A stretch of 29,943 bases of DNA, taken from contig DASZCV010000174.1 of the NCBI GenBank assembly GCA_035942755.1, positions 1 through 29,943 on the forward strand, given 5' to 3'. The notes under the pieces were generated by a model. That model did no database searches, had not been told where the DNA came from, and saw only the letters and a list, made by a program, of their open reading frames with translations. Origin of the DNA: Thermoleophilaceae bacterium. GTDB taxonomy: Bacteria; Actinomycetota; Thermoleophilia; Solirubrobacterales; Thermoleophilaceae. Each line of letters begins with the position of its first letter. The first letter of the stretch is position 1. A program made the position numbers and the translations under genes. Below, piece after piece: positions 1 through 29,943 of this stretch.

Positions 1-482
1 AGGAACTTCCTGTAGTCGGCCTCCTTCGGGAAGGCCTGGCGCTTCTGGTCCTCGAAGGATCGCTTGACCTCGGAGTCGGAGACCTTCACGTCGCGCTCCT
101 CCGCCTCCTGCTGCACCCACTGCGCCTGGATCAGGAACTGCATGACCTCCTGCCTGAGCTGCTCGTACTGCTGCTTGCACTGCTTCTTGAGCGCAGCGTC
201 CTTTGGCTTGGCGCCGCCCTGGGGCGACGGCTGCTTCTTGAGCGCCGCCACGCACCCTTCGAAGTCGGGCGGCTCGGGAATGGCGGATGCCCCGCCCTGG
301 CCCTGACCCCTCGCGGCGTTCTTGAACCAGCGATCGAACTCCTTCTTCGTTATCACCGTGTCGCCGACCTTCGCTACGCCGTTGGCGGGCACGTCGTTGC
401 CGCAGCCGGACACCACCGCGACGGCCGCCACCGCGGCGACGGAAACGAGGGCACGTGAGGGCCTGGTGAATCTGGAGGTCAT
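1..482 (-). CDS. PrsA/SurA-type lipoprotein foldase (peptidyl-prolyl isomerase), 5' part only; runs off the window edge and is absent from the ORF track
   Basis: Manual translation from ATG 482: MTSRFTRPSRALVSVAAVAAVAVVSGCGNDVPANGVAKVGDTVITKKEFDRW...EVMQFLIQAQWVQQEAEERDVKVSDSEVKRSF. Lipobox VSG-C and a SurA-N-like helical segment; located downstream of mfd. Confidence 0.85.
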   Translation of the reverse strand, partial: MTSRFTRPSRALVSVAAVAAVAVVSGCGNDVPANGVAKVGDTVITKKEFDRWFKNAARGQGQGGASAIPEPPDFEGCVAALKKQPSPQGGAKPKDAALKKQCKQQYEQLRQEVMQFLIQAQWVQQEAEERDVKVSDSEVKRSFEDQKRQAFPKEADYRKF

Positions 483-607
483 GTGAGTGGGTATCTACGG
501 TTCGAGTCTCAAGCGCACCTAAGGAAAGGCGCCGTGCTGAGGTTCCGCGGCGCGGCTCGGTGCGGCAGCGGCGCATGGTAGCGAAGGCGGGCGTGAGTGC
601 AGCCACC

Positions 608-903
608 CTACTCGCGCGCGCGCCGGGCACGCAGCGCCCGCCAGCCGAGTGAGAAGAGCAGCGTCAGAACGATCACCGCCGCGAGCTTCTGCTGGTCGTC
701 GTCGAAGGCGAGCGTCGAGATCAGCAGCGCGGCGAGGATCGGCACCAGGAAGTCGGCGCCGTCCACCCCGGACGAATCGCCCTGCTTGCCGAGAAACCTC
801 GACGAGCCCAGCGCCACCGCGGAGAGCGCGACTAGGAAGGCCACGCGAACGTGTCATCGTCTATCAGGAGGATCCCCGCCGCGGCGGCCAGCGCCACGGC
901 CAT
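608..903 (-). pseudogene. Small multi-TM membrane protein, apparently split by a 1-nt frameshift near 845
   Basis: ORF 832-903 (MAVALAAAAGILLIDDDTF...) and ORF 608-844 (VAFLVALSAVALG...LAFDDDQQKLAAVIV...) join into one 98-aa hydrophobic protein if one base is added between 845 and 844. Confidence 0.5.
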
Positions 904-993
904 GGCGAAACGACCCCAACGGCACCGCCTGCCATGACCCTCTTCCGGTTGTGCCTCTGGTGCGGACCGATCGCCGCCGCACCCGGATCGAGA

Positions 994-3900
994 CTACTCG
1001 TCCGCAGGCGCCGATGCCGCTTCCAGGATGGCTTCCGCGGCGGCCACGACGGCCGGGAACCGGGCGGCCGGCTCCGCCGGCACCCTGACCCGCACCGTGC
1101 TGCGGCCCGACTCGTAGACGGCTTCGGGGATCCGCTCGCGCAGGAGCTTGACCCGCCTGGAGTCGAGATCGATCGGAGCCACCGCCAGGCGCCCGCCGAG
1201 GAAGTCGACGGTGCGGGCGCCCGCCCGGCCCAGCTTGATCCGCGCGTTCTGCATCTCGAGCAGGTTGGAGAGGGGAGCGGGCAGGAGCCCGAAGCGGTCC
1301 TCGAGCTCCTCCCTGAGCATGTGAAGGTCGGCGATCTCCCTCGCGCCCGATACGCGGCGGTGGATCTCGATCTTCGCTGCCTCGTAGGGCACGTAGTCGC
1401 CCGGCACGTAGGCGTCCACCGGTACGTCGATGCGCACCGGCTCGGGCGCCTCGTCGGCGGCGTCGCCGCCGAGGGCGTTCACCGCGTCGTCGAGCATCGC
1501 CACGTAGAGCTCGAACCCCACGGCTGCCACATGACCGGACTGCTCGTCGCCGAGGAGGTTGCCCGCGCCGCGGATCTCGAGGTCGCGCATGGCGATCTTG
1601 AAGCCCGACCCGAGCTCCGTGTAGTCGGACAGGGTGGCCAGACGCGCGGCCGCCTCCTGACTGAGCGCAGCGGCGGCCGGGTAGAGCAGGTAGGCGTAGG
1701 CGCGCTCCTTCGAGCGCCCTACCCTCCCCCTGATCTGGTAGAGCTGGGCCAGCCCGAGGTCCTCGGCGCGCTCCACGATCAGCGTGTTGGCGGTCGAGAT
1801 GTCGAGCCCCGACTCGACGATCGTGGTGCACACGAGCACGTCTGTCTCTCCGCGCAGGAACTGGAGCATCACCCGCTCGAGCTGCTTCTCGTCCATCTGG
1901 CCATGGGCCACGGCGACCTCCGCCTCCGGGCACATCGCGCGCACGCGCTCGGCCGTCTCGTCGATCGTGTCCACCCGGTTGTGCAGGAAGAAGGCCTGAC
2001 CCTTGCGCTCCAGCTCGCGCTCGAGCGCCCGTCGCACAAGCTCCTCGTCGTACTCGCCCACGTAGGTCTTCACCGGCCGGCGCCCCTCCGGAGGCGTCTC
2101 GATGACCGAGATGTCCCGCAAACCCGCGAGCGACATCTGCAGCGTCCGCGGTATCGGCGTGGCGCTCAGCGACAGGACGTCCACACGCAGCTTCAGCTGG
2201 CGCAGCAGCTCCTTCTGCTTGACACCGAAGCGCTGCTCCTCGTCCACGATCAGAAGGCCGAGGTCCTTGGGCCGCACGTCCCGCGACAGCAGCCGGTGGG
2301 TGCCGATCATGATGTCCACCTTGCCCTCCTCGTAGTCCTTCAGCGCCGCGCGCGTCTCCTTCGGGGAGCGGAAGCGCGACACCACCTCGATGCGAAACGG
2401 GTAGTCGCGCAACCGCTCGGTGAAGGTCCCGAAGTGCTGCTGGGCGAGCACGGTGGTGGGCACCAGGAACATGACCTGCTTGGAGTCCGCCGCCGCCTTG
2501 AACGCGGCCCGCAGCGCCACCTCGGTCTTGCCGTAGCCCACGTCCCCGCATATCAGCCGGTCCATCGGGCGCGCCTCCTCCATGTCGGCGCGCACGGCCT
2601 CGATCGCCTCGAGCTGGTCGGGAGTCTCACGGAAGGGGAAAGCGCCTTCGAACTCCACCTGCCACTCGCCGTCGGAAGGGAAGGCGTGCCCCGCGCGCCG
2701 CTTGCGCTCGGCGTAGAGGTTGATCAGCTCGCCGGCGAGCGCCTCGGCGGCGCGGCGAGCACGCAGCTTCTGCTGCTCCCACTGCTTGCCGCCGAGCTTT
2801 GACAGCGGGGGATCGCCCGCCTCCGCCCCCACGTAGCGGCTGATCTTGTGGAGCTGGTCTGACGGCACGAATACGCGGTCGCCGTCCCTGAACTCGAGCT
2901 CGAGGTAGTCGCGGGTGACCCCGCCGACCGTCTTGGTCTCAAACCCTGCAAAGCGCGCGACCCCATGGTCCTCGTGAACAACGGGCGACCCCGCGCGCAG
3001 CTCGGTGAATGACGCGAGCGCCCCCGCTCCGGTGCGCGGGCCGGCCGGGCGCTCGGCCCGCCGCCGCAACAGGCGGTGCTCGGGCAGGATCGCAAGCTTC
3101 AGCTGAGGCGAGAGAAAGCCCTCCCGAAGGGCGGCGGCAGCGAAGCAGACACCGGGCTCGTGCGGCGCCGGCCTGCCGTCCAACAGGGCGGCGCGCACGC
3201 GGTCGAGGTTGTAGGCGGCGCGCTCTGCCTCCCCCCGCCGCGCCCATGCCACGACCGTGCGGTACCCGGAGCGCACGAGCTTCTCGAGCTCGGGCTCCGC
3301 TGCCCGCAGCGACCTGGCCGCGGTGTCGGCGGCCTGGGCGCGAAAGGCGTGCGGCTGATCCCCGGAGATGCTCGACAGAAGCAGCGAGGCGCGCGTCTGA
3401 AGGGTCTGCTGCAGGCGCTCGGGCGACACGTAGAGGTGGTGGGCATCGGCGTCATGGAAGCTCGTGGTCACGTCCTCCCAGTAGTCGCGCAGCGCCGGCG
3501 CCAGCTCCTCCTCGGCCGCCACGGCCACGAGGCTCTCGCGGGGCAGCAGCTCGAGCAGCTCGCCGAAACGCTCCACCGGCAGCAGCTCCGCTATGTCCGG
3601 GCGGTCCTCCGCCTCGCTCTCGGCAGCCATCTCGGCCAGCTCGCGGTGCTCCGGCGAGAGCTCGGCCGCCGGCTCGATCGCCACGTGCTCGACCTCCTCG
3701 AGCGCGCGCTGGGTGAAGGTGGAGAAGAAGGTGAGCCGCTCCACCTCCACATCGAAGAGCTCGCAGCGCACCGCGCGCTCCTCGGTGGCGGGATAGACGT
3801 CGAGGATGTCGCCGCGTAGCGCGAACTGACCGCGCTCCTCGACCTGGTCGGTGCGCTCGTAGCCGCAGGCCACGAGCTGGGCGGCGGTCTCCTCGAGGTC

Positions 3901-4356
3901 GAGCAGTCCGCCCTTCTCGATCCGGAACCCGTGTGGACGCAGCTCCGGGGCAGGCACCTTCTCGGCGAGCGCCACGGCGCTGACCACCACCACGGCCGCG
4001 CCCTCTCCGGCGCTCGCCGCGCCGAGCAGCGCGTCGAGCGCTGCGATCCGCAGGCCGACCAGGTGCGGCGGCGGGGCGAGATGCGACTCGTACTGCACCC
4101 CCCGGGACGGGTAGAGGTGCACGGGCCGGGGGCTCAGGAACTGCTTGAGGTCGGCCGCCAGGTCGCGGGCCGCGCGGTCGTCTCCCGCCACCACGAGCGC
4201 CGGGCGCCCGGGCTCGAGGTCCAGCAGCGAGGCCACCAGATATGGGCGCAGGCTGGCCGACACGAACGCGCTCTGGGGGCTCTGCTGCGCCGCGGCGCTG
4301 AGGGCGTCGACGGCGGAATCCTCGTGGGCGTATGTGAGTAGCTGGCGCAGGGACAT
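994..4356 (-). CDS. mfd: Transcription-repair coupling factor Mfd
   Basis: UvrB-like N-terminus, CarD/RID region, SF2 helicase motifs (GDVGYGKT, DEEQRFG, ATPIPRT, QIRGRVGR) and TRCF C-terminus. Start MSLRQ at ATG 4356 preferred; GTG 4407 is possible. Confidence 0.98.
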   Translation of the reverse strand: MSLRQLLTYAHEDSAVDALSAAAQQSPQSAFVSASLRPYLVASLLDLEPGRPALVVAGDDRAARDLAADLKQFLSPRPVHLYPSRGVQYESHLAPPPHLVGLRIAALDALLGAASAGEGAAVVVVSAVALAEKVPAPELRPHGFRIEKGGLLDLEETAAQLVACGYERTDQVEERGQFALRGDILDVYPATEERAVRCELFDVEVERLTFFSTFTQRALEEVEHVAIEPAAELSPEHRELAEMAAESEAEDRPDIAELLPVERFGELLELLPRESLVAVAAEEELAPALRDYWEDVTTSFHDADAHHLYVSPERLQQTLQTRASLLLSSISGDQPHAFRAQAADTAARSLRAAEPELEKLVRSGYRTVVAWARRGEAERAAYNLDRVRAALLDGRPAPHEPGVCFAAAALREGFLSPQLKLAILPEHRLLRRRAERPAGPRTGAGALASFTELRAGSPVVHEDHGVARFAGFETKTVGGVTRDYLELEFRDGDRVFVPSDQLHKISRYVGAEAGDPPLSKLGGKQWEQQKLRARRAAEALAGELINLYAERKRRAGHAFPSDGEWQVEFEGAFPFRETPDQLEAIEAVRADMEEARPMDRLICGDVGYGKTEVALRAAFKAAADSKQVMFLVPTTVLAQQHFGTFTERLRDYPFRIEVVSRFRSPKETRAALKDYEEGKVDIMIGTHRLLSRDVRPKDLGLLIVDEEQRFGVKQKELLRQLKLRVDVLSLSATPIPRTLQMSLAGLRDISVIETPPEGRRPVKTYVGEYDEELVRRALERELERKGQAFFLHNRVDTIDETAERVRAMCPEAEVAVAHGQMDEKQLERVMLQFLRGETDVLVCTTIVESGLDISTANTLIVERAEDLGLAQLYQIRGRVGRSKERAYAYLLYPAAAALSQEAAARLATLSDYTELGSGFKIAMRDLEIRGAGNLLGDEQSGHVAAVGFELYVAMLDDAVNALGGDAADEAPEPVRIDVPVDAYVPGDYVPYEAAKIEIHRRVSGAREIADLHMLREELEDRFGLLPAPLSNLLEMQNARIKLGRAGARTVDFLGGRLAVAPIDLDSRRVKLLRERIPEAVYESGRSTVRVRVPAEPAARFPAVVAAAEAILEAASAPADE

Positions 4357-4429
4357 GGGCACGCAAAGCGGCCGCCCGGCGAAGCCGCGCGGCCCAATGC
4401 CCTCCACGTGTCAGGGCACGGGCAGGATT

Positions 4430-5044
4430 CTAGAGAGCCGGCGCCGCGCCGATCAGCCGCTCGAGCTCGTCCGCGGCACGCGCGACGAGGGTCTCCACCT
4501 CGTCCCGCGACTCGCTGAAGCGACCCAGCACATGGGCCGAGACGATCTCCGGATCGGTGGAGTCGGGGCGGCCGACGCCCACCCGGATCCGGTGGAAGTC
4601 GGCGCTGCCGAGCTCGCGCTTGAGCGACTTCAGCCCGTTGTGTCCGGCCAGGCCGCCGCCGAGGCGCGCCTCGACGCGACCGAAGGGCAGGTCGATCTCG
4701 TCGTGGACGGCCACCACACGGTCGAGGTCCACCCCCACCGCTCCGCGCGCCGGGCCGGCGGAGCGGCCCGAGTCGTTCATGAAGGTCTGGGGGAGGAGGA
4801 CGCCCACCCGCGGCCCACCTGGGCCCGTGCGGCCGTCGGTGTAGAGGCCCGCGTAGCGCTTCTTCGCACGCGGTAGCGCCCACCTCTCGGCGGCCAGGGC
4901 GGCCACCTCGAAGCCCACGTTGTGGCGCGTCCTGGCGTATTCGCTGCCGGGGTTGCCGAGACCGACGATCAGCCAGTCGACCTTGCCACCGCTACCCCGA
5001 CCGCCCGGCTTGGCCTCCGCCGCCTCGCGGCGGAACACCGCCAT
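4430..5044 (-). CDS. pth: Peptidyl-tRNA hydrolase
   Basis: LIVGLGNPG, TRHNVGF, PQTFMNDSG, VHDEIDL, GHNGLKS and RIRVGVGRP motifs. Confidence 0.97.
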   Translation of the reverse strand: MAVFRREAAEAKPGGRGSGGKVDWLIVGLGNPGSEYARTRHNVGFEVAALAAERWALPRAKKRYAGLYTDGRTGPGGPRVGVLLPQTFMNDSGRSAGPARGAVGVDLDRVVAVHDEIDLPFGRVEARLGGGLAGHNGLKSLKRELGSADFHRIRVGVGRPDSTDPEIVSAHVLGRFSESRDEVETLVARAADELERLIGAAPAL

Positions 5045-5053
5045 GGAGGCGCG

Positions 5054-5740
5054 CTACTCGTCGCCGCCGGAGGAGCCTTCGTCGCCCTCGGCGGCGGCCT
5101 CTGCCTCTTCGCCGGTCTCGCCAGCCTCGCCCACGATCCCGGTCTCCTCCTCGATGTCCGCCTCCTCCTCGACCGTGGGCGGGACGAGCGTTGCGATCGT
5201 GGTCTCCTCGAGGTCGTCCAGCAGCTCCACGCCCGCCTCGGCCTTCACCTCCGAGAGGTTCAGTGTCGAGCCGATGTCCATGTGGGAGACGTCCACGACT
5301 ATGCGCTCCGGGATGTCCGTGGGCAGCGCCTCGATGTTCAGCTCGCGGGGGACCTGGTCGAGCACGCCGCCCTCCTTGACTCCGGGAGAGTCCTCGACGC
5401 CCTGGAGGTCGACGGCCACGGTGGCGTGGATCTTCTCGTCGAGGCGAACCTCGAGGAAGTCGACGTGCATGACGTCACCGCGAACCGGGTGCACCTGCTG
5501 GTCCTTCAGGATCGCGGGCACCGGCTTCTCCTCGCCGATCCTCACATCGATCAGCGCCGAGCCGTCCACCAGCACGCTGCGCAGCTCGCGATGGTTGACC
5601 TTGAAGGTCACGGTCTCGTCGTGGCTGCCCCCGTAGAGGATGCCCGGGATCAGGCCCTCGCGGCGAAGTCGCCGGGTCTGCCGCGAGCCACGCTCGGAGC
5701 GCTCTTGGACGTTCAGGGAAGGGCGATCGTTGTCTGCCAT
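5054..5740 (-). CDS. rplY: 50S ribosomal protein L25 / general stress protein Ctc
   Basis: From ATG 5740: RRLRREGLIPGILYG, QVHPVRGDVMHVDFL, GVKEGGVLDQ, ALPTDIPERIVVDVS and an acidic tail. The track ORF (to 6775) is over-extended. Confidence 0.96.
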   Translation of the reverse strand: MADNDRPSLNVQERSERGSRQTRRLRREGLIPGILYGGSHDETVTFKVNHRELRSVLVDGSALIDVRIGEEKPVPAILKDQQVHPVRGDVMHVDFLEVRLDEKIHATVAVDLQGVEDSPGVKEGGVLDQVPRELNIEALPTDIPERIVVDVSHMDIGSTLNLSEVKAEAGVELLDDLEETTIATLVPPTVEEEADIEEETGIVGEAGETGEEAEAAAEGDEGSSGGDE

Positions 5741-5785
5741 GGGGCCGGCCAGTGTAGCGGGGGCGCGCTCTACCCTGTGGTGCCC

Positions 5786-7207
5786 ATGACCTCCGACGAC
5801 CGCGAGATCCCCAAGGGAAGGGTCCGCCGCACCGCCCAGGTGGGCTCGGTGATCGGAGGGCAGGGCGCCCGCTATGCCGGGACGCGGGCGGCCAACATCG
5901 CCCGCTCGAAGGAGCGCGCCGCCGCGCAGATCGACAAGCGCCACCTCGAGGCCGCCGAGCGGATGGTGGACACGCTCGGAACGATGAAGGGCGCGGCCAT
6001 GAAGATCGGCCAGCTCGCCTCCTTCATCGACACGGACTTCCTGCCGGAGGAGTACCGGGAGCTCTACCAGGACAAGCTGGCCAACCTGCGCAGCTCCGCA
6101 CCGCCGATGTCCTGGCAGCAGGTCAAGGGCGTGCTCGAGGAGGAATGGGAGGACCCCGTCGAGGAGCTCTTCGAGGACTTCGAGCACCACGCCGCGGCGG
6201 CCGCCTCGATCGGCCAGGTGCACCGGGCGACGCTTCCGGACGGGCGGGCCGTGGCCGTGAAGATCCAGTACCCGGGAGTGGCCGAGGCGCTGCGGGCCGA
6301 CATGCAGAACGCCACGATGCTCATGCGCCTGGCCAAGGCCATCGCCCCGGGCCTCGACGCAAAGGCGGCGGCCGCCGAGCTCAAGGAGAGAGTGCTGGAG
6401 GAGCTCGACTACGAGTACGAGGCCCAGAACCAGCGCGCCTTCGCACGGGGTTATCGCGGCCATCCGTTCATCCACGTGCCCGACGTGATCACCCGCCTGT
6501 CCCGCCGCCGCGTGCTGGTCACCGAGTGGGTCGACGGCGTGGGCTTCGACGAGGTGAAGGCACTCCCCCAGGCGGAGAAGGACCGCTTCGCTGAGATCGT
6601 CTTTCGCTTCTGCTTTGGCTCGATCTACCACCTCCAGCACTTCAACGCCGACGCGCACCCGGGCAACTACGTCCTCATGGACGACGGCAAGGTGGCCTTT
6701 CTCGACTTCGGGATGACCAAGCACCTCGACAAGGAGCAGATCGAGCTCGAGATCGCGGCGCTCGAGGCCGTGCACGACGCAGACCCCGAGCGTCTACGCG
6801 TGGCACTGCACGACCTGGGCTTCTTGAACCACCCCAGGAAGGTGGACGCGGAGAAGCTGATGGCGCACGTGCTGGCCGTGGGTGGCTGGTACATGCAGGA
6901 CCGCGAGATCACGATCGACTCGGCCCTGGTGATGGAGTCGATCTCCGCGGTCTCCGACCCGCGCTCGGAGTTCTTCGACGTGGTACGGCGCGAGAACGTG
7001 CCGGCCAACGAGTTGATGGGCCGCCGGATGGAGGTCGGCGTCCTTGCGGTGCTGGGACAGCTCTCCGCCACGCGTAACTGGTACGCGATCGGTCGCGAGT
7101 GGTGGTTCGCGGACGAGCCCGCCACCGAGCTCGGCCGGCAGGAGCGGGCCTACTTCGAGTCGCGCGGCGAGCGGCGCGTGCGCCGGTTCTCCGCGCGCGA
7201 GGGCTAG
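5786..7207 (+). CDS. ABC1/AarF/UbiB-family atypical kinase
   Basis: MKGAAMKIGQ, AAASIGQVHRA, VAVKIQYPG, ADAHPGN and DFG motifs. Start MTSDDREIPKG at ATG 5786. Confidence 0.93.
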   Translation: MTSDDREIPKGRVRRTAQVGSVIGGQGARYAGTRAANIARSKERAAAQIDKRHLEAAERMVDTLGTMKGAAMKIGQLASFIDTDFLPEEYRELYQDKLANLRSSAPPMSWQQVKGVLEEEWEDPVEELFEDFEHHAAAAASIGQVHRATLPDGRAVAVKIQYPGVAEALRADMQNATMLMRLAKAIAPGLDAKAAAAELKERVLEELDYEYEAQNQRAFARGYRGHPFIHVPDVITRLSRRRVLVTEWVDGVGFDEVKALPQAEKDRFAEIVFRFCFGSIYHLQHFNADAHPGNYVLMDDGKVAFLDFGMTKHLDKEQIELEIAALEAVHDADPERLRVALHDLGFLNHPRKVDAEKLMAHVLAVGGWYMQDREITIDSALVMESISAVSDPRSEFFDVVRRENVPANELMGRRMEVGVLAVLGQLSATRNWYAIGREWWFADEPATELGRQERAYFESRGERRVRRFSAREG

Positions 7208-7219
7208 TCGCGTCTCGGG

Positions 7220-8269
7220 CTAGAAGAGCTGATTCTCACCCTGGAAGATCTCAGACACCGAGTCGTCGGTGAAGATCTTGCGGACGGTGTCGGTGAGGAT
7301 GTCGGCCGTCGTCAGAACGCGGATGCTGTCGGGGGGGTCCTCCCGCAGCGGCACGGTGTCCGTGACCACGATCCCGGACAGGGGCGAGTCGGCCAGCGTC
7401 TCGAATGCGTTGCCCGAGAAGACGCCGTGGGTGGCCACGGCGTACACCTCCTTGGCTCCCTCGTCCATTACCGTCTCCGCCGCGGCCCTCAGCGTTCCGC
7501 CGGTGTCGATGATGTCGTCGACGATCACGGCGATCTGGCCCTCGACGTCGCCGATCACGTAGCCCGTCTCGGCCACCTGGTGCTCGGGCCGCTCCTTCTC
7601 GAGGAGGGCGTAGGGGCGGTCGACCTTCTGGGCGAACTTGCGCACGAGCTTCACTCGGCCGGCGTCCGGGGCGATGATCACCAGGTTCTCGGTGCCGAGC
7701 TGGTCCTTCACGAACTGCGTGAGGATCGGCATCGCGGTCATGTGATCGACGGGCTTGGAGAAGAAGCCCTGCATCTGACCGGCGTGCAGGTCCATCGCCA
7801 CGAGCCGGTCGATGCCCGCCGTCTCGAGCAGTTCCGCGATCAGCCGGGCGGATATGGGCTCACGCGGCGCCGACTTCTTGTCCTGGCGCGAGTAGCCGTA
7901 CCAGGGGGTCACCGCGATGATCCGGTGCGCGGAGGCCTGCTTTGCCGCGTGGACCATGACCAGTAGCTCCATCACCGCGTCGTTGACGGTCAGGCCCTCG
8001 CTGTCGGAGGCACAGGTGGACTGCACGATGAACAGGTCCGCGCCGCGGATCGAGTCCGCGTAGCGGCAGTACACCTCGCCGTCGGAGAAGGTCTTCAGCC
8101 CTGCCTGGGTCAGGCCGACCTCCAGCCGGTCCGCGATCTTGGCGCCCAGGTCGAGGCTCGCACGGCCGGCGACGATCCTCAGCCGCTTGTCGTAGCCGGC
8201 GGTGATGTAGCTGCCGGCGGCCGGCGGACTCGCCTCTTGACCGGCTGCGGACTCGTCGAGGATGCTCAT
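7220..8269 (-). CDS. prs: Ribose-phosphate pyrophosphokinase
   Basis: FSDGE, PWYGYSRQDKK, DLHAGQ, PDAGRV and IVDDIIDTGGT motifs. ATGA overlap with the glmU stop codon. Confidence 0.97.
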   Translation of the reverse strand: MSILDESAAGQEASPPAAGSYITAGYDKRLRIVAGRASLDLGAKIADRLEVGLTQAGLKTFSDGEVYCRYADSIRGADLFIVQSTCASDSEGLTVNDAVMELLVMVHAAKQASAHRIIAVTPWYGYSRQDKKSAPREPISARLIAELLETAGIDRLVAMDLHAGQMQGFFSKPVDHMTAMPILTQFVKDQLGTENLVIIAPDAGRVKLVRKFAQKVDRPYALLEKERPEHQVAETGYVIGDVEGQIAVIVDDIIDTGGTLRAAAETVMDEGAKEVYAVATHGVFSGNAFETLADSPLSGIVVTDTVPLREDPPDSIRVLTTADILTDTVRKIFTDDSVSEIFQGENQLF

Positions 8270-9642
8270 CCGCGCTCCTTCTCGACCCGCTCGGCGTATC
8301 CCTCGACGTTCTTCTGCTCCGGCCTTGAGATGCCGAGCGCTCCATCTGGCACGTCGTCGGTGATCACGGCCCCCGCGGCAATATACGCGCCCTCGCCGAC
8401 GCTCACGGGAGCGACGTAGGAGGCGTTCACGCCGGTCTTGGCCCCCTTGCCGATCACGGTGCGGTGCTTGGCGAACCCGTCGTAGTTGGCGGTGATGTTG
8501 CCGGCCGCGACGTTGGCCCCCTCGCCCACGTCGGTGTCGCCGAGGTAGGACAGGTGCGGCACTTTCGCGCCCGCCCCGATCTCCGAGTTCTTGACCTCCA
8601 CGAAGGTGCCGATCTTGGCCGCCTCGCCGATGTGGGCGCCAGGGCGAAGGTACGCGAACGGCCCCAGCGAGACACGGTCCTCGACCGCCGCCTGCACGAG
8701 AAAGGAGTGGGTGGCCGTCACGTGGTCTCCGAGCGTGCTGTCTGTGATCGTGGTGGCGGGACCGAGGGTGCAGCCCTCGCCGACGCGCGTCGCCCCGCGC
8801 AGCGTCACCCCCGGGCCTACGGTGGTGTCCTGTCCGATCTGGACGTCCGCCTCGACGCGGATCGACTCGGGCGCCAGGAAGCTCACCCCGGCCCGCGCGT
8901 GATGCTCGAGCAGCCGCCGCTGGGCAAGCCGCTCGGCTTCCATCAGCCCGACGCGGTCGTTCACTCCGACGGCGCTCGAGACGTCGCGGGTCAGATGGGT
9001 GATCACCGGCTTTCCGCTCCCGCGTAGCAGAGGGAAGACGCCGGTCAGGTAGCGCTCTCCACGCTCCTCGGCGACCGCGTCGAGCGCTTCCCACAAGTCG
9101 CCGGCCTCGAAGACGTAGGTGCCGAGGTTGACCTCCCGTATGGCGAGCTCGTCCTGGCTCAGCCCCTCCGTGTACTTGGTCTCGACGATCCGGTCGACGG
9201 CACCGTCGGCGCCGCGCACGATCCGCCCGTACCCGGCCGGATCGAGCTCGTCGGTGGTGAGGATCGTGGCCGCAGCGCCGTGATGATGATGGGTTGCAAT
9301 CAGCTCGGCGATCAGCTCAGCCGAGATGAGCGGGTGGTCGCCCGAGAGCACCACCACGGCGCCCGTGGTGCCGCCTGCGTCGCGAGCGGCGAGCACCGCC
9401 GCGCCCGTGCCCTCACCCTCGCGCTGCTCTGCCACCGTGACGCCCTCGGGGAGGCCCGCCGCCACTCCATCACCCCGCCGCGTCACGCACACCACCTCGG
9501 CCGCCCCCGCCGCTCGCGCGGCATCGATCACCCATTGCACCATCGGCTTGCCGCAGATGGGGTGGAGCACCTTGGGCATCGAGGAGCGCATGCGAGTGCC
9601 GCGCCCGGCGGCCATCACGAGCACGGTGAACCGCTCGGTCAT
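8266..9642 (-). CDS. glmU: Bifunctional UDP-GlcNAc pyrophosphorylase / glucosamine-1-phosphate acetyltransferase
   Basis: MAAGRGTRMRS, KVLHPICGKPM, GTGAAV, hexapeptide left-handed beta-helix, GPFAYLRPG, HLSYLGD and NYDGFAKH motifs. Confidence 0.97.
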   Translation of the reverse strand: MTERFTVLVMAAGRGTRMRSSMPKVLHPICGKPMVQWVIDAARAAGAAEVVCVTRRGDGVAAGLPEGVTVAEQREGEGTGAAVLAARDAGGTTGAVVVLSGDHPLISAELIAELIATHHHHGAAATILTTDELDPAGYGRIVRGADGAVDRIVETKYTEGLSQDELAIREVNLGTYVFEAGDLWEALDAVAEERGERYLTGVFPLLRGSGKPVITHLTRDVSSAVGVNDRVGLMEAERLAQRRLLEHHARAGVSFLAPESIRVEADVQIGQDTTVGPGVTLRGATRVGEGCTLGPATTITDSTLGDHVTATHSFLVQAAVEDRVSLGPFAYLRPGAHIGEAAKIGTFVEVKNSEIGAGAKVPHLSYLGDTDVGEGANVAAGNITANYDGFAKHRTVIGKGAKTGVNASYVAPVSVGEGAYIAAGAVITDDVPDGALGISRPEQKNVEGYAERVEKERG

Positions 9643-9725
9643 CGGACGGGCAGGGTACTGCGGGCCGGCCCTGAGTGCGCCCGGCTGCGCGCAGGCCGCT
9701 CGTAGAGCGCTCGGACGGATGTGAG

Positions 9726-9796
9726 CTGGGGAGCCCGGATTTGAACCGGGACGAGAGGCTCCAAAGGCCCCCATGCTGCCGTTACATCACTCCCCA
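9726..9796 (-). tRNA. tRNA-Gln(UUG), 3' CCA not encoded
   Basis: Cloverleaf TGGGGAG-TG-ATGT-AACGGCA-GCAT-G-GGGGC-CT-TTG-GA-GCCTC-TCGT-CCCGG-TTCAAAT-CCGGG-CTCCCCA-G. U1:A72 pair; followed by CTC rather than CCA. Confidence 0.97.
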
Positions 9797-9825
9797 GGGA
9801 CTCCAGCGAAGGTACCGCAACCCTG

Positions 9826-9866
9826 TTCGCGGAGCGGAGATCGGCGGGACTTTCGCGGACGGAGAT
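9826..9866. repeat. Direct repeat TTCGCGGA(G)CGGAGAT x2 upstream of tRNA-Gln
   Basis: Copies at 9826-9841 and 9852-9866 differ by one indel; period 26 bp. Confidence 0.7.
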
Positions 9867-9878
9867 AGGGGGGACGTT

Positions 9879-11174
9879 TCAGCGGTCTTTATCGGCGCTC
9901 GGCACGCGGCCGCCCTCGCTGCCCGCCTCCCACGCGGGACCCCCGGGCGGGGAGATACCGAGCACCCGCATGGCCTTGAGCCCCAGGCTGAGGCGCTCGC
10001 GGCCATCGCTCGAGGCCACGTCGAGGCCGCTCAGCTCGCGAACGCGATCGAGGCGGTAACGGATCGTGTGGCGGTGGGCGAAGAGCTTCTCGGCGGTCTT
10101 AGCAATGTTTCCGTCGGACTCGAGGAAGGTCTCGAGCGTGCGCACCAGCTCCGTCTCGTACTGCTCGTCGTATGCGACGAGAGGGGCCACGGTCTCCTCG
10201 TGGAAGCGCCGCAGCTCGGCGGAGTCCTCGCTCATGGCGGGCAGCAGCAGGCGGTAGGCGCCCGTCTCGTCGAAGGGCAGGAGGCCGAGACCGCGTGCGT
10301 CTGCCACGTTTGCCGCCAGGAGAGCCTCTGCTCCGGCACGATGCAGATCGGAGGGATCGGGGGTCGGGCGGCTCAGGCCGACCACGACGGCGAACCCGTG
10401 GAGCCCCGCCTCGAGCTCCTTGGAGACCGCGGCTGCGGCGCGCCGGGCAAGCTCCGCTCCGTGGCCGGGCACGAGCAACACCGGGTCGCGCTCGGGCCGG
10501 CGGTGGCGCGGGTCCCCACCCGGAGCCCGGGGGCGTGATCGAGGGACCCCCAGCTCGACCCCGGCGGCAAGCGAGCTGCGCTCGACCGAGCGCGCTCCCC
10601 GCTCGGCGCTCGTCAGCACGCGGGCCCGCCAGTCCCCCTCCTCGGGATGCTGCGGCCGTGCCCGCACCACGATCACGCACGCGCCGTCGCTCAGATCGCA
10701 GTTCAGCTCCTCGGCCCGGGCGAGGATCTCGTGACGCTCGGTGACCTTTCGGGAGAGCAGATCGCGGAGAAAGTCGCCCACGGCCGCCTCCGTGGCGCGC
10801 TCCGGTGCGCGTGCGCGCTCTGCTTCGAGCGCGATCAGCGTGCCGACCATGCGCACGAGCGCCGCGGGAGGCGGCCCGGCACGCGCCCTGAACCTCAGCT
10901 CGCCGCCGGGCTGATCGGCCACCCGCAACTCGATCCGCTCGCTTCCGCTCTCACCTGCGATCACCGCCCGCTCGTCCTCCCGGGAGAGGCAGGCCACGGC
11001 CAGCACGCCGCCTGAGGGGTCCATGACCACCACGCTCGCGTTCAGGGCGTGGGCTGCCGCCCTGACCACCGTGGGCAGGCCGGCGCCTGCCTCCACGGCC
11101 TGCGACACCTCCCCCATCGCCTCGAGAAAGGACGTCTCGGAGGCGCCGTCCACGAGTCTCTGCGCGGAAGCCAC
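9879..11174 (-). CDS. PucR/CdaR-family transcriptional regulator (GGDEF-like domain plus C-terminal HTH)
   Basis: GDFLRDLL, GAYRLL, ELVRTLETFLESDGNIAKTAEKLFAHRHTIRYRLDRVRELSGLD. TAGAAT lies 6 nt before the GTG. Confidence 0.92.
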   Translation of the reverse strand: MASAQRLVDGASETSFLEAMGEVSQAVEAGAGLPTVVRAAAHALNASVVVMDPSGGVLAVACLSREDERAVIAGESGSERIELRVADQPGGELRFRARAGPPPAALVRMVGTLIALEAERARAPERATEAAVGDFLRDLLSRKVTERHEILARAEELNCDLSDGACVIVVRARPQHPEEGDWRARVLTSAERGARSVERSSLAAGVELGVPRSRPRAPGGDPRHRRPERDPVLLVPGHGAELARRAAAAVSKELEAGLHGFAVVVGLSRPTPDPSDLHRAGAEALLAANVADARGLGLLPFDETGAYRLLLPAMSEDSAELRRFHEETVAPLVAYDEQYETELVRTLETFLESDGNIAKTAEKLFAHRHTIRYRLDRVRELSGLDVASSDGRERLSLGLKAMRVLGISPPGGPAWEAGSEGGRVPSADKDR

Positions 11175-11235
11175 CCCCCGATTCTAGGGCCCACAGCCCC
11201 ACGGCCGGCGACGCTGGGGCGCCCGCAGGCCTTGG

Positions 11236-11448
11236 CTACGCGTAGCGGTCGTAGGACCAGACGATGGCAAGACCAAGGCCTGCCCCTATGCCCACCAGCG
11301 CGCCCAGGATGAAGAGGGTGAGAAAGCCCGCCCCGACCTTCTCCCAGAACCGCCCGTAGGCCGACACCGCCGGCACGAGGATGAATGCGATGTAGCTCGC
11401 TGCGACTATTCCCGCCGCCAGCGTGATTGCGAGCTCGGTTGTGGTCAT
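11236..11448 (-). CDS. Small two-TM membrane protein (70 aa)
   Basis: MTTTELAITLAAGIVAASYIAFILVPAVSAYGRFWEKVGAGFLTLFILGAL... starts 4 nt after the DedA-PAP2 stop codon. Confidence 0.8.
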   Translation of the reverse strand: MTTTELAITLAAGIVAASYIAFILVPAVSAYGRFWEKVGAGFLTLFILGALVGIGAGLGLAIVWSYDRYA

Positions 11449-11452
11449 GTCT

Positions 11453-12979
11453 TCATCGGCCCGGGTCCGGTGGGGCGCCTCGGTGCTCATTCTGCCTGAT
11501 GTACGCGACGGCCAGCGCCGTGGCCGCGCAGGCGCCGAGGATGCCCGCACCAAGTCCCCAGCCGGCGGCCACGTCCGACCAGTAGTGCACCCGAAGGTAG
11601 ACCCTCGACAGGCCGACCGCCACCGCCACCCCGACGGCGACCGCCACGAGCGCGGCAGCGCGCGCCATACCGCGAATGGCCGACGCCAGGGCGAGCGCGA
11701 TCCCCACCCAGACCGTCGAGTACGCGGCGTGCCCACTCGGGAAGCTCGCTCCTTCAGCGGTCGCGAGGGGCCGGGCCGGGCGGGCGCGGTCGATGCCCTC
11801 CTTGGCGAGTCGGACCGCCACGTATAGGAGCATCGTCCCGGCGACGAGCGCCACGGCCTCGGTGATGTGCCGGCGCGCGAGCAGGAGCAGGGCAACCCCG
11901 AACAGCACGGTCGACACCGTGACGAGCGAACCGAGCTCCGTGATCACCTTCACCAGGTCCACGGCCTCTGGGCGGTGTAGGTCATCGGCCAGCTCGAGCA
12001 GCTCGAGGTCAGCCGGCGTGGTGCCGCGATCGCCCGAGAGGACCACCGCATAGACGGTGAACACGTAGAGGCCCACACCCGCGACGGCGAGCGCCGAGGT
12101 GAGCTCGAGCCCGAGCTGCCCCGGGGTCAGCCGGTCGAGTACGAAGCGAAGGCGGGGAGCCGCGAAGCCGGCGGCGGGCTCGAGCACCCGTCGCCAAACT
12201 GCGTCGAGCGGCACCACGAGCGGCCGCAGCGCGCGCCGCCTGCCCTGTCGCCCGATCCACGCCGCCAGCGCCTCTCGGTTCTCCGCGACGCGCAGCTTGC
12301 GCCATGAGTAGATGGCCCCGGCGGCCAGCGCGACCGTGATGCCGAAGGCAAGTGTGGCCTTGCCGGCGATCGCCGTCACGCGGTCGAAGGAGCGGTAGAA
12401 CACATACCCGAGGACGGCGAAGGTGGTCGTCCAGAGCCCGCAGCCGATGATGCTGAACGGAATGAACCTCCGGTAGCGCAGGCCCGAGGACCCGGCAACG
12501 AACGGGGAAAGCGCCCGCACAAGCCCGATGAAGCGCCCGATCAGGATCGTCTTGCCGCCGTGGCGCTCGAAGTAGGACTCCACCTGCTCGACGCGCTCCT
12601 CGTTGATCCTGATCTTGGGCCCGTGCCGAAGGAGGAACTCGCGGCCCAGGCCGCGGCCGATGAAGAAGCTGGCGGTGTCCCCCAGCACGCAGCACAGCCA
12701 CACCAGGCCGATCAGCAGGAGGAGCGAGATCTCGCCCTGGCCGGCGATCACGCCGCCCACGATCACGGTTGCCTCCCCAGGCACCACCAGCCCGACGAAG
12801 GCGCCCGTCTCGAGGAAGGCCAGCAGGCCGACCAAGAGATAGGTCCACTTGCCGAGGCCACCGGCGAGGTCCGCGATCACCTTCTGGGCGTCGGGCAGAT
12901 CGGGAAACAGGCCCGCGGCGTAGAGCGCCACGAGCGTCGCCAGCGTGGCTGCCAGGCCGATCATCTTCTTGTGCTTCAA
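11453..12979 (-). CDS. DedA (VTT/SNARE-associated) - PAP2 phosphatase fusion protein
   Basis: DedA motifs FLETGAFVGLVVPGE and GRFIGLVRALSPFVAG. PAP2 C1 KEGIDRARP, C2 FPSGH, C3 SRVYLRVHYWSDV. The TTG start overlaps the ispE stop (TTGA). Confidence 0.92.
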   Translation of the reverse strand: MKHKKMIGLAATLATLVALYAAGLFPDLPDAQKVIADLAGGLGKWTYLLVGLLAFLETGAFVGLVVPGEATVIVGGVIAGQGEISLLLLIGLVWLCCVLGDTASFFIGRGLGREFLLRHGPKIRINEERVEQVESYFERHGGKTILIGRFIGLVRALSPFVAGSSGLRYRRFIPFSIIGCGLWTTTFAVLGYVFYRSFDRVTAIAGKATLAFGITVALAAGAIYSWRKLRVAENREALAAWIGRQGRRRALRPLVVPLDAVWRRVLEPAAGFAAPRLRFVLDRLTPGQLGLELTSALAVAGVGLYVFTVYAVVLSGDRGTTPADLELLELADDLHRPEAVDLVKVITELGSLVTVSTVLFGVALLLLARRHITEAVALVAGTMLLYVAVRLAKEGIDRARPARPLATAEGASFPSGHAAYSTVWVGIALALASAIRGMARAAALVAVAVGVAVAVGLSRVYLRVHYWSDVAAGWGLGAGILGACAATALAVAYIRQNEHRGAPPDPGR

Positions 12980-13806
12980 GGGCGGCGCGCCTCCGTGACG
13001 ATGGCATTGTCGAGCTGCGACGCCGCCGCCGCCGCGCTCGAACGGTCACCGAAGATGCCGAAGGTCGTCGGCCCGGAGCCCGTGACCTGCGCCGCCAGCG
13101 CCCCGCTGGCGAGCAGGCTCTCCACCGCTTCGGCGAGCTCGGGTCGCAAGGAGGTGGCGGCCGGCGCGAGGTCGTTCTCGACCGCGCCCGCGAGCTCTGC
13201 CAACGGCGCCCCGGCCAGGCCACGCAGCGCCTGCGGGTCGAGAAGGGAAGCGGGCGAGCCGCCTCGCAGACGGTCGAGCTCGCGGAAGACCGCGCGCGTG
13301 GACAGGCCCTCCTCGCTCCAAAGGAGCACGATGCTCATGGGCCGCAGCTCGATCGGCTCGACCCTCTCCCCCGCCCCCGACACCAGCGCATGTCGGGCCT
13401 CCACCTGGCTCGGCACGTCGGAGCCGATGCCCGTCGCCAGCCGGCGCAGACGCTCGGAGCCAAGGCCCGCCCCGCTCAGCTTCTCCGCGGCGCGCAAGAC
13501 GGCGGCGGCGTCCGCGCTCCCCCCGGCGAGCCCCGCCGCCACCGGGATGCGCTTCTCGATCGTCACCCTGACCGGTGGAAGCTCCGGCACCTCGGCGCGG
13601 AAGGCGCTCACGGCCGCGGCGGCCAGGTTCGGGCCCTCGACGCCCGCGCACACCACCTCGTCCTCGGCTGCCCGCTCCACGATCACGCGGTCTGCCAGAT
13701 CCACCGACACGAAGATCGAGCAGAGCGGATGCAGGCCGTCCTCGCGCGGCGCGCCCACCCGAAGGACCAGGTTCACCTTGGCGTAGGCGTGCTCGACGAT
13801 GCTCAC
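12976..13806 (-). CDS. ispE: 4-diphosphocytidyl-2-C-methyl-D-erythritol kinase
   Basis: AKVNLVLRVG, KRIPVAAGLAGGSADAAA, GSDVP, ENDL and VTGSGPTTF motifs. Confidence 0.95.
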   Translation of the reverse strand: MSIVEHAYAKVNLVLRVGAPREDGLHPLCSIFVSVDLADRVIVERAAEDEVVCAGVEGPNLAAAAVSAFRAEVPELPPVRVTIEKRIPVAAGLAGGSADAAAVLRAAEKLSGAGLGSERLRRLATGIGSDVPSQVEARHALVSGAGERVEPIELRPMSIVLLWSEEGLSTRAVFRELDRLRGGSPASLLDPQALRGLAGAPLAELAGAVENDLAPAATSLRPELAEAVESLLASGALAAQVTGSGPTTFGIFGDRSSAAAAASQLDNAIVTEARRP

Positions 13807-14795
13807 CGTTGTGCGCCCCTCCCCTGCCCTGCACCGTGCGGGTGCCGTGTGCCCTGCGGGTGCCGTGTGCCCTGCGGGTGCCCTGCACCCTGCGGGTGTC
13901 CTGTCTTTGTCGTGTATGGGGTGCCGCTCGGTCGCAGGCCGGCGAGCTCCTCGCAGCCGATGGCCTCCGCGAGGTCCTCGAAGTCGCCCGGGGACAGCCG
14001 CTCGGCGCGCGCGTCGACGGGATGCCCCAGCCGCTCGAGCGCCTCCCGTGTCCGCTCACGCACTCCGTCCCTAGCCCCGGAGGCAAGCCCGAGGGAGCCC
14101 GCCAGCGTCTTGCGGCGGTGAGCAAACGCCGCATGCACGAGCGCCACCACCGGATCGGGAGCGAAGGGCGCCCGGCGGCGCAGCAGGAGCAGCGCCGAGT
14201 CCACGTTCGGCTCAGGGTGGAAGACGCTCCGCGCCACCTTGCGGAGCAGCTTCACCTCGCACGGGATCTGGGCGAGCACGGAAGTGGTCCCGTAGATCTT
14301 GCTGCCCGGCTGGGCGGCCATGCGCTCGCCCACCTCGCGCTGGACCATCGCCACCCACAGCATGGCCGCGGGCAGCTCCGCCAGCGACTTGAGCAGCACC
14401 GTGGCCGCCACTCCATAGGGCAGGTTTGCCACCACCTTGCCGGGGGGCGGGTCGAGGTCCGCGAGCTGCAGTCGCACGGCGTCGGCCAGGTGCAGCTGCG
14501 CGCCTGGGAACGGCGCCAGCGCTTCCTCGAGCGCGGGGCGCAGGCCCGGGTCCACCTCCACCACATGCAGGTGACCGACCCGCGCGGCCAGGTACTCGGA
14601 CAGCGCGCCCAGGCCTCCACCGACCTCGAGCACCACGTCTGCCGCGTCCAGCTCCGCGGCACGACCGATCACCTCGAGGATGTTGTCGTCAATCAGGAAG
14701 TTCTGGCCGAGCTCCCTGTTGGGCTGGATGGCGAACCGCTTCAGGCGGTTGAGGCTGGCCTGGCGGGGCAGGGGCGCGGGCGCCGCCTCGCTCAC
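13803..14795 (-). CDS. rsmA: 16S rRNA m6,2A1518/1519 dimethyltransferase with a repeat-containing C-terminal tail
   Basis: LGQNFLID, VLEVGGGLGAL, VANLPY, MVQREV, FHPEPNVDSA and RRKTL motifs. The stop codon overlaps the ispE GTG. Confidence 0.95.
   Translation of the reverse strand: MSEAAPAPLPRQASLNRLKRFAIQPNRELGQNFLIDDNILEVIGRAAELDAADVVLEVGGGLGALSEYLAARVGHLHVVEVDPGLRPALEEALAPFPGAQLHLADAVRLQLADLDPPPGKVVANLPYGVAATVLLKSLAELPAAMLWVAMVQREVGERMAAQPGSKIYGTTSVLAQIPCEVKLLRKVARSVFHPEPNVDSALLLLRRRAPFAPDPVVALVHAAFAHRRKTLAGSLGLASGARDGVRERTREALERLGHPVDARAERLSPGDFEDLAEAIGCEELAGLRPSGTPYTTKTGHPQGAGHPQGTRHPQGTRHPHGAGQGRGAQR
13827..13898. repeat. 18-bp tandem repeat x4 inside the rsmA 3' end
   Basis: ccctgcaccgtgcgggtg / ccgtgtgccctgcgggtg / ccgtgtgccctgcgggtg / ccctgcaccctgcgggtg. 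Encodes HPQGAG-HPQGTR-HPQGTR-HPHGAG. Confidence 0.95.
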
Positions 14796-15541
14796 CAGCC
14801 GAAGACCCGAGCCGCGTTTCGCTCGACCGCGGCATCCAGCTCGCCGTAGCCGACCCCGCGGAGATCCGCCACGAACTCGGCGGTGAGCTGCACGTTGGCG
14901 GGCTCATTGGGCTTGCCCCTCAGCGGATTCGGCGCAAGGTAGGGCGAGTCGGTCTCCATCAACAGCAGCTCCTCGGGGAGCTCGCGCGCCGCGGCCTGGA
15001 GCGCATCGTTGTTCTTGTAGGTCACGTTGCCGGCAAAGGAGCAGAGGTAGCCGCGCTGCACCGCTTCCTCCAGCCGGTCGGGCGCAGAGAAGCAGTGCAG
15101 GATCATCGTGACGCTGCGGGCGTGCTCGGCGAGGATGGCAAACGTGTCCTCCTCCGCGGCGCGGGTGTGGATCACCGCCGGCAGCCCGACCCTTCCCGCC
15201 AGCTCGAGCTGCGCCTCGAACGCGCGCCGCTGGTCCGCCCGCGGCGCGCGGTCGCGGTAGTAGTCGAGCCCCGTCTCACCGACCGCGCGGGCAAGCGGGT
15301 CGGCGGCGGCCCGCTCGATCGCGTCGAGGTCCCCCTCGCCGAACCCCTCCGCATGGTGTGGGTGACGCCCCACGATCGCAACGACCCCTTCGTGCTCACG
15401 CGCGGCCGCGAGGGCGCGCCCTATCGAGTCGCCGTCCATCCCAACGGTGGCGAGCCGGCTCACCCCGGCCTGACGCGCCCGGGCCACCAGCTCCCCGTCC
15501 GGCGGCTTGCAGGAGTCGAGGTGGCAGTGGGTGTCGACCAC
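14792..15541 (-). CDS. tatD: TatD-family DNase/hydrolase
   Basis: VDTHCHLD, GRHPH, VGETGLDYY, IHTR, ILHCFS and ETDSPYLAP motifs. GTG 15541 is the likely start. Confidence 0.95.
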   Translation of the reverse strand: MVDTHCHLDSCKPPDGELVARARQAGVSRLATVGMDGDSIGRALAAAREHEGVVAIVGRHPHHAEGFGEGDLDAIERAAADPLARAVGETGLDYYRDRAPRADQRRAFEAQLELAGRVGLPAVIHTRAAEEDTFAILAEHARSVTMILHCFSAPDRLEEAVQRGYLCSFAGNVTYKNNDALQAAARELPEELLLMETDSPYLAPNPLRGKPNEPANVQLTAEFVADLRGVGYGELDAAVERNAARVFGW

Positions 15542-15554
15542 GCGCAGCGGTCCT

Positions 15555-17078
15555 CTAGGCGGTCGAGGGCCCGGCGGCCTCGACCTTTGGGAAGAGCTGG
15601 CCGATCTCGCCGATGCGGGCGCCGCCGCCGCCGGCGCCGAAGCGCGCGGCATCGAGCGAGCGGTCTTCCTGGCCGAGGGCGGTGAGGAGCTTGACCGCGG
15701 TGTGGGGGATGTACGGATAGAGCAGCACGGACACGACCCGCAGGCCCTCCGCCGCTCCGAGGAGCACGGCGTCGAGCTCGCCGGCGCGCTGGGGATCCTT
15801 GGCCGCCTTCCAGGGCTCGCGCTCCTGGACGAAGCGGTTGAGCGCCCGGACCCTGTTCCAGATCGCGTCGAGCGCGCCGCTGACCTCGACCCGGTCGAGG
15901 CAGCGCCGCACCTCCTCGACCGCTCCGGCGAGCTCGCGGGCGAGCTCGGGCGGCGGGTCGGCCACGGGGACGAGCCCGTCGCGGTAGCTCGCGATCATCG
16001 ACAGGATCCGGCGGGCCAGGTTGCCGTACTCGTTGGCAAGCTCGGTGTTGTAACGGTTCTCGAAGCCCTCCGGGGACACCGAGCCGTCCTGACCGAAGGT
16101 CACCTCGCGCAAGAGGTAGTAGCGCAGGGCGTCGGTGCCATAGACGTCCATCACATGAAAGGGGTCGAGCACGTTTCCGAGCGACTTGGACATCTTGTGG
16201 TCGTCCATCAGGAGGTAGCCGTGGATGAAGACGCGCCTTGGCAGCTCGATCTCAGCGGCCATCAACAGCGCGGGCCAGAACACCGCGTGGAACTTGAGGA
16301 TGTCCTTGGCGATCACGTGCACCGTGGCGGGCCAGAACCTGGCGGTGAGGTCCTCCCCCTCACGCGCGTACGCGAGCGCCGAGTAGTAGTTGAACAGCGC
16401 GTCGACCCAGACGTAGACGACCTGATCGGGGTCCCACGGGACCTGCACTCCCCAGCTGATCCGCGTGCGGCTGAGCGAGAAGTCCCGCAGCCCCCCCTTG
16501 ATGAACGACAGCGCCTCGTTGTAGCGGTTGGGCGGGAGCACCCAGTCCGGGTCGGCGGCGTAGAGGCGCTCGAGGGGCTCCTGGAAGGCGGAGAGACGGA
16601 AGAACCAGTTGTCCTCCTTCTCGCGCTCGAGCTCGATGAGGTGGATCGGACACCTGCTCCCGTCCACGAGCTCGGAGTCGGTCTTGAAGTCCGCGCAACG
16701 GGGACAGTAGAAGCCCTCGTAGGTGCCCTCGTAGACGTGGCCGCCGGCCTTGAGCCTCGTCACGATCTCGGACACCACCACGTGGTGCTCCGGGTCGCTC
16801 GTGCGGATGAAGAAGTCGTTGGTGGCGTCCACGCGCGCCGCCACCGCCTTGAAGCGCTCGGCGTGCCGGTCCGCGAGCTCCCGCGGCGTTACGCCCTCCC
16901 GCTCGGCGGCCTGCGCCACCGGCTCACCGTGCTCGTCGGTGCCCGTGAGGAAGAAGACATCCTCACCCCGCTGCCGCATGTGACGCGCGAGCACGTCGGC
17001 CGCCACGGTGGTGTAGACGTGACCCAGATGCGGCTCGCCGTTCACGTAGTAGATCGGCGTGGTGATGTAGTAGGACAT
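15555..17078 (-). CDS. metG: Methionine--tRNA ligase, short form with a single Zn knuckle
   Basis: YITTPIYYVNGEPHLGH, TGTDEHG, CPRC...CPIH knuckle, KDILKFH and KMSKS motifs. No C-terminal Trbp111 domain. Confidence 0.97.
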   Translation of the reverse strand: MSYYITTPIYYVNGEPHLGHVYTTVAADVLARHMRQRGEDVFFLTGTDEHGEPVAQAAEREGVTPRELADRHAERFKAVAARVDATNDFFIRTSDPEHHVVVSEIVTRLKAGGHVYEGTYEGFYCPRCADFKTDSELVDGSRCPIHLIELEREKEDNWFFRLSAFQEPLERLYAADPDWVLPPNRYNEALSFIKGGLRDFSLSRTRISWGVQVPWDPDQVVYVWVDALFNYYSALAYAREGEDLTARFWPATVHVIAKDILKFHAVFWPALLMAAEIELPRRVFIHGYLLMDDHKMSKSLGNVLDPFHVMDVYGTDALRYYLLREVTFGQDGSVSPEGFENRYNTELANEYGNLARRILSMIASYRDGLVPVADPPPELARELAGAVEEVRRCLDRVEVSGALDAIWNRVRALNRFVQEREPWKAAKDPQRAGELDAVLLGAAEGLRVVSVLLYPYIPHTAVKLLTALGQEDRSLDAARFGAGGGGARIGEIGQLFPKVEAAGPSTA

Positions 17079-17120
17079 GGCCCGTCGATGCTACTGGCGA
17101 GAGCGAGTCATGATGCCGCC

Positions 17121-17597
17121 GTGCGCGGGCGCGGCGATCGGTGGCGGGCGGCTTGGAATCCGGGTCGCGGAGGGCACGCCGGAACCGACCCTCGACTGGC
17201 GCTGACACGCGAGCGAGCGGTCGCGCCGCTCACCGCGCTTCTGATCGTCGCGATCGTCGTTTCGGTCCTGCATTACAGCGACAACGTCGTGAACTTCGAG
17301 GACTATCCGCAGCCAGGCTCTGGCCCGGCGCCGTCAGCCACGGTCATCGCGCTCGCGTGGTTTGTCTTCACCGCAGCCGGGCTGGCCGGACTCGCCCTCT
17401 TCCGCCGCGGCCGCGTGGCGGCTGCCGCCGCGGCGCTGGCGCTCTACTCGGCCAGCGGCCTCGTCGGCCTTGGGCACTACAGCGTGGAAGGGGCAAGCGC
17501 GATGCCGTGGTGGCGCCATGCCCACGTCGTCGCGGACATCGGCTGTGGGGTAGCGGTGTTGGCCTTCGCCGTGTGGGCAGCGCGCCGTTGGAGCTAG
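17121..17597 (+). CDS. Conserved-looking four-TM hypothetical membrane protein (start uncertain)
   Basis: 3' end of track ORF 15507-17597: LLIVAIVVSVLHYSDNVVNFEDYPQP...GLVGLGHY...HAHVVADI. GTG 17121 follows a CATGAT -10-like hexamer by 6 nt. Confidence 0.65.
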   Translation: MRGRGDRWRAAWNPGRGGHAGTDPRLALTRERAVAPLTALLIVAIVVSVLHYSDNVVNFEDYPQPGSGPAPSATVIALAWFVFTAAGLAGLALFRRGRVAAAAAALALYSASGLVGLGHYSVEGASAMPWWRHAHVVADIGCGVAVLAFAVWAARRWS

Positions 17598-17619
17598 GCG
17601 GCGCGCGTGGTATCGAGCG

Positions 17620-17772
17620 CGAACCTCGGCACTGTTCTGCCGAAAGGTCGCAGGCCGAACCACAGGGCAGGACGATCGAGCGGTGCGACCCCGCGGGCCT
17701 GAACTTCGGCACCACCCTGCCCTGTGGAGAGCGGCTCGTCCAGCCGCATGGCGGTACGAGGCTCACGCGCCA
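17620..17772 (+). ncRNA. 6S RNA (ssrS)-like structured RNA candidate
   Basis: Closing stem cctcg/cgagg plus actgtt/ggcggt; central bubble 17637-17652 / 17737-17749; helix ggccg/cggct; perfect 12-bp stem 17660-17671 / 17716-17727. G-U pairs favour the plus strand. Upstream TTGGAG-N17-TATCGA. Confidence 0.55.
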
Positions 17773-17777
17773 GGGCT

Positions 17778-18833
17778 CTAGCGCCGGCCGAGCAGTGGGC
17801 GAAGCAGCGCCCCCACGGAGGCACGGCGGCGATCGCCACTGGCGCCGCGACCCCCGGGGCGACCGAGACACGCCGCCGCGAGCAGCAGACCGGCGCAGGC
17901 GAGCGCCCACCCGAGGTCCGGGCCGCCGGTCGCCCGCGGCGACGGGCGCGGGCGCTCCGGCGACGCGGGTGCGGGCTCGCCCAGAGGCGTTGCATCCGGT
18001 GCCGAAGCGGGGCCGCTCGAAGGAGCGCGGCCGGGACGGTGCGCCCGGCGCACCGCCCGGCGTGGCGCGGTCAGGGGAACCGGCCCCGGCACCAGCGTCG
18101 GACCCAGACCCGGGAGGGGCGCCCGACCGCCCGCAGGCATCCGGATGCGCCGGCCCGCGGGCACGCGGATGCGCCGACCCGCTGGAGCCCTTACGCGTCG
18201 CCGCGCCGGCACGGGGCGGCGCGCGCGCGAGGGCGCGGGAGAGCGGACCGGCTCGGGCGCCGGGCTGAGGCGCACCGGTGCGCCAACCGGGAGTGGCAAC
18301 CCGCGCGGTGCCTCCCGGACGGGCGGCGTGCCGGGCGGAGGCAGAAGTCCGAGTGGATCTCGATAGGCGGGCCTGGTGCCCGCCTCCCTCACCCCGAAAT
18401 GCAGGTGCGGGGCGGTGGCCGAGCGCCTGCCGCTGGTGCCCACGGCCGCGATCCGCTGCCCGAGCCGGACCCGATCGCCCTCGCGAACCGCTGTGGAGGA
18501 GAGGTGCAGGTAGGAGGTGGCGAAGCGTCCGTCGCCCGTACGCACGGAGAGCGTGAGCCCCGACGACCCCGCTGTGCCCGCAAACCGCACGAGACCCTCC
18601 ACCGCCGCAAAGACCGGCGTGCCGCTGGGCGCCGCTACGTCGATCCCGCGGTGCTGACCGCCGGCATAGGCGTCCTGGCCGTTGTGATAGGGCGTTATGA
18701 CCTCGCCGGCGACCGGCCACGTCCAGCCTGCGTCAGCCTGGGCGCCAGCGGGCTGGGCAAGGGCGGCCCCGAGCCCCCCGATCAGGAGCAGGAGCGCCTT
18801 CATGGCGGCAAGGTGGCGGACTCGTTTGGTCAT
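17778..18833 (-). CDS. Secreted M23-family peptidase with a Pro/Arg-rich linker and a C-terminal hydrophobic anchor
   Basis: Signal peptide (AQPAGAQA), WTWPVAG, HRGIDV, SYLHL and PHLHFG zinc motifs. TACGGT lies 7 nt before ATG 18833. Confidence 0.88.
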   Translation of the reverse strand: MTKRVRHLAAMKALLLLIGGLGAALAQPAGAQADAGWTWPVAGEVITPYHNGQDAYAGGQHRGIDVAAPSGTPVFAAVEGLVRFAGTAGSSGLTLSVRTGDGRFATSYLHLSSTAVREGDRVRLGQRIAAVGTSGRRSATAPHLHFGVREAGTRPAYRDPLGLLPPPGTPPVREAPRGLPLPVGAPVRLSPAPEPVRSPAPSRARRPVPARRRVRAPAGRRIRVPAGRRIRMPAGGRAPLPGLGPTLVPGPVPLTAPRRAVRRAHRPGRAPSSGPASAPDATPLGEPAPASPERPRPSPRATGGPDLGWALACAGLLLAAACLGRPGGRGASGDRRRASVGALLRPLLGRR

Positions 18834-18886
18834 GCAGGCCACCGTAGGCGGGTCGGCGGCCAATCGCCCCTCTGCGGGTTCGAAGC

Positions 18887-18915
18887 GTCACACGCCGTGA
18901 CCGTCGCGTGACGGT
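18887..18915 (-). promoter_or_regulatory. GTCAC-N6-GTCAC direct repeat (OmpR-family MtrA/GlnR-type box) with overlapping palindromes, upstream of the M23 gene
   Basis: Minus strand 18912-18897 reads GTCACgcgacgGTCAC. Also GTCAC-N5-GTGAC (18887-18901) and ACCGTC-N4-GACGGT (18900-18915). Confidence 0.5.
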
Positions 18916-18928
18916 TCGTAGGGAATCG

Positions 18929-19738
18929 TTACGAGGTGAGCGCCCGGTAGAGCGCGTTCGCACTCGCGCCGGTGAGCTCGGCCACCGCCTGGGCCGCCGG
19001 GCGCGGCTTGGCACCGGCCTCGACCAGCCTACGCAGCTGGTCGAGCCCGGCCGGGGCGGCGTCGGGATCGGCCTCCATGGGAGGCCCGGGGGCCACCACG
19101 AGCACGACCTCGCCCTTCGGGGCCGAGCCCTCGTACCGCCGTGCTAGCTCGGCAGCCGTCCCCCGCACGACCTCCTCGTGCACCTTGGTGAGCTCGCGGC
19201 AGACCGCGACCCGGCGCTCGGGGTCGATCTCCTCGAGCACGGAGAGGGTGGCCGGAACGCGCTTGGAAGACTCAAACGCCACGAGCGTGACCCCCGGGTC
19301 GGCGAGGGCGCGGCGCAGCTCGCCTCGCTTGCGGGGGAGGAACCCGCGGAAGCGCCATTGATCGGCCGGCAGGCCCGATGCCACGAGCGCCGCTATCGCG
19401 GCGCTCGGCCCCGGCAGCACCTCGACCGGCAACCCGGCGGCGATGCATGCCCGGACGAGCACGTAGCCCGGATCTGAAACGAGCGGCATCCCTGCGTCGG
19501 AGACGAGCGCCACCGTCTGGCCCTCGCGCATCCGCCCCACGAGCTCGGCCGCACGCGTCTCCTCATTGTGCTCGTGATAGCTCACGAGCGTGGCGGTGAC
19601 CCCGTAGCGCTCGAGCAGGGTGCGCGTGCGCCGCGTGTCCTCGCAGGCAACCACGTCGGCCTCGCGCAGTGCGGAGAGCACGCGGAGGGTGACATCCTCG
19701 AGGTTGCCGATCGGCGTCGGGCACACCACGAGGCTCAT
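18929..19738 (-). CDS. rsmI: 16S rRNA C1402 2'-O-methyltransferase
   Basis: PTPIGNLEDVTLR, ACEDTRRT, SYHEHNE, VSDAGMPLVSDPG and RELTKVHEE motifs. Confidence 0.97.
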   Translation of the reverse strand: MSLVVCPTPIGNLEDVTLRVLSALREADVVACEDTRRTRTLLERYGVTATLVSYHEHNEETRAAELVGRMREGQTVALVSDAGMPLVSDPGYVLVRACIAAGLPVEVLPGPSAAIAALVASGLPADQWRFRGFLPRKRGELRRALADPGVTLVAFESSKRVPATLSVLEEIDPERRVAVCRELTKVHEEVVRGTAAELARRYEGSAPKGEVVLVVAPGPPMEADPDAAPAGLDQLRRLVEAGAKPRPAAQAVAELTGASANALYRALTS

Positions 19739-20691
19739 GCCCTTCCCCCGTCGAGCGCCAGCACAGCGGCGCCGAGCATCCCCGACTCCTCACCGAACTG
19801 GGCCGGCACGATGCGCACCAGCTCTGCACAGGGCGGGAGGGCGCGTGCGCTCACCACCGCCCGCGCGGGCTCGAGCAGAAGCTCCCCGGCGGCGATGGCC
19901 CCGCCGCCGACCACCACGATCTCGGGATTGAGGGCGTTGACGATCCCGGTCAGCCCGGCGCCCAGCCGGCGGCCGATCTCGGCGAGGACCTCGCGCGCCT
20001 GTGTGTCGCCGTCGTGGGCGAGCTCGGTGACCAGGCCGCCGCTGATCTCCCCTCCCTGGGCCCGCAGCCGCCCGAAGGTGGACCCGGGCTCGGCCTCGGC
20101 GGCCCTCTCGGCCGCCCTGCCGATCGCCCGGCCGGAGGCAAGCACCTCGAGGCATCCCACGCCCGGGCAGGCACCGGGGCACTCGTCGCCGTCGTGATCG
20201 ACCTCCAGGTGCCCGAGCTCCGCCGCAAAGCCACGCGCTCCCCGATAGAGCCGGCCGTCCAGCACGAGCCCACTGCCGATCCCCGTGCCGAGCGCCACCA
20301 TCACCACGTGGTCAGCCCCCCGCGCCGCTCCGTGACGGTGCTCCATCATCGCCGCCGTGTTGGTGTCGTTGTCCACGTACACCGGCAGCCCGAGCCGCTC
20401 GCTCATCAGGTCCCGGAACGGCACATCGGCGATCGGCAGGTGGTTGGACCACACCGAGACCCCCCGCTCCCAATCCACGAGCGCGGGGATCCCGAAGCCC
20501 ACCGCCTCGACCTCCGGGGCCGCTGCGCGGACCTCCTCGACGGCCTCGGCCATGATGTCGAGCGTCTCCCGGCGGTCGGCCCCGCGCCAAAGGCGGTGCA
20601 CGCGGTGGTGCACCGCGAGCCCCTCGTCCACGACGCCCCCGAGCAGCTTCGTGCCGCCCGCATCTATCCCGATCACCCGGCGTGGCGGCAT
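19735..20691 (-). CDS. ROK-family sugar kinase (glucokinase-like)
   Basis: IGIDAGGTK, VDNDTN, LGTGIGSG, ELGH...C.C.G.GCLE and GMLGAA motifs. ATGA overlap with rsmI. Confidence 0.93.
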   Translation of the reverse strand: MPPRRVIGIDAGGTKLLGGVVDEGLAVHHRVHRLWRGADRRETLDIMAEAVEEVRAAAPEVEAVGFGIPALVDWERGVSVWSNHLPIADVPFRDLMSERLGLPVYVDNDTNTAAMMEHRHGAARGADHVVMVALGTGIGSGLVLDGRLYRGARGFAAELGHLEVDHDGDECPGACPGVGCLEVLASGRAIGRAAERAAEAEPGSTFGRLRAQGGEISGGLVTELAHDGDTQAREVLAEIGRRLGAGLTGIVNALNPEIVVVGGGAIAAGELLLEPARAVVSARALPPCAELVRIVPAQFGEESGMLGAAVLALDGGRA

Positions 20692-20714
20692 GGCCGGACG
20701 ATATACAGGGTCGT

Positions 20715-21794
20715 GTGAGCGACCCCGAGCACCCGCCCAGGCCGGAGTACAAGGTCTACCGCTCGCGTCGCCGGCGCTTCGGCTCGCTGGGACCCGCCGG
20801 CGGGCTCGAGGGCCTCCGCGATCGCGGGCGCCGGCGGCGCAACCCGCTGGCGCCGGAGTCTGGGGGCCCGGGGAGGCTCACCCTCGGCAGGGTGCTCAAG
20901 TGGCTTGCCTTCGGCGCGCTCGGCTGGTGCCTGCTCTCGCTCGTCCTCTTCGTCGCGAGTGCCCAGGTCCAGAAGGGCGTGGACGACGGCGCGGACTCGG
21001 CGCTTGCCTCGGGCGGCAACATGGTCACCGGCAGCAACGTGCTCGTGCTCGGCTCCGATCGTCGCGCGGGGGACTCGATCGACGAGAGCCAGACCGGCCC
21101 CGCGCGCGCCGACAGCATCCTCGTCCTTCACGCGGCGTTCGGAAGCGTGCGCAAGCTCTCGATCCCCCGCGACGCGGCCGCGGAGATCCCGGGTCACGGC
21201 GCGCAGAAGATCAACGCCGCCTACGCGCTCGGTGGGCCAGGCCTCATGATCGACACCGTCGAGGGCTTCCTCGGCAACGGCCTCGAGATCAACCACGTGG
21301 TGGAGGTGGACTTCGCCGACTTCCCCGAGTTGATCGACGCCCTCGGCGGCATCACCGTGAACAACAAGTCGCGGATCTGCTCGCCTCCCTTCGACAACTT
21401 CTGGAAGGGCTACCGGCTTCCGGCGGGCGAGCAGAAGCTCGACGGCGAGCGGGCACTCGGCTTCGCGCGCGTGCGCAAGAACCCATGCGCCCCGGCCGAG
21501 GACGACCGCGACCGCGCAGCTCGCCAGCAGGAGGTGCTCGCCGGCATCCGCGGCAGGCTGCTCTCCGCCACGACGTTCGTGCGGCTGCCCTGGGTGAGCT
21601 GGCAGGCCCCGAAGACGATCGAGACGGACATGGGAAGCGCCGGCCTGTTCGGGCTCTTCATCGATCTGATCACCGGGAGCACGAAGGACTCGAACGTCCT
21701 GCAGTTCTCTTGCGGCAGCTGCGGGCCGGCCGGTGCCGCCGTGGTGGCGGACTCCGAGAAGCGCGCCGCCGTGGAGAAGCTGCTCGGGCGCTGA
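20715..21794 (+). CDS. LytR-CpsA-Psr (LCP) family wall-polymer ligase
   Basis: N-terminal TM, VLVLGSDRR, RADSILV, SIPRD, KINAAY, ALGFARVRK and DRAARQQ motifs. GTG 20715 avoids overlap with the ROK gene. Confidence 0.92.
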   Translation: MSDPEHPPRPEYKVYRSRRRRFGSLGPAGGLEGLRDRGRRRRNPLAPESGGPGRLTLGRVLKWLAFGALGWCLLSLVLFVASAQVQKGVDDGADSALASGGNMVTGSNVLVLGSDRRAGDSIDESQTGPARADSILVLHAAFGSVRKLSIPRDAAAEIPGHGAQKINAAYALGGPGLMIDTVEGFLGNGLEINHVVEVDFADFPELIDALGGITVNNKSRICSPPFDNFWKGYRLPAGEQKLDGERALGFARVRKNPCAPAEDDRDRAARQQEVLAGIRGRLLSATTFVRLPWVSWQAPKTIETDMGSAGLFGLFIDLITGSTKDSNVLQFSCGSCGPAGAAVVADSEKRAAVEKLLGR

Positions 21795-21820
21795 GCCGCC
21801 TCCGCACAGGCGGCACTCAG
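21791..21820. terminator. GC-rich hairpin between the convergent LCP and FmdB genes
   Basis: ctgaGCCGCCT-ccgcac-AGGCGGCactcag; no U-tract. Confidence 0.5.
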
Positions 21821-21851
21821 CGGGGGCCCTCGGGGCCGTGGGCCGGTCGGC

Positions 21852-22232
21852 CTAGTTCGACTCCGAGGCGGCCTTGGCCGCGGCCTTCTCGGCGCCCGAC
21901 GAGTCCGACGAGCTCGAGGAGGAGCCGTGGTTGCTCGAGGAGGAGTCGCCCTTGCTCGAGGAAGAGGAGTCAGAGGAGCTCTGAGACGGGTCGGCGCCGT
22001 CCTTGGACTTGCCCTCCTCGCGGCCCGTTGCCTTGCCGTCGTCGGACCCCTTTGCCTGCTTCCCGTAGTCGGTGTTGTAGAAGCCCGAGCCCTTGAAGTG
22101 CACCGCCACGGGGTGGAACACCCGCTGCACCGGCGCCTCGCAGGTGGTGCAGCTGGCGAGCGGATCGTCGCTCATGCGGTGCATCACCTCGAGGGTGTGA
22201 CCGTTCTTGCAGCGATACTCGTAGATCGGCAT
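21852..22232 (-). CDS. FmdB-family zinc-ribbon protein with a Ser-rich tail
   Basis: MPIYEYRCKNGH...CTTC...VHFKGSGFYNTDY. TATACT lies 9 nt before ATG 22232. Confidence 0.93.
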   Translation of the reverse strand: MPIYEYRCKNGHTLEVMHRMSDDPLASCTTCEAPVQRVFHPVAVHFKGSGFYNTDYGKQAKGSDDGKATGREEGKSKDGADPSQSSSDSSSSSKGDSSSSNHGSSSSSSDSSGAEKAAAKAASESN

Positions 22233-22296
22233 GGCACTTCGAGTATACGAGTGCCAACGGGCGCTCTCGCATTGCCCGGGGCAGCCAGGCCACCGT

Positions 22297-22465
22297 CTAG
22301 ATGGTTGATTCCGAATTCGCGTGCCGGCGGGGGCCTGCCAGACCAAGCTGGGCGCCGCACGCGGCCGAAGCAGGTACCGGTAGTACCTGCGAGGACGCGG
22401 GTGGCGATCCAGCGCAGGTATGGCGGATCATCCGTGGGTGCGGGAATAAGGAATCAACCATCTAG
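22297..22465. mobile_element. 169-bp rod-like imperfect palindrome with 16-bp perfect terminal inverted repeats (MITE/ERIC-like candidate)
   Basis: CTAGATGGTTGATTCC (22297-22312) and GGAATCAACCATCTAG (22450-22465); central hairpin GCAGGTAC-cggta-GTACCTGC at the midpoint; near-continuous pairing in between. The repeat itself is certain, the mobile-element interpretation is inferred. Confidence 0.55.
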
Positions 22466-22477
22466 CATGGCGCGGTC

Positions 22478-24643
22478 ATGGACGGCCAGGTAGCAGTCGG
22501 CGAGCACATCCTGAGGATCGGCTCCGAGCACGGAGCGGTCGTGACCTACGCGGCATGGGACTCGCGGCCGCTCGTGCGGCCGAGGGCGGCTCCCGCACGC
22601 GCGCTTGCGGGAGACCTTCCCTCCCTGCTCGGCCGCGAGCGCGAGCTGCACAGCGCGCAAGGAGCGCTCGCGCCGAACGCGCCGGTCGAGATCCTGGGGG
22701 AGCCGGGGATCGGCAAGACCGCCCTGCTTCGCCACCTCGCGCAGCGCCACGGGCGCCCCGGGCACGTGGTGTTCCTTCACGTTGACGGCCACCCCGGCGA
22801 GGACGTGCTGCAGATCCTCTTCGAGAGCTTCTACGAGTACGACGGCGCAAAGGTGGCCACCGTCGCCGAGCTGGCGCAATATCTGAGGGACCGCCACGGG
22901 CTCGTGGTGCTGGACGACGCGGATCTGCCGCGCCAGGAGCTCGAGCGTGTGATGACGCTGGCGCCGGGATGTGCCTTCGCCATCGCCGCGGCCGAGCGGC
23001 GGCTATGGGCGCGGCCGATCCCCCTCAACGGCCTGGACGAGGACTCCTGTCTCGCGCTTGCGCGGCGCGAGCTGGGGCGCGAGTTGAGCGACCGTGAGCG
23101 CGCCTCGCTCACCCGCCTTGCACGGACACTCGACGGGCATCCGCTGCGGATCGTGCAGGCAGCGCACCTCATGATCCGACGGTCACGGCCACCAACGGAC
23201 CGGCCCGCCCCCTCCGGGTCACCGAAAGAGCAGTTCGACGAGCTGGTGACCCGCACCATCGAAGGCCACGAGGAACGGGTGCTCGGCCCGTTGGCGGCCT
23301 TCCAACGGGTGGCGCTCGATGCGGGGCGCCTGGCCGAGATCACGGGCGTGCCCGACACCGGGCGCGCGCTCTCCTCGCTCGAGGAGCGCGGGCTCGTCGA
23401 GGCACACGGCCGCAGCTACTCGCTGGTGGGTGCGACGGGCACAGCGGTGGCGCGTCACACGGACGCTGCCGCATGGCGGGAGCGCACGCTCGCGCACTAC
23501 TCACGAAGCGAGCGGGAGCTGGGCGCCGAGGAGGCACCGGCGGTCCTCTCGCTGCTGGCTGCTGCGGCAGAGGCGGAGGATCACGGCACGGTCATCCGGT
23601 TGGCGCGCCGAGCGGATGCGCCGCTCGCGCTCGGCAGCCGCTGGGGCGCGTGGCGGCAGGCACTCGAAAGGGCGTTGTCGGCGGCGCGCGCGATCGGCGA
23701 GCAGCCCACCGAGGCATGGGCCCTGCACCAGCTCGGGTCCCGCGCCGGGTGCCTGGGTGATCTCGAAGGTGGGACCGCCTTCCTGAACGACTCGGTGCGG
23801 CTGCGCGAGAGCCTGGGCGACGGGGAGGCCCTGAACCTCACCCGGGAGAATCTGGAGACGCTCAGACGCGGCGCCCCTCCCCCATCACTGCCCCCGGCCC
23901 CACCGGCTCGTCCTTCGGCACCGCCTCCCCCTGATCCGCCGCCGCCGCAAGCGGCGCCTACACCGGCGTCTGCAACTTGGTCGCCGCCGCCGGAAGCGGC
24001 CCCCACACCGGCGTCCGCCACTCCGCCGCCGCCGGCCGCACCGTCCCCGGGTCCGCCGCCCTCGCCCCCACGGCGCCCCCAAGGGCAAAGGGGCCGTGAT
24101 CTGCCACCGCTGAGGCCGGTAGTAGCCGCCCTCGCGACGCTCCTGGTCGTGGTGGCGATCGTGCTGGCGCTCTCCGGCGGCGATGACGACGGTGGATCTC
24201 CGGGAGACGGCGATAAGGCCGGCGACACGGATTCGCAGGGCAGGGAGAGGTCAGCCCGGGGCGGGCGCAACAGGAGGCGGCCTCGCAAGCGACCACAGGC
24301 GCTACCGGCGGCGATCGAGCCCAGGTCGCTCGGGTTCACAGCCAGGGTGGCCGAGCGGTCAAGGCCGCAGGTGGTGCAAGCCGAGAACCGGGGCGGCGCG
24401 CGGATCACCCTCGGCGACGTACGTCTGGCGGGCGCCAACAGGAGGGACTTCGCCATCACCGACGGCTGCAGCGGCGCGTCGCTCTCCCGCGGGGCGAGCT
24501 GCAAGGTCGTGGTGAGCTTCGTGCCGGCGAGGCGCAGGGGCGCCGAGGGGGCGGCCACCCTGAGCGCCGCCATCGTCTTCACCGACGACGGCAGGCGTGG
24601 CAGGCAGACCGTGGCGCTGAGGGCACGCAGGTTGCCTGGCTGA
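22478..24643 (+). CDS. STAND/NB-ARC-like P-loop NTPase with TPR-like helices, Pro-rich linker, one TM helix and a C-terminal ASH/choice-of-anchor-D-like Ig domain
   Basis: Walker A GEPGIGKT (22697-22720), Walker B LVVLDD, GxP motif LDGHPL, wHTH-like LEERGLVE, EAWALHQLG repeat, TM VVAALATLLVVVAIVLAL, Ig-like DFAITDGC...SCKVVVSFVP. Confidence 0.8.
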   Translation: MDGQVAVGEHILRIGSEHGAVVTYAAWDSRPLVRPRAAPARALAGDLPSLLGRERELHSAQGALAPNAPVEILGEPGIGKTALLRHLAQRHGRPGHVVFLHVDGHPGEDVLQILFESFYEYDGAKVATVAELAQYLRDRHGLVVLDDADLPRQELERVMTLAPGCAFAIAAAERRLWARPIPLNGLDEDSCLALARRELGRELSDRERASLTRLARTLDGHPLRIVQAAHLMIRRSRPPTDRPAPSGSPKEQFDELVTRTIEGHEERVLGPLAAFQRVALDAGRLAEITGVPDTGRALSSLEERGLVEAHGRSYSLVGATGTAVARHTDAAAWRERTLAHYSRSERELGAEEAPAVLSLLAAAAEAEDHGTVIRLARRADAPLALGSRWGAWRQALERALSAARAIGEQPTEAWALHQLGSRAGCLGDLEGGTAFLNDSVRLRESLGDGEALNLTRENLETLRRGAPPPSLPPAPPARPSAPPPPDPPPPQAAPTPASATWSPPPEAAPTPASATPPPPAAPSPGPPPSPPRRPQGQRGRDLPPLRPVVAALATLLVVVAIVLALSGGDDDGGSPGDGDKAGDTDSQGRERSARGGRNRRRPRKRPQALPAAIEPRSLGFTARVAERSRPQVVQAENRGGARITLGDVRLAGANRRDFAITDGCSGASLSRGASCKVVVSFVPARRRGAEGAATLSAAIVFTDDGRRGRQTVALRARRLPG

Positions 24644-24736
24644 CGGTGGCCCGCCGCCCGCGAACCGTGCCCACCCCTTCTGGACGGATGTTCGAGCTGT
24701 TCCTTTCCCCGCGGCGTGCCGATACTCGTTGCACGC

Positions 24737-26023
24737 ATGTCCGATCTGCCACGCCGCCACTCTTTTGCCGAGGACGTCGTTCTCGACGCCAGGACCGGGC
24801 CCAGGCGGCGCGACAGCGATTGGGGCGGCCATCCGCGCACCCAGGAGGAGGACCTGGCCTGGGCGGCGAAACGGGCGGCCATAAGCATGGCAACAGCGGC
24901 GCTCCACGCGCGCGACGGTGACACCGGCGATCACTCGGACGACGTGGTGCACCTCTGTGACGCCATCGCCGACGAGCTCGGCATCCACGGGCACGACCGC
25001 GCCGAGCTGCTGGCCGCGGCGCAGCTTCACGACGTTGGAAAGGTCGCGATTCCCCGCGAGGTGCTCGAGAAGCCCGGCCCGCTCGATGACCGCGAATGGG
25101 CGCAGATCCGAGAGCACACGATCACCGGACAGCAGATCGTGCAGTCGGTGCCGGAGCTTGACGAGGTCGCCCGGGTGGTGCGCCACAGCCACGAGCGGTG
25201 GGACGGGGGCGGCTACCCCGACGGGCTGGCGGGCGAGAGCATTCCCCTGGCGAGCCGCATCGTCTTCTGCGCCGATGCCTTTCATGCCATTCGATCGGAC
25301 CGTTCGTACCGCCGGGGGCGCGCCGCGGAGGCCGCACTGGAGGAAGTGACGCGCAGCGCCGGCACCCAGTTCGACCCCGATGTGGCAGAGGCACTCGTGA
25401 AGTGCGCCGGGCGGATGCGCCAGGGCGCCCGAAGCCCCGCCACCGGCCGCGGAAGCACGCTGCGCTCCCGCCGGCTGCTGTCGCTTCTTCTGACGCTCGC
25501 CATCGGCGGCAGCGCCCTCGCGGCCGGTGGGTCCCAAGTCCTCCGCGAGCAGGGGGACCCAGGGACCAAGAAGACAGCGCAGCCGTCCTCCCCAGCCCCC
25601 GCCGAGCACGGTGCCACGAGGACGGCGGGGTCAGCCGCCATCGGCAGGCGGCCGGCGCCCCGCAAGGCGGCAGAGAGGCCCCGAGCGGCGAGTGACACCC
25701 GCACGCCAGGGGCGCCCGCGCGGTCGTCGAAGTCGCCGGCCTCCGGGCGCCAGGGAGCGAGCGTCCCGCAGGCTGCCGCCCCCGGAGGTGTGCCGCTGGC
25801 CGCCACGCGGCGTGGCGCCCGACGCCCCGCAAGCCCCGGGCGCTCGGAGGAGGCCCCGCGCCGGCCGGCTCAGCCGGGCAGACCCGTCGGCGGCGCACCT
25901 GGCCGTTCCGAGGAGGCGCCGGGCAGGCCGAGTCAGCCGGTCAAGCTGCCGGCAGCTTCCCAGCCCGGGCTCGGGAAGAAGGCCCCGGCGGCGCTGCCTC
26001 GCGGCGTGGCGAAGCCCCGCTGA
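24737..26023 (+). CDS. HD-GYP domain phosphohydrolase with a TM helix and a Pro/Ala-rich tail
   Basis: HSDDV, LHDVGK, HTITG, HSHERWDGGGYP, ADAFHA, YRRG and QFDP motifs; TM LLSLLLTLAIGGSALAAG. Start is ATG 24737 or GTG 24716. Confidence 0.9.
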   Translation: MSDLPRRHSFAEDVVLDARTGPRRRDSDWGGHPRTQEEDLAWAAKRAAISMATAALHARDGDTGDHSDDVVHLCDAIADELGIHGHDRAELLAAAQLHDVGKVAIPREVLEKPGPLDDREWAQIREHTITGQQIVQSVPELDEVARVVRHSHERWDGGGYPDGLAGESIPLASRIVFCADAFHAIRSDRSYRRGRAAEAALEEVTRSAGTQFDPDVAEALVKCAGRMRQGARSPATGRGSTLRSRRLLSLLLTLAIGGSALAAGGSQVLREQGDPGTKKTAQPSSPAPAEHGATRTAGSAAIGRRPAPRKAAERPRAASDTRTPGAPARSSKSPASGRQGASVPQAAAPGGVPLAATRRGARRPASPGRSEEAPRRPAQPGRPVGGAPGRSEEAPGRPSQPVKLPAASQPGLGKKAPAALPRGVAKPR

Positions 26024-26065
26024 ACCCACGCCGGTCCTCCGCTTCGCCGAGGCCCGGGTGCGGGC

Positions 26066-26269
26066 TCAGTCGGCCGGCGGACCGTCTTGTTCCGCGGTGC
26101 GCGGTTCCGCGGTGCGCGCGGTGACGGCCTTGATCACGCCGTCACCGAAGGCAAGTCGCAGAACCGGATCCTCGACCATGCCACGAGCCCACTGGACGGC
26201 CTTCTCGGGATCGGAGAGCTCCTCGATCTCGACCACGCGAAACAGCGCGTAGAACACGGCCTCTGCCAC
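26066..26269 (-). CDS. Small hypothetical protein (67 aa)
   Basis: GAGGGAG RBS before the GTG and high GC3 codon pattern. Contains a 15-bp tandem duplication (26090-26118) encoding TAEPR-TAEQ. Confidence 0.6.
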   Translation of the reverse strand: MAEAVFYALFRVVEIEELSDPEKAVQWARGMVEDPVLRLAFGDGVIKAVTARTAEPRTAEQDGPPAD

Positions 26270-26334
26270 GAGCTCTCGCTCCCTCTCGATTCCAGGGGTG
26301 CTGGCGATGGGTCGAGCTTACCTGGGCGCGGGCG

Positions 26335-27222
26335 CTAGTCCACCTTCGCCGGGCGGTTCAGCGTGCCCGACTCCGGCACGCCCTCCCCCAGCTCCTTCTG
26401 CCGTTCGATCTCGGCGTTGAGCTCGGCGCCCAGGAGGAGGGCCACGTTGGTGAGCCACATCCACGCCAGGAGCACGATCGCGCTCGCGAAGGTGCCATAG
26501 AACGCACCGACGTCAGCCACCCTCGATATGTAGACCGACAATCCGAGCGATGCCAGCAGCCACAGCGCCACGCCCACCACCGCCCCGGGGGTGACCCACC
26601 GAAACGACCGCTGCTTCACGTCCGGCGTCACGAAGTAGACGAACGCGAAGACCAGCATCGCCACCAGGATCGCCGCCGGCCAGCGAACGATGCCCCAGAT
26701 CTGCGCCGCGGTCGAGTCAAGCCCGATGAAGCCGAACAGGTCGTCGGCGAACTGGCCGCCGACGAACACGAGCACGACACTCGGCAGGACGAGCGCGAAC
26801 AGCACGACCGACGACAGGACGTCCACCGTCTTGCGGCGCACGAAGCTGCGACCACCGTCCACCTCGAAGACCACGTTCAGGGCACGGCGGGCCGCCTCGA
26901 GCACACCGGTGCTGCCGTAGAGCGCGGCAGGCACGCCGAGAGCCAACGCGCCCGTGGCGCCACCCTTGCTCTGCAGCGCTTTGCGAAGCGACGTGTCGAG
27001 CGGCTCGACCACGGTGCTGGGGGCCACCTTCCGCAGATACGCGATGATGGCGTCGTAGGTGGCGGGGTACTCGCCCAGCAGCACGAGCAGCGAGAGCGCC
27101 ACCAGAAGGGTCGGGAAGAGCGCCATCAGCGCGTAATAGGTGAGCGCCGCCGCGTGATGGGTCATCTGGTCGTCGTAGAAGGAGACCAGCGTTCGCTTGA
27201 TCACCGCTGCGCTGTTACGCAT
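26335..27222 (-). CDS. YihY/virulence factor BrkB-family membrane protein
   Basis: AAALTYYALMALFP, ALNVVFEV, RWP, FRWVTPGA and YGTFASAIVLLAWMWL..GAELNAE motifs. TAGGCT lies 8 nt before the ATG. Confidence 0.95.
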   Translation of the reverse strand: MRNSAAVIKRTLVSFYDDQMTHHAAALTYYALMALFPTLLVALSLLVLLGEYPATYDAIIAYLRKVAPSTVVEPLDTSLRKALQSKGGATGALALGVPAALYGSTGVLEAARRALNVVFEVDGGRSFVRRKTVDVLSSVVLFALVLPSVVLVFVGGQFADDLFGFIGLDSTAAQIWGIVRWPAAILVAMLVFAFVYFVTPDVKQRSFRWVTPGAVVGVALWLLASLGLSVYISRVADVGAFYGTFASAIVLLAWMWLTNVALLLGAELNAEIERQKELGEGVPESGTLNRPAKVD

Positions 27223-27310
27223 CAGGGAGAAGCCTATGGTGGCCGGCGTCGATGGCCAATTCGTCCAGCCGGGAGCCGGTTACGAGCGAGGGCCGACAAT
27301 TCGGTGGTAT

Positions 27311-27538
27311 ATGAGTGTGGTGGCGCTGATAGCAGAGCTCCGCTGCAGATCCTGCGGGCATGAGAGCAGCGCCCTCGTGGCCCGGCTCTTCCCTCTGCAG
27401 CGCCACCCGTGCTCGGAATGCGGAGGGCTCAAGGCAGTCGTCGCACTGATCAGGGACCGCCGCGCGCGCGACATTCCGGTGGCGGATGACCGCCGCGCCG
27501 GGGGTGGCCCGGCCCGACGGCTCGACGAGAGCGCCTGA
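27311..27538 (+). CDS. Zinc-ribbon microprotein (75 aa) with a DRR...DDRR tail
   Basis: From ATG 27311: LRCRSCGH...PCSECGG...IRDRRARDIPVADDRRAGG. Confidence 0.65.
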   Translation: MSVVALIAELRCRSCGHESSALVARLFPLQRHPCSECGGLKAVVALIRDRRARDIPVADDRRAGGGPARRLDESA

Positions 27539-27564
27539 CCGCGCCTCCGGCCGAGTCGCCTGTC

Positions 27565-27735
27565 TCAGCCGACGCGGATGTCGATCCCGAACAGGAGCAG
27601 CGGCCAGAGCATGACGGCGAGGATCGCCGACAAGAGGCGCCCGATCGTGTTCAGGTGATCGAAGTAGTTGTCCGCCGCTGCAACGAGCACGCCGATCACT
27701 ACATAGATGACACCGCCGATACCCGATCCACGCAT
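27565..27735 (-). CDS. 56-aa two-TM membrane microprotein not in the ORF track
   Basis: Manual translation: MRGSGIGGVIYVVIGVLVAAADNYFDHLNTIGRLLSAILAVMLWPLLLFGIDIRVG*. High GC3; GGGTAC lies 9 nt upstream. Confidence 0.8.
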   Translation of the reverse strand: MRGSGIGGVIYVVIGVLVAAADNYFDHLNTIGRLLSAILAVMLWPLLLFGIDIRVG

Positions 27736-27823
27736 GCCATCCAGGTACCCACACGTCCGATGTCCGTATCACCAGTGGCCAGACGTTCGACCGGCCGGCC
27801 CCGGCACGGTGCAGGCCCTTGGA

Positions 27824-27852
27824 TTGACCGGTCGCACAACCGCTGGCACACT
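27824..27852 (+). promoter_or_regulatory. Sigma70-type promoter TTGACC-N17-(TG)nCACACT
   Basis: TTGACC at 27824-27829, 17-nt spacer, CACACT at 27847-27852, TG at 27844-27845. Confidence 0.55.
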
Positions 27853-27909
27853 GGAGCCATCCTCGGCTGTGGAGAGAGGCTCGCCTGCACCGCGGTCTGC
27901 ATCCTGGGG

Positions 27910-28500
27910 ATGGCTGTCGCCGCCGGCGTCCCGGCGGCTGCGACCGCCAAGCCGCGGCAGTCCTGCATCCGCGCCCACTCAAAGACGGTTGCCCAGAATG
28001 GATTCGCGCGCGTGTACCGGGTGCGGACCGGCGAGGGCACCAACCTGTATGCATGTCGTCGCTCCACGGGCAGGCGCGTTCTACTTCACGCGGCATTCGA
28101 CGACGACTACGTCTCGAGCAGCTCCTATCGCAACGTACGGCTGGCGGGTGTGTTCGTGGCGTGGGCCCACACCTCGACCGACGTGAGCTGCAAGGCGCAG
28201 TGTCCGCCGGGCTACAACCCCACGACCTCCGCCATCAGCGTCTACGACCTCCGCCGCCACCGGGTCAGAACCATGCCCGGAGCTGTGCCGCTGGGACGCG
28301 CGCTCATGCTGAGTCGGCTCGGGGGCGTGGCCTGGGCGAGCGCCGGCAGCGCCGGCTCCGTTGAGATCCACGGCTCCGTCCGGCCCGGCGATGATCGTGT
28401 GATCGACAGCGGCAACATCGATCCCAGCTCCCTGACCATCGAGGTCACGATCATCGCCTGGCGGCGTGACGGGGTCGAGCGGTTCCCGCGCCTTCGCTGA
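27910..28500 (+). CDS. Secreted Cys-containing hypothetical protein (start uncertain)
   Basis: AVAAGVPAAATA-KPRQSC..., NLYACRRSTGRR, VRLAGVFVAW, CKAQCP. The track start at 27655 overlaps the 27565-27735 gene and the promoter. Confidence 0.7.
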   Translation: MAVAAGVPAAATAKPRQSCIRAHSKTVAQNGFARVYRVRTGEGTNLYACRRSTGRRVLLHAAFDDDYVSSSSYRNVRLAGVFVAWAHTSTDVSCKAQCPPGYNPTTSAISVYDLRRHRVRTMPGAVPLGRALMLSRLGGVAWASAGSAGSVEIHGSVRPGDDRVIDSGNIDPSSLTIEVTIIAWRRDGVERFPRLR

Positions 28501-28504
28501 GGCT

Positions 28505-28528
28505 CGGGGAGCCCAGGTGGGCTCCCCG
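28505..28528. terminator. Hairpin terminator between convergent genes
   Basis: CGGGGAGCCC-aggt-GGGCTCCCCG, a perfect 10-bp stem. Confidence 0.7.
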
Positions 28529-28535
28529 GGTTCGG

Positions 28536-29093
28536 CTACGCCGGCGCCCCGGCGTGGGCCGCAACCTCGATCGTAGCCCGCATGAACTCCGGCAGGTCAT
28601 CGGGCTTGCGCGAGGACACGAGGTTGCCGTCGACGACCACCTCCGAGTCCTCCCACTCCGCGCCGGCGTTCCGGACGTCGTCCTCGATCGACGGGTTTCC
28701 GGTCATGCGCCGACCCTCCACGATCCCGGCTGAGATCGGCACCCAGCCCCCGTGGCAGATGAACGCGATGGGCTTGCCCTGCCCGTGAACGTCCCGCACG
28801 AGCTGGAGTAGGCCGTCGTCCAGCCGCAGCTTGTCCGGCCCGTAGCCGCCTGCGATCACCAGCACGTCGAGGTCGTCCACCGACAGGTCGCCCGCAGCCG
28901 CCTCGGTCTCGATCTCATCGCCGCGCTTGCCCGGAAGCGTCTTGCCGGCCTCGGCGCCCACCACCTGCACCTGTGCACCCGCCTCTCGCAGTCGGTAGAG
29001 CGGATACAGCGCTTCGATCTCCTCGTAGAGCGGGCCGACCGCTACCGCGGCGCGCTTGCCCTCGAGCGGCTGATCATGTTCGTGATGAGTCAT
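28536..29093 (-). CDS. PfpI/DJ-1 family (type 1 glutamine amidotransferase-like) protein
   Basis: YEEIEALYPLYRL, IAGGYGPDKLR, ICHG nucleophile and LVSSRKPDDLP motifs. GAGGAG RBS before ATG 29093. Confidence 0.93.
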   Translation of the reverse strand: MTHHEHDQPLEGKRAAVAVGPLYEEIEALYPLYRLREAGAQVQVVGAEAGKTLPGKRGDEIETEAAAGDLSVDDLDVLVIAGGYGPDKLRLDDGLLQLVRDVHGQGKPIAFICHGGWVPISAGIVEGRRMTGNPSIEDDVRNAGAEWEDSEVVVDGNLVSSRKPDDLPEFMRATIEVAAHAGAPA

Positions 29094-29127
29094 CTGTGCT
29101 CCTCTCGGATCGGTTTGCATCGTGATG

Positions 29128-29154
29128 ATTCCCAGTCCGGGCCACGGCGGAACC
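29128..29154 (-). promoter_or_regulatory. SigB/SigF-type stress promoter candidate for the PfpI gene
   Basis: Minus strand GGTTC-N16-GGGAAT; each half has one mismatch to GGWWT-N16/17-GGGTAY. Confidence 0.4.
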
Positions 29155-29192
29155 TGCCGGAGCTTGTCGAGCCGGGTGCGGTGACGAGCGCC

Positions 29193-29943
29193 ATGCCTCC
29201 GAGGAGGTGGCGCGGCGGTCGTAACCCCGGCCTGGCGCGAGCCGCCAGTTTCAAACCGACCGGCCGGGAAAGCAATTGCGCCATCCCTCGCCATGCACTC
29301 GCCATAGGAGTCGCAGCTGGCGCCCTGCTCGCCGGAGCATCCGCTTCCCTGTCCTGTGGCGGAGAGTCACCCGGAACCTCACCGAGAGCACAGGGCTCAG
29401 CCGTGGCGCCGGCCCGGCAGGTCGCACTGGCGTTCGAGGAGCCGAACGGGCGAAGGTCCCACTACCTCCTGTATCTGCCGCGCGAATATGCGGCCGGCGG
29501 GCGCCGGTGGCCGCTGTTGCTCTACCTCCACGGGGCGGACGTTCTCGGCAGCGGTCGACGGGCCCTGCAGAGGGTGCGCCGCCAGGGCATTCCGAAGGCC
29601 GTCCTCCGCCACCCGGACTTTCCGTTCATCGCCGTATCGCCCCAGACCGCCTCGCGGTGGGCGCCGGCCCGGCTCAGATCGCTGCTCGATCACATCCAGC
29701 GGCGCCACCGGGTGGACCGCAGGCGCATCTATGCCACCGGATTCTCCCTCGGCGGCTACGGCGTCTGGGAGCTCGCGAGCGCCTACCCCCGGCGCTTTGC
29801 GGCCGTCGCGCCGATAGCCGGTGGCCCCGGCGACCGACGACCAGGGTGTCCACTGAAGACGGTCCCTTTGTGGGCCTTCCACGGAACAGCCGAAGACGTG
29901 GTTCCCGCCAGCTAATCGAATGCCATGGTGCGCGGGGTGAGGC
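29193..29943 (+). pseudogene. Alpha/beta hydrolase (predicted peptidase/carboxylesterase) interrupted by an in-frame TAA at 29913-29915
   Basis: YLLYLP, PLLLYLHG, SPQ, RIYATGFSLGG (GxSxG) and WAFHGTAEDVVP motifs. The frame continues after the TAA as SNAMVRGVR to the window edge. Start uncertain. Confidence 0.7.

Follow-up and report, generated by a model that had tools for sequence, protein, structure and literature searches.

ERIC/IRU and Correia elements are imperfect intergenic palindromes of 100–170 nt with conserved stem pairing, and they have been argued to act as RNA. RNA effects and orientation-dependent effects of these elements have been shown experimentally. IS elements of the IS982 family, as described in ISfinder, are ~1 kb long and have a single ORF, terminal inverted repeats (IRs) of 18–35 bp, and direct repeats of 3–9 bp. 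Tenzen et al. are said to have reported in 1990 that IS630 targets CTAG and duplicates TA. MITEs derived from IS982 have already been described in Cardinium, where, according to the accessible part of that study, they are ~240 bp long and have ISCca4 as the parental element (PMC9769881). For IS5, the duplication flanking the element is CTAG (PMC10379815).

Here we analyzed a window of 29,943 nt, which is contig DASZCV010000174.1 (C174) of the Thermoleophilaceae MAG G000 (GCA_035942755.1; 1.48 Mb, 65% complete). The window contains a 169-bp palindrome between a Zn-ribbon gene and an NTPase gene (Table 1). As far as sequence comparison can tell, this palindrome is very probably a non-coding MITE whose ends match those of a 994-bp IS982-family IS and which inserts at CTAG. 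An unnamed MITE family had been proposed in an earlier reading made from the letters of the window (hereafter the sequence-only reading), and it is now accompanied by multiple copies, empty CTAG sites, and an IS with matching ends. The element is shorter than 500 bp and non-coding, its TIRs are conserved, its flanks and empty sites show CTAG, and its copies are dispersed and polymorphic.

Table 1. Positions of the element, its parts and the adjoining genes in the window.
Feature	Position	Strand	Basis
MITE, full-length copy, 169 bp	22297..22465	+ (better-folding strand)	sequence, fold, CM R1
Left TIR, 16 nt perfect; ~20 nt common to IS982-family IS	22297..22312	+	
Right TIR, 16 nt perfect	22450..22465	-	same 16-mer inverted; ~20 nt common to IS982-family IS
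Left CTAG, putative target-site copy (TA or CTAG duplicated)	22297..22300		44/71 elements CTAG...CTAG; G018 empty site ccaccgtCTAGggttg
Right CTAG, putative target-site copy; its TAG opens TAGCAT	22462..22465		G018 empty site GGAGGCCTAGcatcgg, same ATG downstream
Apex hairpin, 8-bp stem, 5-nt loop (22378-22382)	22370..22390	+	MFE fold; endpoint of two independent left-arm deletions
TAGCAT, putative -10 of the sequence-only reading	22463..22468	+	already in empty site
STAND/AAA_16-like NTPase gene, start abuts right end of element	22478..24643	+	ORF, Pfam
Zn_ribbon_8 gene	21852..22232	-	Pfam; divergent neighbour in relatives is glyS, not NTPase

The length of 169 nt, the perfect 16-nt inverted TIRs, and the CTAG at each end were all borne out by the sequence. 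Folded as RNA, the + strand formed one unbranched rod of 68 pairs with a folding energy of -115.9 kcal/mol, compared to -65.3 ± 4.1 kcal/mol for its dinucleotide shuffles (z -12.3), while the - strand folded at -88.9 kcal/mol (z -7.8). The MFE fold confirmed the 31 paired positions in the outer 35 nt that had been read by eye, including four G.U pairs, as well as the 8-bp apex stem; in the whole + strand rod, 8 of the 68 pairs were G.U. The covariance model (CM) R1 scored the window copy at 184.5 bits on the + strand and at 75.6 bits on the - strand. Since the element belongs to a repeated family, its palindrome is far beyond chance.

A search for further copies, which the sequence-only reading had called for, found two full copies (C174 and C217, 97% identical) and one half copy (C81) in G000, and full copies at 75–89% identity in unrelated flanks in other species of the genus. 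A CM trained on 32 distinct copies was used for the census of the genus and the class. In the genus, 21 of 45 genomes were positive, with 1–8 full copies per genome, and in the class copies were detected in 29 of the 151 sampled genomes and 24 of the 72 genera. The closed genome G025 (3.88 Mb), which belongs to another family of Solirubrobacterales, contained ~55 copies by CM. Related contigs came from Thermoleophilia soil MAGs assigned to Solirubrobacterales, Thermoleophilaceae, and Gaiellales. Across the class the element had a length of 169 ± 3 nt, and its distribution among genomes was patchy; G018, the closest relative of G000 (85–93% nucleotide identity in the flanks), had no copy at the CM threshold used. 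Most genomes had 1–8 copies, which is low for a MITE and counts against the MITE reading.

Elements with the same TIRs were also found in other sizes, from 46 to 329 nt. An opposed-TIR scan of the fetched loci showed spacings mostly of 167–170 nt, together with minis of 36–90 nt and variants of 200–330 nt. Three loci of ~205–211 nt (L088, L105, L155) and two of ~326–329 nt (L099, L178) had the same TIRs with another core or none, and the mini elements L014, L124, L164, and L176 (46–56 nt) contained little beyond the two TIRs. The occurrence of the same TIRs with various cores or no core implies that one IS group accounts for a whole set of MITE families. Tandem back-to-back copies that share a junction were observed at G025:C1:118355-118695 (L245) and G027:C204:25019-25293 (L009), as would be predicted were the CTAG beside one copy itself a target. 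Two half copies, G000:C81:278-371 (L003) and G023:C211 (L008:1492-1592), lacked the left arm and both started at the apex (GTACTGGTAGTACC), which suggests hairpin-associated deletion. The junction of the C81 half copy showed AG microhomology with the retained CTAG.

The sequence-only reading had also asked for a transposase element with matching TIRs, and the 17-mer scan, with opposed TIRs located by a 15-nt probe, revealed six elements of 988–994 bp with the same termini (probe spacing of 986–992 nt plus an outer C and an outer G). ORFs were examined in two of these copies, L097 and L143, and each had one of 289–316 aa, whose products scored 173.3 and 171.4 bits against the IS982-family model NCBIfam NF033520 (cutoff 130) and matched Pfam DDE_Tnp_1. 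This domain is carried by IS982 as well as by IS4/IS5-type transposases; against the IS5 models the IS protein scored 36.7 bits (cutoff 110), and against the IS4 models it was also far below the cutoffs. The length of 988–994 bp, the one ORF, and the ~20-nt IRs fit the IS982 format. The partner is therefore an IS982-family element (173 bits vs 130) and not the IS630/Tc1-type one that had been guessed, nor an IS5. No IS630-type (DDE_3) element with matching ends was found among the ~1-kb elements, all of which share size and termini and two of which were examined and proved to be IS982-type. At L143:3801-4949, the IS982-family element abuts an ORF of 382 aa that resembles an IS630-type transposase (HTH and DDE recognized by eye), and the locus may be an IS-in-IS nest.

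In a BLAST comparison, the MITE and the IS had only their terminal 20–23 nt in common, so the 127-nt core of the MITE is not a remnant of an internal deletion. Within the genus, an IS homologue on G045:C130 had a 16-nt terminal repeat identical to that of the window element, and further homologues were found in G051 (two copies), in G006 (broken at contig ends), and in G018 (with divergent ends). An IS982-family transposase was not found in G000 by a genome search and by local tblastn (E <= 10), in a MAG that is 65% complete and given that IS elements often fail to assemble; the IS transposase query also had no match in the MITE-bearing genomes G021, G014, G017, and G009. Judging from the shared ends, the DDE transposase encoded by the 994-bp IS982-family IS would mobilise the MITE in trans. 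The MITE itself has no coding capacity, and its 127-nt core is a near-palindrome that folds as a rod and is unrelated to the IS.

CTAG...CTAG bounded 44 of the 71 distinct TIR-bounded elements, and most of the others were one or two changes off. No direct repeat longer than CTAG adjoined these 71 elements. In two of the ~27 non-canonical cases, the flanks resembled direct repeats of 3 nt (TGA, TCA) on either side of GATGG...CCATC, a number that is not beyond chance. The ~1-kb IS elements were also bounded by CTAG...CTAG; a duplication of 4 bp lies inside the 3–9 bp range of IS982, and one of 2 bp lies outside it. A literature search for IS982 target-site rules yielded nothing useful.

Empty CTAG or TA sites, another item on the list of the sequence-only reading, were found in G018 as a single CTAG. 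In this genome, none of the three G000 loci carried the element, and each join showed CTAG. At the Zn-ribbon locus, the flank continued through a single CTAG into glyS, and at the NTPase locus the MMPL-type transporter gene ended in ...GGCCTAG, followed by CATCGG. These empty sites indicate that CTAG is the target and stands on both sides after insertion. The comparison of C217 with G018 provided the one clean single-locus empty site, which carries extra CTAG-containing 8-mers, a point that counts against the MITE reading. In G018:C1 this site (L180:1481-1505) reads CTAGTCCG CTAGTCCC CTAG, which gives three CTAGs in 20 nt; a footprint is one possible origin, and tandem duplication, local to a hot target, is another. 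In more distant relatives, the intergenic DNA at the element loci was too diverged to read the join. Insertion at CTAG would leave a CTAG on each side, whether the duplication comprises the central TA or the whole tetranucleotide; as CTAG is palindromic, the two cases look alike.

In 52 of 134 copies, the TAG of a flanking CTAG served as the in-frame stop codon of an abutting GC3-supported ORF of at least 100 codons. Since CTAG holds TAG on both strands, ~40% of the copies stand exactly on the stop of a neighbouring gene. The duplication would restore the TAG stop of a gene hit by insertion. Landing on CTAG, and often on TAG stops, can be seen as a low-damage strategy, and CTAG should be rare in a GC-rich genome.

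The two sides of the element in the window appear to come from different loci. The Zn-ribbon gene was the divergent neighbour of glyS in 23 of 23 scorable relatives of the genus, and C174 alone joins it to the NTPase gene, which in G018 follows an MMPL gene. The order on contig C81 of G000 was MMPL gene, CTAG, right half of the element, and 5' end of the NTPase gene; this contig was 97% identical to the window and ended 277 nt into the NTPase gene. The NTPase variant on C81 had a premature stop (GAG>TAG at codon 54, window 22637) and six other SNPs in 277 nt; within this bin, it is either a strain variant or an allele that has become a pseudogene. In Logan contigs of run X1, the likely source metagenome, one contig crossed the left junction (22237-22326), another crossed the right junction (22418-23200), and another linked the MMPL end to the left end of the element. 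The core (22298-22447) formed a separate piece with a depth ~3x that of the flanks, and none of the X1 Logan contigs crossed the whole element. The join in C174 (1-22296 to 22466-29943) probably arose either in assembly, by a path through the repeat, or by genuine recombination of two copies. The right-hand junction, to the NTPase gene, is real; no reliance should be placed on the Zn-ribbon gene as the other side of a "divergent promoter".

With its right end 12 nt from the ATG of the NTPase gene, at a junction that is real in the source metagenome, the element might instead supply or remodel the NTPase promoter, its right end replacing the -35 region upstream of TAGCAT. This hexamer fits the actinobacterial TANNNT pattern of -10 boxes and does lie 9 nt upstream of the ATG, as the sequence-only reading had it, although its TAG was not brought by the TIR: in G018, CTAGCAT is already found at the empty site, ahead of this ATG. 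The element did not create the putative -10, and it could only have replaced the sequence upstream of it. A scan of 22150-22600 for sigma-70-type promoters found none, the 9 nt from the -10 to the ATG are long for a leaderless start, and the family has no preference for sites upstream of genes in sense orientation. We consider a promoter role improbable. The perfect inverted repeats around a short segment beside a gene start had also raised the idea of an invertible promoter segment, flipped by a recombinase acting on the 16-nt repeats. Dozens of dispersed copies, whose surroundings are unrelated and whose polarity is fixed in each case, and an IS with the same ends speak against it; strand-changing joints were absent among the contigs of the source sample (contigs drop rare variants), and no recombinase was found among the neighbouring ORFs scanned against Pfam. 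An inverton can hardly be maintained on these data. The same holds for a small protein encoded by one or both of the 54-codon TIR-to-TIR ORFs, for which the chance seems minimal: both frames are indeed open in the window copy (22301-22465 on the + strand, 22297-22461 on the - strand), but they are not conserved across the family, being retained on the + strand in only 15 and on the - strand in only 14 of the 32 copies, whose lengths vary by 1–2 nt, not by multiples of three. Shuffled cores were open on the + strand in 30% and on both strands in 18% of cases, and TIR-to-TIR open frames were also found on both strands of the 994-bp IS outside the transposase frame, so these open frames are an effect of GC-rich composition.

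The MITE reading leaves a further feature to be accounted for, which is the conservation of the rod. In the 32-copy alignment, compensatory double changes were found in 33 of 61 consensus pairs, compared to 18.9 ± 2.1 in shuffles (0/500), and 95.2% of the cells were paired (column shuffles: 85.1%). At 0.325, the covariation score exceeded that of the shuffles (0.146, with none of 500 reaching it) and that of slid registers (0.05–0.065). G.U was present in most copies at five consensus pairs and one symmetric-loop position, while A.C was the majority at none; the cell counts of the same alignment were 225 for G.U and 18 for A.C. Parsimony on the tree gave 67 changes from Watson–Crick (WC) to G.U vs 21 from WC to A.C (43 vs 16 on terminal branches). 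Pair-breaking transversions numbered 69, compared to the 67 G.U events, and because they are as frequent, any constraint on the rod is not tight. The remaining mismatches were purine-purine on the + strand. The more stable fold was that of the + strand in 138 of 139 copies, with a difference averaging 30 kcal/mol.

The orientation of the copies was compared with genes and with replication. The coding strand of the flanks was called by GC3, and only co-directional contexts were counted. The well-folding strand was antisense in 25 and sense in 7 contexts of G025, antisense in 5 and sense in 0 of G188, antisense in 1 and sense in 0 of G170, and antisense in 15 and sense in 13 of the other genomes pooled, giving totals of 46 and 20. 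In G025, the orientation flipped near 1.07–1.17 Mb and 2.98 Mb, which are the predicted terminus and origin, respectively (dnaA at 3.005 Mb). Of 55 G025 copies (CM matches), 39 had the + strand on the lagging-strand sequence, as had 45 of 64 scored copies over all three complete genomes (scripted tally). Since the leading strand carries 68% of the flanking genes, the gene and replication biases are confounded; in the discordant class, five copies followed genes and three followed replication. The orientation bias may stem from biased insertion, from an effect at the RNA level, or from the loss of copies that have their strong hairpin in the exposed strand.

Besides mobility, the + strand rod could be a functional single-stranded structure, either RNA, such as a regulatory or processed hairpin of the kind proposed for ERIC and Correia elements, or ssDNA required for propagation, whose pairing is kept by selection and not by palindromic descent. 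This reading is compatible with a MITE, and we regard it as a tentative possibility on the doubtful side. The compensatory changes, the covariation above both shuffles and slid registers, the conserved G.U positions, the ~3:1 ratio of WC to G.U over WC to A.C changes, the better fold of the + strand in nearly all copies, and the constant length across the class all point to it. Template-switch correction of DNA quasipalindromes can yield compensatory changes without selection, which weakens the first of these points, but it would not favour G.U over A.C. Mutation bias is unlikely as the cause of the G.U excess, since lagging-strand deamination in G025 would favour A.C and not G.U. The high number of pair-breaking transversions argues against a selected rod. 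So does the tendency of the well-folding strand, where biased, to lie antisense to its neighbours, because read-through transcripts would then bear the weaker strand. An Rfam scan of 21800-23000 at E <= 1 was empty, and scans of 22150-22600 found no internal promoter and no intrinsic terminator. Of the structured-RNA alternative raised by the sequence-only reading, the covariation and the + strand G.U bias are real, while a match to Rfam was not obtained. RNA run X15 covered only the Zn-ribbon gene of the window, and in other runs labelled as RNA, as much as half of the words sampled from the element was present. The more specific proposal that the + strand rod is selected as a MITE-borne RNA, or as an ssDNA fold-back required by an IS982-type DDE transposase, appears unlikely. 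In such a fold-back, the two TIRs would pair and mimic one double-stranded end. If true, a selected rod would account for the conservation of G.U pairs, for changes to G.U outnumbering those to A.C by 3:1, and for the orientation bias relative to genes and replication.

The non-coding MITE with IS982-type ends, which remains our preferred reading, provides a repeat family and a candidate parental IS in a poorly studied and mostly uncultured class of soil Actinomycetota, and this will aid annotation. The family also points to one reason why MAGs are fragmented or misjoined, the window contig being an example. If the strand-specific conservation of the hairpin is functional, the family would be a testable case of a structure-dependent MITE of the DDE type.

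Compared to known systems, the element is ordinary in kind, save for the one-strand bias of hairpin conservation. Like the Cardinium MITE, it is short and non-coding, and its inverted repeats match an IS982-family IS of the same lineage (PMC9769881). From what is accessible of that study, intact parental copies are thought to maintain the Cardinium MITE, which looks like an internal deletion of its parent, whereas here the common part is limited to the terminal ~20 nt, and the core is a palindromic rod with no relation to the IS; CTAG targeting is not reported in that part of the paper (PMC9769881). The host there is a Bacteroidota endosymbiont, and here it is a soil actinomycetotal lineage. 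The partner IS resembles IS5 in its DDE_Tnp_1-type transposase and its tetranucleotide flanking repeat CTAG (PMC10379815), but differs from it in that the transposase scores as IS982 (173 bits) and falls below the IS5 models (36.7 vs 110), with a length of ~1 kb and other ends. The element is similar to IS630/Tc1-type MITEs (RUP, Correia-like) in being small, bounded by TIRs, and hairpin-forming, with TA at both ends, and unlike them in that the autonomous element with matching ends belongs to the IS982 family. REP/BIME sequences combine a palindromic unit of 20–40 nt with a Y1 (RAYT) transposase, whereas the present element has 169 nt and the ends of a DDE-type IS. With ERIC/IRU and Correia elements it shares an imperfect palindrome of similar size and conserved stem pairing; in contrast to the experimentally shown RNA effects of those families, any RNA effect here is putative, and the strong strand tends to lie antisense to the neighbouring genes.
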